This document shows, in pieces, positions 1 to 64,000 of a stretch of DNA of 64,000 bases (the first letter of the stretch is position 1; every line of letters begins with the position of its first letter). The notes beneath the pieces were generated by a model, which saw only the letters and a list, made by a program, of their open reading frames with translations, searched no databases and was not told where the DNA came from. A program made the position numbers and the translations under genes. The stretch is from Polyangiales bacterium (GTDB lineage: Bacteria; Myxococcota_A; Polyangia; Polyangiales; Ga0077539), in the NCBI GenBank assembly GCA_044229975.1, contig JBGARZ010000008.1, forward strand, positions 320,001 through 384,000, in the 5' to 3' direction.

Positions 1-1
1 C

Positions 2-181
2 CCGCTGCGCGACGAGGGCGAGGCCTACGCCGAGAAGCTGCGCGCGGCCGGCGTGGCGGTGACCGCGACGCGGTACCCCAGCTTGATCCACGGGTACATC
101 AGCACGACCGGCGCCATCGTCGGCGCGCAGGTGGCGTGGCGCGAGCTGGTGGCTGCGCTGCGGAAGGCGACCGGGGCCTGA
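2..181 (+). CDS. Alpha/beta hydrolase (HSL-like esterase/lipase), C-terminal part; 5' end lies outside the window
   Basis: Manual translation [32 protein letters not shown]...; the DPLRDEG and HGF/Y motifs are typical of Abhydrolase_3. Confidence 0.8.
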
Positions 182-189
182 GACACCCG

Positions 190-1509
190 CTACGGCGCGC
201 CCCGCCAGGTGACGCGTTGGAGCACCACGCGGGCGTAGTCCGCAGAGGAGAGCACCAGCCACCAGGGCCGTGACGGGTGGGCCACCACGCGCGGGAGGAA
301 GTCGCCGTTGCGCGAGCCCGACGCGGTCACCGCGAAGGGCGTCGAGGAGCGCAGCGCGTCGTCGAGCTCGGCACCCATGTCGCTCGCGCTCTCGCCGTGG
401 AAGGCGGCGAAGGAGGTCCCGGTCGTGGGGTTCCACGCGAGGTCGTAGCCGTCGTAGGAGCCGTGCGGCGCGAACACCGTCGCCGCGGCCCCCAGCGGCT
501 CACCGTCGCCGCCGAAGCGCTGCGCCGCGAAGCCGCGAGCCCCGTCGCGCACCTGGTACCAGCTCGCGATCACCGCCCCGCTCGCGGCGTCGTAGGCCAC
601 GTCCGTCACCTTGGCGAAGGCGATGGCACCCGTGAGGTCGCGCAGCGCGCCCACCGCGGCGCCCGTCGCGTCGAGGCGCTGGAGGGCCACGCGCGCGAGC
701 GCCCCGGTCGTCTGCATGAAGACCACGAAGTACGCCCGCGCGGCGGCGCTCCACACGACGCTCGGCTGCTCGGTCCACACGCTCGGGTCGGTGAAGGTCA
801 GCACGTCGCCGCGCGGCACTCCGTCGGCGCCGATGCGGCGCGCGTGCACCCCGTCGAAGGACCACACCGCGAGAAACTCCGACGCCTCCTCCGACCACGC
901 CAGCGAGACGCAGCTCTCCTGCATCGATCCCGCCGGACCGATGATCGTCGGCTCACCACCGAACACCGGACCCGCGGGCGAGTAGTTCACCCGACGCACC
1001 AACGGCACCACCGACCTCCCCGCCTCCCGGTGCCACGACGCGAGGAAGCCGCTGCCGCCCCACGCGACGCGCGGGTTCTGCGTCCACTGGGTGTTGTCGG
1101 TGAGCGCGAAGCCGTCGCCGATCTGCCGCCCCTCGTCGTCGAGGAAGGCCCCGCCGATGGGCGCGTTGCCGTACACCACGAGGAAGACGTGGTGCACCGG
1201 GTCGTAGGCCGTGTCGACGCCGCGGTAGTTCGTCGTCGGGTTGGTGCGGAGGGTGACCGTGTCGCCGTCGCGCGCGGTCGTCCCGAGGCGACCGAAGCCC
1301 GCGGGGCGAACGTCGACCGGGACAGCGGGCATGTCCGCGGGTGATCCGCGATCGGGAACGGCCGCGCGATCGTCCACCGGTTGGTCGCTGGAGGGCGCCG
1401 TCACGTCGACGACGGACGCATCGCGCGACGGCGCGACGTATGGATCCGCGGTGGCGCATCCCGCGGCCCACGCGACGACACTCGCCCAGCGCACGAGTTC
1501 TCCAGCCAC
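190..1509 (-). CDS. Hypothetical lipoprotein, probably beta-repeat/propeller
   Basis: Lipobox-like WAAGC, Asp/Pro linker, recurring 'VAWxxxxxxFLVVW' units. Confidence 0.6.
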   Translation of the reverse strand: MAGELVRWASVVAWAAGCATADPYVAPSRDASVVDVTAPSSDQPVDDRAAVPDRGSPADMPAVPVDVRPAGFGRLGTTARDGDTVTLRTNPTTNYRGVDTAYDPVHHVFLVVYGNAPIGGAFLDDEGRQIGDGFALTDNTQWTQNPRVAWGGSGFLASWHREAGRSVVPLVRRVNYSPAGPVFGGEPTIIGPAGSMQESCVSLAWSEEASEFLAVWSFDGVHARRIGADGVPRGDVLTFTDPSVWTEQPSVVWSAAARAYFVVFMQTTGALARVALQRLDATGAAVGALRDLTGAIAFAKVTDVAYDAASGAVIASWYQVRDGARGFAAQRFGGDGEPLGAAATVFAPHGSYDGYDLAWNPTTGTSFAAFHGESASDMGAELDDALRSSTPFAVTASGSRNGDFLPRVVAHPSRPWWLVLSSADYARVVLQRVTWRGAP

Positions 1510-1521
1510 GCGGCGACGGTA

Positions 1522-4044
1522 TCACCGGACGCGTGCGCGCAGCGATCGACGTCGACGCACCGAAGCCACCGCGCACGCCGCCAGCACGAGCCAACACCCC
1601 GACCGCGGGCTGCCAACACGGCCCGCTCGGCACGCGCAGCTCGACCGGAGCGTCCTCCCCTCCGGCCCCTCGTCGTCCGCGTCGAGCACCCCGTCTCCGA
1701 CGTCGACCTCTACGCCCGCGTCCGCGCCGGGTTCGCTCCCGACGTCACTTCCGACCACCAACACGTCGCGCGTCTCTGGCCGATCGACGACCACCACGTC
1801 GATGCGCGTCCCTGCATCCACCGTGGGCGTCTGCATCCGTCGCGGCCGGTGATACCCCGGCGCCTCGTCCGCGCGCGGCGCGAGCGGCGTCTCGGCCCCG
1901 TTGCGCATGTGCACGGGCGTCTGCGCCGTCCACGCCGCCGACGCGAACCCGCTGCCCGTGTCGAGCTCGACGGCCGCCCAGCTCGCCCAACCGCCGCCGC
2001 CGTTGGGCGTCGCCGTGACGAGGTCGCTGCGACCGTCCGCGTCGACGTCGCCCACCAGCACCCGGTAGTCCGCAGCACCACCACGGCGCATGTGCCCCGG
2101 CGTCGCGGCCGCCCACACCGTCGACGCGAAGCCGCTGCCCGTCGAGAGGTCCACCGCCACCCAGTCGGCCCAACCGCCGCCGCCCGTCGGGCTCACCGTG
2201 ACAATGTCGCTGAGGCGGTCGCCGTTGAAGTCGCCCACGAGCACCCGGTAGTCGGCGCGGCCGTCGCCATTGCGGATGTGCATCGGCGTCGGCGTTCGCC
2301 ACACCGTCGAGGCGAAGCCCGAACCCGTCGACAGCTCCATCGCCACCCACTCCGACCAACCGCCGCTGCCCGTCGGGCTCATCGTCGCCAGATCACTGCG
2401 ACCGTCGCCGTTGAAGTCTCCCAACAGCACCCGGTAGTCGGCGTTGCCGTCGCCGTTTCGCATGTGCGTCGGCGTCGTGGCCCGCCAGACCGTCGACGCG
2501 AAGCCCGAGCCCGTCGACAGGTCCACCGCCACCCACTCCGACCAACCGCCACCGCCGTTGCGGCTGATCGTCGCGAGGTCGCTGCGGCCGTCGTCGTTGA
2601 AGTCACCGACGAGCACGCGATAGTCCGCCGAACCGCCGTTGCGGATGTGCATCGGGGTCGGGGTGTTCCAGACCGTCGAGGCGAAGCCGGTGCCCGTCGA
2701 GAGGTCCATCGCGACCCACTCCGACCACGCGCCGCTGCCGGTCGGGCTCATCGTCGCGAGGTCGCTGCGACCGTCGCCGTTGAAGTCGCCGACGAGCACC
2801 CGGTAGTCGGCGTTGCCGTCGCCTCGGCGCATGTGCCCGGGCGTCGCGCTCGCCCACGTCGCAGAGCTGAACCCGCTCCCCGTCGACAGCTCCACCGCCG
2901 CCCAGTCGGCCCATCCGCCGCCGCCGTTGGGGCTCATCGTCAGCAGGTCGGCCCGCGCGTCACCGTTGAAGTCGCCGAGCACCACGCGGTAGCGCGACGT
3001 CGAACCCCCGTTGCGCATGTGCGTGGGCGTCATCGCGGCCCACGTCGCCGACGCGAAGGCCGTCCCCGTCGAGCGCTCCATCGCCACCCAGCTCGCCCAC
3101 CCGCCGCCGCCGGTGGCGCTGATGGTCGCGAGGTCACTGCGCCCGTCGGCGTCGAAGTCCGCGAGGAAGGTGCGGTAGTCCGTCATCGCGACGCACCGCC
3201 GCGGATCACCCGGCGCGTTGGTCTGCCCCTCCGGGCAATCGACGCGCGGGCACTGCGGCGCATCACCTGATCCGCTGGCGCGAACCCCGAGGTGGTTGGC
3301 CACCGGCCGCCCCGAGTCGACGACCTGACCGAGGCCCCGAACGTACATCTGCGACGACCCGCCGCCGTCCTCGTTGGTGGCGACGTCGACCTGCGGAAGG
3401 CCCGCCCGCGCGGCGTAGCTGAGCACGGCGTTGGCGAGCGCGGTTCCCGTCATCGAGGTGCGCGTCGCGAAGAGGTAGAGGTAGCGCCCGTCCGCCGAGA
3501 GACCGATGGCGGTGCGGGCGTGCGCGCCCTGGAGCACCCCGTCGCCGTCGAAGTCGGGCCCGAGCGAGCGACCACCGCGGATGATGACGTTGTGCGCGCC
3601 GACGATCTCGGTGACGGCAGGAGGTCCGGGCGGAACGACCGTCGACGGGTCGACGAGGCCCGCGAGGTGCGCGCCAAACTGCCAGTAGCTGCGAACCTCC
3701 GGGTTGACGTTTTGCGTGCCGGGCGGCCAGTCCTCGCCCGCGCCGCGCGATCGCCCGCTGACCGAGGCCGCGCTCGGGAAGTCGTAGAAGTCGCCGTTGA
3801 TCGCGGCCACCGCGCCGACGTCGCCGCGGGCGCCCCACACGCCGGGCGTCGCGCGCCGCTCGCCGTAGCGGGTCGCGCGCACCGACACGCCGGGGGAGCA
3901 GAGGTCGGCGACGATCATGGCTCCGCCGGCGTCGCGCACCATGGTCACGCCGGGGAAGGGGTGCGTCTGCGCGGCGATGGGCGCGGCGAAGAGGACGACC
4001 GTCAGGAAGGCGAGGGCGCGCATGGAGGAGTGGGCGCGGATCAT
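1522..4044 (-). CDS. Secreted phosphodiester glycosidase (NAGPA-like) domain + 7 FG-GAP/VCBS-like repeats + MYXO-CTERM-like tail
   Basis: Signal peptide; AAINGDFY, ARTAIG and NEDGGGSS motifs; seven GDFNGDGRSD repeats; C-terminal SCACRA-TM-RRRR. Confidence 0.75.
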   Translation of the reverse strand: MIRAHSSMRALAFLTVVLFAAPIAAQTHPFPGVTMVRDAGGAMIVADLCSPGVSVRATRYGERRATPGVWGARGDVGAVAAINGDFYDFPSAASVSGRSRGAGEDWPPGTQNVNPEVRSYWQFGAHLAGLVDPSTVVPPGPPAVTEIVGAHNVIIRGGRSLGPDFDGDGVLQGAHARTAIGLSADGRYLYLFATRTSMTGTALANAVLSYAARAGLPQVDVATNEDGGGSSQMYVRGLGQVVDSGRPVANHLGVRASGSGDAPQCPRVDCPEGQTNAPGDPRRCVAMTDYRTFLADFDADGRSDLATISATGGGGWASWVAMERSTGTAFASATWAAMTPTHMRNGGSTSRYRVVLGDFNGDARADLLTMSPNGGGGWADWAAVELSTGSGFSSATWASATPGHMRRGDGNADYRVLVGDFNGDGRSDLATMSPTGSGAWSEWVAMDLSTGTGFASTVWNTPTPMHIRNGGSADYRVLVGDFNDDGRSDLATISRNGGGGWSEWVAVDLSTGSGFASTVWRATTPTHMRNGDGNADYRVLLGDFNGDGRSDLATMSPTGSGGWSEWVAMELSTGSGFASTVWRTPTPMHIRNGDGRADYRVLVGDFNGDRLSDIVTVSPTGGGGWADWVAVDLSTGSGFASTVWAAATPGHMRRGGAADYRVLVGDVDADGRSDLVTATPNGGGGWASWAAVELDTGSGFASAAWTAQTPVHMRNGAETPLAPRADEAPGYHRPRRMQTPTVDAGTRIDVVVVDRPETRDVLVVGSDVGSEPGADAGVEVDVGDGVLDADDEGPEGRTLRSSCACRAGRVGSPRSGCWLVLAACAVASVRRRRSLRARVR

Positions 4045-4077
4045 AGCGGGTCGCGGGCGAGGTCACGCCATGCGACG

Positions 4078-5349
4078 ATGGCTCCGATGGAGACGCTGTC
4101 GCTCGAACCCGGCCAGATCATCGACCGCGAGTACAAGGTCGAGCGGCTCCTCTCCCAAGGGGGCATGGGCGCCGTGTACGTCGTCGAGCACGTCACCACC
4201 GGCAAGCGACGCGCGCTCAAGGTGATGCTCTCGCATCTCGTTCGCGACCAGGGGAGCCGCGACCGCTTCGAGCGCGAGGCACGCATCGGCGCGCGCATCG
4301 AGAGCGACAACGTCGTCGAGGTGGTCGACGCGGGCGTCGACGAGGCCACCGGGCTGCCCTTCCTGGTGATGGAGCTGCTCGACGGCGTCGACCTCGATCA
4401 CGTCATCGAGAACCAGAAGGTCATCCCCCCGAAAGGGGTCGCGGACATTGTCGAGCAGCTCTGCGACGCGCTCGGCCGGGGTCACGCCATCGGGGTCGTC
4501 CACTCCGACCTGAAGCCCGAAAACGTCTTCCTCGAAAAGCCCAAGCGCCGCGGCGTCGCCTTCACCATCAAGGTCATGGACTTCGGCATCGCCAAGCTCC
4601 TCTCCGACGAGGTGCGCGAGGCGCGGGTCACCACCCCGATGGGATCGCCCCTCTGGATGGCGCCCGAGCAGACGCAGCGCGGCGCGGCGATCGTCCCGGC
4701 GACGGACGTGTGGGCGCTCGGTCTGCTGGTGTACCGGATGCTCACCGGCGTCTCGTACTGGCGCGGCGCCAACGCGCCCGACGGCAAGGTCAGCGTCGGA
4801 ACCCTGGTGCTCGAAGTGGTGGTGCAGCCGCTCAACCCGGCGTCGTTGCGGGCGCAGGAGATGGGCGTCGCTGCGCTGCTCCCCGCAGGCTTCGACGAGT
4901 GGTTTGCGCGGTGCGTGGTGCGCGAGCAGGACCAGCGCTTCGCCAACGCCGCGCTCGCGTGGGACGCGCTGGAACCAATTCTCGCGGGGGCGTCGAGGGC
5001 GTCGATGGTGCCTCCCGTTCCGGCGTACGTCCCGCCGGCGATGCACGTCGCGACGCAGGCCGCCCCGCCGCTCCACATGGCGACGCAGGCCGCTCCGCCG
5101 CCGGGCGCATGGAACGCGCCGGTCGTCCCCACCGGGCCGCAGGCGTGGTCGCAGCCCATCGCCCCGCAGGTGCCGTCGGAGGTGCGGTGGCCCATGGTGC
5201 AGCAGCGGGTCTACGCGACGGTGCAGGGCGGCCCCTACCAGATGGCGACCGTGCTCGAAGTGAACAAGCAGACCGCGATGATCCGCATCCGGCTCGACGC
5301 GGGCGGCGACGGGTGGGTGCCCGCGGCGCACCTGCGCTCGACGTACTGA
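4078..5349 (+). CDS. Ser/Thr protein kinase (non-RD) with small C-terminal beta domain
   Basis: GGMGAVY, ALK, HSDLKPEN, DFG, APE and DVWALG motifs. Confidence 0.9.
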   Translation: MAPMETLSLEPGQIIDREYKVERLLSQGGMGAVYVVEHVTTGKRRALKVMLSHLVRDQGSRDRFEREARIGARIESDNVVEVVDAGVDEATGLPFLVMELLDGVDLDHVIENQKVIPPKGVADIVEQLCDALGRGHAIGVVHSDLKPENVFLEKPKRRGVAFTIKVMDFGIAKLLSDEVREARVTTPMGSPLWMAPEQTQRGAAIVPATDVWALGLLVYRMLTGVSYWRGANAPDGKVSVGTLVLEVVVQPLNPASLRAQEMGVAALLPAGFDEWFARCVVREQDQRFANAALAWDALEPILAGASRASMVPPVPAYVPPAMHVATQAAPPLHMATQAAPPPGAWNAPVVPTGPQAWSQPIAPQVPSEVRWPMVQQRVYATVQGGPYQMATVLEVNKQTAMIRIRLDAGGDGWVPAAHLRSTY

Positions 5350-5464
5350 GACACCCTCCCCTCGACGTTCTGATCACCACCACCACGACCATTCGCCCCG
5401 GGACATCGGCGTCACACCTTCGCGCCGACCTGGGGTACCAATGTCGCTGGAGGTCTCAAGAGCA

Positions 5465-8400
5465 ATGGGTCGAACACGAGCCTGGTCCGTCTTGCTGGCG
5501 GCGGTGCTGCTGGCCGCGTGTAGCGGTAACTCCTCGGTGGTCGGTGGCTTCGACGACGTCTATGTCACGGCCGACGCCTCGACCGACACGAGCCCCGACA
5601 TCGGCGCCCCCGACGTCGCCTTCGACGCCACGATGGACGTCGCCTTCGACGCCGCGATGGACGCGCCGGACGTCCCCCGCGGAGGCTGTCGCGACAACAC
5701 CGACTGCGCCGGCGACGAGCTCGGCAACCGCATCTGCGACGTCGCCGCGGGCCGCTGCGTCGCCTGCACGCCGACCAACCGCGGGTCGTGCGGCAACGGG
5801 CAGTACTGCACCGCCGGCAACCGCTGCGAGGCGGGCTGTAGCGTCGACGGCGACTGCGCCGCGAGCGGCGACGCGGGCGCGCCCGGCGACGGCTCGACGC
5901 CGATGGGTCTGCGCTGCGACGTCGCCCGCCACGCGTGCGTGTCCTGCGTGACCGACGAGCACTGCGCCGTGGGCCAGGTCTGCCAGGCGGGCGCCTGCGT
6001 CGCGGGCTGCAACGAGCGCCGCGGCTGCCCCACCGGCCAGGCGTGCTGCGGCGCGGCCTGCGTCAACGTGCAGGACGACCCGCTCCGCTGCGGCACCTGC
6101 GGAACCGTCTGCCCGGGAGGCAACAACGCCGCCCCGGCCTGCTCGATGGGCGCGTGCACCCGCCGCTGCCTGCCGGGCTTCGCCGACTGCGACGGCGACA
6201 CCACCAACGGCTGCGAGGTCTCGCTGGAGGGTTCGGCCAACTGCGGTGGCTGCGGGCGCGCGTGCACCGGCGCGACGCCGCTCTGCTCGACCACTGCGGG
6301 CGCCTCGCGCTGTGTCTCCGGCTGCGAGGCCGCCCAGACGCGCTGCGGGTCGGTCTGCGCCGACCTCCAGAACGACGCCACCGACTGCGGCCGCTGCGGC
6401 AACGCCTGCCCCGGCGGTGCCAACGCGACGGGTTCGTGCGCGGCGGGCGCGTGCCGCCTCGCTTGCAACACCGGCTTCGCCGACTGCGACGGTGACCCCT
6501 CCAACGGCTGCGAGGCCAACCTCAACACCGGGGCGTCGAGCTGCGGCGCATGCGGAACGGTCTGCCCCTCCGGCGGCAACAGCACGGCCTCGTGCCTCGC
6601 GGGCCGCTGCCGCCTCGCGTGTACCACGGGCTACGCCGACTGCGACGCCAACCCGGTCAACGGGTGCGAGGTCAACGTGCTCACCTCGTCGGGGAGCTGC
6701 GGCACCTGCGGGCGCACCTGCCCGGGCGGCGCCAACGGCTCGGCCACGTGCAGCAACGGCACCTGCCAGCTCGCCTGCAACCCGGGCTTCGGCGATTGCG
6801 ACGGCGACGCCTCCAACGGCTGCGAGCAGGCGCTCGACAACGCCATGCACTGCGGCCGCTGCGCCAACTCCTGCTCCGCCTCGACGCCCGTGTGCGCCGC
6901 CGCGATGGGCGCGAGCGCCACCTGCACCAGCGGCTGCACCGGAGGGCAACAACGCTGCGGTAGCACCTGCGTCGACCCGCAGACCGACCCCGACCACTGC
7001 GGCGACTGCACGACCGTCTGCCGCACGACGCCCAACACCCGCGCGACCTGCGCGCTCGGTCGCTGCGGCACCACCTGCACCCCGGGCTTCGCCGACTGCG
7101 ACGGCGACGCCTCCAACGGCTGCGAGGTCAACACGCAGGTGAGCACGACCCACTGCGGCGCGTGCAACAACACCTGCCGCGCCGGGCAGAACGCCACCGT
7201 CGCCTGCGTGTCGAGCCAGTGCCGCGCCACCTGCAACGTCGGCTACGGCGACTGCGACACGATCGAGCTCAACGGCTGCGAGGCCAACCTGCTCACGGCC
7301 ACCGCGCACTGCGGCGGCTGCGGGCGCGTGTGTCCAGCGGCGCCCAACGCGGTGCCGACGTGCGGCGATGGTCTGTGCGCGTTTCGTTGCGTGACGGGCT
7401 TCGCGGACTGCGACGGTAGCGCCGCCAACGGCTGCGAGGTCTCCCTCGACAGCGCCACCAACTGCGGCGCGTGCGGGCGGGTCTGCGGCGCCGCGACGCC
7501 CCTCTGCTCGACCGCGGGCGCGAGCCCGACGTGCATCTCCGGCTGCGCCACGTCACAGGTCCGCTGCGGCAGCAGCTGCGTCGACCTGCAGAGCGATCCG
7601 ACCAACTGCGGCGCCTGCGGGGCCGCCTGCGCCACCGGGCCCAACGCGACGCGCACCTGCACCACCGGGCGCTGCGGCGTCACCTGCGCGACGGGCTTCG
7701 GCGACTGCGACAACGCGCCCTCCAACGGCTGCGAGGTGGCCTTCGCCGCCGACGACGCCAACTGCGGCGCCTGCGGCCGCGCGTGCCCGTCGACGCAGAC
7801 CTGCGCCGCGGGCGTCTGCCGCGATCGCTGCACCGCGGGGCTCACCTTCTGCGCGAGCTCCTGCGTCAACACGCAGAACGACAACAACCACTGCGGCGCC
7901 TGCGGCACCGCCTGCGGGACGGGGCGCTACTGCCTCGCGGGCGTGTGCCGCTCGGGCAACGTCTCGACGGTGACGTCGGGCAACGACCACGTGTGCGCGA
8001 TTCGCGGATCGGGCACCGTCTGGTGCTGGGGCTACAACGGCTGGGGTCAGCTCGGTAACGGCAACACCACCAGCAGCCTGGTGCTCCAGCAGGTGTCGGG
8101 CATCACCAACGCGGTGGAGGTCGGGGCCTCCGGGGGGAGCTCGTTTGCGCGCCTCGCCGACGGCACGGTCGTGGGCTGGGGCCTGCACTACGGCGCCGGC
8201 GAGCTGGGCGACGGGAGCATGGTCACGCAGCGCCTCGCGCCGGTGCGGGTCGTCGGGCTGACGGACATCGTCGACATCGCGTCGGGCGGCTGGGCGCATA
8301 GCTGCGCGGTCGACGCCACCGGCCGCGTCTGGTGCTGGGGCTGGAACAACTACGCCCAGCTCGGCGACGGCAGCACCGCGAGCCGCGTGGCGCCGGGCCT

Positions 8401-9058
8401 GGTCGCGGGCCTCACGACGGCGGTCGAGGCGTGCGCGGGCTACGTCCATAGCTGCGCGCGCCTGCAGGACGGCACCGTTCGCTGCTGGGGTTACAACGGC
8501 AACGGGCAGCTCGGCACGGGCAACACCACCAACGCCGCCACCCCGGCCGCGGTGGTGGGCATCTCCACGGCGGTGGAGATCGCGTGCGGCACGAGCCACA
8601 CCTGCGCGCGCCTCGCCAACGGCACGGTGCAGTGCTGGGGCTACAACGGCTACGGCCAGCTCGGCGACGGCACCACCGCGACGCGCGTGGCGCCGGGCCT
8701 GGTGGCGGGCCTCACCGACGCGGTCGAGATCGCGACGGGCGACGACGTATGGCGCGGCAACCAGTCGGGCTCGTCGGCCGACCGGAGCTGCGCGCGCCGC
8801 GCGGGCGGGACGATCGTGTGCTGGGGCTACAACGGCTACGGCGGCATCGGCGACGGCACCACCACCACCCGGTATGTTCCGACGACGGTGCTGGGCATCA
8901 CCGACGCGACGGAGATCGACGCGTCGGGCCGCTACCACACCTGCGCGCGACGGGCAGGCGGCGTGCTCTCCTGCTGGGGCTACGGCGGCAACGGCCAGAT
9001 GGGCGACGGAACGGCCAACAGCCGCAGCGCCCCCGGCCTCGTCGTCGGCTTCCCCTGA
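5465..9058 (+). CDS. Cys-rich repeat lipoprotein with C-terminal RCC1-like repeats
   Basis: Lipobox LAAC; repeated GFADCDG..NGCE and HCGxCGxxC; C-terminal 'CWGYNGxGQLGDG' RCC1 repeats. Confidence 0.85.
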   Translation: MGRTRAWSVLLAAVLLAACSGNSSVVGGFDDVYVTADASTDTSPDIGAPDVAFDATMDVAFDAAMDAPDVPRGGCRDNTDCAGDELGNRICDVAAGRCVACTPTNRGSCGNGQYCTAGNRCEAGCSVDGDCAASGDAGAPGDGSTPMGLRCDVARHACVSCVTDEHCAVGQVCQAGACVAGCNERRGCPTGQACCGAACVNVQDDPLRCGTCGTVCPGGNNAAPACSMGACTRRCLPGFADCDGDTTNGCEVSLEGSANCGGCGRACTGATPLCSTTAGASRCVSGCEAAQTRCGSVCADLQNDATDCGRCGNACPGGANATGSCAAGACRLACNTGFADCDGDPSNGCEANLNTGASSCGACGTVCPSGGNSTASCLAGRCRLACTTGYADCDANPVNGCEVNVLTSSGSCGTCGRTCPGGANGSATCSNGTCQLACNPGFGDCDGDASNGCEQALDNAMHCGRCANSCSASTPVCAAAMGASATCTSGCTGGQQRCGSTCVDPQTDPDHCGDCTTVCRTTPNTRATCALGRCGTTCTPGFADCDGDASNGCEVNTQVSTTHCGACNNTCRAGQNATVACVSSQCRATCNVGYGDCDTIELNGCEANLLTATAHCGGCGRVCPAAPNAVPTCGDGLCAFRCVTGFADCDGSAANGCEVSLDSATNCGACGRVCGAATPLCSTAGASPTCISGCATSQVRCGSSCVDLQSDPTNCGACGAACATGPNATRTCTTGRCGVTCATGFGDCDNAPSNGCEVAFAADDANCGACGRACPSTQTCAAGVCRDRCTAGLTFCASSCVNTQNDNNHCGACGTACGTGRYCLAGVCRSGNVSTVTSGNDHVCAIRGSGTVWCWGYNGWGQLGNGNTTSSLVLQQVSGITNAVEVGASGGSSFARLADGTVVGWGLHYGAGELGDGSMVTQRLAPVRVVGLTDIVDIASGGWAHSCAVDATGRVWCWGWNNYAQLGDGSTASRVAPGLVAGLTTAVEACAGYVHSCARLQDGTVRCWGYNGNGQLGTGNTTNAATPAAVVGISTAVEIACGTSHTCARLANGTVQCWGYNGYGQLGDGTTATRVAPGLVAGLTDAVEIATGDDVWRGNQSGSSADRSCARRAGGTIVCWGYNGYGGIGDGTTTTRYVPTTVLGITDATEIDASGRYHTCARRAGGVLSCWGYGGNGQMGDGTANSRSAPGLVVGFP

Positions 9059-9108
9059 CCGCTACTCTCTCCCCTCCCCCACCCACGACATCATCATCGT
9101 CGCCGCTC

Positions 9109-9918
9109 TCACTTCCGGCGGTCGAGCCCGAGCTTGTAGCGGGTCACCCGGTCGATCACGCCCGGCGCGATGAGTCGCACCCACGGCGACAGCTTGCCCG
9201 GCAGCGTCATCAGCAGCTCACGCTTCTCCGCGCGCGTCGCGTCGAGGATGAGCCGCGCGCACTCCTCGGCGGTCATTTGCTCGTCGTCGGGGAGCTCGGC
9301 CGCGGTCGCGCCGCGCCCCTGGGCCTTGCTCACCTCGCGAATGGGCGTCGCCACGGAGCCCGGGCAGGCGATGGTGATACCGATCTCGGTGCCCACCTCG
9401 GCGCGCAGCGAGTCGAAGAACCCGTGCACGGCGTGCTTGCTCGCCGCATACGCGGTGCGGGTCGGGAGGGAGGCGACGCCGATGAGGCTCGACACCACGA
9501 CGATGCGGCCGCGCGATCGACGGAGGTGCGGCAGCGCCTGGGCGGTGAGGGCCACCGCGGCGAAGTAGTTGGTCTCCATGATGGCGCGCGCCGTCGCGAG
9601 CGGGTCGGGCAGCTCTTCGAAGAGGGCGTTCATGGAGATGCCCGCGTTGATGACGAGGAGGTCGAGGCCACCGAGGGCGTCGACGGCGCGGTCGACGAGC
9701 GCGCGGCAGGCGGCCTCGGTGTCGAGGTCGACGGGCAGCACATGGGCGACGGCCGCGGGGTCGGCGCGACGCACGCGATCGGCGACGGCGTCGAGGAGCT
9801 CGCGACGACGGGCGGCGAGGCCGACGTGGGCGGCGACGGCGCCGAGCTGGACGGCGAGCTCGGCGCCGATGCCGCTGGATGCTCCGGTGACGAGGGCGCG
9901 CGTTCGGTCGAGCTTCAT
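9109..9918 (-). CDS. Short-chain dehydrogenase/reductase
   Basis: TGASSGIG, INAG and YAASK motifs. Confidence 0.9.
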   Translation of the reverse strand: MKLDRTRALVTGASSGIGAELAVQLGAVAAHVGLAARRRELLDAVADRVRRADPAAVAHVLPVDLDTEAACRALVDRAVDALGGLDLLVINAGISMNALFEELPDPLATARAIMETNYFAAVALTAQALPHLRRSRGRIVVVSSLIGVASLPTRTAYAASKHAVHGFFDSLRAEVGTEIGITIACPGSVATPIREVSKAQGRGATAAELPDDEQMTAEECARLILDATRAEKRELLMTLPGKLSPWVRLIAPGVIDRVTRYKLGLDRRK

Positions 9919-9991
9919 GGCGCGGAGGGTGCCATCGGATTGGACCGTTGGACTACGGTGACGAGCGACACGCGGCGGTGAGCGCGACGAT

Positions 9992-10417
9992 TCAGGCGCC
10001 TGCCGATCGCATCGCGTCGAGCACCGCTCTCGCGCGCTCCAACTCGCGGTCGTCGGTGACGGCAGGGTCATCCCATTCGGCGACGCTGACCCAGCGATCG
10101 CGCTGCGATGGTTCGATCACTCGCTCCTGATCGTCGACCAGCACGACCTCTGCGGGCGTGGCGCCTCGCACGAAGCACAGGTCCTTCACCCTGCCCTGCC
10201 ACGCGACGATCTCCACATCCGCGAACGCCGCGGGCGCGTCGCCGTACTCGACCAGCGTGGCAAGCACCGATCGCGCGACCTCCGACCGCACCGAGGTGAA
10301 GATCACCACCCGCTCAAACGAGGCGAGCGCCCACACGAGGAAGTCCCGTAGGCCCGGTCGCGGGAACTGGCTGACCGCGCTGGAGATGAGCGTGCCCTCC
10401 AGGTCGAGCGCGAGCAC
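9992..10417 (-). CDS. NIF/FCP1-like HAD phosphatase (start uncertain)
   Basis: LALDLEGTL, RPGLRDFL, KDL and VVLVDD motifs. Confidence 0.75.
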   Translation of the reverse strand: MLALDLEGTLISSAVSQFPRPGLRDFLVWALASFERVVIFTSVRSEVARSVLATLVEYGDAPAAFADVEIVAWQGRVKDLCFVRGATPAEVVLVDDQERVIEPSQRDRWVSVAEWDDPAVTDDRELERARAVLDAMRSAGA

Positions 10418-10442
10418 CCGAGGCGGGGCGTTGACGATGCGG

Positions 10443-11342
10443 TCAGTGATGACGTCCTCCGTGATGTCTGGGTGATCGAACCCTCGTCGGGACCGCCTCC
10501 TCGGTCGCTACAGGTGCTGCGGATGCCGCTTCCGGTGCGGGCTCGCTCGCAGGAGGAACGGCAGGCGGGGGCGCAGCAATCGGTATTGTGGGGAGATCCT
10601 CTCGCGCGAGCGTAGCGACTCGCTGGGCCTCCTCGTCGATCAGTACCAGTCCATCGTCGGTGACGGTGAAGTGGTCGAACTCGATCTGCCCCGACGCTGG
10701 GCAGTCCACCGCGAACGTGATGCGGCCTCCAGGCGATACGCGGATCGTTCCGCGGGCCGCCTGCGGCGCCTCCGAGCCGCGCACGGAGACCAGCTCGAAG
10801 GCCCCAGACCGGACGCGCAGCATCATGCGCCGCTCGAACAGGTTGGCGAACGACCGATGGCTCTCCGTACGCACGAGCGCGTAGAGGCCGTCCTGGATGC
10901 TTCCACCCGTCGCGACCGGGAGCGCCCCGCGGACCGTGACGTCGGTCACCAGACGCGCGAGTTCAGAGAACCTGAGGTCGTGGCAGGCAGACACCCAGTT
11001 ATGCTGTGGTGGGGATGGCGGTGGTGGCCGCTCGATCGCCACCGCTGGTGCTGGCGCGACGGAGGAGCCGTGCGACTCCGTGCTGGTCGACGCCACGGTC
11101 GTCTGCGGCGCTGGGTCCACCTCGGGCAGCGGGCCGTCGATCACCGCCTCGACGCAGGTCGTTGGTCCTGGCCGGGTGGGCGTCGGGCAGTACCAGATGC
11201 TCGACGACAGCGGCAGCGTGAACAACGTCTCGACGCGGGTGAACCAGACCTCATCGGTGTGCGACTGGTTGCCGCCGCCGACGCTCCCGATGGTGCTGCA
11301 TCCCGCCACCAACAACGCCGCCAACGGGGCGACGCGCTTCAC
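10443..11342 (-). CDS. Hypothetical lipoprotein
   Basis: GTG start overlaps the upstream stop (GTGA); lipobox LVAGC. Confidence 0.55.
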   Translation of the reverse strand: MKRVAPLAALLVAGCSTIGSVGGGNQSHTDEVWFTRVETLFTLPLSSSIWYCPTPTRPGPTTCVEAVIDGPLPEVDPAPQTTVASTSTESHGSSVAPAPAVAIERPPPPSPPQHNWVSACHDLRFSELARLVTDVTVRGALPVATGGSIQDGLYALVRTESHRSFANLFERRMMLRVRSGAFELVSVRGSEAPQAARGTIRVSPGGRITFAVDCPASGQIEFDHFTVTDDGLVLIDEEAQRVATLAREDLPTIPIAAPPPAVPPASEPAPEAASAAPVATEEAVPTRVRSPRHHGGRHH

Positions 11343-11566
11343 CGGCGCACCGCGACGGCGCCGTGCCGGTTGATGGAGGTCCAACAGCGCGGGACTTCGT
11401 TGATGACGTTGCAGTGGAGGAGGTCGTCGCCGAGGGTGACGAAGGCACTCCCCGGCGTCCCCGTGTGCGCCACATAGTGGGTCGCGCATCCGCCCAACGC
11501 AGCGCTCGAAAACGCGATCAGACAAGCCCGGGCGGCGTCCGCCCCCATCCGCCGAGTACCGCTCAA
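11339..11566 (-). CDS. Small hypothetical lipoprotein
   Basis: Lipobox LGGC; translationally coupled to the downstream ORF. Confidence 0.45.
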   Translation of the reverse strand: MSGTRRMGADAARACLIAFSSAALGGCATHYVAHTGTPGSAFVTLGDDLLHCNVINEVPRCWTSINRHGAVAVRR

Positions 11567-11731
11567 TGGCCGCTCCCGCGCCCGACCTCGGGCGATGCGC
11601 GCTCATACGCTGCGATATCCGCGTCCGGTCAAGAAAGCGCTGGCTGTTCGGCGCGGATGCTCGGGGTCACCTCGCGGATCGAGGCGCTCATCGAACCGCT
11701 GCCACCGCTCAGAGCGGTCGAGCGTCACCCA

Positions 11732-13261
11732 TCAGCGCACGAGCCCGACGTCGAGCTCCACCCGCCACGAGCCGTGCGATGGGTCATCCCAGATGGCCAT
11801 GGTCCCGGCGTGCGAGTCGATGCTCAGCCCAGGGTCGCGGTCGATCCGCGTGCCCGACGGATCGGCGCCGGACACGAGCGCCCGCTGCTCGTCGAAGGTG
11901 CAGTCGAAGAACCCGCGGGTGTCGCCCCCATAGAGCCACACGCCCCCGCAGCGAACCTCCGTCTGGCACTGGTAGCCCGCGCGCGTCGGCCGCCGCGACA
12001 CCGCGAACGCGCACGTCGCCCCGACGGTCGCGCGCGCCGGTCCGGAGATGCTCCGCACGCGCGCCGTGAAGGCCAACGACGGGGCCGCGCGGCGCAGGTC
12101 GAGCCGCTCCGTCCACGGCCACCCGAAGGCACCCGCGTGCGTTTGCAGGGTCATCAGGTCACCCGTGTTGAGCCCACGAAAGGTCGCCGCCGAGACCTGC
12201 ATCTCCACCACGCGATGCGGCTCGTCCCACCACCGAACATCCAGGTACCGGTGTTCGACCTTCCCCCCGCCACGGTGCCGCCGCACGATCATCGCCTCAC
12301 GCGCGACGGCGTCGCTCCCATCGAAGGCCGCGTTGGCCAGGAAGAGCACCTCCGGCCCGAGGACCAGCAGCGCCGGCACGCTGCACAGCACCACCGTGAG
12401 GAAGTTGCGAAACGACCGCGAGTGCCCGCGCACGCGGAGCCACGTCGCCGGGATGAGCAGCAACCACACGAGCCCCATCACCGACGCGGCCTTGTCCTGG
12501 TCGGCCGGGAGCAACGGCGAGCGATAGTCGACGTACCCGATGGGCAGCACGTACAGCCCGAAGAGCGTCACGACGAAGGCCGCAAACGCGACCGTCGCCA
12601 TCACGTCGCCCGGCCGCCGCGACGGCGCGGGGAGGTCCCTCGGGTCGATCGCGGGCACCGCCGTCACCAGCGCCGACAGCGCTTCGAGGGCGCGCTCGAC
12701 CTCCTCGCGAGGAGGCATGACCCCGAGCGTTCCGCCGACGCGCACCGCCGCGGCGTCGGGGCCGAGGCGCACGTACGGCTGCATCGCGAGCAGCGCCTCC
12801 ACCGCCGCGCGTGCCTCCGCGGAGCCCAGCGCGCGCTGCACCAGCGCCTCGGGGTCGTCGGTCTCAAGGTACACGCGCGCGTCGAAGCCCGCGTCGCCGG
12901 TCTGCGTCTCGCGGTTGAGACCTAGGCGCTTGCCCAGGCGATCGAGGCCGGTCTCGCGGCGCGCGTAGATGCGCGGCAGCGACGGCCCGCGCAGCACCAC
13001 CCAGTTGACCTCGTAGCGACCCCAGGGCTCCACCACGAGGGCCGCGCGCAGTCCCCGCCACGTGAACTCGGCGCCGCGCTGCGGTCGCGTCGACCACGGA
13101 ACGGTGATGTCCGTAGGCGGTCCTGCGCCGAGGGTCGGAGCGTAGGTGCTCAGGCGCTCGTCGCGACGTCGACGACGCGAGCGCTCGGCCAGCGGCATGA
13201 TGATGCCGACGACCAGCACCAGAACCAGCAGCATGATCGTGGCCATGACGGGGATGTCCAT
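11732..13261 (-). CDS. Hypothetical membrane protein
   Basis: N-terminal TM segment, three central TM segments and a Cys-containing C-terminal domain. Confidence 0.6.
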   Translation of the reverse strand: MDIPVMATIMLLVLVLVVGIIMPLAERSRRRRRDERLSTYAPTLGAGPPTDITVPWSTRPQRGAEFTWRGLRAALVVEPWGRYEVNWVVLRGPSLPRIYARRETGLDRLGKRLGLNRETQTGDAGFDARVYLETDDPEALVQRALGSAEARAAVEALLAMQPYVRLGPDAAAVRVGGTLGVMPPREEVERALEALSALVTAVPAIDPRDLPAPSRRPGDVMATVAFAAFVVTLFGLYVLPIGYVDYRSPLLPADQDKAASVMGLVWLLLIPATWLRVRGHSRSFRNFLTVVLCSVPALLVLGPEVLFLANAAFDGSDAVAREAMIVRRHRGGGKVEHRYLDVRWWDEPHRVVEMQVSAATFRGLNTGDLMTLQTHAGAFGWPWTERLDLRRAAPSLAFTARVRSISGPARATVGATCAFAVSRRPTRAGYQCQTEVRCGGVWLYGGDTRGFFDCTFDEQRALVSGADPSGTRIDRDPGLSIDSHAGTMAIWDDPSHGSWRVELDVGLVR

Positions 13262-13434
13262 GTCGGCTGCGGCCGACAGTACACCCCTACACGCCGGGTC
13301 AGCGCGGCCCGGCGGAGCCGACGCGGGACGCCGCGCCCGCGCACACGCCGTCGCCGTCGGCACTTTGCAATCGAGCGCAGGGACCTATGCAGGGAAGCGC
13401 CCGCCCCGAACTCCCCGCACGGAGCCAACCCCTG

Positions 13435-13917
13435 ATGAACGCGATCTCCCTATTGGTCCAGCAGCACCGGCAGATGGAAGAGATGTTCGACGCGGCGTTG
13501 AAGGCTGCGGGGAAGCAGCGGACGAAGCTCTGCGGCGACGTCTCCGACGCACTGATGTCCCACGTGTCCGTCGAGGAGGAGTTCTTCTACCCGGCGGTGC
13601 GGGTGAAGCGCACCGAGGACGCCATCCACGAGTCGCTCGAAGAGCACCTGTCGCTCAAGCGCCTCGTGACCGACCTCCTCGACCTCGACGCGGCCGACCC
13701 CGCCTACGAGTCGAAGCTCCACGTCTTGAAGGAGCAGGCCGAGCACCACCACGAAGAGGAAGAAGAGAAGCTCTTCCCGCGGGTGAAGAAGCTCCTCACC
13801 GACGACGAGCTCGACGAGCTCGGCGACGACATGGAAGAGGCGCAGACGAAGCTCCTCGCGGGCCATCCGCGGGAGCTCGCGCGCAAGCAGACCGCCGCGG
13901 CCGCCGCGGTGAAGTAG
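13435..13917 (+). CDS. Hemerythrin/HHE cation-binding domain protein
   Basis: QQH, HVSVEEEFFYP, EEH and HHHEEEEEKLFP motifs. Confidence 0.9.
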   Translation: MNAISLLVQQHRQMEEMFDAALKAAGKQRTKLCGDVSDALMSHVSVEEEFFYPAVRVKRTEDAIHESLEEHLSLKRLVTDLLDLDAADPAYESKLHVLKEQAEHHHEEEEEKLFPRVKKLLTDDELDELGDDMEEAQTKLLAGHPRELARKQTAAAAAVK

Positions 13918-14087
13918 CGGGCGAACGATCTCTGCGAGCCGGTGAGTGCCAGCGAGCGCACTGCCACCACGACATGCCGACGATCAGCAGCCCGCGAGCG
14001 TCGACGGGACGCCGCGGGGCAGAGCGACGCCCCCATGACGATGCCTCCACGATGGTCGCTGGTGGCCGTGGCCTTCGTCGTCATGGC

Positions 14088-14423
14088 TTACAGCGTGCGT
14101 CGACACGCATCGCAGGCGTACACGAACGCCCCGACGCTCCGCATGCCCGTGTCGATCTCGACGTGCTCGGTCGCGACGGCCACCTTCCCGGCGCGCAGGC
14201 AGGGTTCGCACAGGTCGATGCCCGTCTGGAGAAACGCCTCACGCACGGCCGCGAAGCCCGCGCTGGCCTGGAGCGACTCCACGAATCCCGAAAGCTCCGC
14301 GAGGGTGCACGCGCCCTGGCTGAGGCCGCGCTCGCGCACGCGGGCCAGGAAGACGTCGAGCTTCTGCGGGGTCACAAGGCCGCGGAACACTGGCGCGGCT
14401 GGGCGCTTGCGGGGCCTGGTCAT
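14088..14423 (-). CDS. Small hypothetical protein with two CxxC motifs
   Basis: CEPC...CDAC. Confidence 0.4.
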   Translation of the reverse strand: MTRPRKRPAAPVFRGLVTPQKLDVFLARVRERGLSQGACTLAELSGFVESLQASAGFAAVREAFLQTGIDLCEPCLRAGKVAVATEHVEIDTGMRSVGAFVYACDACRRTL

Positions 14424-14453
14424 CGGTGGGGGTTCACGAGGGGGTTGCTTTGA

Positions 14454-15248
14454 TCAGACGAGGCCGAGCTCGGCGTCGGTCGCGATCGGGCCGGCCTTGT
14501 CCTGCGGAGGCCACGGCCGCTTTGACCAGTCGGGCTCGAAGACGAACGACGACCGCGTGCGCCCCGGCAACAGCGCCCCGTTTCCGGCCCCGCGCGCGTA
14601 GTCGTAATAGAGCTTGATGATCTCCTCGCGCGTCACCTGCTGCGCGGCGGGATGATGGAGACACGCCTCGCGCCAGTGCCGGACGCGGGCGTACTTCGGC
14701 TCGTCCGGGAGCTCGAAGCCCTCGTAGTACTCGACGAACCAGAAGCGCATGAACATCGGCGTGTAGACCGCCTCGACCCAGCCGAAGTCCGACCAGAGAA
14801 ACGTCTCGCCCTTCGCGTAGCGGACGAGCAGCGTGTCGAGCAGCGCGTACTGCGCCAGCAGCTTGTCGCGCAGCAGGTCGCGCTTCGAGGCGTCCTGGTT
14901 CATGACGTAGCCGTAGCCCGCGCCGACGAAGTCACTGCACACCGCGGCGAACATGTTCTCGACGCCGCGCTCGAAGGGGTCGCGCGACGCGACGCGAGGC
15001 TCGGGGAAGCGGTCTTCGACGTACTGCATGAGCACGAGGCTCTCGCGCAGGACACCTCCCTCCTCCGTCTCGAGAAACGGCAGCGCGCTCGTGCCGGGCG
15101 TCTTCGCGAGGAGCGCCGGGTCACGCGGCTTCGTGATGTCGACCACCTCGAAGGCGATCTGCCCCGCGAGCCCCTTGAGCGCGAGCAGGATCTCGAGGCG
15201 TTGGCTGAATGGACACACCGGGATGTGATGGACGACGAGCTTTGCCAT
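14454..15248 (-). CDS. Glutathione S-transferase (Cys-type, CPF motif)
   Basis: CPFSQR, LPFL, ESLVLMQYVE. Confidence 0.85.
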   Translation of the reverse strand: MAKLVVHHIPVCPFSQRLEILLALKGLAGQIAFEVVDITKPRDPALLAKTPGTSALPFLETEEGGVLRESLVLMQYVEDRFPEPRVASRDPFERGVENMFAAVCSDFVGAGYGYVMNQDASKRDLLRDKLLAQYALLDTLLVRYAKGETFLWSDFGWVEAVYTPMFMRFWFVEYYEGFELPDEPKYARVRHWREACLHHPAAQQVTREEIIKLYYDYARGAGNGALLPGRTRSSFVFEPDWSKRPWPPQDKAGPIATDAELGLV

Positions 15249-15417
15249 GGCGCGCGACGTTAACCCTCTCACCCCATCGTCGCGAGCGGCGGTAGTGTCC
15301 GGGCTCGCCGTAGGTCGGAGCGGGGCCACGGTCGTGGGCGCCGCTGGGAGCGACGCCGACTGCGCCTTCGGCGCCAACGTCATCGTCGACGGGCTCCATC
15401 GCAGGCAGTAGCGCGCC

Positions 15418-16311
15418 TCACCCCGACGTCCGCACGTCGACGTCCGGTCGCGCCCGGCGCAGCGCCTCCACCGCTCCGGCGTCGCGCCCGAGCGGCGTTG
15501 CCTTGAGGTCGAGCACGCGCAGCGCGGGCAGCACCTCGATCTGCTGGACGCCGAAGTCGGCCAGTGGGTTGCCCGAAAGGATGAGGCGTTCGAGCTGCGT
15601 CCAAGGCTGCATCGACAGGTCCACCGCGGCGAGCTGGTTGCCCATCAGCGAGAGGTCGCGACACGCGGTGAACCTCCCCAGCGCGCGAGGAAGCGCCGTC
15701 AGCTCGTCCCAGTCCAGCGCGATCGAACTGCGCGCGTCGACCGGATCGACTCCGCCGAGGAGCCCCTCCCAGTCGTCGAGGCGCGCCCGCGTGACGACCA
15801 CCGGCCAGTGAGCCGGGAGCGCCCGCAGGCTCTCCCGGTACGCCTCGAAGGACCGCGCCTTGAGCTCGTCCGCACACGCCCAATCGCCCACCCGGAGGTA
15901 CGCGTCGATGATCGCCGCAGGGCCTTCGCTCAAGGTCGCGTCCGCATAGCCCAGCGCCGCGAGTTCGCTGCGCAGGGACTCCCAGAGAGCGGCGAGCGTC
16001 GCGATCGCGCCATCGGTGCACGGTCCGACGGAAACGCTCACCGAGCAGGCGCTGAAGTGGTGCGCGTCCCCGCCGTCGTAGGACGTCTGGTGGCCCAGGG
16101 TGAAGTCCGCTCGCAGCGCACCCGCGAGCATCGCGGTCGCGCTCACCATGCGCGCGTAGTAGTCGCGGGGGTTGCCCTCCCACGCCGTGAAGCGTGGCTC
16201 CACGCGCTGACCGAGCGCCCGCCCGAACGCTTCGGTCAGCTCATCCAGGGGCGAACCCGCGGCCTTGCGAAACCGCAGCGACCAGAACACCGGCGGAGCG
16301 CTCACGGGCAT
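15418..16311 (-). CDS. Leucine-rich repeat protein
   Basis: C-terminal LxxLxLxGNxL repeats. Confidence 0.7.
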   Translation of the reverse strand: MPVSAPPVFWSLRFRKAAGSPLDELTEAFGRALGQRVEPRFTAWEGNPRDYYARMVSATAMLAGALRADFTLGHQTSYDGGDAHHFSACSVSVSVGPCTDGAIATLAALWESLRSELAALGYADATLSEGPAAIIDAYLRVGDWACADELKARSFEAYRESLRALPAHWPVVVTRARLDDWEGLLGGVDPVDARSSIALDWDELTALPRALGRFTACRDLSLMGNQLAAVDLSMQPWTQLERLILSGNPLADFGVQQIEVLPALRVLDLKATPLGRDAGAVEALRRARPDVDVRTSG

Positions 16312-16408
16312 GGCGGGAGCCTATCGCGCCGCGACCCTCCGCGCGCGTTGGGCGTCGAGCAGAGTGGGTGACTCTCCGTTGGACCTCGCCATCGAGTAGG
16401 AAGACACC

Positions 16409-16669
16409 ATGAGTGACCCGTTGGCCCACCTCGACGCGCTCTACCGCCGCACCGACTACGTCGTTCACCTGAAGGCGGGCGACCTCGTGCTGCACGTCGA
16501 CGTGGCCGACCCCGCGGCGGACGAGCGCCTGCGACGCGAGGCCGGGTGCACGAGCCACTGGGCGCTCGTCACGCCGTGCAACCCGCGCTCACGCCCGCTC
16601 ACCGCCGAAGAGAACGCCGAGCGCTACGAGCACTTTCGTCGATGTCAGGGTCGTGGTTCACAGAGATGA
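16409..16669 (+). pseudogene. Probably truncated DUF3293-like protein
   Basis: LYRRTDYVV...WALVTPCNPRS..LTAEEN, then an abrupt break into unrelated sequence. Confidence 0.55.
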
Positions 16670-16931
16670 GCGCGTGGTAGTTACCGCTCCCGCGCAGCAC
16701 CCACCAGCTCGACAAGGTCTCTGGCCCCGGTGGCTCGGTGTGGAGCTTCCAGGAAGTTTCGTAGGTGTCGTCGTGCCAGCGCTCGTCCCAGAGGATCGTT
16801 CCGCCGATCTCCGCGAGACGCGCAGGATCGCCGGGCGCCAGCGCGACGCACGCCAGACAGAGGTCTCCGTCGGGGCCGCTTTCGGTCGAAGCAAACGAGG
16901 GCCACCGGCCCGGCAGAGCGCTGAACATCAC
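16599..16931 (-). pseudogene. Hypothetical gene fragment overlapping the DUF3293-like relic
   Basis: Lower-GC, protein-like ORF running convergently into the relic. Confidence 0.3.
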
Positions 16932-16978
16932 CCGATACTAACGCCTGCCAGGTCGCCGACTCCGCCTCGGCACAACCG

Positions 16979-18565
16979 CTACGGGATCATCAGCGAGAAG
17001 CGCGCGCCGCAGTACCCGAGGCTCTCGTCGCCGGACGCGAGCTGCGACCCGCCCTCGTGGTGCCAGTACCAGCGGCTGAGCGCCGGGGAGACCGTGAACG
17101 AGCACATGTCCGAGAGGCTCATGTAGTTCGCGATGACGCTCGTGGTCCCGTCGGGGATGCGCGTGCGCACGATGGTCTGCGGGTCGCGCACGTACGCGAG
17201 GTGGATCGCCCCGCCGAAGAACTCCGCGACGCCCCAGAACGCCCACGTCTCGCAGGTGTTGAAGGTGAGGTCGAAGGGCAGCGGGCCGATCTCCGCGACC
17301 ACGCCGGTCGAGGGATTCACGTCGTACGCGCGACGGTTGGCGTAGAGGACGAAGCGCCCATAGCCCGAGAAGATGCCCGTCGGCGTCGAGCGACGAACGG
17401 GGATCGGGCGGGACAGCGGGATGTTCCGCGGCAGCAGCGCGCCGCTCACCGCGTCGACGAGCGCGATCTGGTTGATGACGACGGTCGTGTCGCCGATGGG
17501 CGCGCCGTCGGATCGCAGCGAGTAGACCTGCCCCGTGGAGAGGTCGGAGACGAGGCCGTCGTCGACGCGGTCGGTGGGCGTGGCCGTCAGCGTGAGGAGG
17601 TCGAAGGCAGCCGTGCGCCGGTCGCCCGTGTAGAAGACGCGCCGCGCCGAGATGGCGATGCCGCCGCGGTCGTCGCCGGTCGCCGGCTCGTGTGAGACGA
17701 CCCGGCAGCCCGAGCCATCCAACGCGTCGATGCGAAACGGCGCTCCCGTGGGAGGCGGCGAGACGCGGCAGGTGCCGCCGGTGCACATCGTCCCGGCGGA
17801 GCACTCGCGGCCGCAGCCGCCGCAGTTCTGGGAGTCGACGAGCGGGTCGACGCACTCGGCGCCGCAGAGGATCTGCCCCGCGCGACACGCGGACTGGCAC
17901 TCGCCGTTGACGCAGGAGAGCCCGACCGCCGCGCAGGAGCGACCGCACACGCCGCAGTGGGCGGGGTCGGAGCGCGGATCGACGCAGGCCCCGAAGCAGC
18001 TCATCGCGGGCGGCGCGCAGAGCGACTGGCACCGTCCGCTCAGGCAGACGCCGCCCAGCCCGCAGGCGCGACCACACGCGCCGCAATTGCTCGCGTCGCT
18101 GTTGAGGTCGACGCAGCTCACCCCGCAACGAACGCGCACCCCGCTACAGACTTCGACGCAGACGCTGGCTTCGCACACCGTGCCGGGGGCGCAGCGGTTG
18201 CCGCAGCCACCGCAGTTGTCGGGGTCGGCACGCAGGTCGATGCAGCGCACGCCGCACAGCGAGGTGGGTGGCACGCACGGGGTCATGCGACATGCGCCGT
18301 TGGAGCACGCGCTGTCGCCGCACACGGCGCCGCACGCGCCGCAGTTGAAGTTGTCATTGAGGGTGTCGACGCAGCGCCCGCTGCAGAGCGTCTGGAAGTC
18401 GGCGCAGGTGCGCGGCACATCGGGCGTGGGCGGGACGTCGGGGGTGACGGGGAGGTCATCGGTCGACGCGTCGGCGGGATGGTCGACGGGGTCGCGAAGG
18501 ATCGTGCGCGCGCCACAGCCAACGAGGACGCCCAGCAGCAGAAGGAAGCGAAGAGAAGTACCCAT
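16979..18565 (-). CDS. Cys-rich repeat lipoprotein with uncharacterised C-terminal beta domain
   Basis: Lipobox LVGC; five CVDxxxDxxNCGxCGxxC units. Confidence 0.8.
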   Translation of the reverse strand: MGTSLRFLLLLGVLVGCGARTILRDPVDHPADASTDDLPVTPDVPPTPDVPRTCADFQTLCSGRCVDTLNDNFNCGACGAVCGDSACSNGACRMTPCVPPTSLCGVRCIDLRADPDNCGGCGNRCAPGTVCEASVCVEVCSGVRVRCGVSCVDLNSDASNCGACGRACGLGGVCLSGRCQSLCAPPAMSCFGACVDPRSDPAHCGVCGRSCAAVGLSCVNGECQSACRAGQILCGAECVDPLVDSQNCGGCGRECSAGTMCTGGTCRVSPPPTGAPFRIDALDGSGCRVVSHEPATGDDRGGIAISARRVFYTGDRRTAAFDLLTLTATPTDRVDDGLVSDLSTGQVYSLRSDGAPIGDTTVVINQIALVDAVSGALLPRNIPLSRPIPVRRSTPTGIFSGYGRFVLYANRRAYDVNPSTGVVAEIGPLPFDLTFNTCETWAFWGVAEFFGGAIHLAYVRDPQTIVRTRIPDGTTSVIANYMSLSDMCSFTVSPALSRWYWHHEGGSQLASGDESLGYCGARFSLMIP

Positions 18566-18685
18566 AGGGCGGCGAAGGGAACACAGACCGTCGACGCGCA
18601 TCAAGATCGCGGAGCCCATCGGCGCGGCCACGTCCGACCCGCCGTCGGCTTGACGGGCATCGCGCCCGAGGGAGAGCCTCGTTCG

Positions 18686-19750
18686 ATGCCGTACCGCGAG
18701 CCATCGCTGAAGGCCCCCGCCCGAGGCACCGCGGCGGGTCGGTGTCTGGGTCGTCGCAGCCTCGCTGGCCCTGGGGTGCGGCGCTGGTCACCGCGCGGGT
18801 CTCTGGTCGCGCGCCCGCGGTCGTGGTCGTCCCGCCCGCGACGCCCCCCACGGAGCCCGTCATTGCGTGGGGCACCCAGCTCCGGATCGCGGACCGCCCC
18901 GCCGACGGCAGTCAGCAGATCGTCGCCGGGTCCATGCGTTTCACTGCGACTTCGGCGGGCCGCATCGAGGTGGCGCCGATGCGCTTCGAGGCGGACATCG
19001 CCGGCGCGACCCGGTCAACGACGGCTGGGTGTTCGTGACCATCGCGGGTGATGTCGCATGCAGCGATACCCTCCTCGGTCCGCTCCGCGCGCTCGGTCGA
19101 GTCCACGATCTCATCGACTTCGCGCGGCGTGACGGCGACCACGACGGGCGGACGCCTGTTGCTGGAAGCCGATGGGGTCCTTCGCCATCGACCGGACGCG
19201 CGGCGTTCCGATGCGCGCTGGGAGGTCGACCGTGCCGTCAGGATGAGAGGCAGACCCGGCGCGGGCGCCAATCGACAACTTCACCAGATATCCCTTGCGC
19301 GCTTCGGGTATTCGGGTATCTTGCCGGTCCCTTCGACCTGCGAGTTGCGCCATGCCCTGCTTCAACACACCGCTCTGACGACACGCCACCGACGATGCGC
19401 CATCCGCGCATCTCGGATGAGATCGCGTGCCGACGCGGGGGCGGTACAGGGTTGACCTACTTCGTAACTATAACGGGCCTAAGGTAGCGAACTCGGGTGA
19501 CCGAGCTAGTCAGCGCCGGGCGCATCCCGCTTGCGGGCGTGTGCCCTGGTCTGCGCGTGTTGCAGCGCGCAGATCGCAGCGCGTGTCGACGGCCCGACGG
19601 TGTCTCGTACACCCGTCGGGCACGGACGCCGTGCGCCGTCGTCCTCCGCGAGGAGGGCTCATGGCCACACTGGTCAATCCGCCTCTTCCCCTCCGTGTCG
19701 GCCAGGGCGACGTTGCTTTGTCTTCAATCAAGTCGCCAATGGTCGCATTC
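18686..19750 (+). pseudogene. Multiply frameshifted hypothetical gene relic
   Basis: Protein-like segments switch among all three + frames; in-frame stops. Confidence 0.4.
19463..19491 (+). other. Isolated 23S rRNA helix-69 region / I-CeuI recognition-site match (28/29)
   Basis: CGTAACTATAACGGgCCTAAGGTAGCGAA vs CGTAACTATAACGGTCCTAAGGTAGCGAA; flanks are not rRNA-like. Confidence 0.85.
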
Positions 19751-19755
19751 GGGAC

Positions 19756-20397
19756 CTACGCCGCAGTATCAACGCGGCGCGCGTCATCGAGGTCGAAGCG
19801 CTGCGTAAACACCGTCGCGAAGCTGAACGCCGCCACCTGCCAGAACCACACGCTCGTGAACACGAAGCCGATACCCCCGGCGAGCAGGCCCACGAACGAC
19901 AGCGCCATCGCGGGCAGCACGATGCTCCACGCCTTCCAGTAGGCGACGCCCCCTTCGCCCACCCGCCGCAGCGCCCGGAGCGGATCGAAGATCTCGCGCG
20001 GGTCGAGCTCCTTGCAGTAATGGGACATGTACCCGGGGATCGCGATCACCGCGAGCAGCCACAACAAAGCCCCGACCACCACCAGTGGGGTCACGCGAAA
20101 CCACAGCCCGAGGGCGGCGAGCGTCACGCCCGGCCACCCGTACCAGACCATTCCCAGGAAGGTCATCGCGCCGTGCTTCAGGAGATCCTTCGGGTCGTCC
20201 CACGCAGGCCACGGCGTCTCCCCCCGGTGCATGCGATGAACGACCCGTATCCGATGGCCCATGTTCATCAGCCAGCCGACCACGGGTACGAGGAGCCACA
20301 GACCCCCGATGACGATGTCACGACGCGAGGCTTCGGACTGAAGCGGGAAGCGGAATGAGTTGCCCAGGGTGAGCCTGTCACGCAGGTCGATGGTCAT
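19756..20397 (-). CDS. DUF4013-like membrane protein
   Basis: SFRFP...IVIGGL..LVPVVGW...G...P W pattern; multiple TM segments. Confidence 0.65.
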   Translation of the reverse strand: MTIDLRDRLTLGNSFRFPLQSEASRRDIVIGGLWLLVPVVGWLMNMGHRIRVVHRMHRGETPWPAWDDPKDLLKHGAMTFLGMVWYGWPGVTLAALGLWFRVTPLVVVGALLWLLAVIAIPGYMSHYCKELDPREIFDPLRALRRVGEGGVAYWKAWSIVLPAMALSFVGLLAGGIGFVFTSVWFWQVAAFSFATVFTQRFDLDDARRVDTAA

Positions 20398-20528
20398 GGC
20401 TCATGTTCGCAGAGACCCGGAGCAGACCACAGCGCGCGATGATTTCAACGCGATGTCAACCGCTCGTAGACAGCGCGCGACGCCCGTGCCTACGATCCGA
20501 AATCTGGATTGTCGGAAGGGGAACTTCG

Positions 20529-23324
20529 ATGCCTTCGCGCGCAGGTCTCGTCGCAGTGGGGTTCGTGTTGCTGGCTTCGTCGGGGTGTGCGGACCCTTCG
20601 AGGTTCGACCTGTCCCCTGACGTCGACACCGACGTGGCCGTCGAAGAGGACGACGCGCTGGTCGTCGGTGACGCCTCCGACCTCGACGCGGGCTCGACCC
20701 TCGACGCGCCCGACGTGCGACGCACGGACCGGGGCTTCATCGACGATGCGCCCCGCAAGGACGTGCCGACCGGCGACCGGGGGCCGATGGTGGACGTTCG
20801 CGTGGACGTGCCCACGACCGACCGCGGCTCCACGACCGACGTCGTCGCGGTGGACGTCTCCCCGATGAACTGCAGCCCTACGACCATCACGGGTGGTCCC
20901 CGCGCCGCGACGGGTTCGACCTCGACCCGCGACTCCCGGTACGAGGGCTCGTGCGGGGGGCGCGGCAGCCCCGAGGCGGCGTTTACGTGGACCGCTCCGA
21001 CGGCGGGCACCTACACCTTCGATACGGTGGGCTCGACCTACGACACCGTGCTCTACGTCCGCGACGGCATGTGCGTCGGGGCGGAGCTCGGGTGCAACGA
21101 CGACGGGGCGGGGATCAACCTGCTCTCTCGCGTCACCGCGAGGCTCGCCGAAGGTCAGATGGTCACCATCTTCGTCGACGGCTACGACGGCGACGACGGG
21201 AGCTTCGTGCTCAACATCTCGAACACCACCGACGCCGGGGTCGTGATCGACGTGCCGCCCGTGGTCGATACGGGCACGGACGTTCCGGCCGTCGACATCT
21301 TCCGGCCCGACGGTGGCCTCGCGCGCAACTGCGCCACCGCCGCCGACTGCAACGACGGCATCGCCTGCACCCTGGACGAGTGCCGGGGTGGCGTGTGCGC
21401 GCGCACCCCGAGCAACTCCCGCTGCGCCACCCGGGAGAACTGCGACGCGCTCCGTGGTTGCGTCGCGGCGCCTGCGTGTTCGACGAGCACGACCTGCGGC
21501 GACCTGGCGTGCCTGGTCGACGGGTTCTGTTCGTCGGTCGCGGTGGGCTGCCGCTACTACGCCCGCGACGATGACTTCGACTACTACCCCCCGCTCGCGT
21601 GCGGCGGCGGCGACTGCGACGACACCAACCGCGCGGTGTACCCGGGCGCCACCGAGCTCTGCGACGGCATCGACAACGACTGCGACGGACTGGTGGACGA
21701 GGCGGGCACGACGCCGTTGTGCCCCGGCGGCACCTGCACCGACGGCCGCTGCGTCTGCGCGGCCTCGGGGCTGTCCCTCTGCAGCGGGCGCTGCATCGAC
21801 ACGATGACCGACATCAACAACTGCGGCCGCTGCGGAAACTACTGCCCGTCGTCGTCCGCGTGCGTGGGCGGAACGTGCGTCTGCGGGACGGGGCGCACGG
21901 CGTGCAGCGGGCGCTGCGTCGACCTGCAGACCGACTACAACAACTGCGGCACCTGCGGAAACTACTGCGACATCAGCTCGACCTGCACCGCCGGGACGTG
22001 CCGCTGCTCGTCGGGGCTCTCGTCCTGCAGCGGGCGCTGCGTCGACCTCCAGACGAGCTTCTCCAACTGCGGCGCGTGCGGCACCACCTGCCGCTCCGAT
22101 CAGGTCTGCCGGGCGGGCGCCTGCTCGTGTCCCACCGGCTCGATGACCTGCGGCGGACGCTGCGTGGACACGACGCGCGACACGGCCAACTGCGGCGCGT
22201 GCGGGACGGTCTGCCCGGCCGCGGGCTTCGGGGCGGCGTGCCTGAGCGGGCGCTGCGGCTGCACGTCGGGCGTGCTGTGCGGCGACGGCGCGGCGGCCCG
22301 CTGCGTGGACACGACGCGCGACACCGCCAACTGCGGCGCGTGCGGGACGGCGTGCTCGGGCTCGCGCGAGTGCGTCTCGGGGCGCTGCGTGTGCCCGACC
22401 GGGCTCACCACCGTGTGCGGCACCACCTGCGTCGACACGGCCACCGACCCCGCCCACTGCGGCGCCTGCGGCCGCGCGTGTCCCGCGCCGGCGGGCGCCG
22501 TCGGCACGTGCGCGGCGGGCGTGTGCGGAACGACATGCGCCCCGGGCCGCGCCGACTGCGACGGCAACGCGGCCAACGGCTGCGAGACCGACGCGACCCT
22601 CAACGGAAACTGCGGCGTGTGCGGGCGCACGTGCACGAGCCCCGCGGCGTGCGTGTCGGGCACGTGCTTCACGTGCGGGACGGCGTCGGTTCCGCGGGTG
22701 CTGATCTACGGGCCGGGGGGGACGGTGTCGCAGCCGTTCTTCCCGCCGGAGTCGGTGGTGACCGTGGCGAGCGACGCGATGTGGCGCTCGCTCACGACCG
22801 CGGACTTCGGCGAGTACGACCTCATCTGGGTCGACGGCAACGCGTGCACCGGTGACGCCACGCAGTTCGATACGCTGCGCGACACGCAGGCCGCCTGGGG
22901 GCCCGCGGTGCGCGGGCGCGCGGTGGTCACTCCCTTCGATGCGGACCTGCACGCCTTCTATGGGGGGTCGACCTCGAGCGCGGCGCGGATGATCGCCAAC
23001 ACCGTCCGCTACCTCGCGGCGATGGGGCACAACGGCGCGGGCGGTCGCACGGGGATGTACCTGTCCTTCGGGTGCGTTCTGGAGGACAGCCCCTCGATCG
23101 TGTCGGTCTACGCCACGACCTTCGGCGCGGGGTTGGCCGCCACCGCGAGCTCCAGCACGCCGGTGCTCACGACCGCGGGCACGGCGCATCCGATGTTCGC
23201 CGGCGCCACGTCGCTGTCGGGCTACTACTGCCACGGCACGACCACGGTGCCCGCCGGGTTCACGTCGCTCATGACCTGCGGCTCAGGCCCGGGCTTGATC
23301 GTGCGCCACGTCGACTGCATGTGA
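20529..23324 (+). CDS. Cys-rich lipoprotein: PPC-like domain, putative metal-binding (MopE-like) motif, Cys repeats, unknown C-terminal domain
   Basis: FDTVGSTYDTVLYVRDG..ELGCNDD; DCDDTNRAVYPGATELCDGIDNDCDGLVDE; CVDxxTDxxNCG repeats. Confidence 0.8.
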   Translation: MPSRAGLVAVGFVLLASSGCADPSRFDLSPDVDTDVAVEEDDALVVGDASDLDAGSTLDAPDVRRTDRGFIDDAPRKDVPTGDRGPMVDVRVDVPTTDRGSTTDVVAVDVSPMNCSPTTITGGPRAATGSTSTRDSRYEGSCGGRGSPEAAFTWTAPTAGTYTFDTVGSTYDTVLYVRDGMCVGAELGCNDDGAGINLLSRVTARLAEGQMVTIFVDGYDGDDGSFVLNISNTTDAGVVIDVPPVVDTGTDVPAVDIFRPDGGLARNCATAADCNDGIACTLDECRGGVCARTPSNSRCATRENCDALRGCVAAPACSTSTTCGDLACLVDGFCSSVAVGCRYYARDDDFDYYPPLACGGGDCDDTNRAVYPGATELCDGIDNDCDGLVDEAGTTPLCPGGTCTDGRCVCAASGLSLCSGRCIDTMTDINNCGRCGNYCPSSSACVGGTCVCGTGRTACSGRCVDLQTDYNNCGTCGNYCDISSTCTAGTCRCSSGLSSCSGRCVDLQTSFSNCGACGTTCRSDQVCRAGACSCPTGSMTCGGRCVDTTRDTANCGACGTVCPAAGFGAACLSGRCGCTSGVLCGDGAAARCVDTTRDTANCGACGTACSGSRECVSGRCVCPTGLTTVCGTTCVDTATDPAHCGACGRACPAPAGAVGTCAAGVCGTTCAPGRADCDGNAANGCETDATLNGNCGVCGRTCTSPAACVSGTCFTCGTASVPRVLIYGPGGTVSQPFFPPESVVTVASDAMWRSLTTADFGEYDLIWVDGNACTGDATQFDTLRDTQAAWGPAVRGRAVVTPFDADLHAFYGGSTSSAARMIANTVRYLAAMGHNGAGGRTGMYLSFGCVLEDSPSIVSVYATTFGAGLAATASSSTPVLTTAGTAHPMFAGATSLSGYYCHGTTTVPAGFTSLMTCGSGPGLIVRHVDCM

Positions 23325-23367
23325 CCCGCCCATAGGGCGATCGACCTCCCTCCCTCTCGCGCCCGTT

Positions 23368-26013
23368 GTGAAGCCCACGATCGATGAACTCTACGCGCTC
23401 GCTCTCGGCGAGAACGGCCACGACGCGCGGCAGCAGCTCGAACAGCGGCTGCCCGAGCTCGACGGGCCGCGCCTCGCGGCGCTGGTCACAGCCCAGTGGT
23501 GGGAGGGCTCCTTCGAGCTGTCGCAGGAGCTGAAGGCTCGCGGGAAGGACGCGCCCTTCGACGAGCTCCTCGCGCTCACAGACGGAGCGGATGGTCACTC
23601 CGCGGCGTACGCGCTCTCGCGGCTCGCCGACGCCCCCGTGCGGGTGCGCATTGCGGCCGCAGCCACCGGGCACAGGTGCTCGCTTCGCGCGCTGCGCGGC
23701 TTCTCTCGTCGACTGCTGCGCGACGATGAGACGGCGCGCATCGTGTCAGGCGCGACGGCGCCGGACGGGTCCGTCGACCAGCCCGAGCTCTTCGCTGCGG
23801 CGGCGCGGGTGTTCCCGCTGCGATGGCGGCTACGGCTCGCGGAGGCGGCGCTGCGGCATTTGCTGACACCGCCGGGGACGCCGCGCTCTCGTCGCCCGGG
23901 CCCAATCAAGAGCCGGTCGCCGTGGACGGCGGTCCGGATGCAGCCGGCCGCGCGACTGCTCACCTCGCTCGGCGCGCGAGCTCCCATCAAACGCATGCTC
24001 GACGTCGTGCGCGAAGGACGACCCCGGCACGCGCGGCGGATGGCCGACGCGCTGACGCTCCTCGCCGAACGCGTCCCGGCCGCTCCCCTGCGCGCGCTGC
24101 TCGCCTCGCCGAACGACCGCCTCCGCGCGCTCGCGCTGCGTATCCTGGGCGGACGCCGTCGCGTGTGGAGCGCACTGCACGAGGCGGTCACCGACCCTTC
24201 CCCGCGGGTGCGGCGAGCCGCCGGCGAGAGCCTCTCGCGATCGTCCGATGCGCGCGACGTCGGGCGAGTCCTGTCACTCGTCGGCAGCCGAGACCGACGC
24301 GTGGCCGACGCCGTCGCCAACGCGGCCGTGGGCTATCTGCGACGTGGCGTGGGTGTGTCCGATGGAGCGCTGCGCGCGGCCTTCCGCCGGACGACGTCTG
24401 CCAGGACACGGTCGTTGCTCGCGCAGTGGTTCGTGCAGCGCAGGCTGAGGCCGCGGCGCAGCGAGCTCCTCGCGGCGGTTCGCACGACGAGGGAACCCAA
24501 CGGGGACGTACACACGGAGTGGACGGCGTTGAAGTTCGGGGCGCTCGTCTCCGTGCGCCGCGTCTGGCGCCTGCTCGACGACCCCAACCCCGCGGTGGTC
24601 CGCGCGATCCGTCAGATGTGCGGCTACTGGCTCCGGAACGGCGCGAGCGACGCGCTCACCGCCATGCTGTGCGAGACCGCCGAGGGCGCTGACCTCCGCG
24701 CGGAGAACGCACGCGCGGTGCTCTTCCATTCGCGACGCGGGCCCGAGTCGATCCGGCGCGCACGCGAGGCGGATCTCTCCGCCCTGGCCGACGGTCGGTT
24801 GCGGGCGCAGGCGCTCTCGATCGCGGCCGCGCTACGCGTCCGAGCCCCGACGACGTGGGTCGACGCTGCCCTCGCGGCCGCCGATGCGGAGACGGTCACG
24901 GGCGCGCTGCACCACCTCGCGCGCTTCCCCGACGCGGCGCGGTGCGAGGCGATGGCCCGCGTCGCGACGAACCCACCGCGGGGCCTCTCGATGTGGACGG
25001 CGCAGAGGCGGGCCTTCGAGGCGCTCGTCGCCGTCGGACCGGCGGCGGTCCCCGTGCTGCGGGCGCTCCTCGTTGGAGACCGACGGCCCGGTCGCTCGTC
25101 GGCGCCGCAGACCGACGTGCTGTTCGCGCTGATGGCCCTCGGGTGGGAGCCCGACCGGGACGCGCTCGTCGGCGTGTTGCTGGAGAGGGGCCTTCGCGAA
25201 GACCCTGAATGGCTCGAAGCCGACGCGGCGCTGCTGCAACGAGTGCCGGTGACGGAGGCGCTCGCAGCCCTCGACCGCGCGCTCGCGCTCACCGGCCGGG
25301 ACGCCTACTGGGCGGATGGCGTCGTCGAGGCGGCCTCGGCGCTCCTGCGTGAGACGGAGGACGAGCGCGTGCTCCATGCCCTGCTCGCCCCGCGAAGAAT
25401 CGGAGGCCCATGGCCCGCGAACGTCACCGACGGAGTCGCTCGGCAGGCGCGCTACATCACCGAGGAGCAGATCTTGTCGTGGCTGTCGTCGGAGGGTCAT
25501 CAATCCATGGCCCTGGACGTGTGCGCCCGGCCCGAGGCCGCGCGGACGGAGGCCGTGACACAGCGACTGCTCGACCTGCTCACCGAGGCGCTGAGCGGCA
25601 GCAAGCGCTACCGCGTGGAGGCGATCGCGCACGGCCTGCTGCCCGTCGCCGAACGGGTGCCCAGGTCGACGATCCCCGCGCTGGAGGCGGTGGTGGCGGC
25701 CGATCCCTGGCGCGTCGAGGTGGTCGCGCTGTTGGAAGCGATGGGCGTGCGCATCGCCGACGACGCGGCGCGGTCACGCGACGACCAGAGGGCCCGACGA
25801 GTCGCCCGCGAGGCGAACGCCGCGGCGGCCAGTCCGACGGGCCTCGCGCTGAGGATCGAGACGGCGCACGGGTTGTCCTCCGAAGAGACCGCGGCGATCG
25901 CCGACGAGGTGCGGGCCTTCTTCGACGGCGCCCCGCCGGGCGCGTGGCTCACGCCGATCGCCGACCACCTGCGCGCGGAGGCGCTGTCCGAGATGAGCGG
26001 CTGGCGTCCATAG
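23368..26013 (+). CDS. HEAT-repeat (alpha-solenoid) protein
   Basis: LLASPNDRLRALAL, DPSPRVRRAAGESL and LLDDPNPAVVRA repeats. Confidence 0.65.
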   Translation: MKPTIDELYALALGENGHDARQQLEQRLPELDGPRLAALVTAQWWEGSFELSQELKARGKDAPFDELLALTDGADGHSAAYALSRLADAPVRVRIAAAATGHRCSLRALRGFSRRLLRDDETARIVSGATAPDGSVDQPELFAAAARVFPLRWRLRLAEAALRHLLTPPGTPRSRRPGPIKSRSPWTAVRMQPAARLLTSLGARAPIKRMLDVVREGRPRHARRMADALTLLAERVPAAPLRALLASPNDRLRALALRILGGRRRVWSALHEAVTDPSPRVRRAAGESLSRSSDARDVGRVLSLVGSRDRRVADAVANAAVGYLRRGVGVSDGALRAAFRRTTSARTRSLLAQWFVQRRLRPRRSELLAAVRTTREPNGDVHTEWTALKFGALVSVRRVWRLLDDPNPAVVRAIRQMCGYWLRNGASDALTAMLCETAEGADLRAENARAVLFHSRRGPESIRRAREADLSALADGRLRAQALSIAAALRVRAPTTWVDAALAAADAETVTGALHHLARFPDAARCEAMARVATNPPRGLSMWTAQRRAFEALVAVGPAAVPVLRALLVGDRRPGRSSAPQTDVLFALMALGWEPDRDALVGVLLERGLREDPEWLEADAALLQRVPVTEALAALDRALALTGRDAYWADGVVEAASALLRETEDERVLHALLAPRRIGGPWPANVTDGVARQARYITEEQILSWLSSEGHQSMALDVCARPEAARTEAVTQRLLDLLTEALSGSKRYRVEAIAHGLLPVAERVPRSTIPALEAVVAADPWRVEVVALLEAMGVRIADDAARSRDDQRARRVAREANAAAASPTGLALRIETAHGLSSEETAAIADEVRAFFDGAPPGAWLTPIADHLRAEALSEMSGWRP

Positions 26014-26044
26014 CCGCAGCGGACCCGGGACGCGGCCCCATCGC

Positions 26045-26365
26045 TCAGGTCGAACGTTGTGAGATCACGCCCCGCCGCTCCAGCGTCCGCAGCGCGGCGT
26101 CCGCGTCTCCAAAGCATTCGCTGAGCGCATCCCAGGACGCGGTGGCGAGCAGCCCCACGACCACGAGGCGCTCCGTGGACGGCGGCGACAGGTCCGTCCG
26201 GTCGCGGACGACGACCACGACGCAGGCGACGTCGTGGCGGCGGAGACACTCGCGCAGCACCTGCGCCAGGGCGTCGGCCGGGTCGACGTCTCCCCACGGT
26301 CGGCCAAGCGTGCCGGTGCCGTCGATGCGGTAGCGCGCGGGGGCGCCGGGGGTCACGTCGCGCAT
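26045..26365 (-). CDS. Small hypothetical protein
   Basis: ORF with plausible composition. Confidence 0.35.
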   Translation of the reverse strand: MRDVTPGAPARYRIDGTGTLGRPWGDVDPADALAQVLRECLRRHDVACVVVVVRDRTDLSPPSTERLVVVGLLATASWDALSECFGDADAALRTLERRGVISQRST

Positions 26366-26440
26366 TGGCTCCGCTCGTCCGCGCCGCGCGAAGGTTCGAT
26401 GGTGGTGAGCACGTTGGTCCGGAGCGTCACTCGGTGGAGG

Positions 26441-27283
26441 CTACACCGGACGACGCGCCCCGCATGCAACCAATGCCGTGACGTCCGCGGTCACCGGGGC
26501 CCACGCCGCGGTGTTGCGATCGCTGTATCGCCACGTCGTCCTGGCACCGACGGCCTCGACCGCGACCGCTCCCACGAGCGACAGGAACCACACCAGCATG
26601 AGGCGGCCATGAACCCGAGCCGTCGTGCGGCGGCGGCGAACGAGCAGATACCCCAGTCGCGGCAGCGCCCAGACGACGAACACGAAGAGCGCCGCGGACA
26701 CCAGCACCACGATGAAGTCGTGCGCCTTCGTGTGCAGGGACGACACGGCCGCGACCGGCAGCGCGGAGGCCAGTCCGACGTGCACCCAGGGCACTTGGTG
26801 CCAGGCCGACGGGCGGCGCGAGGCGCGGTGGTCGATGTCCCGGTAGGGCCCTCGCGGCATCATGGGCGCCACCGGAGGCAGCTTCTCGTCGCGGCTCTCT
26901 TCGGCCCGCCGCACAGAACGGGCGAGCGATCTCGGGACGCCAGACGAGACGCCGAGCAAAGCAAGTACAGAGTGCGTTCTGGTCTCGACGCGTTGCCACC
27001 ACGGCCACTCCAGCCACGGCCTTCGAACATATTCAGGCAACCGCAGGTCGATGACTTCGTTGGTGTGAGGATGGACGATCCGACCGCCGAGGTCTGAGAG
27101 GACCTTCTCTGCGTACGCGACCAGAATCGGGTCAAAAGCCATCGTCACGCGCAGCTCTGTACCCTTGACGATGAACTCGTCCACGTCGGGCCTTGAACCC
27201 GTTTGTCGAATCAAAGCGGCGTCAAACTCCGTTCGGGTGAGAGGCTCACCCTGAAAACGAGCACTGATGAGAAACAACCCCAC
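26441..27283 (-). CDS. Hypothetical membrane protein, possibly a chimera of two genes
   Basis: Lower-GC N-terminal half joined to a GPYR + TM half. Confidence 0.4.
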   Translation of the reverse strand: MGLFLISARFQGEPLTRTEFDAALIRQTGSRPDVDEFIVKGTELRVTMAFDPILVAYAEKVLSDLGGRIVHPHTNEVIDLRLPEYVRRPWLEWPWWQRVETRTHSVLALLGVSSGVPRSLARSVRRAEESRDEKLPPVAPMMPRGPYRDIDHRASRRPSAWHQVPWVHVGLASALPVAAVSSLHTKAHDFIVVLVSAALFVFVVWALPRLGYLLVRRRRTTARVHGRLMLVWFLSLVGAVAVEAVGARTTWRYSDRNTAAWAPVTADVTALVACGARRPV

Positions 27284-27440
27284 GGTGAGCCTCCATTGGC
27301 GATCGCCGACGATCGCCTCAACAGCCTACACCATGGTGGGTAGGCGCTGCGGTGAGCCCGCGTGTGCCAGCGATCGACGGCGCGTGCGGGATGATCGCGG
27401 GCACGCTCCCCGGCGTCCACGTCTCACACCGTCTCTGCGA

Positions 27441-27900
27441 TCAGAACGTCCCTGCCAGACCCGCCATGGCCCCACCGGGAGAGACCGCGAGCGTGGGAAA
27501 CCATCGGGCCCCGCTGCGCGCCTCCGACGGGATCTGCTCTCGCGCGAGCAGCGCGATGTCGAGGGACATCGCCGCGACGGTGAGGACGCTCCCACCGATG
27601 ACGATGCCCACCAGGGCTCCGCCGCTCTCCGCGTTCGTGGCCGCCAACGCGGTCAGCGCAGGAACGACGAGGCGGACCCCGAGTGACAGGAAGCCGACGC
27701 CTATGCGGCGATGCGACCAGTGCACGATGGGTCCTCCGAACGCGAGCACCGTCCCCGCCCCGATGCCGATGATCGCCCCGGTATCGACGGTGCTCCGGCG
27801 CGAGAGAAGGCCGAGCGACAGCCCACCGAGCGCGAGGGCCGCGACGTCCGGAATGAGGACCTGCCAGCCGTACCAGCGCGTGGGCGAGACACGCAGGGGA
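27441..27900 (-). pseudogene. Hypothetical membrane/outer-membrane protein fragment (5' boundary approximate)
   Basis: C-terminal ...PTLAVSPGGAMAGLAGTF resembles the C-terminus of the 35292-36326 product; upstream WYGWQVL segment; no clear start. Confidence 0.4.
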
Positions 27901-27928
27901 TGGCGACAGGGCTACACTCGCTGGCGCG

Positions 27929-28745
27929 ATGGACTTCGTCTCCGCCTCCTACACGCGGGCGGTTCTTGAGCTCCTCGACCGCATCGCGCGCTCCCTCCCG
28001 GTGCTGGCCGAGCCTGTCGTCGCCATCGTCGTGGGAGGGACGGCGGTGCACTTCTACTCGCCCCTTCGGGTATCGAGCGATGTCGACGCCATCTTCTCCC
28101 ACCGCCTGCTTTTGCCGCCCGATCTCGTGCTCCGGTGGACCGACGATGACGGCTCGTCTCGGACCCTCGTCTACGACCCCGGGGTTCTTCCGCGACCTGG
28201 CGTTGATCCACCCCGACTACGAGCAGGATGCAGTCGACCTCGACAGCGTGCTCTCGGATCGGCTGAGGGTGCGCGTGCTCTCGCCGGTCGACCTCGCCCT
28301 GAGCAAGCTCGCGCGCTGGGGTGCCCGCGACCAGTCCGATGTCGAAACCCTGGCACGAGCGGGGTTGCTCTCCGCGGATGCCTTGCGTGCGCGGGCCGAC
28401 GAGGCGCTGCGCCAGCTCTGCACGGGGGAGCCGTGGGCGCTCGACCGGCGCACCGAACACCTGCTGACCGTCGTCGCCGACGCCACGGCAACGGACTGGC
28501 GGCCCGCGTTGGGCGGAGTCCCAGCGACGGCGTGGGCGCGAGCGGGCTACCTGCTCACGGTGTTGTGCGACGGGCTCGACCGCGGACGTCGCGGGCGCTG
28601 GTCGTCGTGGCTGGCTGAGTTGCGACGCGGGGTGCCGTGCGAAACCAGGGCGGAGATCGGGGACGACGTCGCGCGAGAGTGGGGGCTCGATGGTGGACTG
28701 GATGTGCTGCGCATCCGTCGGGTGCTTCGCCTGCGATTGGTGTGA
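27929..28745 (+). pseudogene. Frameshifted nucleotidyltransferase (DUF6036-like), apparently fused to an unrelated C-terminal fragment
   Basis: VVGGTAV...SSDVD motif; frame switch at the C4G4 run near 28180 to FFRDL...LSPVDLALSKLARWGARDQSD. Confidence 0.65.
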
Positions 28746-28769
28746 TCCGTCCGGGCGGACGGCGGTCCG

Positions 28770-28918
28770 TCACCCCCGCCCCGCGAGCTCCACCAGCGGC
28801 CGGAGCAGCGCCTCCCCCCTCGCCCGCTCCGTGTCCATGAACACCACCAGGTGATCCTGCGCCCGGCTCGTCGCCACATGCAGCAGGTGCGGCCGCGCCG
28901 CCAATCACCTCAGGTGCC
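28770..28918 (-). repeat. Direct-repeat copy 1: displaced 3' end of the helicase gene
   Basis: 149 bp with 5 mismatches to 30382-30530. Confidence 0.95.
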
Positions 28919-29027
28919 CCACGTCGTGTCGGAAACGTGGCGCACCTTGGCGATGGCGCCGTCAGAACAATGACATTTCCAATACTTACAGCGCACCGTA
29001 GCGTGCTCGATCAGGAGGGTTTCATCG

Positions 29028-29732
29028 ATGCGACAGATCCCGATCGGCAATTCGTTGCTCACGTTTCTGGATGAGTTGGAGTTCACGGAGGCGGCGCTGC
29101 GGGCTGAACCGCTCGCGGCGGAGTTCGCGGCCGTCTTCGAAGAGGAGATCGGCGGTTGGAGTGATGTGTTCCAGCGCGAGCGGACGGCGCGGCGGGAGAT
29201 CACGCGCGCCGATGCGCTCGTCGCCATCCGCAACGGGCAGATCGACGCCACCACGCTGCGCTTCGGCGACCACTGCTTCCTGGAGTCGGGGCGCGATCGG
29301 AAGAGCGCGGCGTTCCGGAAGTTCTTCCCGACGTCGCCGTCGGAGTTCGTGCGCGGGTCACTCCGCAAGCAGGCCGAGCGCACGCGCGACGTGATCGTTC
29401 CGGAGATCGAGAAGCTGCCCGAGGGGTCGCCGCTGCGCGCGTACGCGGCGCCGCTCTCCGAGGGGGCGCGGCTGGCGCTAGCGGCGCTCACGGCGCGCGT
29501 GAAGGCCGAGGGGCAGGCCGCGACGGTGGCCAGCGACGTGCGCGAGTGGAAGGAGGGCGTCAACCGCCTGCGGACGACGACGCACGCCGAGCTGGTGAAG
29601 CTGGCCGTGCAGAACCGACAGCCAAAGTCGTGGGTGGAACTCTTCTTCCGGAGCGCGGCAGTGGCGACGGCGGAGGGCGAGGAGGGGGGCGATCCGGTGG
29701 GGCCGACGCCCGCGCCGGAGCCCACGGGCTGA
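29028..29732 (+). CDS. Hypothetical alpha-helical protein
   Basis: AGGAGG RBS; coherent 234-aa ORF. Confidence 0.75.
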   Translation: MRQIPIGNSLLTFLDELEFTEAALRAEPLAAEFAAVFEEEIGGWSDVFQRERTARREITRADALVAIRNGQIDATTLRFGDHCFLESGRDRKSAAFRKFFPTSPSEFVRGSLRKQAERTRDVIVPEIEKLPEGSPLRAYAAPLSEGARLALAALTARVKAEGQAATVASDVREWKEGVNRLRTTTHAELVKLAVQNRQPKSWVELFFRSAAVATAEGEEGGDPVGPTPAPEPTG

Positions 29733-29802
29733 CAAAGCGCCGTGCGGGGCCCGAGCGACGGTTGGGGAGCCGTCGATCGGGCCCGGTCGGAGGGCGGGCG
29801 CG

Positions 29803-29960
29803 AGGTGGTGACGGGTTGAAAGGGCGGGCGCGAAGGCGGGGGGTGGTTGGCGAGAGCGCGAAATGGGGCGCACGGGCGGCGAGCGGCAGGTGGTGACGGG
29901 TTGAAAGGGCGGGCGCAGAGGCCGAGGGGCAGATGGTGAGCGCGCGAAAGGGGGCGCACA
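29803..29960 (+). repeat. Degenerate tandem repeat, 85-bp period with ~42-bp subunits
   Basis: AGGTGGTGACGGGTTGAAAGGGCGGGCGC at 29803 and 29888. Confidence 0.8.
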
Positions 29961-29993
29961 GGGGCTGCGCGGGGGAATGGGAGGGGGCGAGGG

Positions 29994-30254
29994 GTGTTGG
30001 TTGACCCTCTCCACGCAGGCGAGCACTCTCGCGACGTGGACGACCCGACCGACTCATCAACCAACGAAGGCGCGGCGGAGCCAACCTGGGATCAGCGCAT
30101 CCTCGCGTCGCTCCCGTCGAGCGTCGACCTGGGTCAACTCCGAGAGAACCTCCGACGCACCCCGACGGAGCGCCTCGAACACATGCTGGCGCTGGTCGAG
30201 TTCATCGAGACGCAGGGAGGCCGCGCGCGCGTTCGCCCCCCGTCGCATCGTTGA
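29994..30254 (+). CDS. Small protein resembling partners of nucleotidyltransferase-type TA pairs
   Basis: VDLGQLRENLRRTPTERL motif. Confidence 0.5.
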   Translation: MLVDPLHAGEHSRDVDDPTDSSTNEGAAEPTWDQRILASLPSSVDLGQLRENLRRTPTERLEHMLALVEFIETQGGRARVRPPSHR

Positions 30255-30381
30255 GCAGGGTTGAGGAGCACCACTCAGGTCAGCCCGTCAGAACTCCTGC
30301 GGCGAGATCCATCGGAGGTGCACCAACGCGACCTTCTCGCATCGCCCGGCGCGGCCCCCAAGAGCCTCGCCCGCCCCCAAA

Positions 30382-33306
30382 TCACCCCCGCCCCGCGAGC
30401 TCCACCAGCGGCCGGAGCAGCGCCTCCCCCCTCGCCCGCTCGGTGTCCATGAACACCACCAGATGATCCTGCGCCCGGCTCGTCGCCACATGCAGCAGGT
30501 GCGGCCGCGCCGCCAACCATCTCAGATGCCGCCCCTCCGTCGCCGTCACCGAGAACACCACCACCCGCCGCTCTCCCCCCTGGAGCTTGTGCACCGTTCG
30601 CACCAGCACCCCGCCCTCCCCCACCAGCCCCAGCCGCGCCAGCTCGCGCTCGATGCGTACGCTCTGCCCAACGAACGGCGTCAGCGCAGCGATGTCCCGC
30701 GCCTCCACCCCATCGGCCACCAGCGTCGCGACCAGCGACACCACCCGCGCGACCTCCGCCTCGTTGACCACGCCCTCCGCCGCCCGCTCGCCGCGACCGC
30801 GCACCGCCACCACCCGCACCGCGCGCGACAGCTTCGACGACACCGCCGCCAGTGAGCGCGGCGGCGTTCGCACGTCGAGCGAGTACCCGCTCCACGCCGA
30901 GGCCAGCGCCACGATCTCCGGCTGCGAGCGGAAGTGCTCCACCAGCGACCGCGGCGACGCCGCCCGCCGCTCGGCCACCGCCTGCGCCGACGTCACCGCC
31001 GACGCGCCCATGCGGAAGGGCTCCGTCGCCACGTCATCGAGTTCGCGGGCGAGCCGCGCGTCCACCCGGTCGTCGAGCGTGTACACCGGCGGGAGCTGCG
31101 CCACGTCGCCCGTCATCATCGCCCGCCGCGCGCGCGCCAGCGCCGCCACGGTGTACACGGGCGCGCACTGCCCCGCCTCGTCGACCACCAGCCGATCGAT
31201 GACGCCATCATCGAGCGCGATGCACCCGCGCAGCGACAACAACGTGCACCCCACCACCGGGAACAACCCCGCCAGCGACCCCAACACCTCCGTCAGCCCT
31301 TTGCCGCGCGCAGGGAAGCGCTCCTCGGTCACCAGCGACAGCGCCGCCTCCAACCGCGGGAGCAGGGCGTCGCGGTGCGTTCGTGCCCACGCGTCGCGCA
31401 TCGCCAGCGCGGCCTCCACCAGCGCCGCATCGGGCGGCGGTGCGACCTCCTCGGGCACCACCTTCTGCGCGGCCTCGATGGCCCTCTCGACCCGATCGAG
31501 CTCCCGCTGGTGCGCGGGCGCTCGAAGCCCACGCTCGATGTCATCCAGCGTCGCGAGGCACTGCGCCATGTCGGCGTGCTGCGTCGCCAGCGCGTCCGCG
31601 ATGTCTTCGCCTTCGATGAGGTCGCGAAACGGCAGCACCATGCCGAGCTTCCTCAGCAACGGGGCGATCACCTTGCCGCGCTGCACGTTGGCCTTGGCCC
31701 ACTTGCGGCGCGCACGCTCCGCCGACGCATTGGCCCCCTTCAGGTGCGTCGGAACCACCAGCAGCGCCGCTTCCATGTGCGCCCGCAGCGAGCCGCGAAC
31801 ACCGTGCACCTCCGTCGGGAGCATCTCCTCGTCGCAATCCATCAAGGGCTCGCGCAGCTCGTGGCGCAGCTCATCGGCGCGCACCCGGAGCTGGGTGAGT
31901 TCGCGCTGTCGACGCTCCTCCGTGGGGCGGTGGGCCGCCGCAGCGCGGAGGTACTCGCGGACGGGGCGGGAGCGTTCGAGGAAGGCGGCGCGGGCTTCGG
32001 GGAAGTCGGGTCCGTCGTTGCGTGCGAGCGCGTCGATGGCGTCGCGCAGCCCCTGCGCGGTGGACTCGGCGAGGGCGCGGCGATTGCCGAGACGCAGCCC
32101 GACCGGCAGGGCACGCGAGGCGACGAAGGGCGCCAACGCGTGATCGACGGCGGCGTTGTTGGTGCTGGTCACCACGAGGCCCCATGGGAGCAATGGTCCT
32201 GGCGGCTTCACCCAGGTGTCGTCGAGCGCGCGCGCGACGATGGCCTGCGCGGCGATGTGGTGGAGCAGCGTGGTCTTGCCGCAGCCGGGCGGTCCGCAGA
32301 CGGCGACGAGGTCGGTGCTGCCTTCGAGCGCGGAGGCGGCCGCGACCTGCGAGGGCGTCGGCGTCGAGGCGCCGTGCGTCCAGAGCGGTGCGCTGCGCGC
32401 GGGGGCGGGCTTCGCTCCAAGGAAGACGGCGAGCGGTCCCTTCTTCGGCGGCTTTTCATCGAGGAGGGTGGTCAGCTCGGAGCGCAGCCCGCTCGTCGGA
32501 TCGCCCCGCGGCAGCAGCATGGCGAGGGCGTGCGGATGCACCTGCAATGACATCCGCGACGAGGCTCGCGTGCGCACCGCGTCGACGAGGGCGCGAAGGT
32601 CATCGCGAGTGGGCGGCGCAGCGTCGATGGCCTCATCGGGCGTCTCGTCGGCGCCGCGGGTGAGCATCTGCACGGCGGCACGAACGAGCGCCCCGACGCT
32701 CGCACTCCCCGCGAGCGCGAGGGCCGAGAGGGCGGCGCCGTCGACGTCGAGGAGCTGTCGCCAGAGGCCCGCGTGGAGAGCGACGGAGGCTTCGTCGTCT
32801 TCGAGGTCGGGTGATCGCAGGATGAGGGCCGTGGGGATGGGAACGGTGGTTCCGGGGCGGGCGCCGCGGGGGAGGACCCAGGGCTCGTCGCCCACTCGCC
32901 ACAGGGCGCGACCGCCGCTCCAGGAGAGCAGCGGGGCGGTGCGGCGCTGGCCCATCTGCGCGAAGGAGACGAGCGGAAAGCCCACCACGAGGTCGTCGTC
33001 GTCGCCGCGCGCGAGCCCGGCGGCGTGGGCCTCGAAGAAGGCCGCCGCGCGCGCGGGGACAGGGTTGAGCGCGAGCACATCGGCATCGCGCAGAACGAAG
33101 GCCGTGGCGTCGTCGGGGCCGCCGGTGAAGAGCCGCAGCGAGAGGGCCGCGCCGTCGCGCGCGGGCGATCGGAGGACGGGGTGCGGGGCGAAGACGAGGT
33201 CGTTGGTGGGGATGGGCGCGACCACGCTGGCCTCGGCGCGGGCCATCTCCTCCAGGGCGTTGAAGCCGTAGCGCAGGGCGTCCATGGGGTTGCGCGGCGG
33301 AGGCAT
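30382..33306 (-). CDS. SF1 (DNA2/NAM7/UPF1-like) helicase with large N-terminal extension
   Basis: GPPGCGKT, TSTNNAAVD, VVDEAGQ, GDVAQLPP, EHFRS, TVHKLQGGE and VATSRA motifs. Confidence 0.9.
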   Translation of the reverse strand: MPPPRNPMDALRYGFNALEEMARAEASVVAPIPTNDLVFAPHPVLRSPARDGAALSLRLFTGGPDDATAFVLRDADVLALNPVPARAAAFFEAHAAGLARGDDDDLVVGFPLVSFAQMGQRRTAPLLSWSGGRALWRVGDEPWVLPRGARPGTTVPIPTALILRSPDLEDDEASVALHAGLWRQLLDVDGAALSALALAGSASVGALVRAAVQMLTRGADETPDEAIDAAPPTRDDLRALVDAVRTRASSRMSLQVHPHALAMLLPRGDPTSGLRSELTTLLDEKPPKKGPLAVFLGAKPAPARSAPLWTHGASTPTPSQVAAASALEGSTDLVAVCGPPGCGKTTLLHHIAAQAIVARALDDTWVKPPGPLLPWGLVVTSTNNAAVDHALAPFVASRALPVGLRLGNRRALAESTAQGLRDAIDALARNDGPDFPEARAAFLERSRPVREYLRAAAAHRPTEERRQRELTQLRVRADELRHELREPLMDCDEEMLPTEVHGVRGSLRAHMEAALLVVPTHLKGANASAERARRKWAKANVQRGKVIAPLLRKLGMVLPFRDLIEGEDIADALATQHADMAQCLATLDDIERGLRAPAHQRELDRVERAIEAAQKVVPEEVAPPPDAALVEAALAMRDAWARTHRDALLPRLEAALSLVTEERFPARGKGLTEVLGSLAGLFPVVGCTLLSLRGCIALDDGVIDRLVVDEAGQCAPVYTVAALARARRAMMTGDVAQLPPVYTLDDRVDARLARELDDVATEPFRMGASAVTSAQAVAERRAASPRSLVEHFRSQPEIVALASAWSGYSLDVRTPPRSLAAVSSKLSRAVRVVAVRGRGERAAEGVVNEAEVARVVSLVATLVADGVEARDIAALTPFVGQSVRIERELARLGLVGEGGVLVRTVHKLQGGERRVVVFSVTATEGRHLRWLAARPHLLHVATSRAQDHLVVFMDTERARGEALLRPLVELAGRG

Positions 33307-33370
33307 CGGGGGGGGCGGGTGGTCTATCAGACCTGGACCGCGGCGGTTGTAGACTCGGCCCCGAAACACC

Positions 33371-34348
33371 ATGGACCTCCCCCGCATGCTCGACCGCTGC
33401 CGCCGCGAACAGTGGCGCGAGGAAGACCTCGACTGGTCGCGACCGCCGCGCGAGCTCGGCCCCGACGACGAGCGCCTCGTGGTGCAGCTCTTCACCAACA
33501 TGGCCGGCATCGAGCGCCTCGCCGGCGCCCTCTTCGCCGAGCAGTCCCGCCGCGCGCGCGACCCCGTGCTGCGCGCCATCTTCGACAGCTTCGTCGTCGA
33601 CGAGGAGCGCCACGCCCGCGTCGCCGAGCGCCTCGCCCGCCACTTCGACGTACGCCATCTGCGCGAGTACCGCGTCGACGAGCACCTCGCCCGCTTCCGG
33701 ACGTACTTCGCCCGCGCCGTCGTCGACCTCGATGACGACGTCGCCAACGCGTACATCACGGGCGGCGAGCTGCTGCTCGACATCGCGCTCCTGCGCTCGA
33801 TGGACGACTACGTCCGCGACGAGACCTGCGCGGCGGCGATGAAGCTCATCAACCGCGACGAGTCGCGCCACATCGCGATCGACTACCGCATGGTCGAGCA
33901 CTACGCGTCGGACGCCTACGAGGCCGAGCTGAAGCAGCGGCCGAAGCGGGCGCTGCGCGATCGGGCGCGGGGCGCGGCGTCGCTGGCGATGATGCTGGTG
34001 CACGCGCGGCCGTTCTTCCAGGCGATGTTCTTCGAGCCGATGGACGTGGTCGACCCGGGCGGGCGGCGGATGCGCGAGGTGTTTCGTCACATGCAGCGCA
34101 TCGGGGCGCGGCCGGAGTCGACGCGGCGGCCGTTCGGGCGCTTCCTCCAGGTGATGTACGACGCCTTCAACCACCCGAAGGCAGGCCCGCTCGTGGGCCA
34201 GGTGGCGTCGCGGCTGGTAGGGCTCGACCCGCGCTACATGGCTCGCATGAACTCCGACGACGAGCTCGCGCAGGCGGCGACGCGGTCGTTCGAGGAGCTC
34301 GCGCAGGACGCGCTGCGGGCGAAGGACTCCGACGGACCGCGGCTCTGA
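33371..34348 (+). CDS. Ferritin-like di-iron protein
   Basis: DEERH and DESRH (ExxH) motifs. Confidence 0.8.
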   Translation: MDLPRMLDRCRREQWREEDLDWSRPPRELGPDDERLVVQLFTNMAGIERLAGALFAEQSRRARDPVLRAIFDSFVVDEERHARVAERLARHFDVRHLREYRVDEHLARFRTYFARAVVDLDDDVANAYITGGELLLDIALLRSMDDYVRDETCAAAMKLINRDESRHIAIDYRMVEHYASDAYEAELKQRPKRALRDRARGAASLAMMLVHARPFFQAMFFEPMDVVDPGGRRMREVFRHMQRIGARPESTRRPFGRFLQVMYDAFNHPKAGPLVGQVASRLVGLDPRYMARMNSDDELAQAATRSFEELAQDALRAKDSDGPRL

Positions 34349-34710
34349 CGGGGCCGTGCGTTGACCCCGTCGCGCCTCCAGCGCTGGTGGACCACCCTCC
34401 AGAGTTCTTCAGAGATCACCAGCGCCGTCGCGAGGGTGATGCCCCTTGAATAGAAGAACGCCAGCGGCCGCATGCGGTTGTTCCCGCGCACGAAGCACCA
34501 CACGAAGTAGAGGTAGAGTGGACGCCCTCCGTGATGGGCAGCTCGGCGTGCATGATCTTGTCCTTCGCGGCGTCGGGGACGGACGGCATCACAGGGCACC
34601 TCGCCGAAGGTCATGCGCGCGATGGTCTTGGTCCCGAACACGGTCTCGTAGAAGCCGATGGCTTCGCTCGTGGTGCCAGCGAGGTTCACGTAGAGATGGA
34701 CGAGTCGCAT
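34349..34710 (-). pseudogene. Frameshifted, truncated VOC/PhnB-family gene joined to a membrane-protein fragment
   Basis: YVNLAGTTSEAIGFYETVFG, then KDKIMHAELPI in another frame. Confidence 0.7.
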
Positions 34711-34925
34711 CGGGTTCCTCGGCCCGGCGGACGACCGTTCGCGACGGGCGGGCGATGACGAGGGTGAACTCCACCGCGGGGAGCGTACTCGCTTCGAGCG
34801 GAAGCCCGCTCAACGTGACCCGTCCGTGAAACCCCCGCCGATTCATTGACGGCGCCGCGCCCTGGCCACACTCGGTCAGGCGCGCGGTCGCGTTCGGGCG
34901 CCGCTCAACGAAGGGAGAGTTCGCG

Positions 34926-35279
34926 ATGAGCTACGTCGACGGGTTTGTGTTGGCGGTTCCGAAGGACAAGGTCGAGGCCTATCGGAAGATGGCCGAGCTC
35001 GGGTGCAAGGTGTGGAAGGAGCACGGCGCGCTCTCGTACGTCGAGACCATGGCGGACGACGTGCCCTACGGGGAGCTGACGTCGTTTCCGCGCGCGGTGA
35101 TGGCCAAGGACGACGAGGTCGTCTTCTTCTCGTGGATCACATACCCCTCGCGCGAGGCGCGCGACGAGATCAACCAGAAGGTCATGGCAGACCCGCGGCT
35201 GAAGAGTGACCCCGCCGACATGCCCTTCGACGGCAAGCGCATGATCTTCGGCGGGTTCAAGACCTTCGTGGAGGGGTAA
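34926..35279 (+). CDS. ybaA: DUF1428 family protein
   Basis: MSYVDGFVLAVP...MPFDGKRMIFGGF. Confidence 0.9.
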   Translation: MSYVDGFVLAVPKDKVEAYRKMAELGCKVWKEHGALSYVETMADDVPYGELTSFPRAVMAKDDEVVFFSWITYPSREARDEINQKVMADPRLKSDPADMPFDGKRMIFGGFKTFVEG

Positions 35280-35291
35280 GAGCCGCCCGCT

Positions 35292-36326
35292 CTAGAACCG
35301 CCCGCGCACCCCGATCGTCGCGCCGTCGGCGCCCACCGCGAGCGTCGGCGCAAACACCTCATCGCTGCTCCCCCCGCTCACCAGCGTCGTCACCAGACCC
35401 GCCGCGGCCAGCACCCCACCCGAGATCCACAGCGCGTTGGTCACGGTCACCAGGGTGTTGCCGTCCTGCACCAGCGACCTCTGTGTGGACGTCGCGCCCG
35501 GCTGACACGTCCCGCTCGGACACACGCGGATCAGCTCGTCCTCGGTGTTGCTCGCCATCACCGCCGTCACCGCCCCGACGATGCCGACCGCCACGCCGAC
35601 GCCCATCGTCGCCACGCCCACCGCGCGCCCCGTGGTCCACCAGCCCCCGGTCGACCCGCTGCGGTTCGCGTCCGACTGCACCAGCGTCACCACGGGCTGC
35701 GCCTCCGACGTCGTCACCGGCGACTCCGCCCCACCGAAGCGCACCACGAAGCGCGCCTGACGCCCCGCGCTCACCTGGCTCGACCCGCGATACGGAACCG
35801 CCCCCGGCGCCAGCGCCTCCACCGACGCCGTCGTCCCGTCGACCGCGAGCAGCGTGCCGAACTCGTCGTTGGACAGCACCCGCCCGTTGAGCGTCACCGT
35901 CGTCCCCATCGGCGCGTTGGGAACCTCCACCACCACGTACGCAATGCGATCGGTGAGGGCCATCGCCTCCGCCGTCGCGGACTCTGCCGTCGGAGTGAAC
36001 CGGGGCTCCGCCGCCCGCCGCGCGTTGGCCTCCGTCGCCGCGCGCGACAGCTCGCCCCACGCCTCGCCGTAGCGCCCGAGCGCACGGAGACAGCGCCCCA
36101 TGTACAGCCGCGTGTTGGGCGACGGCAGCGACGCCATGGACTGCCGAAACGCCGCCAGCGCCTGCTCCCACTGCTGCGCGTCGTAGAGCGCGCGACCCTG
36201 CTGGAAGAGCGCGCGACCGTCGACGCCCAACACCTGCTGCGCGCTCGCGTCGACGGAGACCAGCGATGCCGACAAGGCCACCGCCGCGCCGAGGCACACG
36301 GCGCCCACTCGTGAGAGACGGATCAT
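35292..36326 (-). CDS. Secreted TPR + PEGA-like protein with C-terminal hydrophobic segments
   Basis: Signal peptide; LFQQGRALY...PSPNTRLYMGRC; stop/start overlap with the kinase. Confidence 0.75.
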   Translation of the reverse strand: MIRLSRVGAVCLGAAVALSASLVSVDASAQQVLGVDGRALFQQGRALYDAQQWEQALAAFRQSMASLPSPNTRLYMGRCLRALGRYGEAWGELSRAATEANARRAAEPRFTPTAESATAEAMALTDRIAYVVVEVPNAPMGTTVTLNGRVLSNDEFGTLLAVDGTTASVEALAPGAVPYRGSSQVSAGRQARFVVRFGGAESPVTTSEAQPVVTLVQSDANRSGSTGGWWTTGRAVGVATMGVGVAVGIVGAVTAVMASNTEDELIRVCPSGTCQPGATSTQRSLVQDGNTLVTVTNALWISGGVLAAAGLVTTLVSGGSSDEVFAPTLAVGADGATIGVRGRF

Positions 36327-37792
36327 GGTTCTTCCGGGTTGTAGTTCTGGGACGGGGGACGAGGCGGAGGGGAGGCGACCGGCTGCGGAAACACCAGCGC
36401 CGACGGCGCGTGCGACGGCGCGTGCGACGACGAACGAACCACCGGCAGCGGTCGCGCCGCAGGCGCAGCCGCGGGACGAACGACCGCCACAGGCGCGAGC
36501 ACCGGAGCGGGCGCAGGTGCGGGTGCAGGTGCAGGTGCAGGCGCGGGTGCGGGTGCAGGCGCAGCAGGACGCGCAACGACGACGGGCGTCGGCGGAACCG
36601 CCATCACCACGGGCGCATCGCGTCGTGGCTCGGTTGCCTCGCGAGTCCGGCTGCGACCCAGCCAGGTGGCCACGCCAACGCCCACGAGGAGGGCCACGGC
36701 GATGGAGGCCACCAGCGCCATGCGATGGTTGGGCGGCACGATGGACATCGCGCTCTCGCGCCCGTACGTCGGCCCCGAGACCGACACCGCGTCGAAGGTC
36801 GAGCGCCCCTCCGGCTCGGGCAGCGACGGGCGCCCCAGGCCCGCCGTGGTGACAACCGGAAACGCCCGCTCCGTCGGCGCAATCCCCGCCGGCATCTCAC
36901 GCGTCGCGGGCAGCGACGAGCGCCCGAGCGCCACGCCCGCCAGCGCCGCGCCGAGCCCCTCGGCCAGCGCGTGTCCGGTCGGGAAGCGCGCATCCCGGTC
37001 GCGGGCCAGCGCGCGCACGGCCCACGCGTCGACCTGCGCACCGAGCGCGGGCGCGTGCCGCGATGGCGGCGCCGGGGTCGTCATCGTCACCGCATAGAAC
37101 AGCGCCGGCAGCGTGGTGGCCTCGAAGGGCAGCCGCCCCGTGAGCAGCTCGTAGAGCATCACCGCGATGGACCAGAGGTCGGCCCTGCCGTCGATGCCTG
37201 CGCCGCCGCTGATCTGCTCGGGCGCCATGTACGAGGGCGTCCCGAGGAGCATCGGTCCGTTGTCGCCGTCGTGCTGGGTGAGCTTCATCCCGTCGGCCCA
37301 GCGCGCGACGCCGAAGTCGATGACCTTCACCACGGGCGTGTTGTCTTCGGTCACGAGGAAGCAGTTGGACGGCTTCAGGTCGCGGTGCACCACGCCCGCC
37401 GCGTGGGCCGCGTCGCAGGCCGCGCCGACGTGCCGCGCCACCGTCAGCGCGAAGTACGGGTCGAGGCGCCCCTCGCGCTGGAGCCGGTCTTCGAGCGACT
37501 CGCCCTTGAGCAGCTCCATCACGAGGAAGGGGCGCCCGTCGTCGGTGGTGCCGAAGTCCTCGACGCGGGCGACGTGGCGGTGCCGGAGCTGCGCCGCGAT
37601 GCGCGCCTCGCGCACGAAGCGGGCGACGAGCGACGAGTCCCGCGACGCCGCGATCTTCATCAGCTTCACCGCGACCTCGTGGCCGAGCACCCGGTGACGG
37701 CCGCGCCAGACCTCGCCCATGGCGCCGGTGCCGACGGGCTCCACGATCTCCCAGCGGTCGTTGATGGGCTGTGCTGTCGATGGGTCGTTCAC
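36323..37792 (-). CDS. Membrane Ser/Thr protein kinase
   Basis: GTGAMGEVW, HRDLKPSN, DFG and APE motifs; TM segment; (PA)n tail. Confidence 0.9.
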   Translation of the reverse strand: MNDPSTAQPINDRWEIVEPVGTGAMGEVWRGRHRVLGHEVAVKLMKIAASRDSSLVARFVREARIAAQLRHRHVARVEDFGTTDDGRPFLVMELLKGESLEDRLQREGRLDPYFALTVARHVGAACDAAHAAGVVHRDLKPSNCFLVTEDNTPVVKVIDFGVARWADGMKLTQHDGDNGPMLLGTPSYMAPEQISGGAGIDGRADLWSIAVMLYELLTGRLPFEATTLPALFYAVTMTTPAPPSRHAPALGAQVDAWAVRALARDRDARFPTGHALAEGLGAALAGVALGRSSLPATREMPAGIAPTERAFPVVTTAGLGRPSLPEPEGRSTFDAVSVSGPTYGRESAMSIVPPNHRMALVASIAVALLVGVGVATWLGRSRTREATEPRRDAPVVMAVPPTPVVVARPAAPAPAPAPAPAPAPAPAPAPVLAPVAVVRPAAAPAARPLPVVRSSSHAPSHAPSALVFPQPVASPPPRPPSQNYNPEEP

Positions 37793-37894
37793 CGTGGCGG
37801 CCGCACTCTTCGCGGAGCGCACGACCGCTGTCAAACACCCACACAGTCGGCCTCCGTGGCGCGGCCCCCGCGGCCCATTCACGGCGCCGTCTCT

Positions 37895-37924
37895 TTAATC
37901 GATATCCTCGAAGATATCGGTTGA
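37895..37924. promoter_or_regulatory. AT-rich 12-6-12 imperfect palindrome, putative operator
   Basis: TTAATCGATATC-CTCGAA-GATATCGGTTGA between divergent genes. Confidence 0.4.
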
Positions 37925-38054
37925 GGTCCATGTCGCCTGGACGGCGCCGCGGGCACCACAGAGCCCAGCGCGCGGCACCCTATCCGACACCTGCGGGCGT
38001 GTAGAAACGTCTTGTTTCCAAGCTTTTGCTCAACCCAAGCGCGAGTTGTCCGTT

Positions 38055-39044
38055 ATGGATGAAGCAATGGTGATGAGGCTTATCGGAGCGGCGTCGGTGG
38101 TGCTGGTGGGTGCGACGGCGTTGGGCGCCTGCGGGGTCACGACGGTGGGCCCGGAGGACAACACGACGACGCAGGAGACCCCCGTGACGGCGGCCGACGC
38201 AGGCGTCCGGGCGGGCGACGCGCAGGCCATCGTGGTGTCGACCGGTGAGTCCATGGTGTGCACGGCGTGGAGGTCGGTGCGCGACCGCAACACCCAGGTG
38301 GCGACGTGGTCGGCGGGCGCGACGCAGTGCGCGGCGGGCTCGCTCCCCGATGCGCCGCGGCAGGCGTCCATCGCGTGGGTCAACCTCTACCGGGCCATGT
38401 CGGGTCTCGCGCCCGTGACCGAAGCGGCGGCCGATCGCGCGGGCGCGCAGGGCTGCGCCGTGATGCTGGAGCGCAACGGGCAGCTCTCGCATACGCCAGC
38501 CTCCACCTGGGCATGTGCGACGGACGCAGCGCGCGCGACGGCCGCTCGCAGCAACCTCTCGGGCAACCCGGGCTTCCCGATGAGCCCGTGGAACGCCGTT
38601 CGCGGTTGGATCGACGAGAGCCGCGACCTGTCGGGCACGCTGGGCCACCGTCGATGGCTGTTGAGCCCTGAGCTGCACACGGTGAGCTACGGCCAGACGG
38701 GCAGCTTCGCGTGCATGTCGCTGGGTCTCGGTGCGCGCGCCGCCAACGCCCCGCAGTGGGTCTCGTGGCCGCCGGCGGGGTGGGTTCCGACCGCGCTCAT
38801 GGGGACCATCTGGTCATTTTCGAAGCCGGGCGTGAACGCGGCAGGGACGACGGTGCAGGTGACCCGCGACGGCGCGGCGGTGCCGATGGCGGCGAGCGCA
38901 CAGCGGGCGGGCATCGGCGACGACACCGTGAGCTGGACGATGCCCGACGCGGTGCCCGGAAGCGTGTACCGGGTGCGGGTCACGGTTCCGGGCGCGCGGG
39001 CGGTCGAGTACGAGGTGCGACCGACGGGCTGCGGCGGTCGCTGA
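38055..39044 (+). CDS. CAP/SCP-domain lipoprotein
   Basis: Lipobox LGAC; VNLYRAMSGL, LSH and GHRRWLL motifs. Confidence 0.85.
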   Translation: MDEAMVMRLIGAASVVLVGATALGACGVTTVGPEDNTTTQETPVTAADAGVRAGDAQAIVVSTGESMVCTAWRSVRDRNTQVATWSAGATQCAAGSLPDAPRQASIAWVNLYRAMSGLAPVTEAAADRAGAQGCAVMLERNGQLSHTPASTWACATDAARATAARSNLSGNPGFPMSPWNAVRGWIDESRDLSGTLGHRRWLLSPELHTVSYGQTGSFACMSLGLGARAANAPQWVSWPPAGWVPTALMGTIWSFSKPGVNAAGTTVQVTRDGAAVPMAASAQRAGIGDDTVSWTMPDAVPGSVYRVRVTVPGARAVEYEVRPTGCGGR

Positions 39045-39051
39045 CGCAGCG

Positions 39052-39735
39052 TCAGACCACGCTGTTGCGGGTCGCAGCGTCCCAGCCGCGGCGGATGTGC
39101 GGGCGGGCGGCGTCCCAGGTCGACGCGCCGCGCATCTGTCCCCACTCGCGCTGGAGGCGATCCTCGGCCTCGTCCCAGCCGGGCGCGTCGGCGTACTGCG
39201 TGCGCGCGCCGTAGCCGTACTGCACCGCCGGCTCGACGCCGCCCCAGTCGCGCACCACGGCGGCCTTCTCGCTGACCTTCGCGCGCGCCTCGGCGATCTT
39301 CTCGCCGGCCTTCCGCTGCACCTCCGCGATCTTCTCCTGCGCGGCCTGCTGCTCGCTGGCGATCATGGCCTGCGCGCGCACCTGCTCGACGGCCACCTCG
39401 GTCTGCGCGGCGACCACCCTGCCCTGCGCGTCACCGCGCGCCTTGAGCTCCTTCTCGGCGCGCTTCGCCGCCTCCTTCGGGTCGTCGGGGCGCGTCTGCA
39501 CCGTGGGCGGCGGAATGGGCGCCGCCCCGGCGGCCTGCTTCAACGTGTCGCCCACCTCCTGGTTGAGGTCGGCGGCGTCGGTCGCAGAGAAGTCGGACTT
39601 CGTCTGCTCCCAGTCGCGACGCAGCGCCTCCTTCACGCGATCCCAGGTGGAGGTGTGCTTGTCGGTCCACCACTGGGGCTTCGTGTATGCGGTCGTGTTG
39701 GGGTTGGCGTTGGTACCCGTCGTCTGCTTGTCCAT
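39052..39735 (-). CDS. Hypothetical protein with central coiled coil
   Basis: GGAGG RBS; WDRVKEALRRDWEQTK; W-rich C-terminus. Confidence 0.75.
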   Translation of the reverse strand: MDKQTTGTNANPNTTAYTKPQWWTDKHTSTWDRVKEALRRDWEQTKSDFSATDAADLNQEVGDTLKQAAGAAPIPPPTVQTRPDDPKEAAKRAEKELKARGDAQGRVVAAQTEVAVEQVRAQAMIASEQQAAQEKIAEVQRKAGEKIAEARAKVSEKAAVVRDWGGVEPAVQYGYGARTQYADAPGWDEAEDRLQREWGQMRGASTWDAARPHIRRGWDAATRNSVV

Positions 39736-40044
39736 CGAAGAACCTCCTGCGAAATGGCCTGTTCAGCGGCCCCGATCGGCGTCGGCGGCCTTGTGAGCGC
39801 GGACCTCGCTTGAGCAATGGGCAGACCACTCGCGAAGTGCCGCGATGGAGCGTGCGAGCGAGGCAACGACGCGAGGAGCGCCATGAGGCATTCGCCCTCA
39901 GTTGGGGCGGCCTCGTCGTGGCGCTCGATCGCGAGCGCGGGCTTCGCGTGGCGTGTGACCCCTCGGACGCCGACCTCGCGAATGGAGCTCGACGGAGGGT
40001 GTTCGTGGGCGACTGCGACGACCTCGAACCGTCCTTCGTCGACT

Positions 40045-40365
40045 GCGGTAGGGGCCATCTCTCTGAAGGTCGCCGCGTCCGCTGGCAGACCGGGGTTGGT
40101 CGCGTCCCGCGCCTGCACCGCCGGGCAAGCGAAAGCCCACGCGATGTGCATCACGCCCATCGGGCGCCCGTGCCGCAGGTTGAAACCCTTTCGTTTCTAC
40201 ACATCGGTGACGCCCGCTTCGGAGCGCCCACTGCGCGGTTGCGGACGGCCCGCGAGCGGGCCTGCAACCGCTGAAGTGGGAGCCTGGAGCTGGGCGTCCC
40301 GCCGTCGCGGGACTTCCTGCGTGAGCGTCGGTCGCTGGAGCGACCGTCGAGAGGGTGAAGGAGTT
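40045..40365 (+). ncRNA. Candidate structured non-coding element, copy A (uninterrupted)
   Basis: Many hairpins; inverted diverged copy with compensatory changes. Confidence 0.5.
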
Positions 40366-40614
40366 CCTCTCCAAGCCGTTCAGCAAGTTCCTACCTCCAC
40401 TCGTCGAGCGCAGCGCGCTCGGCGCTCCGCCAGCAAGTCCCGCGGCGGCGGGACGCTTAGCTCCAGGCTCCCACTTCAGCGGTTGCAGGCCCGCTCGCGG
40501 GCCGTCCGCAACCGCGTAGTGGGCGCTCCGAAGCGGGCGTCACCGATGTGTAGAAACGATAGGGTTTCAACCTGCGGCACGGGCACCCGACGGGTCTGAT
40601 GCACATCGCGTGGG

Positions 40615-42539
40615 ATCGGCATAGGGGCGGCCCCTCCGTGAGGAGGAGCCGACCCCTGCCACACCACCGGACAAGCGGGTCCGCATCCGGCGGTTCGGAC
40701 GGTTGAGGTCACCTCCGTAGCCTCCACAACCCGAGGCTGTCGAACCAACTGGGTCGGAGCGTGAAGCCCAGGCGGAGCGCGCGGCGCCACCAGCCACCGG
40801 CCGAGGCCACCGACTTCCAGCTTGCTTCGTCCCCTTGTCCAAGGGCGCGCAGCGACTGGTAGATCGTGATGCCTCGCTTCCAGTGCTTCAGTTGCACCAT
40901 CCGAAGGCGACGGCGAATCCACTCGTCCAGCCCCTCGAAGAGCTTCGTCTGCTGCGTGAGGCGGTAGTACGCCCACCACCCACGCAGGTACCGATTCAGC
41001 CTCTCGATCAGTTGCACCAGACTGCGACCCGCCGTCCGGCTCGTGAGCTCCCGCACACGCGCCTTGAACGCCTCTTGCGACTTCGCCGACACCCCTCGCT
41101 TCACTTCTCCGCCGTGCGCGTAGAACTGAAAGCCCAGGAACTTCCGTCCCTTGACCGGCGCCACCGCGCTCTTGGACTCGTTGACCCGGAGGTGCAGCGA
41201 CGCGAAGCGCTCCCGCAGGAATGCCATCACTCGCTCGCCCGCCCGCTCCGACCTCACGTACACGTTGAGGTCGTCGGCGTAGCGCACGAACGCGTGACCG
41301 CGCTGCTCCAACTCCTTGTCCACTTCGTCCAGAAGCACGTTCGCCAGCAGTGGTGACAGCGGGCCGCCTTGCGGCGTTCCCTCCGTCCGCGCCGTCGCGA
41401 TCCCGTCGGCCATCATCCCGGCCTCCAGGTAGCGACGGATGAGCCTCAGCAGGCGCTTGTCCTCGATGCGTTTGGCCAACCGGCCCATCAGCACGTCGTG
41501 GTTCACGCGGTCGAAGAACGCTTCGAGGTCCACGTCCACCACCACCCCGCGCCCCTCCTGGACGTAGCGCTGTGCGACGACAATCGCGTCGTGCGCGCTG
41601 CGCCCCGGGCGGAACCCGTAGCTGTGCTGTGAGAAGGTCGGATCGAATCGAGGCTGAAGCACCTGGAGGATCGCCTGTTGGAGGAGACGATCCAGGGCCG
41701 TCGGGATGCCGAGAGTCCTCGTGCCGCCCGACGCCTTGGGGATCTCGCACGATCTCACCGGCTGCGGTTGGTAGCGCCCCGCGAGGAGGTCCTCGCGCAG
41801 ACGCGGCCAGTGCACACGCAGGTGGGCCGCGAGATCCTTCGTCTCCATCCCGTCCACTCCGGGGCTGCCCCGGTTGCTCTGCACCCGCTGGAGCGCCCGC
41901 AAGAGGTTGTCCCTTCCGAGGACCGCCTCCAGCAAGGCGCTGGTGCCCGAGTGCTCGTCTCCTTTCGTCGCCGTGGGGTCTTCCTCGCGGGGCTGCGCGT
42001 TGAGGGCTTCACCCTCGTCGCGCCTCCCTCGCCCCGGTGGTGTCCCGGGCATCTGAGGCGGTTCCCTTTTGAGACTCATGGTCGATGCACCCTCCCTTCC
42101 GTTTGGTCCTTTGCGCGGCCGTCGGCCCTTCGTCGTGGCGTTCCCCGTCGTGTCTCCGACGTCGTTGGCGACGTCGGCGCGGGAGCCCAGGCTTTCGGAC
42201 GCGCTACTACGACCTCTGCTGACTTCCTGCGCCGCACGTTGGTGTGTGTCGCCCTTTCAGGCGTGAAGCAGGATCTCCCCGGGTAAGAAACGCTGGCTTT
42301 CACGGCGCAACCGCCCGATCTACCGCACGGTCTCTTGGTCATTGGAGCTTCGCGGCTCCTTGCCCGCTCGCCCCAGACCGCACGGCCTCACATCGGCTTT
42401 CTGTCCGTCGGCTCGCCGTTTCGCGTCGGGCTTCCTTCAGACAGTCCGTTGCCTCGCTGCCCTTGCCTCTCGCGTGGATCGTCATGACCTACTTTCCCGG
42501 GGACTTGCACCCCGAAGCCAACGCCCATGCCGGGCGCAC
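40615..42539 (-). mobile_element. Group II intron, class IIC
   Basis: 5' GTGCGCCCGGCATGGGCG; domain V GAACCGCCGGATGCGGACCCGCTTGTCCGGTGGTGT; 3' ...CCTATGCCGAT; inserted directly after a hairpin ending in TTT. Confidence 0.92.
40709..42079 (-). CDS. ltrA: Group II intron reverse transcriptase/maturase (no endonuclease domain)
   Basis: GSPGVDG, RTLGIPT, SYGFRPGRS, GTPQGGPLSPLLAN and RYADD motifs; X domain LNRYLRGW. Confidence 0.95.
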   Translation of the reverse strand: MSLKREPPQMPGTPPGRGRRDEGEALNAQPREEDPTATKGDEHSGTSALLEAVLGRDNLLRALQRVQSNRGSPGVDGMETKDLAAHLRVHWPRLREDLLAGRYQPQPVRSCEIPKASGGTRTLGIPTALDRLLQQAILQVLQPRFDPTFSQHSYGFRPGRSAHDAIVVAQRYVQEGRGVVVDVDLEAFFDRVNHDVLMGRLAKRIEDKRLLRLIRRYLEAGMMADGIATARTEGTPQGGPLSPLLANVLLDEVDKELEQRGHAFVRYADDLNVYVRSERAGERVMAFLRERFASLHLRVNESKSAVAPVKGRKFLGFQFYAHGGEVKRGVSAKSQEAFKARVRELTSRTAGRSLVQLIERLNRYLRGWWAYYRLTQQTKLFEGLDEWIRRRLRMVQLKHWKRGITIYQSLRALGQGDEASWKSVASAGGWWRRALRLGFTLRPSWFDSLGLWRLRR

Positions 42540-42646
42540 AAAGCAGGCGCCCCTTCGGGGCTTCCAGAAACGATCAGCCAACCCACTGTGCCGGCTTCGT
42601 GATGAACAAAGCGCCCTTCCGAAAGCCCCGGAGGGGCGCCCGCTTT
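42540..42646. repeat. REPIN/MITE-like hairpin with 30-bp inverted arms
   Basis: 42540-42569 pairs with 42617-42646; each arm has an internal GCCCC..GGGGC hairpin; absent from copy A. Confidence 0.8.
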
Positions 42647-42728
42647 CGCTTGCCCGGCGGTGCAGGCGCGGGACGCGACCAACCCCGGTCTGCCAGCGGA
42701 CGCATCGACCTCCAGAGAGGTATGGCCC

Positions 42729-43298
42729 CTACCGCTGTAGCCGAACCGGAACCCCCCGGCTGGCTGGCGGGCGCGTCACGGTGTTGCCGGGCTTGAGCGT
42801 CACGACCACGTCGACCCAACCGCCTGTCGGGGTCGGGCGCACCACGCGCAGATCGAACGCCGCCGGGTCGTTGACCTGCACCGCGGGGTTCACCACCGCG
42901 TCGAGCGTGTGGTGGTTGTCGTCCTTGCCCGAGATCACGTAGACGTCCTCGCGACCGTTGCGCTGCTCAGCGTCCGCGCGCAGTGACAGAAACCCGTTGC
43001 CCGCACCGCCGCCCCCCGACGTCGGCCAGTAGCAGGTGATCTCGGCCTGGAGCACCTCGGGGTCACGCTCCAGCGCCGTCCCCACCGCAGGCGATGCGGG
43101 CACCGTCCCCTGGATGCGCGCCACCAATCCGCCGTTGCGCACCTCCTCGCAGCGCGCGCCCGCTGTGACAGCAAGCGACTGCACCTGCGACAGGTGACGA
43201 TCGACCGTCGGTCGCAGCGCCGCCGGAACGCGCCGACACCCGACGACCACCACGAGCCCGAGCGAGAGCATGCGCCATGCGTGCGGAGAGGTTCCCAT
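42729..43298 (-). CDS. Hypothetical lipoprotein
   Basis: VVVGC lipobox; its TAG stop lies inside the GTAG end of element copy B. Confidence 0.55.
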   Translation of the reverse strand: MGTSPHAWRMLSLGLVVVVGCRRVPAALRPTVDRHLSQVQSLAVTAGARCEEVRNGGLVARIQGTVPASPAVGTALERDPEVLQAEITCYWPTSGGGGAGNGFLSLRADAEQRNGREDVYVISGKDDNHHTLDAVVNPAVQVNDPAAFDLRVVRPTPTGGWVDVVVTLKPGNTVTRPPASRGVPVRLQR

Positions 43299-43347
43299 CG
43301 GCCGAACGTACCTATGCTCGATGGCGAAGGAAGAGCGCGAGCTTTTC

Positions 43348-43947
43348 CTACTCTCGCGCGGCCGCGACCATCGCCAGCACCTGGGCCAGCCAGTCGTCGG
43401 CGGGAATCTCCTCGCGCCCGTCGGCGACGCGCAGCGCGCGCACGGCGACGGCGATGGGGTCTCGCTGGGTCTGGTAGCCGTACCGCCGATCGATGGTCTG
43501 GACTGGCGCGACGGAGACTTCCTTCCCCCGCGCCGCGTCGAGCAGCACCCGCGCGTACACCGTCAGGACGCCGCGCTCACAGAGCTGGGACAGCTCGGCC
43601 CGCCGGGCCCGCAGCGCGCTGCTCTCGGTCTGCGCCGCCACGTCGCACGCCTTCACGGCCTCGCGCAACTCACCGAGCCGAGTGCGAATCACCGCGAGCT
43701 GGTTGCGCGCCCGCACGAGCGCCGCCGACGAGAGGTCGGCCGCGCGCAGGGTGGACATCGTCGGACGGGCGCTCTCCCGCGTCGACCGCACGCCCGAGAC
43801 GTCTTCGAAGAGCAGCGGCCCGGTCTCAGCGACGCTCTCATCCGAACTGTCCGCCGAGGAGTTGCGCGCGCGGCTCATGGACCATGATGTGTCGCAAAGG
43901 GCGCGCCGAGTCGAGCAAGCTCGGCCTTGAGGCCGCGAAAAAGACAT
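43348..43947 (-). CDS. Hypothetical protein (start uncertain)
   Basis: Helical-looking ORF. Confidence 0.45.
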   Translation of the reverse strand: MSFSRPQGRACSTRRALCDTSWSMSRARNSSADSSDESVAETGPLLFEDVSGVRSTRESARPTMSTLRAADLSSAALVRARNQLAVIRTRLGELREAVKACDVAAQTESSALRARRAELSQLCERGVLTVYARVLLDAARGKEVSVAPVQTIDRRYGYQTQRDPIAVAVRALRVADGREEIPADDWLAQVLAMVAAARE

Positions 43948-44037
43948 CGACGCGAGAGTCGATCAGGAGGGGGGTGTGGGAATCGGATACAGCCTTGTAC
44001 GAACCGTACACACCAGTGATCACGGGGCCCCCAGGCG

Positions 44038-45351
44038 CTACGTGAACATCCCCAGGAAGGGCGCGGCCATCAACGGCGCAGCGGGGAGCCAGAGCACGGC
44101 GAGCCCGAAGGTCGCCGCGGTGGTCTCGCAGTCCGCGAGCGAGCGAGTCCACCCCGCCGCATCGACCGGCAGCACCACCGCGTCGCGAAACGCCACCGCG
44201 TCGCGAAACGCCGCCGTCGCGAGGGTGGGCGCGCCGACCACGACGACCGCGCCCGTGTGGCCAACGAGCGCCTCGGGCAGGCGCACGATCTCGCCGTCGG
44301 CGCAGTACACGCTGCCGTCACGCGCGATGCCCGGACGCATCGGGAGTGACCTCCACGCATCGAGCGCGCGGCGGGTGCGCGAGCGGGTCCAGAGCGCGAC
44401 GGTGAGGGCGAGGGCGGCGCCGACGATCCACTCCCACGGCGGGGCGACGAAGAGCAGGTGGCGGGGAGAGCCCTTGAGTCCGATGACGGAGCTGCCGACG
44501 GAGATGAAGAGCTGCTCGTGGTAGCGCGGCGCTTCGAAGAGGGCGCCCGAGAACCTGCGCAAGGGCTGGCAGTAGAGATGGACCCGCTCGGCGCAACCGT
44601 GGCGGACGTGCGAGCGACCGGGGAATCCCGTGATGCAGCGATTGCCCTCGCGCCGCTGCTCGATGCCAGGCCCTCCGGGTGTGCTGGCGATGAACAACCC
44701 GGGGGTGTCGCGCGACGGCTCGAAGACGGCGACCGCGTGGCGATAGTCGCGCAGCCCTTCCTCGACGGAGTGGGTCGCGGTCCGCCACGTCGATGCGGCC
44801 AGCGCGACCACGACGACGGCCATCGACGCGCGGAAGGCGAGGGTCGTCGCGCGCGGTGACCACGGGGCAGAGGTCAGCGAGGTGCGCGCCACCTCGATGG
44901 TCGTCGGCAGCACGAAGAGCATGAAGAAGGACGAGCAGGTGAGGATGCTGATGCCGAGCGAGCCGCCAGCGTCGCCGTCGGAGTCGACGCGGCAGCCCAG
45001 GGGCCACGCCAGGACGAGCCACGGCGACAGCCACCACAGGGCCCGGTAGAGCGACTGCACAGCACCTGGATCGAGCCGACGACGCAGCGACAGCATGAGC
45101 GGAAGGAAGCCGCAGCACGCGCCGATGGCCGCGAGCGGATAGAGCAGCGCGGCGCCCTCGCGAGTCGACAGGACACTACTCGCGACCGCGACCACCCACG
45201 TCAGCACGAACAAGAACGGCGTCAGCCAGTGCACCCAGAACCCACCGCGCTTTGGAGGCACACCGTGGCGGGAGAGCGCGAACGCGTCGGGCGCGGGGAT
45301 CCACGGCGGCGGTCGGAGCGGGCGTCGCGTGGGTGGGTCGTCGCTCGCCAT
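44038..45351 (-). CDS. Hypothetical multi-pass membrane protein
   Basis: Several TM segments. Confidence 0.6.
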   Translation of the reverse strand: MASDDPPTRRPLRPPPWIPAPDAFALSRHGVPPKRGGFWVHWLTPFLFVLTWVVAVASSVLSTREGAALLYPLAAIGACCGFLPLMLSLRRRLDPGAVQSLYRALWWLSPWLVLAWPLGCRVDSDGDAGGSLGISILTCSSFFMLFVLPTTIEVARTSLTSAPWSPRATTLAFRASMAVVVVALAASTWRTATHSVEEGLRDYRHAVAVFEPSRDTPGLFIASTPGGPGIEQRREGNRCITGFPGRSHVRHGCAERVHLYCQPLRRFSGALFEAPRYHEQLFISVGSSVIGLKGSPRHLLFVAPPWEWIVGAALALTVALWTRSRTRRALDAWRSLPMRPGIARDGSVYCADGEIVRLPEALVGHTGAVVVVGAPTLATAAFRDAVAFRDAVVLPVDAAGWTRSLADCETTAATFGLAVLWLPAAPLMAAPFLGMFT

Positions 45352-45511
45352 CGGGGCGATGGTAACGCGTTCGTCCGATGGTGAGCCGAAGCGCGCGCGG
45401 GTGTTGGCGAGCGGGCAATCGGAACGTAGGCGTCGCGTCCCTTCGGGTAAGTCCGCGTTGAGGAGGCGTGAGTGGGCGCTCGCCGATCGTCCGGTGATAC
45501 CGTCGTCCCCG

Positions 45512-48055
45512 ATGCGCTACTCCATCCTCGCCCTCGTCGTCCTCGCGAGCGTCGCCTGCTCGACCGGCAACTCCGTCGTGGGTGGCCCCACCGACAGCGC
45601 CGTCACCGACATCGCCGAGCTCGATCGCGGCACCCTCGACGCCCCCGCCCTCGACGCCCCCGCGCTCGACGTCCCCGCGCTCGATGTCGCGCTCGATGTC
45701 GTGCTCGACGCCCCCGTCGACGCGCCCTTCCGCTGCACCACCAACGCCGACTGCGCGGGCAACACCGCCGGGTCGGTCTGCGACGTCACCACTGGTGCCT
45801 GCGTGCAGTGCGTGGCGTCCGCCGACACCTGTCCCACCGGGCAGTACTGCGTCACCGCGTCCAACACCTGCGCCGCCGGGTGCCGCGACGACGACGCCTG
45901 CGCCGCCGTCTCCACCGACGGCGGTACCTCCTCCGCCACGCCCCGCTGCAACGTCGCCACGCGTGCGTGTGTCGCCTGCGTCACCGACGACCACTGCCCC
46001 GCGGGCAACCTCTGCGTCGGCAACCTCTGCGTCGTCGGCTGCAACGCGACGCGCGCCTGCCCCACGGGCCAGACCTGCTGCTCCGGCGGGTGCGTCGACA
46101 CCCAGTCCAACACCGCCGCCTGCGGCGCCTGCGACGCCCGCTGCATGGCCCCCAACTCCGTGCCCGCGTGCCTCAACGGCATGTGCACCGTCGGCACCTG
46201 CACGGCCCCCTTCGCCGACTGCAACGGCTCCGTCTCCGACGGCTGCGAGACCAACACCCAGTCCGACGTCGACCACTGCGGGAGCTGCCCCGCCCGCTGC
46301 GCCGCGCACCCCAACACCATCGCCCGCTGCGCCGCCGGGACCTGCGCCTACGAGTGCATCACCGGCTTCGCCGACTGCGACAGCGACATGTCCAACGGCT
46401 GCGAGGTCGACACCCGCACCGACACCTCCCACTGCGGCCGCTGCGGCGGCGCGTGCTCGCTCGCCAACGCCACGGCCGCCTGCACCGCGGGCGCCTGCAC
46501 CATCGCTACGTGCACGACCGGCTTCGGAGACTGCGACGGCAACGCCCCCAACGGGTGCGAGACCGACACCCGCACCAGCGTCTCCCACTGCGGCGCGTGC
46601 GCCAACGCCTGCCCCGGCGCGCCCAACGCCGTCGCCGCGTGCGCCACCGGGACGTGCGCCCTCACCTGCACCGCGGGCTTCGCCGAGTGCGACGGCAACG
46701 CCACCAACGGCTGCGAGGTCGACACCCGCACCAGCGCCACCCACTGCGGCGGCTGCGGGCGCACCTGCATGCTCGCCAACGCCACCGCGAGCTGCTCCGG
46801 GTCGCTCTGCGCCGTCGCCTCGTGCGCGCCCGGCTTCGGTGACTGCGACGGGACGGCGAGCAACGGCTGCGAGGTCGACACCCGCACCACGGTTACCCAC
46901 TGCGGAACCTGCAACAACACCTGCTCCTTCCCCAACGCGGCGGCGATCTGCGCGTCGGGCGCCTGCGCGCTCGGGACATGCAACGCGGGCTACAGCAACT
47001 GCGACGGCGTCGCCGCCAACGGCTGCGAGGTCGACACGCGCACCGACGTCACCCACTGCGGGTCGTGCAGCCGCGCGTGCGCGGTGGTCAACGGAACGCC
47101 CGGGTGCGCCGCGGGCGACTGCACCGTCGCGGCCTGCAACACCGGCTACGCCAACTGCGACGCGATGGTCGCCACCGGCTGCGAGGTCGACACCCGCGTC
47201 AGCACTGCCCACTGCGGCGGCTGCGGCATGGCCTGCGGCGCGGGGTACACCTGTGAGGCGTCGGCGTGTGTTCCGGCGACGGGGTGCGCGGCGATCCATG
47301 CGCGCTCCCCGACGCTGCCGAGCGGGGTGTATCGGCTCGACCCCGACGGCGCGGGCGGCGCGGCGGCCTTCGACGCGTACTGCGACATGACCACCGACGG
47401 CGGCGGCTGGACCCTCGTCGCCACCGTCTACAACACCCCCACGACAGACGTCCGCCGCTGGAACACCGACGCCGTCTTCAGCGATGGCAGCACCTTCGGG
47501 AGCCTCGCGGCGCGCGACACCGACGACTACAAGAGCGCCGGCTACGCGACGGTGCGGGCCAACGACCTCCTGGTGCTGACCGACGAGTACCACTTCGGGT
47601 TTCGCTCGCTGCTCGGCACCACGGCCCTCGGCCCCTACGTGGGCTCGCGGGTGACGTCGATGTGCGCGCAGAGCTGGATCCGTTCGGGGGTCGACTTCGC
47701 GTCGTCCAACCTCAGCGCCACCCAGCGGCAGGGGCTCGGCTTCGTGGTGCGCGGCCTCGACTTCAACGGCGGCGGCCCCTCCAACGCCTGCGCCACCACC
47801 GGCACCAACGAGAACAACTTCCTCAGCTTCGCGTCAGGCCCCTCGTGGTGGCTCTTCGGCGTCGGCAACTGCGTGAGCTGCGCCAGCGACTGGACCACCT
47901 ACGACAACGGCATGCTCAACCTCGCCACGCTCACCTTCGCCGCGTGCTCGGCGGGCGCGTGGCCCTGCAACGGCAACTCTCTCTACTGGTCCAACGCCGC
48001 GTACCCCTCCAGCACCGCGACCAAGACCCGCTACGTGCAGCTCCTGGTGCGCTGA
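45512..48055 (+). CDS. Cys-rich repeat lipoprotein with C-terminal fibrinogen-like domain
   Basis: Lipobox SVAC; GFADCDG..NGCEVDTRT repeats; SGVYRLDPDG..YCDMTTDGGGWTLV. Confidence 0.88.
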   Translation: MRYSILALVVLASVACSTGNSVVGGPTDSAVTDIAELDRGTLDAPALDAPALDVPALDVALDVVLDAPVDAPFRCTTNADCAGNTAGSVCDVTTGACVQCVASADTCPTGQYCVTASNTCAAGCRDDDACAAVSTDGGTSSATPRCNVATRACVACVTDDHCPAGNLCVGNLCVVGCNATRACPTGQTCCSGGCVDTQSNTAACGACDARCMAPNSVPACLNGMCTVGTCTAPFADCNGSVSDGCETNTQSDVDHCGSCPARCAAHPNTIARCAAGTCAYECITGFADCDSDMSNGCEVDTRTDTSHCGRCGGACSLANATAACTAGACTIATCTTGFGDCDGNAPNGCETDTRTSVSHCGACANACPGAPNAVAACATGTCALTCTAGFAECDGNATNGCEVDTRTSATHCGGCGRTCMLANATASCSGSLCAVASCAPGFGDCDGTASNGCEVDTRTTVTHCGTCNNTCSFPNAAAICASGACALGTCNAGYSNCDGVAANGCEVDTRTDVTHCGSCSRACAVVNGTPGCAAGDCTVAACNTGYANCDAMVATGCEVDTRVSTAHCGGCGMACGAGYTCEASACVPATGCAAIHARSPTLPSGVYRLDPDGAGGAAAFDAYCDMTTDGGGWTLVATVYNTPTTDVRRWNTDAVFSDGSTFGSLAARDTDDYKSAGYATVRANDLLVLTDEYHFGFRSLLGTTALGPYVGSRVTSMCAQSWIRSGVDFASSNLSATQRQGLGFVVRGLDFNGGGPSNACATTGTNENNFLSFASGPSWWLFGVGNCVSCASDWTTYDNGMLNLATLTFAACSAGAWPCNGNSLYWSNAAYPSSTATKTRYVQLLVR

Positions 48056-48056
48056 C

Positions 48057-49988
48057 TCACCCCAGCGCCTCGCCCTCGTCCGACCACGCGCTGCACCACG
48101 CGTCCGTCGCCTGCGCGTGCTCCAACAGGCCCTTGTAGTACCGGTGACGCGCCATCAGCCCGCCGTCACCCAGCACCAGCAGCCAGCGCTTCGCCCGCGT
48201 GAGCGCGACGTTCATCCGCCGCACGTCGCGCAGGAAGCCGATCTCCCCCTCGTCGTTGCTGCGCACCAGGTCGACCACCATCACCAGCTTCTCGCGGCCC
48301 TGGAAGCCGTCGACGCTGCTCACCTCCAGGCCCTCGTCGAGCAGGTCCGTCGCGCGATCACGGATCTCCCTCACCTGCGCCTGGTACGGCGTGATGACCC
48401 CGATGTCCGTCGGCGAGATCCCGCGCGACACCAGCCGTCGCACCTCGGCCACCGCGCGCTCCGCGTTGCCCGGGTTGCGCGTGCTCGGGTCTTCGCCCTC
48501 CCGAACCTCCTCCCACCCACGCCCCACCGCGTCGAGCAGCACGAAGGGCCCCGGTCGCGCCGGGTCTTCCCTCGCTCCGACGTCACTCAGCAACGCGTGC
48601 GCGACCCACGGCGCGGCCCGCAGCTCACCGCCGTACGTAGCAGCGTTGGGGTACGCCATCAGCGCCTCGTGCATCCGGTGCTGCACCCGCAGCAGCGTCA
48701 CCAGCGAGCGTGAGTGAGGACCCGCCGCGAGGCGCTCGAAGAAGGTCTCGGCGAGCCCGAGCTTCTCGGCCTCCTCACCGATGACCGTCGGCGGGAGCTG
48801 GTGCGGATCACCCGCGAGCACCGCGATGGGCGCGTGCTGTAGCGCGACGAGCGCGATGGGGTCGGGCGCCTGCGTCGCCTCGTCGAGCACCACGCGGTCG
48901 AAGCGAAGGCTCGCGATCTGCCACGACTCTGATCCGGCGGCGGTGACGGCGATGACCTCCGCGCCGTCGAGGATGCCCGCCTGCGCGTCGCGGGTCGCCC
49001 GGCGTGCGCTCGCGAAGAGGCCGCCCACCTCGGCCCGAACATCACGGCGCTCCTGGCCAGTGGCCGCGTTGCGCTTCTCGCGCTGACGGAGGCGCTGGCG
49101 GAGGGACTCGGCCTCGCGGATCCAGTCGCGCGCGAGGCGCGAGGCGTCGCTCGCTTCGAGGAGCGCGTCGAGGGTGTGCGCTTCCATCTCTGGAGAGACG
49201 CGCGCGGGGTGGCCGATGCGCACGAGACGAACGCCCGCGAGCACGAGCCGCTCGGCGAGGTTGTCGACGGCGGTGTGGCTGGCGGCGGTGACCAGCACCC
49301 GCTCACCCCGCGCCACGGCCTGCCGAACGATCTCCGCGAGGGTGCGGGTCTTGCCGGTTCCGGGTGGGCCGAGGACGAGGGAGAGGTCGCGGCCGAGGGC
49401 GCGCTGCACGGCGGTGCGCTGGTCGTCTTCGAGCGCGTCGTCGAACCACTCGGTGACGGCCACGGCCGACTCATTGGGCGGCGGAGGAGAGACGCCGAAG
49501 AGGACGTTGAGGTGCTGCCACGCGACGCTGCCGGGGGTCTCGGCGGCGGCGGCGTCGAGGGCAGCGCGGCCGCGGTTGTAGGTGACGTCGGAGGCTTCGG
49601 CGTCGAGGCGCCAGCCAGGTTCCCAGAGGTCGTCGGCGTCGGAGTCGGCGATCATCACGCCGACGCGGTCGGGGCTGCGGCGAGCCATCACGCCGCGGAT
49701 GGCGCCGGGCTCGTCGGGCTGCGCGCGCCACAGGATGACGGGGTCGCCGGGGCCGAGGCGCAGGTCGCGGAGGTTGGCGCCGCGCTCGGGGCGAAACCAC
49801 AGGAGCAGGCGCTCACCGGGCGCGGGGAGGGCTTCATCGAGGGAGAGGTTGCGCAGCGCGAGGCGGGCCTCGACGCGGTCGGCGATGGTGGTCGAAGCGC
49901 GCTCGGCGGCGAAGCGTTCGCGGACGGCGTCGCGCTCGGCGGACCACGCGCGTTGCAGACGGGAGAGGTGGGAGGAGAGGTCGCTCAC
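48057..49988 (-). CDS. IGHMBP2/UPF1-like SF1 helicase
   Basis: GPPGTGKT, DEATQ, GDPHQLPP, QHRM, SVDGFQGRE and NVALTRA motifs. Confidence 0.92.
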   Translation of the reverse strand: MSDLSSHLSRLQRAWSAERDAVRERFAAERASTTIADRVEARLALRNLSLDEALPAPGERLLLWFRPERGANLRDLRLGPGDPVILWRAQPDEPGAIRGVMARRSPDRVGVMIADSDADDLWEPGWRLDAEASDVTYNRGRAALDAAAAETPGSVAWQHLNVLFGVSPPPPNESAVAVTEWFDDALEDDQRTAVQRALGRDLSLVLGPPGTGKTRTLAEIVRQAVARGERVLVTAASHTAVDNLAERLVLAGVRLVRIGHPARVSPEMEAHTLDALLEASDASRLARDWIREAESLRQRLRQREKRNAATGQERRDVRAEVGGLFASARRATRDAQAGILDGAEVIAVTAAGSESWQIASLRFDRVVLDEATQAPDPIALVALQHAPIAVLAGDPHQLPPTVIGEEAEKLGLAETFFERLAAGPHSRSLVTLLRVQHRMHEALMAYPNAATYGGELRAAPWVAHALLSDVGAREDPARPGPFVLLDAVGRGWEEVREGEDPSTRNPGNAERAVAEVRRLVSRGISPTDIGVITPYQAQVREIRDRATDLLDEGLEVSSVDGFQGREKLVMVVDLVRSNDEGEIGFLRDVRRMNVALTRAKRWLLVLGDGGLMARHRYYKGLLEHAQATDAWCSAWSDEGEALG

Positions 49989-50021
49989 GGCGTGCGCAGG
50001 GTAGCGCGAGGCAGTGGGTGC

Positions 50022-50194
50022 GGGGCGCTACTCGTCGGACGAGTGAGCGCGCGAGACGGCTCCGGGGCGTCACTCGTCGGACGAGTGAGCGCGCCAGACG
50101 GCTCCAGGGCGCTACTCGTCGGAAGAGTGGGCTCCCGGGACGCCTCGGGGGCGCTACTCGTCGGACGAGTGAGCACGCCAGACGGCTCCGGGGC
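50022..50194. repeat. Four tandem 42-bp repeats, each with a palindromic core
   Basis: Units at 50022, 50064, 50106 and 50148; core ACTCGTCGGACGAGT. Confidence 0.9.
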
Positions 50195-50328
50195 CTTCCT
50201 CCGACGACCGCCCACGCCCGCGGCGGCCGATCGGCGCGAGGCAGGGACGGCTTCTTCGGGAGCTTCGGGGAGGGCATCATGACGCCGATGATCGTCCGAA
50301 GCGCCTGACCCGTCGTATCGTCGGCGCC

Positions 50329-51513
50329 ATGAGCCCGCGTCCTGGTCGACCGCTTCTGTCCGTCGCGCTGCTGCTCCTCGCGGGCTGTGCCAACACCGTC
50401 GAGGACGAGCCCGACGCGGTGGTCGAAGACGACGTCGTGAGCGAAGAAGACGTCCCCAAGGAAGACGTCACCTTCCCGACCTTCCCCGACCGCGGCTTCC
50501 CCACCGACAACCCTCCCGTCGACACCGGCGCCCGCGACGCTGGCGCACCCGACCGCGCCGACGTCCCCGCCGCCGACGTGCGACCCGACGTGCCCATGGA
50601 CGTCCCCGTCGACGTGCGACCCGACGTGCCGATGGATGTCCCGATGGACGTCCGGCCCGATGTCCCGATGGACGTTGACGTGGACGTGCGACCCGACGTG
50701 CCCATGGACGTTGCGGTCGATGTACGGCCCGACGTCGTGCTCGCCGACGTGGTCACGGCCGACGTCGTCACGGCCGACTGGTCGACCCGCGCCAACGATC
50801 GCCAGTGCGCCGACCCCGGTGTGCTCGGGTCGCGCCGCGCGTTTCGCTGCCCACCGGGCGGAACCATCGCGACCATCTGGGGCACCGACGAGTACACGCA
50901 CGACTCGCCCGTCTGCGTCGCGGCCGTCCACGCCGGGCGCATCACCCTCGCGGGCGGCGGCGACATCACCATCGAAATGCACCCCGGCCGCGACTCGTAC
51001 GCAGCGAGCACCCGCAACGGCGTGACGTCCTCTTCCTATCCCGCGTGGTCGTGCTCGTATGCGGTGATCGCCTCCGCGTGCCCGACGGGCCAGACCGAGT
51101 GCGGCACGACCTGCGTCGACACCCGCTCCAGCGTCTCGCACTGCGGCGCCTGCGGTCGCGCGTGTGCCACCGGAGAGACCTGCGAGTCAGGCGTCTGCGC
51201 TCCGCCCGCGACCCCATGGAACACCACCGCCCAGGGCGTTCACGAGTGCACCACCACCGGGGTCATCGGGTCGCGCTACGTCTACCGCTGCGCGCCCGGC
51301 GGCACCCTGGGCCTCGTCTGGGGAACGGACGTCTACACCCACGACTCGTCCATCTGCACCGCGGCCCTCCACGCGGCGCGCATCACCCAGCCCGCAGGCG
51401 GCGTGGTCACCATCCAGATGGCGCCCGCCCAGGACAGCTACGCCGCCTCCACCCGCAACGGCGTCACGTCGAACTCGTATGGACCCTGGGGCTGCTCGTT
51501 CTTCTTCCCGTAG
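50329..51513 (+). CDS. Lipoprotein with two LCCL domains, Asp/Val/Pro stalk and one Cys repeat
   Basis: LAGC; WGTDxYTHDSxxCxAAxHA twice. Confidence 0.88.
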   Translation: MSPRPGRPLLSVALLLLAGCANTVEDEPDAVVEDDVVSEEDVPKEDVTFPTFPDRGFPTDNPPVDTGARDAGAPDRADVPAADVRPDVPMDVPVDVRPDVPMDVPMDVRPDVPMDVDVDVRPDVPMDVAVDVRPDVVLADVVTADVVTADWSTRANDRQCADPGVLGSRRAFRCPPGGTIATIWGTDEYTHDSPVCVAAVHAGRITLAGGGDITIEMHPGRDSYAASTRNGVTSSSYPAWSCSYAVIASACPTGQTECGTTCVDTRSSVSHCGACGRACATGETCESGVCAPPATPWNTTAQGVHECTTTGVIGSRYVYRCAPGGTLGLVWGTDVYTHDSSICTAALHAARITQPAGGVVTIQMAPAQDSYAASTRNGVTSNSYGPWGCSFFFP

Positions 51514-53023
51514 GCGCGGCGTCGTCGCGGCCCTCGCGCTCGCGGCCCTCACCGCAAGCTGCGAGACGCCCGCCACCAACGTGCTCGTCGTCGTCGGAAC
51601 CGACCTCGACCCCGCCCTCCCGCTCACCGTCACCGCCCGCCTGACCCGCGGCTCCGACGGTGGCGAAGGCCGCCTCGCCGGACCATGGACCCGCGTCTCC
51701 CCCGACGCCGGCGACCTCGACGGCGGCGTCACGCTCCCGCTCTCCTTCGGCGTCGTCCCCGGAGAGAACTCTCTCGACGAGCCCGTGAGCGTTCTTGTCG
51801 AGGGCGTCGTCGGCGACGTCACATTGCGTCGGCGCGCGTCGTTCGTCTTCGTCTCGCGGCGCACCGGGGTGCTGCGGGTGTTTCTCACGCAGCGCTGCGC
51901 CGAACCCGCGGACGGCTGCGTCGAGCCCGTGCGCTGCACCGTCCAACAACGCTGCGAAGAGCAGGGCCTCACCTGCGGCAACGACGGAACCTGCGTCGAC
52001 GTGCGCGTCCCGCTCTCCGACGACCGCGACGCGTCCTTCGGCGACATCGTCCCCGGCGAGGCGTGCGGCGGATACGGTCAGCGCTGCTGCACCGTCGGCC
52101 CCGGATGCACCGCGCCCAACGCCTGCGTCGCGGGCACCTGCCGTCGTTGCACCGACCCCGCGCAGCTCTGCTGCGACGGCCCCGCGCTGCGCCCCAACGG
52201 GGCCACCTGCGCGCCCACCGACGACCCCTGCCAGACCGCGGGCACCTGCGCCGACGGCGTCTGCGGCGCCCGTCGCAACGCCCCCGACGGAACCTCCTGC
52301 GGAACCGCCGCGAACCCCTGCCAGCAGGCGCCCGTGTGCATGTCCGGCGCGTGCGTTCGTCGCAACACGCCCGACGGAACCTCCTGCGGCGCTTCCCCCG
52401 GCGCATGCCGCGAGGCACCCGTGTGCATGGGCGGCGCGTGTCAGCCCGCGCAACCCGTCGCCGACAACACGGTCTGCGGCGCGGCCTCCGACGTCTGCCA
52501 TCTGACCAGCGTCTGCCGCGCGGGCGCGTGCACCGAGCGCGATGCGCCCACGGGCACCGTTTGCGCCGCCGCCACGGGTCCATGCGTGCGCGCTCGCACC
52601 TGCGCAGGTGGCGCGTGTCAGGCCGCGGCAGCCGTCCCCAACGGGACGGTGTGCGAAGGCGCGCGCAACCCCTGCGAAGGCGCAGCGACGTGCGCGAGCG
52701 GTCGCTGCGGCGGCCACGCGGCGCTCCCCGACGGAACCCCCTGGGGAGCCGGCGGCGTCAACCGCTGCTGCGGCGGGAGCGCGGTGCAGGTCAACACCGG
52801 CGGCCGTTGTGGCGGCTGCGGCATCGTGTGTCGCAGCGGGACATGCCGTGCGGCGCTCGGGCAGTTCTATTGTGCGTGCTCGTCCAACGCGCAGTGCGCG
52901 CCGGGCATCTGTCGCACGCAGTCACCCAACGCCAACCTCTGCGCGTGCGAGAACACCGCCGACTGCCCCGCGGGCATGCGCTGCGTCGACGTGAGCTTCA
53001 ATCCGAACTACTGCACCTACTGA
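51479..53023 (+). CDS. Cys-rich lipoprotein (start uncertain)
   Basis: LTASC lipobox; PDGTxC...C repeats. Confidence 0.75.
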   Translation: MDPGAARSSSRRRGVVAALALAALTASCETPATNVLVVVGTDLDPALPLTVTARLTRGSDGGEGRLAGPWTRVSPDAGDLDGGVTLPLSFGVVPGENSLDEPVSVLVEGVVGDVTLRRRASFVFVSRRTGVLRVFLTQRCAEPADGCVEPVRCTVQQRCEEQGLTCGNDGTCVDVRVPLSDDRDASFGDIVPGEACGGYGQRCCTVGPGCTAPNACVAGTCRRCTDPAQLCCDGPALRPNGATCAPTDDPCQTAGTCADGVCGARRNAPDGTSCGTAANPCQQAPVCMSGACVRRNTPDGTSCGASPGACREAPVCMGGACQPAQPVADNTVCGAASDVCHLTSVCRAGACTERDAPTGTVCAAATGPCVRARTCAGGACQAAAAVPNGTVCEGARNPCEGAATCASGRCGGHAALPDGTPWGAGGVNRCCGGSAVQVNTGGRCGGCGIVCRSGTCRAALGQFYCACSSNAQCAPGICRTQSPNANLCACENTADCPAGMRCVDVSFNPNYCTY

Positions 53024-53044
53024 CCCGATGGGCCATCCCCACGA

Positions 53045-53202
53045 CATCGCTCACGCCCTCCCAATGCGCCCTCACCCGAAGCGAAGCGGAGGGGCGCGAC
53101 GCTCACCTTTTCAGTCACCTTCTGGAGCGCGCTCGGATACCCAACAGTCGCGCCCCTCCGCTTCGCTCCGGGTGAGGGCGCATTGGGGTGACGTGAGCGA
53201 TG
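53045..53202. repeat. REPIN-like inverted repeat (56-bp arms)
   Basis: 53045-53100 pairs with 53147-53202. Confidence 0.9.
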
Positions 53203-53221
53203 CCACGCCGCGGGGTGACCG

Positions 53222-54703
53222 ATGAGCGTCGACCCCACCGCTCCGTTCACGGTCTCGGCGAAGTCGGCCACGACGGTGTACCGCTCCGTGCGCAAGATCG
53301 CGTCGGGCGGCATGGGCTCGGTCGAGCTCGCGGTCGCGGCCAGCGGTCGCTCGCTCGGGCGCATGGTCGCGGTGAAGCGACTGCACCCGCACCTGGAGGA
53401 GGACGAGCGCTTCCTGCACATGTTCTTCGATGAGCTCGCGATCACGGCGAGCCTGCACCACCCGCACATCGTGGAGATCGTCGACTGGGGCAAGGACGAC
53501 CTCGGGCACTTCCTGGTGCTGGAGTACGTGCCGGGCGACTCGCTCTTCGCGCTCGCGCGGGACGCCCAGAAGCGCCGCGTCCCCTTCCCGGTGGGCCTCG
53601 CGCTGTACGTCGTGGCGCGCACCGCCGAGGGCCTGCACGCCGCCCACGAGCTGCGCGACGAGCGCGGCGAGTCCCGCCACCTGGTGCACCGCGACGTGAG
53701 CCACTCCAACGTGCTCGTGGGCATCCACGGCCAGGTGACGCTCATCGACTTCGGCGTCGCCAAGGCGCGCGACAACCTCACCCACACCGCCGTCGGAACC
53801 GTCAAAGGCAAGCTCGGCTACCTCTCGCCCGAGCAGTACCGGGCAGAGTCCGTCGACCGCCGCTCCGACCTCTTCTCCCTCGGCGTCGTGCTGTGGGAGC
53901 TGCTCTCGGGCCAGCGGCTCTTCCACGGCGCGACCGAGTGGGAGGGCATGCGGCGCACGCTCGAACACGAGCCCACCGCGCTGCACACCGAGCGGCCTGA
54001 AGTGCCCGCGGCGGTCGACCGTGTCCTCGCCCGCGCGCTCGCGAAGAGCCGCGACGACCGCATGGCGACGTGCCAGGAGTTCGCCGACGCCCTCGACGCC
54101 ATCGCCCGCGACGCGGGCCTCGACGCCAACGAAGACGCCCTCGCCCGCTACTTCCGCGAGGCGCTCCCCGCGCGTGTCGACGAGCTCGAACGCCTCATGA
54201 TCGTCGCCCAGGCCAGCGTCGAGGAGGCCACCGCCATCCACCGCGACCTCCCGGTGCTGCCGCTCACCGTCATCACCGCGCGCCCCACGGCCCCGTCGCT
54301 CGCGCCCGTTCTCGCCGCTCCGTCTCCGCCGCGCCGCGTGTGGTGGCCCGTCGCGCTCGCGGCCGTCGTCGCGATGGTCGCCGGTCTCACCGCGCTCGCC
54401 CTCCGCCGACCCTCGGCGCCGCCGCCGGTCGTCATCGACACGGTCCACCCGGTCGCGCTCCCGGTCGAACCCGCGCGCCCGGTTGCACCTCCTGCTCCGC
54501 CTCTTCCTGCGCCCGTGATCTTCGTCCCACCACCGGTCGCACCCGAGCACCGTGACCCGCCTCATCACGGCCCCGCGCGACGCCACGCCGCGCCCGCCTC
54601 ACCGACGGCGCCACCACCGCCCGCCGCGCCTCCGGTCGTGCGCCCGGTTGCGCCGACGCCTGCGCCCGCCAGCAACCACCCGCAGCTCGACACCCATTGG
54701 TGA
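53222..54703 (+). CDS. Membrane Ser/Thr protein kinase
   Basis: GGMGSV, HRDVSHSN, DFG and GKLGYLSPE motifs; TM segment; Pro-rich tail. Confidence 0.92.
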   Translation: MSVDPTAPFTVSAKSATTVYRSVRKIASGGMGSVELAVAASGRSLGRMVAVKRLHPHLEEDERFLHMFFDELAITASLHHPHIVEIVDWGKDDLGHFLVLEYVPGDSLFALARDAQKRRVPFPVGLALYVVARTAEGLHAAHELRDERGESRHLVHRDVSHSNVLVGIHGQVTLIDFGVAKARDNLTHTAVGTVKGKLGYLSPEQYRAESVDRRSDLFSLGVVLWELLSGQRLFHGATEWEGMRRTLEHEPTALHTERPEVPAAVDRVLARALAKSRDDRMATCQEFADALDAIARDAGLDANEDALARYFREALPARVDELERLMIVAQASVEEATAIHRDLPVLPLTVITARPTAPSLAPVLAAPSPPRRVWWPVALAAVVAMVAGLTALALRRPSAPPPVVIDTVHPVALPVEPARPVAPPAPPLPAPVIFVPPPVAPEHRDPPHHGPARRHAAPASPTAPPPPAAPPVVRPVAPTPAPASNHPQLDTHW

Positions 54704-54744
54704 TGACGGCCCTCGCGCGCCGCCGATACACTCCGACCTCGCGC

Positions 54745-55473
54745 ATGAGCTTCCGTTCGCCGTGTTTCGCCGCGCTCGCGCTCACCCTCTTCGCGGGTGC
54801 GTCCTCCGCGCAGACCCTCGACGCACGAACGTTGATGGGCGCGCAGGTCGCCCCACCGTCGGGCGACGAGGGCGCGGGGCGGGCGGCCTTCGAGCGAGGC
54901 GTGGGCCTGGCCGAGCAGCTCCAGTGGTCGGCGGCGGCTGAGTCCTTCGAGGAGAGCTATCGGCTCTATCCGCGCGTCGCCACGCTGCGCAACCTCGGGC
55001 TCGCACACCGTGCGCTCGGGCGCTTCACGAGCGCGATCGATGAGCTCGGGAGGTTCTTGTCCGAGGGGCGTCCGCCGGAGGGCGTGCGCCAGCAGCTCCA
55101 GGGGCTCATCGACGACATGCGGGTGCAGCTCGCGACGCTCACGGTGATCCCGTCGGTGGAGGGCGCGTCGCTGGTCCTCGACGGGGCGCCGCTTCGTGCG
55201 CGGGAGCCTCGCTCGACCGACCCGGGCGACCACGTGCTCGAAGCGACCGCCGAGGGATACAACCCCAACGCGCAGACGCTGCGACTCGCGCGCGGTGAGC
55301 GCCGTGAGCTCGCCGTCACGTTGCAGCGCAACAGCGGTGGCATCGCGACGCGCTGGTGGTTCTGGACCATCATCGGTGTCGCGGTGGCCGGGGCCACGAC
55401 CGCGGCGGTGTTGCTGCTCTCCGAGGAGACGCCGCCCGACTGCGGAACGCTGCAACTGTGCTTGTCGCCGTGA
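54745..55473 (+). CDS. Secreted TPR + PEGA-like protein
   Basis: Signal peptide; AFERGV..FEESY..NLG; C-terminal WWFW TM segment. Confidence 0.75.
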   Translation: MSFRSPCFAALALTLFAGASSAQTLDARTLMGAQVAPPSGDEGAGRAAFERGVGLAEQLQWSAAAESFEESYRLYPRVATLRNLGLAHRALGRFTSAIDELGRFLSEGRPPEGVRQQLQGLIDDMRVQLATLTVIPSVEGASLVLDGAPLRAREPRSTDPGDHVLEATAEGYNPNAQTLRLARGERRELAVTLQRNSGGIATRWWFWTIIGVAVAGATTAAVLLLSEETPPDCGTLQLCLSP

Positions 55474-55485
55474 GGGTCGTCGCAG

Positions 55486-55672
55486 ACCTCACCCCCCAAC
55501 CCCCTCTCCGTGGACCCTCGCTGCGCTCGGGCTCGGCCGGAGAGGGGGAGCCAAGAGGGATGCTGACTGTCACCCATCACCCGAACAGGGATGTTCACTG
55601 CCTCCGGCTCCCCCTCTCCGGCCGAGCCCGAGCGCAGCGAGGGTCCACGGAGAGGGGGCTGGGGGGTGAGGT
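55486..55672. repeat. REPIN-like inverted repeat (67-bp arms)
   Basis: 55486-55552 pairs with 55606-55672 (1 mismatch); CCCCTCTCC..GGAGAGGGG internal hairpin. Confidence 0.92.
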
Positions 55673-56234
55673 TCCCGCGCTGCTCCTCCTTCTCCTCGTC
55701 GCCGCGTGCTCGTCGCCGCTGCCGTCGGCGGTGGTCACCCTCGGCACCGACCTCCCCGCCTGTCGCCTGCCCGCGGTGCGCCTTCGCTGCGCCTACGACT
55801 GGGACGGAACCTCCCCCCGCGACACCTCTTCCTGCGAGCAGCAACTCTTCCGCGGCGCCTCCCTCGCCGAGGTGCGCCTGCCCGCGTCCTTCGGCCTGCG
55901 CGCCGACGGCACCGGCCGCGCACTCACCCTGGTCGTCGACGACGGCAGCCCGTCACCTGCGCTCCGCCGCACCGCGCGCATGATCCTTCCGTCCGAAGGC
56001 ACCGCGCGCGTCACCGTTCTTCTCCGCGCCGCCTGTCAGGAGCCGCTCACCGCGTCCGCCGACCGCCCCTGCCCCGCGGGTGCATCGCGCTGCACGCTGA
56101 GCCAGTCGTGCGAGCAGCGCGGGCTCACCTGCGGCGACGACGCAACGTGCCGACCCGTCGACCTCACCGCCGCCGAGCTCTCCTCGTCCGTCGATGCCTC
56201 GGTGCCCGAGGTGACGGGTCTCTGCCGCCCCTAG
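55560..56234 (+). CDS. Short or truncated paralog of the 51479-53023 lipoprotein N-terminal domain
   Basis: LVAAC; GTDL..LPASFG..SCEQRGLTCG; the nearest in-frame ATG lies within the repeat. Confidence 0.55.
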   Translation: MLTVTHHPNRDVHCLRLPLSGRARAQRGSTERGLGGEVPALLLLLLVAACSSPLPSAVVTLGTDLPACRLPAVRLRCAYDWDGTSPRDTSSCEQQLFRGASLAEVRLPASFGLRADGTGRALTLVVDDGSPSPALRRTARMILPSEGTARVTVLLRAACQEPLTASADRPCPAGASRCTLSQSCEQRGLTCGDDATCRPVDLTAAELSSSVDASVPEVTGLCRP

Positions 56235-56271
56235 AACACCTTCGGTAGGATTGGTCCCCACGGAGGCGACG

Positions 56272-56571
56272 ATGGAGCGAGTGAAGACGGCGGGCGCGGT
56301 GGTGCTTGTTGGGGTGCTGCTGCACCTCGGGTTGGCAGCGAGCAACGTGAACACCTTCAGTCCGCGACCGGCCCTCGCACAGGTCGCGGGGACGACGGCT
56401 CCGCGGGCCATCGGCATGCCGCAGTGCACCCGCTGGGAGATGCAGCTCTCGGGTGACCTGAACGGCGCCGTGATCCCCGTGTCGAGCGAGATGGAGCCCG
56501 TCGGGGTGGCCTACGACTCGCGCGCCGGCACCACGCGAGCGCTGCTGCGCCGCTGCACCTCGCGGCTCTGA
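56272..56571 (+). CDS. Small secreted hypothetical protein
   Basis: GGAGG RBS; signal-like N-terminus; two Cys. Confidence 0.5.
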   Translation: MERVKTAGAVVLVGVLLHLGLAASNVNTFSPRPALAQVAGTTAPRAIGMPQCTRWEMQLSGDLNGAVIPVSSEMEPVGVAYDSRAGTTRALLRRCTSRL

Positions 56572-57470
56572 CCGTCGAGCCCGGCCCGCGCGCCTTCGAG
56601 GATCGCAGCCACGGCCGGGTGCTCCAGCCGCGCGTCGGTGGTGATCGCGTAGTAGCGCTCGCGCAGCTTGTCGGAGCGACCGACGACGGCCACGGCGTTG
56701 TCGCGGCAGACCTCCTCCTCGACGGCCGACGGCGCCGGGAAGACGCCCACTCCCGCGCGCCCGAAGGAGGACATGGTCGCGCCGTCATCGAACTCGGCGA
56801 CCACCACAGGGTGGATGCGGAGGTTCTCGAACCACAGGTTGAGCGAGCGCCGCATCGCGGTGTTGTCGGTGGGCATCAGCATCGGCGCGCGGTCGAGTGA
56901 GCGGGGGAAGCCGCGGCGGTAGCGGTCGGCGAGCGACGCCTTGGCGAAGAAGGTGACGCCGCACTCGCCGAGCAGGTGGTTGTAGCCGCGGAGTTGAACC
57001 GCGGTGCCGATGGGTCCGTCGCTGAGCACCACGTCGAAGCGACGCGCCGAGAGGTCGGCCAGGAGCCGGTCGCCCTTGTCCTCGCGACACACGAGATGCA
57101 CCGGCTGCGACAACCGCAGCACCGGCGCGAGCAGCCGATGCACGAGCGTCTTCGGGATCACATCAACGACACCCACGGCCAGCCGCAGCGGGTGACCGGC
57201 GGGCTGGCGCTCGACGGCGTTTACGAGGTCCTGCCCCAGCGCGAAGATCTCCTGGGCGTAGCGGTAGACGACGGTTCCGGCCTCGGTGAGCGCGAGCCCG
57301 CGACCGGCGCGCTCGAAGAGCTTGCGGCCGAGACCCCGCTCCAGCTCCTTGAGCTGGAGGCTGATGGTCGGCTGCGACACCCGCAGCTCCTCGGCCGCGC
57401 GAACGATGCTGCCCTCGCGCGCGACCACCCAGAAGTACTGGAGGTGATGGAAGTTGAGCGTCTTCGTCAT
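56511..57470 (-). CDS. nhaR: LysR-family regulator, NhaR-like
   Basis: LNFHHLQYFWVVAREGSI; HLLGECG; EFDD. Confidence 0.85.
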   Translation of the reverse strand: MTKTLNFHHLQYFWVVAREGSIVRAAEELRVSQPTISLQLKELERGLGRKLFERAGRGLALTEAGTVVYRYAQEIFALGQDLVNAVERQPAGHPLRLAVGVVDVIPKTLVHRLLAPVLRLSQPVHLVCREDKGDRLLADLSARRFDVVLSDGPIGTAVQLRGYNHLLGECGVTFFAKASLADRYRRGFPRSLDRAPMLMPTDNTAMRRSLNLWFENLRIHPVVVAEFDDGATMSSFGRAGVGVFPAPSAVEEEVCRDNAVAVVGRSDKLRERYYAITTDARLEHPAVAAILEGARAGLDGQSREVQRRSSARVVPARES

Positions 57471-57580
57471 GCGTCCTCCGCGTCGCAGCCACTGTTAGCC
57501 AGGACCAATGAATACCCTTGAAACTTTGTCATGGTCTAACCCGACCCGAGAACCATGTTCTGTCTCGAACGGAGGCACTC

Positions 57581-57931
57581 ATGGACATCGACATCAGGGC
57601 GATCGGCTTCGAACTCTCCCCCGCTCTCGCGCAGCGCGTCGACGCGCAGGTGCGGACGGCGCTCTCCTCTTCGGGCGAGCACATCACCGGGGTCACGGTG
57701 CGTCTCGACGACGTCAACGGTGAACGCGGCGGCCCCGACAAGCGCTGCCGCATGGTGGTGTCGCTCGCCCGCCACGGCACCACCGTCGTGACCGTCACGG
57801 CGACCGACCTCTACGCCGCCATCGACGACGCCGCGAAGCGACTCCGCCGCGCCGCACAGCGCTCGCTCACCCGCCACGTCGGCCGCGAGCGGAAAGACCC
57901 GCAGCGCCCCGGAACGCTCGTCGACGCGTAG
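57581..57931 (+). CDS. HPF/RaiA-family ribosome-associated protein
   Basis: VRLDDVNGERGGPDKRC...DLYAAIDDAA. Confidence 0.8.
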   Translation: MDIDIRAIGFELSPALAQRVDAQVRTALSSSGEHITGVTVRLDDVNGERGGPDKRCRMVVSLARHGTTVVTVTATDLYAAIDDAAKRLRRAAQRSLTRHVGRERKDPQRPGTLVDA

Positions 57932-57978
57932 GTTCCCACCTCGACGCGACATCCCCCCGGTCGCACATGGGGCGTCGC

Positions 57979-59532
57979 ATGCCCCGGCCCGCCGCGCTCC
58001 TCTCCCTCCTCGCGCTCTCGCTCGCCCCCACCGCGGCGCGCGCCTTCTCCTTCGAGTCGGCGTTTTCCGACGGCTGCCACGAGCGCATCACCCGCGCCGC
58101 CGTCCGTCGCGTCGGCTGGCCCGGCGGTGCCCAGCCGCCTGCGCTCTCCGCCGAGAATGCCCTGCGCCTCTCGCGCGACCTCCCCTTCGCGCTCACCGCC
58201 GACGACCACAACCCGTGGACCCTCGCGCTCGTCCTCGGCGCCCGCGACAACGACCTGCACGGCTACGCCGCCAGTGACTTCCAGGAGCTCGCCGTCGTCC
58301 ACTCGGCCGCCGAAGACCAGCGCGAGCACTGCCTCCGCTCGCCCACCGACGACGGCCCCGAAGGCGACGTCACCGCGCTCGCCTCGTGCCGCGGATTCAT
58401 CCTGAGCGAGCTCTCCCTCGCCATCGGCGACGGCGCCGACGTCGACCTCGCCGCCACCGAGTCCGTGCCGCTGAGTCTCCCCTTCAGCGGTCGGCGCGAC
58501 GCCGCGGTGCAGCGCTACGGGTGGCACCTCGGGCGGGCGCTCCACGCCTTGCAGGACAGCTTCACGCATACGTTCCGCTCGCCCGACGGGCGGCGCGTGC
58601 GGCACGTCCTCAACTTCGTCGACCCCGCCCGCGGCGGCGACTACTCCGAGGCCCGCGACGGCCACGACCACGTCAACTCGCTCGACGGCTGCGACCCCGA
58701 GTCAGCCCGCGAGACGCACCGCGCCGACCTCGCCACCACCGCCAGCGAGCAGCTCCTCGGCGCCGTGGTCGACGCGACCGGCGGCTCTCCTGGCCGCCTC
58801 GCGCGAGCCACCGCCGTCCTCGACGCGTGGCTCACCGTCGAGCCCGGCTGCGTCTACGACAACCGCTGGTGCAACGCCCCCGAGGCAGACGAAGACAACG
58901 CCGCCGGCTGCTCCGCCTCGCCGTCCGCCCGCACCTCCACGGTGTCGCTCGTCGCCGCGCTCGCCGTCGCTGCGCTGCTGCTACGCCGTCGTCGATACGT
59001 CGCCGCGGTCGTGCTCGCCGCGAGCCTCTCGCTGCTCCCCCGCTCCGCCCGCGCCCAGTCGCCCTACGAGCCCGGTCGCTTCGCGGTGCGCGCGCTCGCT
59101 GGTGCCTCGCTCGACCGTGGCGCCATGGCGGTGTCCGTCGGCGCCCACTGGCGCGCCTCGTCGCGCTTCAGCCTCGGGATCACCACCGAGTACAACCCCT
59201 GGTATTCGCTGCCCACCGCCAGGCTCTTCGCGGGGGTGTTCAACGCCTACGCGACGGCGCAGTTCGCGTGGCGGCGCGTCGGCAACCTCGTGCTGCACTC
59301 CAGCGTCGACGTCGGCACCAGCGTCCTCCTCGACGGCCTCATCGGCGCCGAGGGCGGGACCGTCGGGCTCTACGCGGGCGCCAACATCCTCGGGGTCACC
59401 GTCGACCTCGGCCCGCACCTACGACTGGTGGTGTTGCCCGCGTCGGTGGGCATCCCCATCCCGCAGATGGCGCGGGTGCCCATCGTCTATCAGCAGTATC
59501 GCTTCTCCATCGGCGTCGAGTGGGAGTTCTGA
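57979..59532 (+). CDS. Secreted Zn-binding PLC/S1-P1/HET-C-like domain + internal MYXO-CTERM-like motif + beta-barrel-like domain
   Basis: HERIT...LGRALHALQDSFTH; GCSAS-TM-RRRR; C-terminal IGVEWEF. Confidence 0.65.
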   Translation: MPRPAALLSLLALSLAPTAARAFSFESAFSDGCHERITRAAVRRVGWPGGAQPPALSAENALRLSRDLPFALTADDHNPWTLALVLGARDNDLHGYAASDFQELAVVHSAAEDQREHCLRSPTDDGPEGDVTALASCRGFILSELSLAIGDGADVDLAATESVPLSLPFSGRRDAAVQRYGWHLGRALHALQDSFTHTFRSPDGRRVRHVLNFVDPARGGDYSEARDGHDHVNSLDGCDPESARETHRADLATTASEQLLGAVVDATGGSPGRLARATAVLDAWLTVEPGCVYDNRWCNAPEADEDNAAGCSASPSARTSTVSLVAALAVAALLLRRRRYVAAVVLAASLSLLPRSARAQSPYEPGRFAVRALAGASLDRGAMAVSVGAHWRASSRFSLGITTEYNPWYSLPTARLFAGVFNAYATAQFAWRRVGNLVLHSSVDVGTSVLLDGLIGAEGGTVGLYAGANILGVTVDLGPHLRLVVLPASVGIPIPQMARVPIVYQQYRFSIGVEWEF

Positions 59533-59564
59533 GCTCCTCCACCCGACGCCGCGGTCGGCGTTGA

Positions 59565-61385
59565 CTACTCCGCGGTCTCGCGACGCGCCGGGCGGAACGA
59601 CGCGCTCAAGATCGCCTTGCGCACGCGCACGTTGAGCGGGGTGACCTCGACGAGCTCGTCGCGATCGATCCACTCCATGGCGGTCTCCACCGTGAGCACG
59701 CGCGGGGGGTAGAGGGCGACGTTCTCGTCCTTGCCGGCAGTGCGTACGCTGGTGAGCTTCTTCTCGCGGATGATGTTCACGTCGGCGTCGTTGGGGCGGT
59801 TGTGCTCGCCGACGATCATGCCTTCGTAGACGGGCGCGCCCACGCCGACGAAGAACTCGCCGCGCGGCTGGAGGTGGAAGAGCGCGTACGGGGTGCACGT
59901 GCCCGCGCGGTCGGCGACCATCGCGCCGTTGGTGCGGCGCATCATCGGACCCGCCCACTCCTTCCACCCGTGGAACTCGGTGTTGAGCAGACCCGTCCCT
60001 CGCGTGGAGGTGAGGAACTCGCTGCGGAACCCGATGAGCGCCCGCGAGGGCACCTCGAACTCCACCCGCGCGCGGCCCTTGCCCGGGTTGCTCATGTTGA
60101 CCATGACGCCCTTGCGGTCGCCGAGGCGCTGCGTGACCACACCGACGAAGTTGTCGGGCACGTCGGCGATGACCAGCTCCAGCGGCTCGTGCAGCTTGCC
60201 GTCGATCTCCTTGGTGACCACCTCGGGGTTGCCCAGCGACAGCTCGTAGAGGTCGCGGCGCAGCGTCTCGACCAGCACCGCCAGCGCCAGCTCGCCGCGC
60301 CCGTAGACGAGAAACTGGTCGGCGCTCTCGGTGTCTTCCACGCGCACGGCCGGGTTCTTCCGGGCCTCGCGGTGGAGGCGCTCGCGGATCTGCCGCGACG
60401 TGAGGTACTTGCCCCCGTCCTTGCCCGCGAAGGGCGAGGTGTTCACGCCGAAGCGCATCTTGATGGTGGGCTCCTCGACGTGGATGCGCGGCAGCACCTT
60501 CTGGTGCAGCGGATCGGTGAGCGTGTCGCCGATGGTCACCTCGTCGATGCCCGCGATGGCGATGTTTTCGCCGGCGCCCGCGTCGGGGGTGCGCTTGCGC
60601 GCGAGGCCCTCGTAGTTGAAGAGCACCGCGATCTTCGCCTCGGTGGTCTTGTCGGCGCCGATGACGGAGAGGCGGTCGCCCTCCTTGACGGTGCCCTGCA
60701 CCACGCGCCCGATGGCGATGCGGCCCACGTAGTCGTCGTGGTCGAGGCTGGTCACGATGATCTGCGTCGGCGCCTTCGGGTCGCCCGTCGGCGCGGGCAC
60801 GCGCTTGACGATGGTGTCCATCAGCGGCGCGAGGTCGGTGTTGGTGTCGCTGAGGTTGTACCGGGCGATGCCCAGCTTGCCGATCGCGTAGAGCGTCGCG
60901 AAGTCGGCCTGCGCGTCGCTCGCTTCGAGGTCACAGAAGAGGTCGAACACCTCGGAGAGAACCTCCTCGGGGCGCGCGTCCTGGCGGTCGATCTTGTTGA
61001 CGACGACCACCACCGGAAACCCACGGGCAAGCGCCTTGCGGAGGACGAAGCGGGTCTGCGGGAGGGGCCCTTCGGCCGCGTCGACGAGGAGCAGGGCCGC
61101 GTCGGCCATCATGAGGGTGCGCTCGACCTCGCCGCCGAAGTCCGAGTGTCCGGGGGTGTCGATGATGTTGATCTTGTACTCGCCCCAGCGCACCGAGGTG
61201 TTCTTGGCGAGGATGGTGATGCCGCGCTCGCGCTCCTGGTCGTTGGAGTCCATCACGCGGTCGACCATCTCCTCGTTCGCGCGGAAGACGCCCGACTGGC
61301 GGAGCATGAAGTCGACGAGGGTGGTCTTGCCGTGGTCGACGTGGGCGACGATGGCGACGTTGCGGATCTTGTCTTGGGGAATCAT
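59565..61385 (-). CDS. typA: Translational GTPase TypA/BipA
   Basis: IRNVAIVAHVDHGKTT, RGITILAKN, DTPGHSDFGGEVER and ELVEVTP motifs. Confidence 0.97.
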   Translation of the reverse strand: MIPQDKIRNVAIVAHVDHGKTTLVDFMLRQSGVFRANEEMVDRVMDSNDQERERGITILAKNTSVRWGEYKINIIDTPGHSDFGGEVERTLMMADAALLLVDAAEGPLPQTRFVLRKALARGFPVVVVVNKIDRQDARPEEVLSEVFDLFCDLEASDAQADFATLYAIGKLGIARYNLSDTNTDLAPLMDTIVKRVPAPTGDPKAPTQIIVTSLDHDDYVGRIAIGRVVQGTVKEGDRLSVIGADKTTEAKIAVLFNYEGLARKRTPDAGAGENIAIAGIDEVTIGDTLTDPLHQKVLPRIHVEEPTIKMRFGVNTSPFAGKDGGKYLTSRQIRERLHREARKNPAVRVEDTESADQFLVYGRGELALAVLVETLRRDLYELSLGNPEVVTKEIDGKLHEPLELVIADVPDNFVGVVTQRLGDRKGVMVNMSNPGKGRARVEFEVPSRALIGFRSEFLTSTRGTGLLNTEFHGWKEWAGPMMRRTNGAMVADRAGTCTPYALFHLQPRGEFFVGVGAPVYEGMIVGEHNRPNDADVNIIREKKLTSVRTAGKDENVALYPPRVLTVETAMEWIDRDELVEVTPLNVRVRKAILSASFRPARRETAE

Positions 61386-61421
61386 GGCGGGCGGCGCCCT
61401 ACCACGGTACGCGGGGAAAGC

Positions 61422-62594
61422 CTAGTCGCGGGTCGGCACGGGACCAGCGTCGTAGGCGGGGATGCCCGTGACGGCCTGACCGAGCACCAGCGTGTGGATG
61501 TCGTGCGTGCCCTCGTAGGTGATGACCGTCTCGAGGTTCATCAGGTGGCGCCCGATGGGGTACTCGTAGGTGATCCCGTTGCCGCCGAGGATGTCACGGC
61601 ACTGCCGCGCGATGACCAGCGCCATGTGCACGTTGTTGCGCTTGGCGAGCGACACCTGCGCGGGCTTCATCTGCTTGGCTTCCTTCAGCCGACCGAGCCG
61701 CCACGCGACGAGCTTCGCCTTGGTGATCTCGGTGATCATCTCGGCGAACTTCGCCTGCACGAGCTGGTAGCCCGCGATGGGCCGCGAGAACTGCACGCGG
61801 TTCTTCGCGTAGTCGACGGCGCAGTCGAAGCACGCCTCGGCGGCGCCGATGGCCCCCCAGGAGATGCCGTAGCGCGCGTTGGTGAGGCACCCGAGCGGCC
61901 CCTTGAGACCCTGCACGTTGGGCATGAGCGCCGACTCCGGCACCTCGACGTCTTCGAGGATGAGCTCGCTCGTGACCGACGCGCGCAGCGAAAACTTCCG
62001 CTCGATCTTCTGCGCCGTGAACCCCGGCGTGTTGGTGGGAACCACGAAGCCGCGGATGACCCCGTCGAGCTTCGCCCAGATGACGGCGACGTCGGCGATG
62101 TTGCCGTTGGTGATCCACCGCTTGGTGCCGTTGAGCACGAAGCCCTTGTCGGTGCGGTCGGCCCTGGTGATCATCCCGCCGGGGTTGGAGCCGAAGTCCG
62201 GCTCGGTGAGGCCGAAGCAGCCGACGGCCTCGCCCTTCGCGAGCTTCGGCAGCCACTCCTGCTTCTGCTCCTCGGAGCCGTAGGCGTAGATCGGGTACAT
62301 CACCAGCGCGCCCTGCACCGAGCAGAACGACCGGATGCCCGAGTCGCAGCGTTCGAGCTCCTGCATCACGAGGCCGTAGGCGACGTCGCCCATGCCCGCG
62401 CAGCCGTAGCCGTGGAGGTTGGCGCCGAGGAGCCCCAGCCGACCGAACTCGGGGATGAGCTCGGTGGGGAAGGTTCCATCCTCGTAGTGCTTGGAGATGA
62501 TCGGCTGGATCTTGGCGTCGACGAAGGCCCGCACGCTGTCGCGGACCATGCGCTCTTCCTCGGTCAGCAGCTCACTGATGTCGTAGAAATCCAC
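61422..62594 (-). CDS. Acyl-CoA dehydrogenase, glutaryl-CoA dehydrogenase-like
   Basis: GCFGLTEPDFGSNP; TYEGTHDIH. Confidence 0.9.
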   Translation of the reverse strand: MDFYDISELLTEEERMVRDSVRAFVDAKIQPIISKHYEDGTFPTELIPEFGRLGLLGANLHGYGCAGMGDVAYGLVMQELERCDSGIRSFCSVQGALVMYPIYAYGSEEQKQEWLPKLAKGEAVGCFGLTEPDFGSNPGGMITRADRTDKGFVLNGTKRWITNGNIADVAVIWAKLDGVIRGFVVPTNTPGFTAQKIERKFSLRASVTSELILEDVEVPESALMPNVQGLKGPLGCLTNARYGISWGAIGAAEACFDCAVDYAKNRVQFSRPIAGYQLVQAKFAEMITEITKAKLVAWRLGRLKEAKQMKPAQVSLAKRNNVHMALVIARQCRDILGGNGITYEYPIGRHLMNLETVITYEGTHDIHTLVLGQAVTGIPAYDAGPVPTRD

Positions 62595-62683
62595 GGATAT
62601 TCGGCTCCTCTCGGGCGCGGACCCTACCACTGGTGCCCCGCGCGAGCGGCCCACGTTGCCGAGAGATTTTCTCCACGAGTTGC

Positions 62684-62712
62684 TTGACAGTCCCCGCGTG
62701 ATCGAGTTTATT
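62684..62712 (+). promoter_or_regulatory. Sigma70-type promoter of the tRNA
   Basis: TTGACA-17 bp-TTTATT. Confidence 0.7.
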
Positions 62713-62725
62713 GCGCGTCCCCGAT

Positions 62726-62798
<73 letters not shown>

Positions 62799-62820
62799 CA
62801 AAAAACCCTGAAAAGGTCAC

Positions 62821-62856
62821 AAAGGCCGGTCCGCTTCACCGCGGGTCGGCCTTTGT
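62821..62856 (+). terminator. Intrinsic terminator after the tRNA
   Basis: AAAGGCCGGTCCGC-TTCACC-GCGGGTCGGCCTTTGT hairpin. Confidence 0.7.
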
Positions 62857-63021
62857 CGTGTCCGGGCTCCGCGAGTTCTGACCGTCCGTTCGTGATTTCG
62901 GGCTTGCGAAACCTACCTCCGGACAGGCAGAGGGAGGGAGAGTCGTCGGGCTTGCGCGAGAGGTACACGTTGGGCACCATCGCTTGAGCCTGTTTTCAGG
63001 GCAATTCACTCAGGATGTGCC

Positions 63022-63786
63022 ATGGCGGTGCGCGTAAAACTCGATGAGAAGCTGAAGGTCCTGGAGGAGCATCTCGCCGCCCAGGACGAGTCGGTGCTGG
63101 CGCAGTTCCAGGAGCGCCTCGACATGTCGTGGATCTTCCACGACACGGCGCTGGAGGGCACGGTGCTGTCCTTCCACGAGCTGAAGAGCGCCATCGACCG
63201 CGACGTGGTCTCCGACGTCTCGCTCATCCCGACCTACGACGAGATCCGCGCCCACAAGGCGGCCATCGATCTGGTGCGGGAGTTTGCGGCCAACAAGAAG
63301 AAGCACCCGCTGACGATGGACCTGCTGAAGCAGCTCCAGGCGACCATCTCGCCCGACGACGCCGAGGTGCGCGACGGGACGTGGCGCAAGGAGACCCCCG
63401 TCCATCGGCTGTACTTCCATGACATCTCGGCGCCCGACAAGATCGCCGGCGAGATCAAGAAGCTCGACGACTGGCTGCAAGACCCGGAGACCCGCAAGGC
63501 CAACTCCCTCCGCACGGCGTCGAAGCTGCACTTCAAGCTCATGCAGATCTTCCCGTTCTCCAAGCACACCGGGAAGCTCGCCCGCCTGGGGATGAACCTC
63601 GTGTTGCTGCGCGCGGGCTACCCCCCGGCGATCATCCACTCGACCGAGCGGCAGCGGTACTACGAGAGCCTCAAGGGCCCGAGCCTCACGCTGCACAACC
63701 TCATGGTCGACTCGCTGGAAAACTCCATCGAGAGCGCGATCAAGCTCTTCGCCGAGCAGCGCACCGGCCGCCGCGCGATGGCGTAG
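63022..63786 (+). CDS. Fic-domain protein with degenerate catalytic motif
   Basis: TALEG; HFKLMQIFPFSKHTGKLARL..N..L...GYPP. Confidence 0.8.
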   Translation: MAVRVKLDEKLKVLEEHLAAQDESVLAQFQERLDMSWIFHDTALEGTVLSFHELKSAIDRDVVSDVSLIPTYDEIRAHKAAIDLVREFAANKKKHPLTMDLLKQLQATISPDDAEVRDGTWRKETPVHRLYFHDISAPDKIAGEIKKLDDWLQDPETRKANSLRTASKLHFKLMQIFPFSKHTGKLARLGMNLVLLRAGYPPAIIHSTERQRYYESLKGPSLTLHNLMVDSLENSIESAIKLFAEQRTGRRAMA

Positions 63787-63798
63787 CCATCCCGTCGC

Positions 63799-63859
63799 AA
63801 GGTCACCGCGCCCGGCCGCCGCGGGTTGAAAACCCACGGCAGCCGGGCGCGATGACCTT
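63799..63859. terminator. Long hairpin between convergent genes (terminator or REP)
   Basis: AAGGTCA.CGCGCCCGGC.GCCG.GGGTT-GAA-AACCC.CGGC.GCCGGGCGCG.TGACCTT. Confidence 0.6.
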
Positions 63860-63878
63860 CAAAGAGAAGGCTGAGGGA

Positions 63879-64000
63879 TCAGCGCTTGTCCCGCTGCTGC
63901 TTGCGGCGCACCTCGTCGCGCACCGCCCTCGCGCCCATCGTGTACCCGATGAACACCCCGAGCAGCAGCACGCCCGGGATGAACACCACGTGCTCGGGCG
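63879..64000 (-). CDS. Small membrane protein, 3' part
   Basis: PEHVVFIPGVLLLGVFIGYTMGARAVRDEVRRKQQRDKR*. Confidence 0.6.
   Translation of the reverse strand, partial: PEHVVFIPGVLLLGVFIGYTMGARAVRDEVRRKQQRDKR

Follow-up and report, generated by a model that had tools for sequence, protein, structure and literature searches.

Each ingredient of the locus described here already has a published analogue. TIRtrons/TIRYTs consist of a Y1 gene with long flanking inverted repeats, some of them self-complementary, and have dispersed dimers (Di Nocera 2013, PMC3733652); 26 TIRYT examples fall in subclasses 2.1, 2.2 and 2.5 (Quentin 2018, PMC6006769). For REPINs the copied unit is an inverted doublet, the single-copy transposase is flanked by its own family and REPINs occur inside REPINs (Bertels & Rainey 2011, PMC3116915). 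Members of TnpA-Y1 subclass 1.2 carry the motif Y---Q--HH, are about 135-150 aa long and occur at low copy number with divergent paralogs, and the table of Quentin 2018 (PMC6006769) enters them as REP 'no' and mainly from Cyanobacteria/Bacteroidetes. Elements of IS200 Group 3 are described as unduplicated, yet flanked by abundant 16-mers (Bertels 2017, 10.1101/119735). The insertion sequences named as REP-targeting in Tobes & Pareja 2006 (PMC1525189) are IS3, IS110, IS4, IS256 and IS5, and IS1380 is unmentioned in the portion of that paper drawn on here. Finally, group IIC introns have a CGC triad, encode an RT/maturase only and occupy sites after a stem-loop plus T's or other inverted repeats (Toor 2006, PMC1702495; Waldern 2020, PMC7306698).

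The window analysed (64,000 nucleotides of contig JBGARZ010000008.1 from a Polyangiales bacterium) contains mirrored segments of about 320 bases between positions 40045 and 42735, which a sequence-only reading had taken for an inverted pair of one structured element. The inverted arms are real, with 40136-40335 matching 40415-40614 (200 nt, 92%) and 40059-40136 matching 42642-42719 (78 nt, 96%), and these are the two longest among 325 inverted pairs in the window. They belong to three nested layers and not to one element. A group IIC intron and the remainder of another palindrome fill the 2-kb gap, and the left segment (copy A) combines modules that are found separately in the genome. As three stacked elements, the mirrored segments are most likely mobile DNA and not a new gene for an RNA. 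We consider it probable that the locus represents three insertions at one spot, namely a gene-less palindrome of the repeat family fam1, a likely IS1380-like-ended MITE with a body of the family fam2, and the intron, and that the palindromes are copied as ssDNA by their own Y1 enzymes acting in trans.

The outer half of one fam1 arm and its mirrored outer flank occupy 40045..40135 (plus strand), the last four bases of which (40132-40135) form the left copy of a 4-bp duplication. The right copy is exact (42540-42543) and starts the remaining fam1 palindrome (42540..42735, minus strand), which comprises the inner hairpin of the split arm, a spacer, the intact second arm and the outer flank. Directly after the left duplication copy lies the 479-bp MITE-like insert (40136..40614), with terminal repeats at 40136-40154 and 40596-40614 that match at 18/19 nt, and as a whole it is predicted to fold as a single long DNA hairpin (z -34.7). 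Its body is a fam2 inverted doublet of 307 bp (40222..40528), made of two three-hairpin arms of about 130 bp and a conserved spacer, and framed by left and right copies of a GGTTGAAACCC palindrome module (40173..40221, plus strand; 40529..40577, minus strand). The 11-mer of this module has 23 copies in the genome, some of them without fam2. The intron follows (40615..42539, 1925 nt, minus strand) and encodes a reverse transcriptase/maturase of 456 aa (40709..42079, minus strand). Both outer ends of the locus begin with GCGGTAGGGGCC, as had been read. The GTAG in them had been linked to REPs and RAYTs, a reading that we rejected: the 12-mer occurs three times in 10 Mb, and the right end (42729..42735, minus strand) is where the neighbouring 189-aa gene (ORF 42729..43298) has its final codon and TAG stop, a sequence mirrored at 40045-40051.

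With regard to the order of events, fam1 would have arrived first, the DDE-ended insert would then have entered a fam1 arm with duplication of 4 bp, and the intron would have come last, a position given to it because it lies between the end of the insert and the second duplication copy. The mirrored outer flanks probably arose when one arm was copied off the other. Among orthologs sought in relatives, neither an empty site spanning both neighbour genes nor any movement was seen: the right neighbour gene had an ortholog in 1/5 genomes, in four genomes with an ortholog of the left neighbour the rest of the region was unmatched, and the 189-aa gene's G003 ortholog has its end at the corresponding position, with different sequence after it. 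Reads from 4 of 16 sequencing runs gave no contig spanning the locus, read joints that skip the insert being left out since their sides were short and probably came from other fam1 loci. The lack of a spanning contig in these 4 runs and the 6 contig ends at which the intron interrupts the assembly would fit a nesting created in assembly from the multi-copy intron and the palindromes. We regard such an artefact as extremely improbable, given the divergence of about 8% between the arms, which includes compensatory changes, the exact 4-bp duplication, and the presence of the same fam1-to-terminal-repeat junction at G000:C32 and in G008.

The arm families were found around Y1 genes. Arms of fam2 flank the Y1 gene at G000:C23:67385-68128 in this genome (135 bp, 97%) and its orthologs, of 65-71% identity, in 4/8 congeners, and fam1 arms flank Y1 genes in two congeners (G001:C223 and G007:C794). 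The 5 fam2-flanked proteins group in a single clade (99/99), and the 2 fam1-flanked ones in a second (100/99). None of the 4 Y1 matches in this genome has fam1 arms, and no fam2-flanked Y1 gene was among the matches from G002 and G005 (88% and 64% complete), which have many fam2 matches. Three close copies of another Y1 lineage were observed in G002. More generally, inverted repeats flank 18/23 Y1 loci from relatives and 7/12 non-self Y1 loci of a phylum sample, the remaining 5/12 being without a flanking repeat, compared with 0/150 control ORFs; three of the 5 matches from the genome-contig search were proteins already in the set (L035, L038, L040) and were counted once. The earlier suggestion of a non-autonomous ssDNA element handled by an HUH transposase is therefore supported, since the arms flank Y1/HUH genes, and we infer that the palindromes are mobilised by a Y1 enzyme. 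Each Y1 lineage would recognise its own stacked DNA hairpins and move the whole doublet in REPIN fashion.

The residues Y---Q were invariant in 14/14 aligned Y1 proteins, and the NCBIfam IS200 model gave 76.5 bits against a cut-off of 55. The protein P0001 has HuH and Y---Q--HH motifs, with three paralogs at 35-37% identity to it or one copy each. By their motif match, these proteins, with their short core, low copy number and divergent paralogs, would belong to subclass 1.2. They resemble subclass 1.2 and IS200 Group 3, two groups set beside each other here by their descriptions, in motif, in a length of about 135-150 aa, in low copy number and in divergent paralogs, but unlike the described subclass 1.2 their genes lie between long repeats that also form dispersed doublets, and come from relatives of Myxococcales-labelled MAGs. 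As in TIRtrons, a Y1 gene lies within long inverted repeats that are unrelated to GTAG REPs and have dispersed copies; the proteins, however, are short, gave no C-terminal HTH match and have the subclass 1.2 motif, so that they are not of TIRYT type, and the arms are hairpin stacks of about 95-135 bp. Membership of Y1 class 2 (Y---NP) does not agree with the Y---Q in all aligned proteins, nor does the pattern of IS200/IS605 subclass 1.1, in which several near-identical gene copies have short, asymmetric subterminal hairpins, with one copy per lineage in G000 and long symmetric arms. The system shares with REPINs and RAYTs the dispersed inverted doublets as copied units, the insertion of such repeats into one another and a low-copy transposase that lies between repeats of its own family, but the GTAG/GTGG foot is absent from the 56-arm consensus, the doublets are about 300 bp long and present in about 12 copies instead of hundreds, and the protein is IS200-like (Y---Q--HH) instead of Y---NP. 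The cognate proteins are thus not RAYTs.

Every fam2 arm located in the genome (28/28) belongs to an inverted pair, and these pairs include 12 gene-less doublets of 301-339 bp. Nine of these are exactly 307 bp long, all 12 have one arm of each type and 10 have a clearly homologous spacer in common, the last two findings indicating that the doublet is the copied unit. One diverged pair encloses an unrelated 249-aa ORF, and outer flanks are mirrored at many loci, differing between loci. Comparison of the doublet copies identified no sharp shared outer boundary or cleavage site. The doublets could alternatively be dead internal-deletion relics of transposase-bearing copies that had moved whole, the gene-less form itself not being mobilised. 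Their arms are exactly those that flank the transposase, the diverged pair around the 249-aa ORF would fit such an origin, and movement was never seen. Independent deletions, however, are not expected to yield a homologous spacer (10/12), a fixed length (307 bp in 9/12) and the fixed left/right arm asymmetry of the gene-less doublets, which the transposase-flanking arm pair lacks; as each genome also yielded a single cognate gene, we consider deletion unlikely and copying of the doublet itself the better reading.

The ends of the 479-bp insert also bound a 2.2-kb DDE element at G000:C39:198698-200917, with the terminal repeat and a 4-bp duplication common to both, and with shared terminal inverted repeats, a target duplication and no ORF of its own the insert is likely a MITE. 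There are one complete and one partial (C32) copy in G000 and 7 ends on broken contigs in G004, 7/7 of which run into a fam2 arm (one truncated); G019 has one complete copy of 344 bp with another body. The DDE ends sit 9-10 nt behind the hairpins of Y1 repeats and carry fam2 as cargo, an arrangement that is new here, and 17/28 distinct outer flanks of these ends match Y1-gene flanks, compared with 14/500 controls. The DDE transposase probably uses the same hairpin foot as its recognition site, with insertion 9-10 nt behind. Elements of the IS1380 family have ends starting with CC and generate a 4-5 bp duplication, and the DDE-type ends here start with CC and have a 4-bp duplication. The larger piece of the frameshifted DDE gene matched the IS1380 profile NF033539 with E 3e-6 and 26 bits, which is below the cut-off of 180, and the element is for this reason called 'IS1380-like' only; two homologs of the protein match PF13701 below cut-off. 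No match to the DDE protein was found in G004, where DDE-type ends are present, and the terminal repeat was not seen at 7 DDE homolog loci (about 40-75% identity). Like the REP-targeting insertion sequences and the IS1380 family, the element sits at a fixed place within a palindromic repeat and has a short duplication; unlike them, the non-autonomous form found here has a Y1-type doublet for its body.

These data also bear on a spread of the doublets in which the main agent would be the DDE transposase, or else recombination and fold-back copying between repeats, and in which the Y1 gene would be the source of the sequence and not the mover. The presence of fam2 inside DDE-type ends here and at the 7 ends in G004, the locus-specific mirroring of outer flanks and the lack of a cognate fam1 Y1 gene among those found in this genome agree with this. 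DDE-type ends are nevertheless absent from 11/12 of the gene-less fam2 doublets here, the terminal 18-mer occurring 5 times at 3 loci, and the arm families track the Y1 clades, so that this explanation appears slightly less probable still than deletion, and mobilisation by the cognate Y1 enzymes is preferred.

The intron, which had gone unidentified in the sequence-only reading, matches Rfam group-II-D1D4-3 with 105.7 bits and has a GUGYG start, a CGC triad in domain V, an RT/maturase ORF and a site after a stem-loop plus T's. Its protein scores 417.9 bits against TIGR04416 (cut-off 300), with RVT_1 and GIIM as the only Pfam domains. There are 5 full copies in the genome at 99.95-100% identity and 6 fragments at contig ends, and a fam1 hairpin precedes 8/8 located 5' ends. 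Near-identical copies at 8 sites would suggest recent movement, and the intron would use the hairpin-plus-TTT as a terminator-like target. In its CGC triad, its RT/maturase-only protein and its site after a stem-loop plus T's it resembles described group IIC introns, but all 8 located 5' ends lie in one dispersed repeat family instead of at varied terminators.

If the arms were structured ncRNAs (e.g. transposase-associated or regulatory) and selection acted on RNA structure, covariation would be expected, and the hairpin variants and compensatory changes that had been read in the arms are indeed present, the former at the positions given for them. In 56 arms (4/60 with unrelated 5' parts were left out of the alignment), 13/27 pairs have at least 2 Watson-Crick types (3/30 consensus pairs in a gappy apical stem were left out), compared with a mean of 5.3 and a maximum of 10 in 1000 replicates of a null model of our own, the arms being related so that cell counts overstate independence. 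None of 100 shuffles folds as well as copy A on either strand, and the margin is larger on the strand favoured earlier (z -3.7 and -2.8), and gene-adjacent arms would be transcribed by read-through. Whichever strand is read, however, there are hardly any wobble pairs (G·T 4, A·C 5 and other 24 of 1512 pair cells), whereas G·T makes up 156/1847 stem pairs (8.4%) in 85 control tRNAs; covarying stems almost without G·T favour DNA hairpins over RNA. It is the opposite strand that gives the slightly more stable consensus fold (-53.4 vs -47.3), and the arms always occur in inverted pairs that pair with each other. The two long-range helices that had been regarded as a feature of the unit were rejected, since they link unrelated modules and lie upstream of only 2/24 doublet arms, both at this locus. 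Rfam 15 gave no match on 40045-40614 up to E 10, and searches at gathering and at E<=10 gave only the intron and a tRNA. Given the mosaic unit, the near-absent G·T pairs and ends that match IS-type terminal repeats, a finding named beforehand as counting against it, the proposed ncRNA is unsupported and in our judgement very improbable. The compensatory changes probably reflect selection or repair acting on DNA hairpins.

In the literature searched, to the extent its texts were available, subclass 1.2 arms with dispersed doublets and an IS1380-like repeat-targeting MITE are undescribed; such flanks may be listed in the supplementary material to Quentin 2018, to Di Nocera 2013 and to a 2026 preprint, and the terms IS200, Myxococc and palindrom are absent from the available main text of that preprint (10.64898/2026.10.21.760802).

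We tentatively propose, as a reading that is possible and slightly less than even in probability, that Y1 enzymes of subclass 1.2 operate a REPIN-like system, as yet undescribed, whose units are long DNA hairpin doublets free of wobble pairs. It would have one family per enzyme lineage, and a conserved TGAA that is left unpaired would be a candidate motif for guiding or cleavage. In the same reading the hairpins are also read by an uncharacterised DDE family of IS1380-like type, which inserts at a distance of 9-10 nt behind them and whose MITEs take doublets as cargo. If this is true, two unrelated chemistries (ssDNA HUH and DDE) could move one and the same gene-less palindrome, and insertion by the DDE enzyme would be guided by structure and fixed in position, the locus being a pointer to a DDE family with such hairpin-guided insertion. 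Repeats of this kind can pass as covarying ncRNAs, for which the absence of wobble pairs, obligatory inverted pairing and Y1 flanks offer a simple discriminator. A Y1 subclass that was published without a DNA substrate gains a concrete candidate one, and its function therefore becomes directly testable with one 136-aa protein and a 130-nt arm.

Among inverted pairs in the window, the two longest, 40136-40335/40415-40614 (200 nt, 92%) and 40059-40136/42642-42719 (78 nt, 96%), are the arms of the inverted match between copies A and B reported in the sequence-only reading, and the hairpin variants described there were present at their positions; copy A gave no Rfam match up to E 10. The feature is real and its unit was wrongly drawn. 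BLAST against the genome (10 Mb, 71% GC; closest named relatives Myxococcales-labelled MAGs) showed copy A not as one unit of about 320 nt but as a mosaic of separately distributed modules: its first 91 nt correspond to the outer half of an arm of one palindromic repeat family (fam1), and its core is a second family (fam2). Only 2 of 24 arms, those at the window locus, have the two proposed long-range helices. The GTAG end is not a feature of the element: its 12-mer was found three times in the genome, and its B-side copy is the 3' end (last codon plus stop) of the neighbouring 189-aa gene, whose ortholog in genome G003 stops at the equivalent place. The mirror of this gene end on the A side suggests, from this one locus, that the flank of one arm was copied onto the other and lengthened it; mirrored flanks were also found at other loci. 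Elsewhere the window has two further intergenic-looking palindromes (55486-55672, 67-nt arms, 99%; 53045-53202, 56-nt arms, 93%), five to six tandem 42-nt units (49974-50225), large repeat proteins rich in cysteine, whose units recur every 52 or 41 aa (45329-48055, 6000-7900 and 21750-22500) and a tRNA gene (62726-62798).

All 28 fam2 arms in the genome are in inverted pairs: 12 of the pairs are gene-less doublets (301-339 bp), a further pair brackets a Y1 transposase gene, and a last, diverged pair has between its arms a 249-aa ORF (L100:594-1340, within G000:C2:174720-175934), which has no Pfam match and is possibly a passenger gene. The doublet is the conserved unit, with one arm of each type in 12/12 gene-less cases and a clearly homologous spacer in 10; that these are deletion relics of transposase-bearing copies, such as the pair around the Y1 gene, is a minor possibility. 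Matches to fam2 were obtained in 8/8 congeners and, weakly, in 2/32 other genomes.

The search for copies adjoining a transposase gene, suggested in the sequence-only reading, was positive: at G000:C23:67385-68128 fam2 arms (135 bp, 97%) bracket the gene of a 136-aa HUH protein, P0001 (Pfam Y1_Tnp, 87.7 bits; NCBIfam IS200, 76.5 bits). Orthologs of P0001 (65-71% identity) have fam2 arms on both sides in 4/8 congeners, and another Y1 lineage, in the congeners G001 and G007, has fam1 arms on both sides. Two results count against this pairing: no fam1-flanked gene was among the 4 Y1 matches in the genome itself, and genomes G002 and G005 have fam2, yet no fam2-flanked gene among their Y1 matches. 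The fam2-flanked and fam1-flanked proteins form separate clades (99/99 and 100/99) in a midpoint-rooted tree of 14 proteins; since kin share traits, this indicates pairing of arm and enzyme, not co-evolution. Inverted repeats flanked 18/23 Y1 loci from relatives (the misses being weak, partial or contig-end matches) and 7/12 non-self Y1 loci in a 151-genome phylum sample, as compared with 0/150 control ORFs. These proteins carry the subclass 1.2 signature Y---Q--HH; Quentin 2018 (PMC6006769) tabulates that subclass as without REPs. Three more Y1 genes of the genome (C23:54594-54932, C34:47434-47775 and C26:71082-71276) each lie within a dispersed repeat family of their own; two have the Y---Q--HH motif, 94-104 bp arms and tens of arm matches each, and the third is divergent, between inverted tandem arrays of a unit of about 54 bp. 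A 43%-identical Y1 gene in Abditibacteriota (L118) has an upstream doublet (upstream of 1501) that shares the fam2 hairpin motifs CTGAAGT and GCCCGCC. TGAA is kept in 54/56 fam2 arms, and similar motifs were seen in several phylum-sample arms.

Covariation was scored on 27/30 consensus pairs in an alignment of 60 arms (28 own and 32 from fetched loci) minus 4 partial ones, with our own tree simulation (1000 runs) as null. At least two Watson-Crick types were found at 13/27 pairs, and given a null mean of 5.3 and a maximum of 10 in 1000 the covariation is real. The earlier claim of compensatory changes stands to that extent, except that one A-versus-B covarying pair is a fixed arm-type difference, the doublet having one arm of each type and being copied whole. 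The consensus arm fold does not favour the strand proposed earlier, and with G·T in 4 and A·C in 5 of 1512 stem cells, wobble is tolerated on neither arm strand. In 85 tRNAs of the same genome G·T made up 156/1847 stem pairs, a comparison limited by the relatedness of the arms; recent homogenisation is another way in which G·T could have dropped. The near-lack of wobble fits hairpins formed or repaired in DNA. The arms may be transcribed by read-through; that they are a non-coding RNA, as one earlier option had it, is very unlikely given the scarcity of G·T pairs and the mosaic unit, and on present evidence the element is none.

The locus has three nested layers, the middle one being the insert 40136-40614, which holds a fam2 doublet (40222-40528). 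At each end stands a 19-nt terminal repeat, and the same repeat encloses a 2.2-kb element on contig C39. The DDE-type protein encoded there is called IS1380-like because IS1380 was its best family match but far below cut-off. Both inserts have a 4-bp duplication; these two alone leave 5 bp possible, and matching ends in genome G004 favour 4. The terminal 18-mer was found in 7/31 family genomes, and 17/28 distinct outer flanks of the terminal repeat matched Y1-gene flanks (controls 14/500); 8 of the 11 misses came from two genomes with Y1 flanks outside the comparison set, and one is the window's intron end. Judged by eye, the end mostly follows the foot of the first hairpin at a distance of 9-10 nt, and 7/7 ends in G004 continue into a fam2 arm. 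Two findings count against this picture: G004 gave no match to the C39 protein, and terminal repeat ends were not seen at the 7 DDE homolog loci examined. Spread of the doublets mainly by the DDE enzyme or by recombination is unlikely. The C39 element (L088, G000:C39:198698-200917) has 26-bp perfect ends and lies inside an arm that belongs to a different Y1 repeat family. Its DDE ORF, with 230 homologs, has a frameshift at a homopolymer in the present assembly. The fam1-to-terminal-repeat junction seen in the window recurs at L126 (G000:C32:8682-8950), where the insert interior is a different repeat family, and at L127 in genome G008.

The gap in copy B is occupied by a group IIC intron (40615-42539, minus strand; Rfam D1D4-3, 105.7 bits) with a 456-aa RT/maturase (TIGR04416, 417.9 bits) and, in domain V, the CGC triad given for IIC introns in Toor 2006 (PMC1702495). 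Five full copies, 99.95-100% identical, are present in the genome along with 6 fragments at contig ends. Its target is a fam1 hairpin plus TTT, which precedes all 8 located 5' ends (8/23 such sites being occupied); the 3' ends run on into fam1 in 7/8, and that of the window copy into something else. The intron separates the right end of the insert from the second duplication copy and so probably arrived last. Among related introns (L151, L156 and L157), the G007 copy is likewise behind a fam1-like hairpin, and the G005 copy is in a different context, perhaps an IS66 gene junction. No contig from 4 sequencing runs spanned the locus, and no clean empty site was found among relatives' orthologs of the neighbour genes. 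That the nesting is an assembly artefact is hardly credible.

Insertion of IIC introns after inverted repeats is already known (PMC1702495, PMC7306698), as are REP-targeting IS from five other families (PMC1525189). The system works like REPIN/RAYT (PMC3116915) and is built like the TIRtron (PMC3733652), but it differs from both in the GTAG foot and the protein class. IS200 Group 3 of Bertels 2017 (10.1101/119735), unduplicated and with abundant flanking 16-mers, may be the same thing as these Y1 genes. No published description of these subclass 1.2 arms or of this MITE was found in the literature, supplements apart. Taken as a whole, the locus is probably best explained by nested Y1 palindromes, a DDE-ended MITE and a IIC intron. 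The Y1 enzymes would move their own doublets in trans, as single-stranded DNA, and the DDE enzyme would target the hairpins, its MITE having a doublet as cargo; fam1 would have been inserted first, followed by the MITE and then by the intron.
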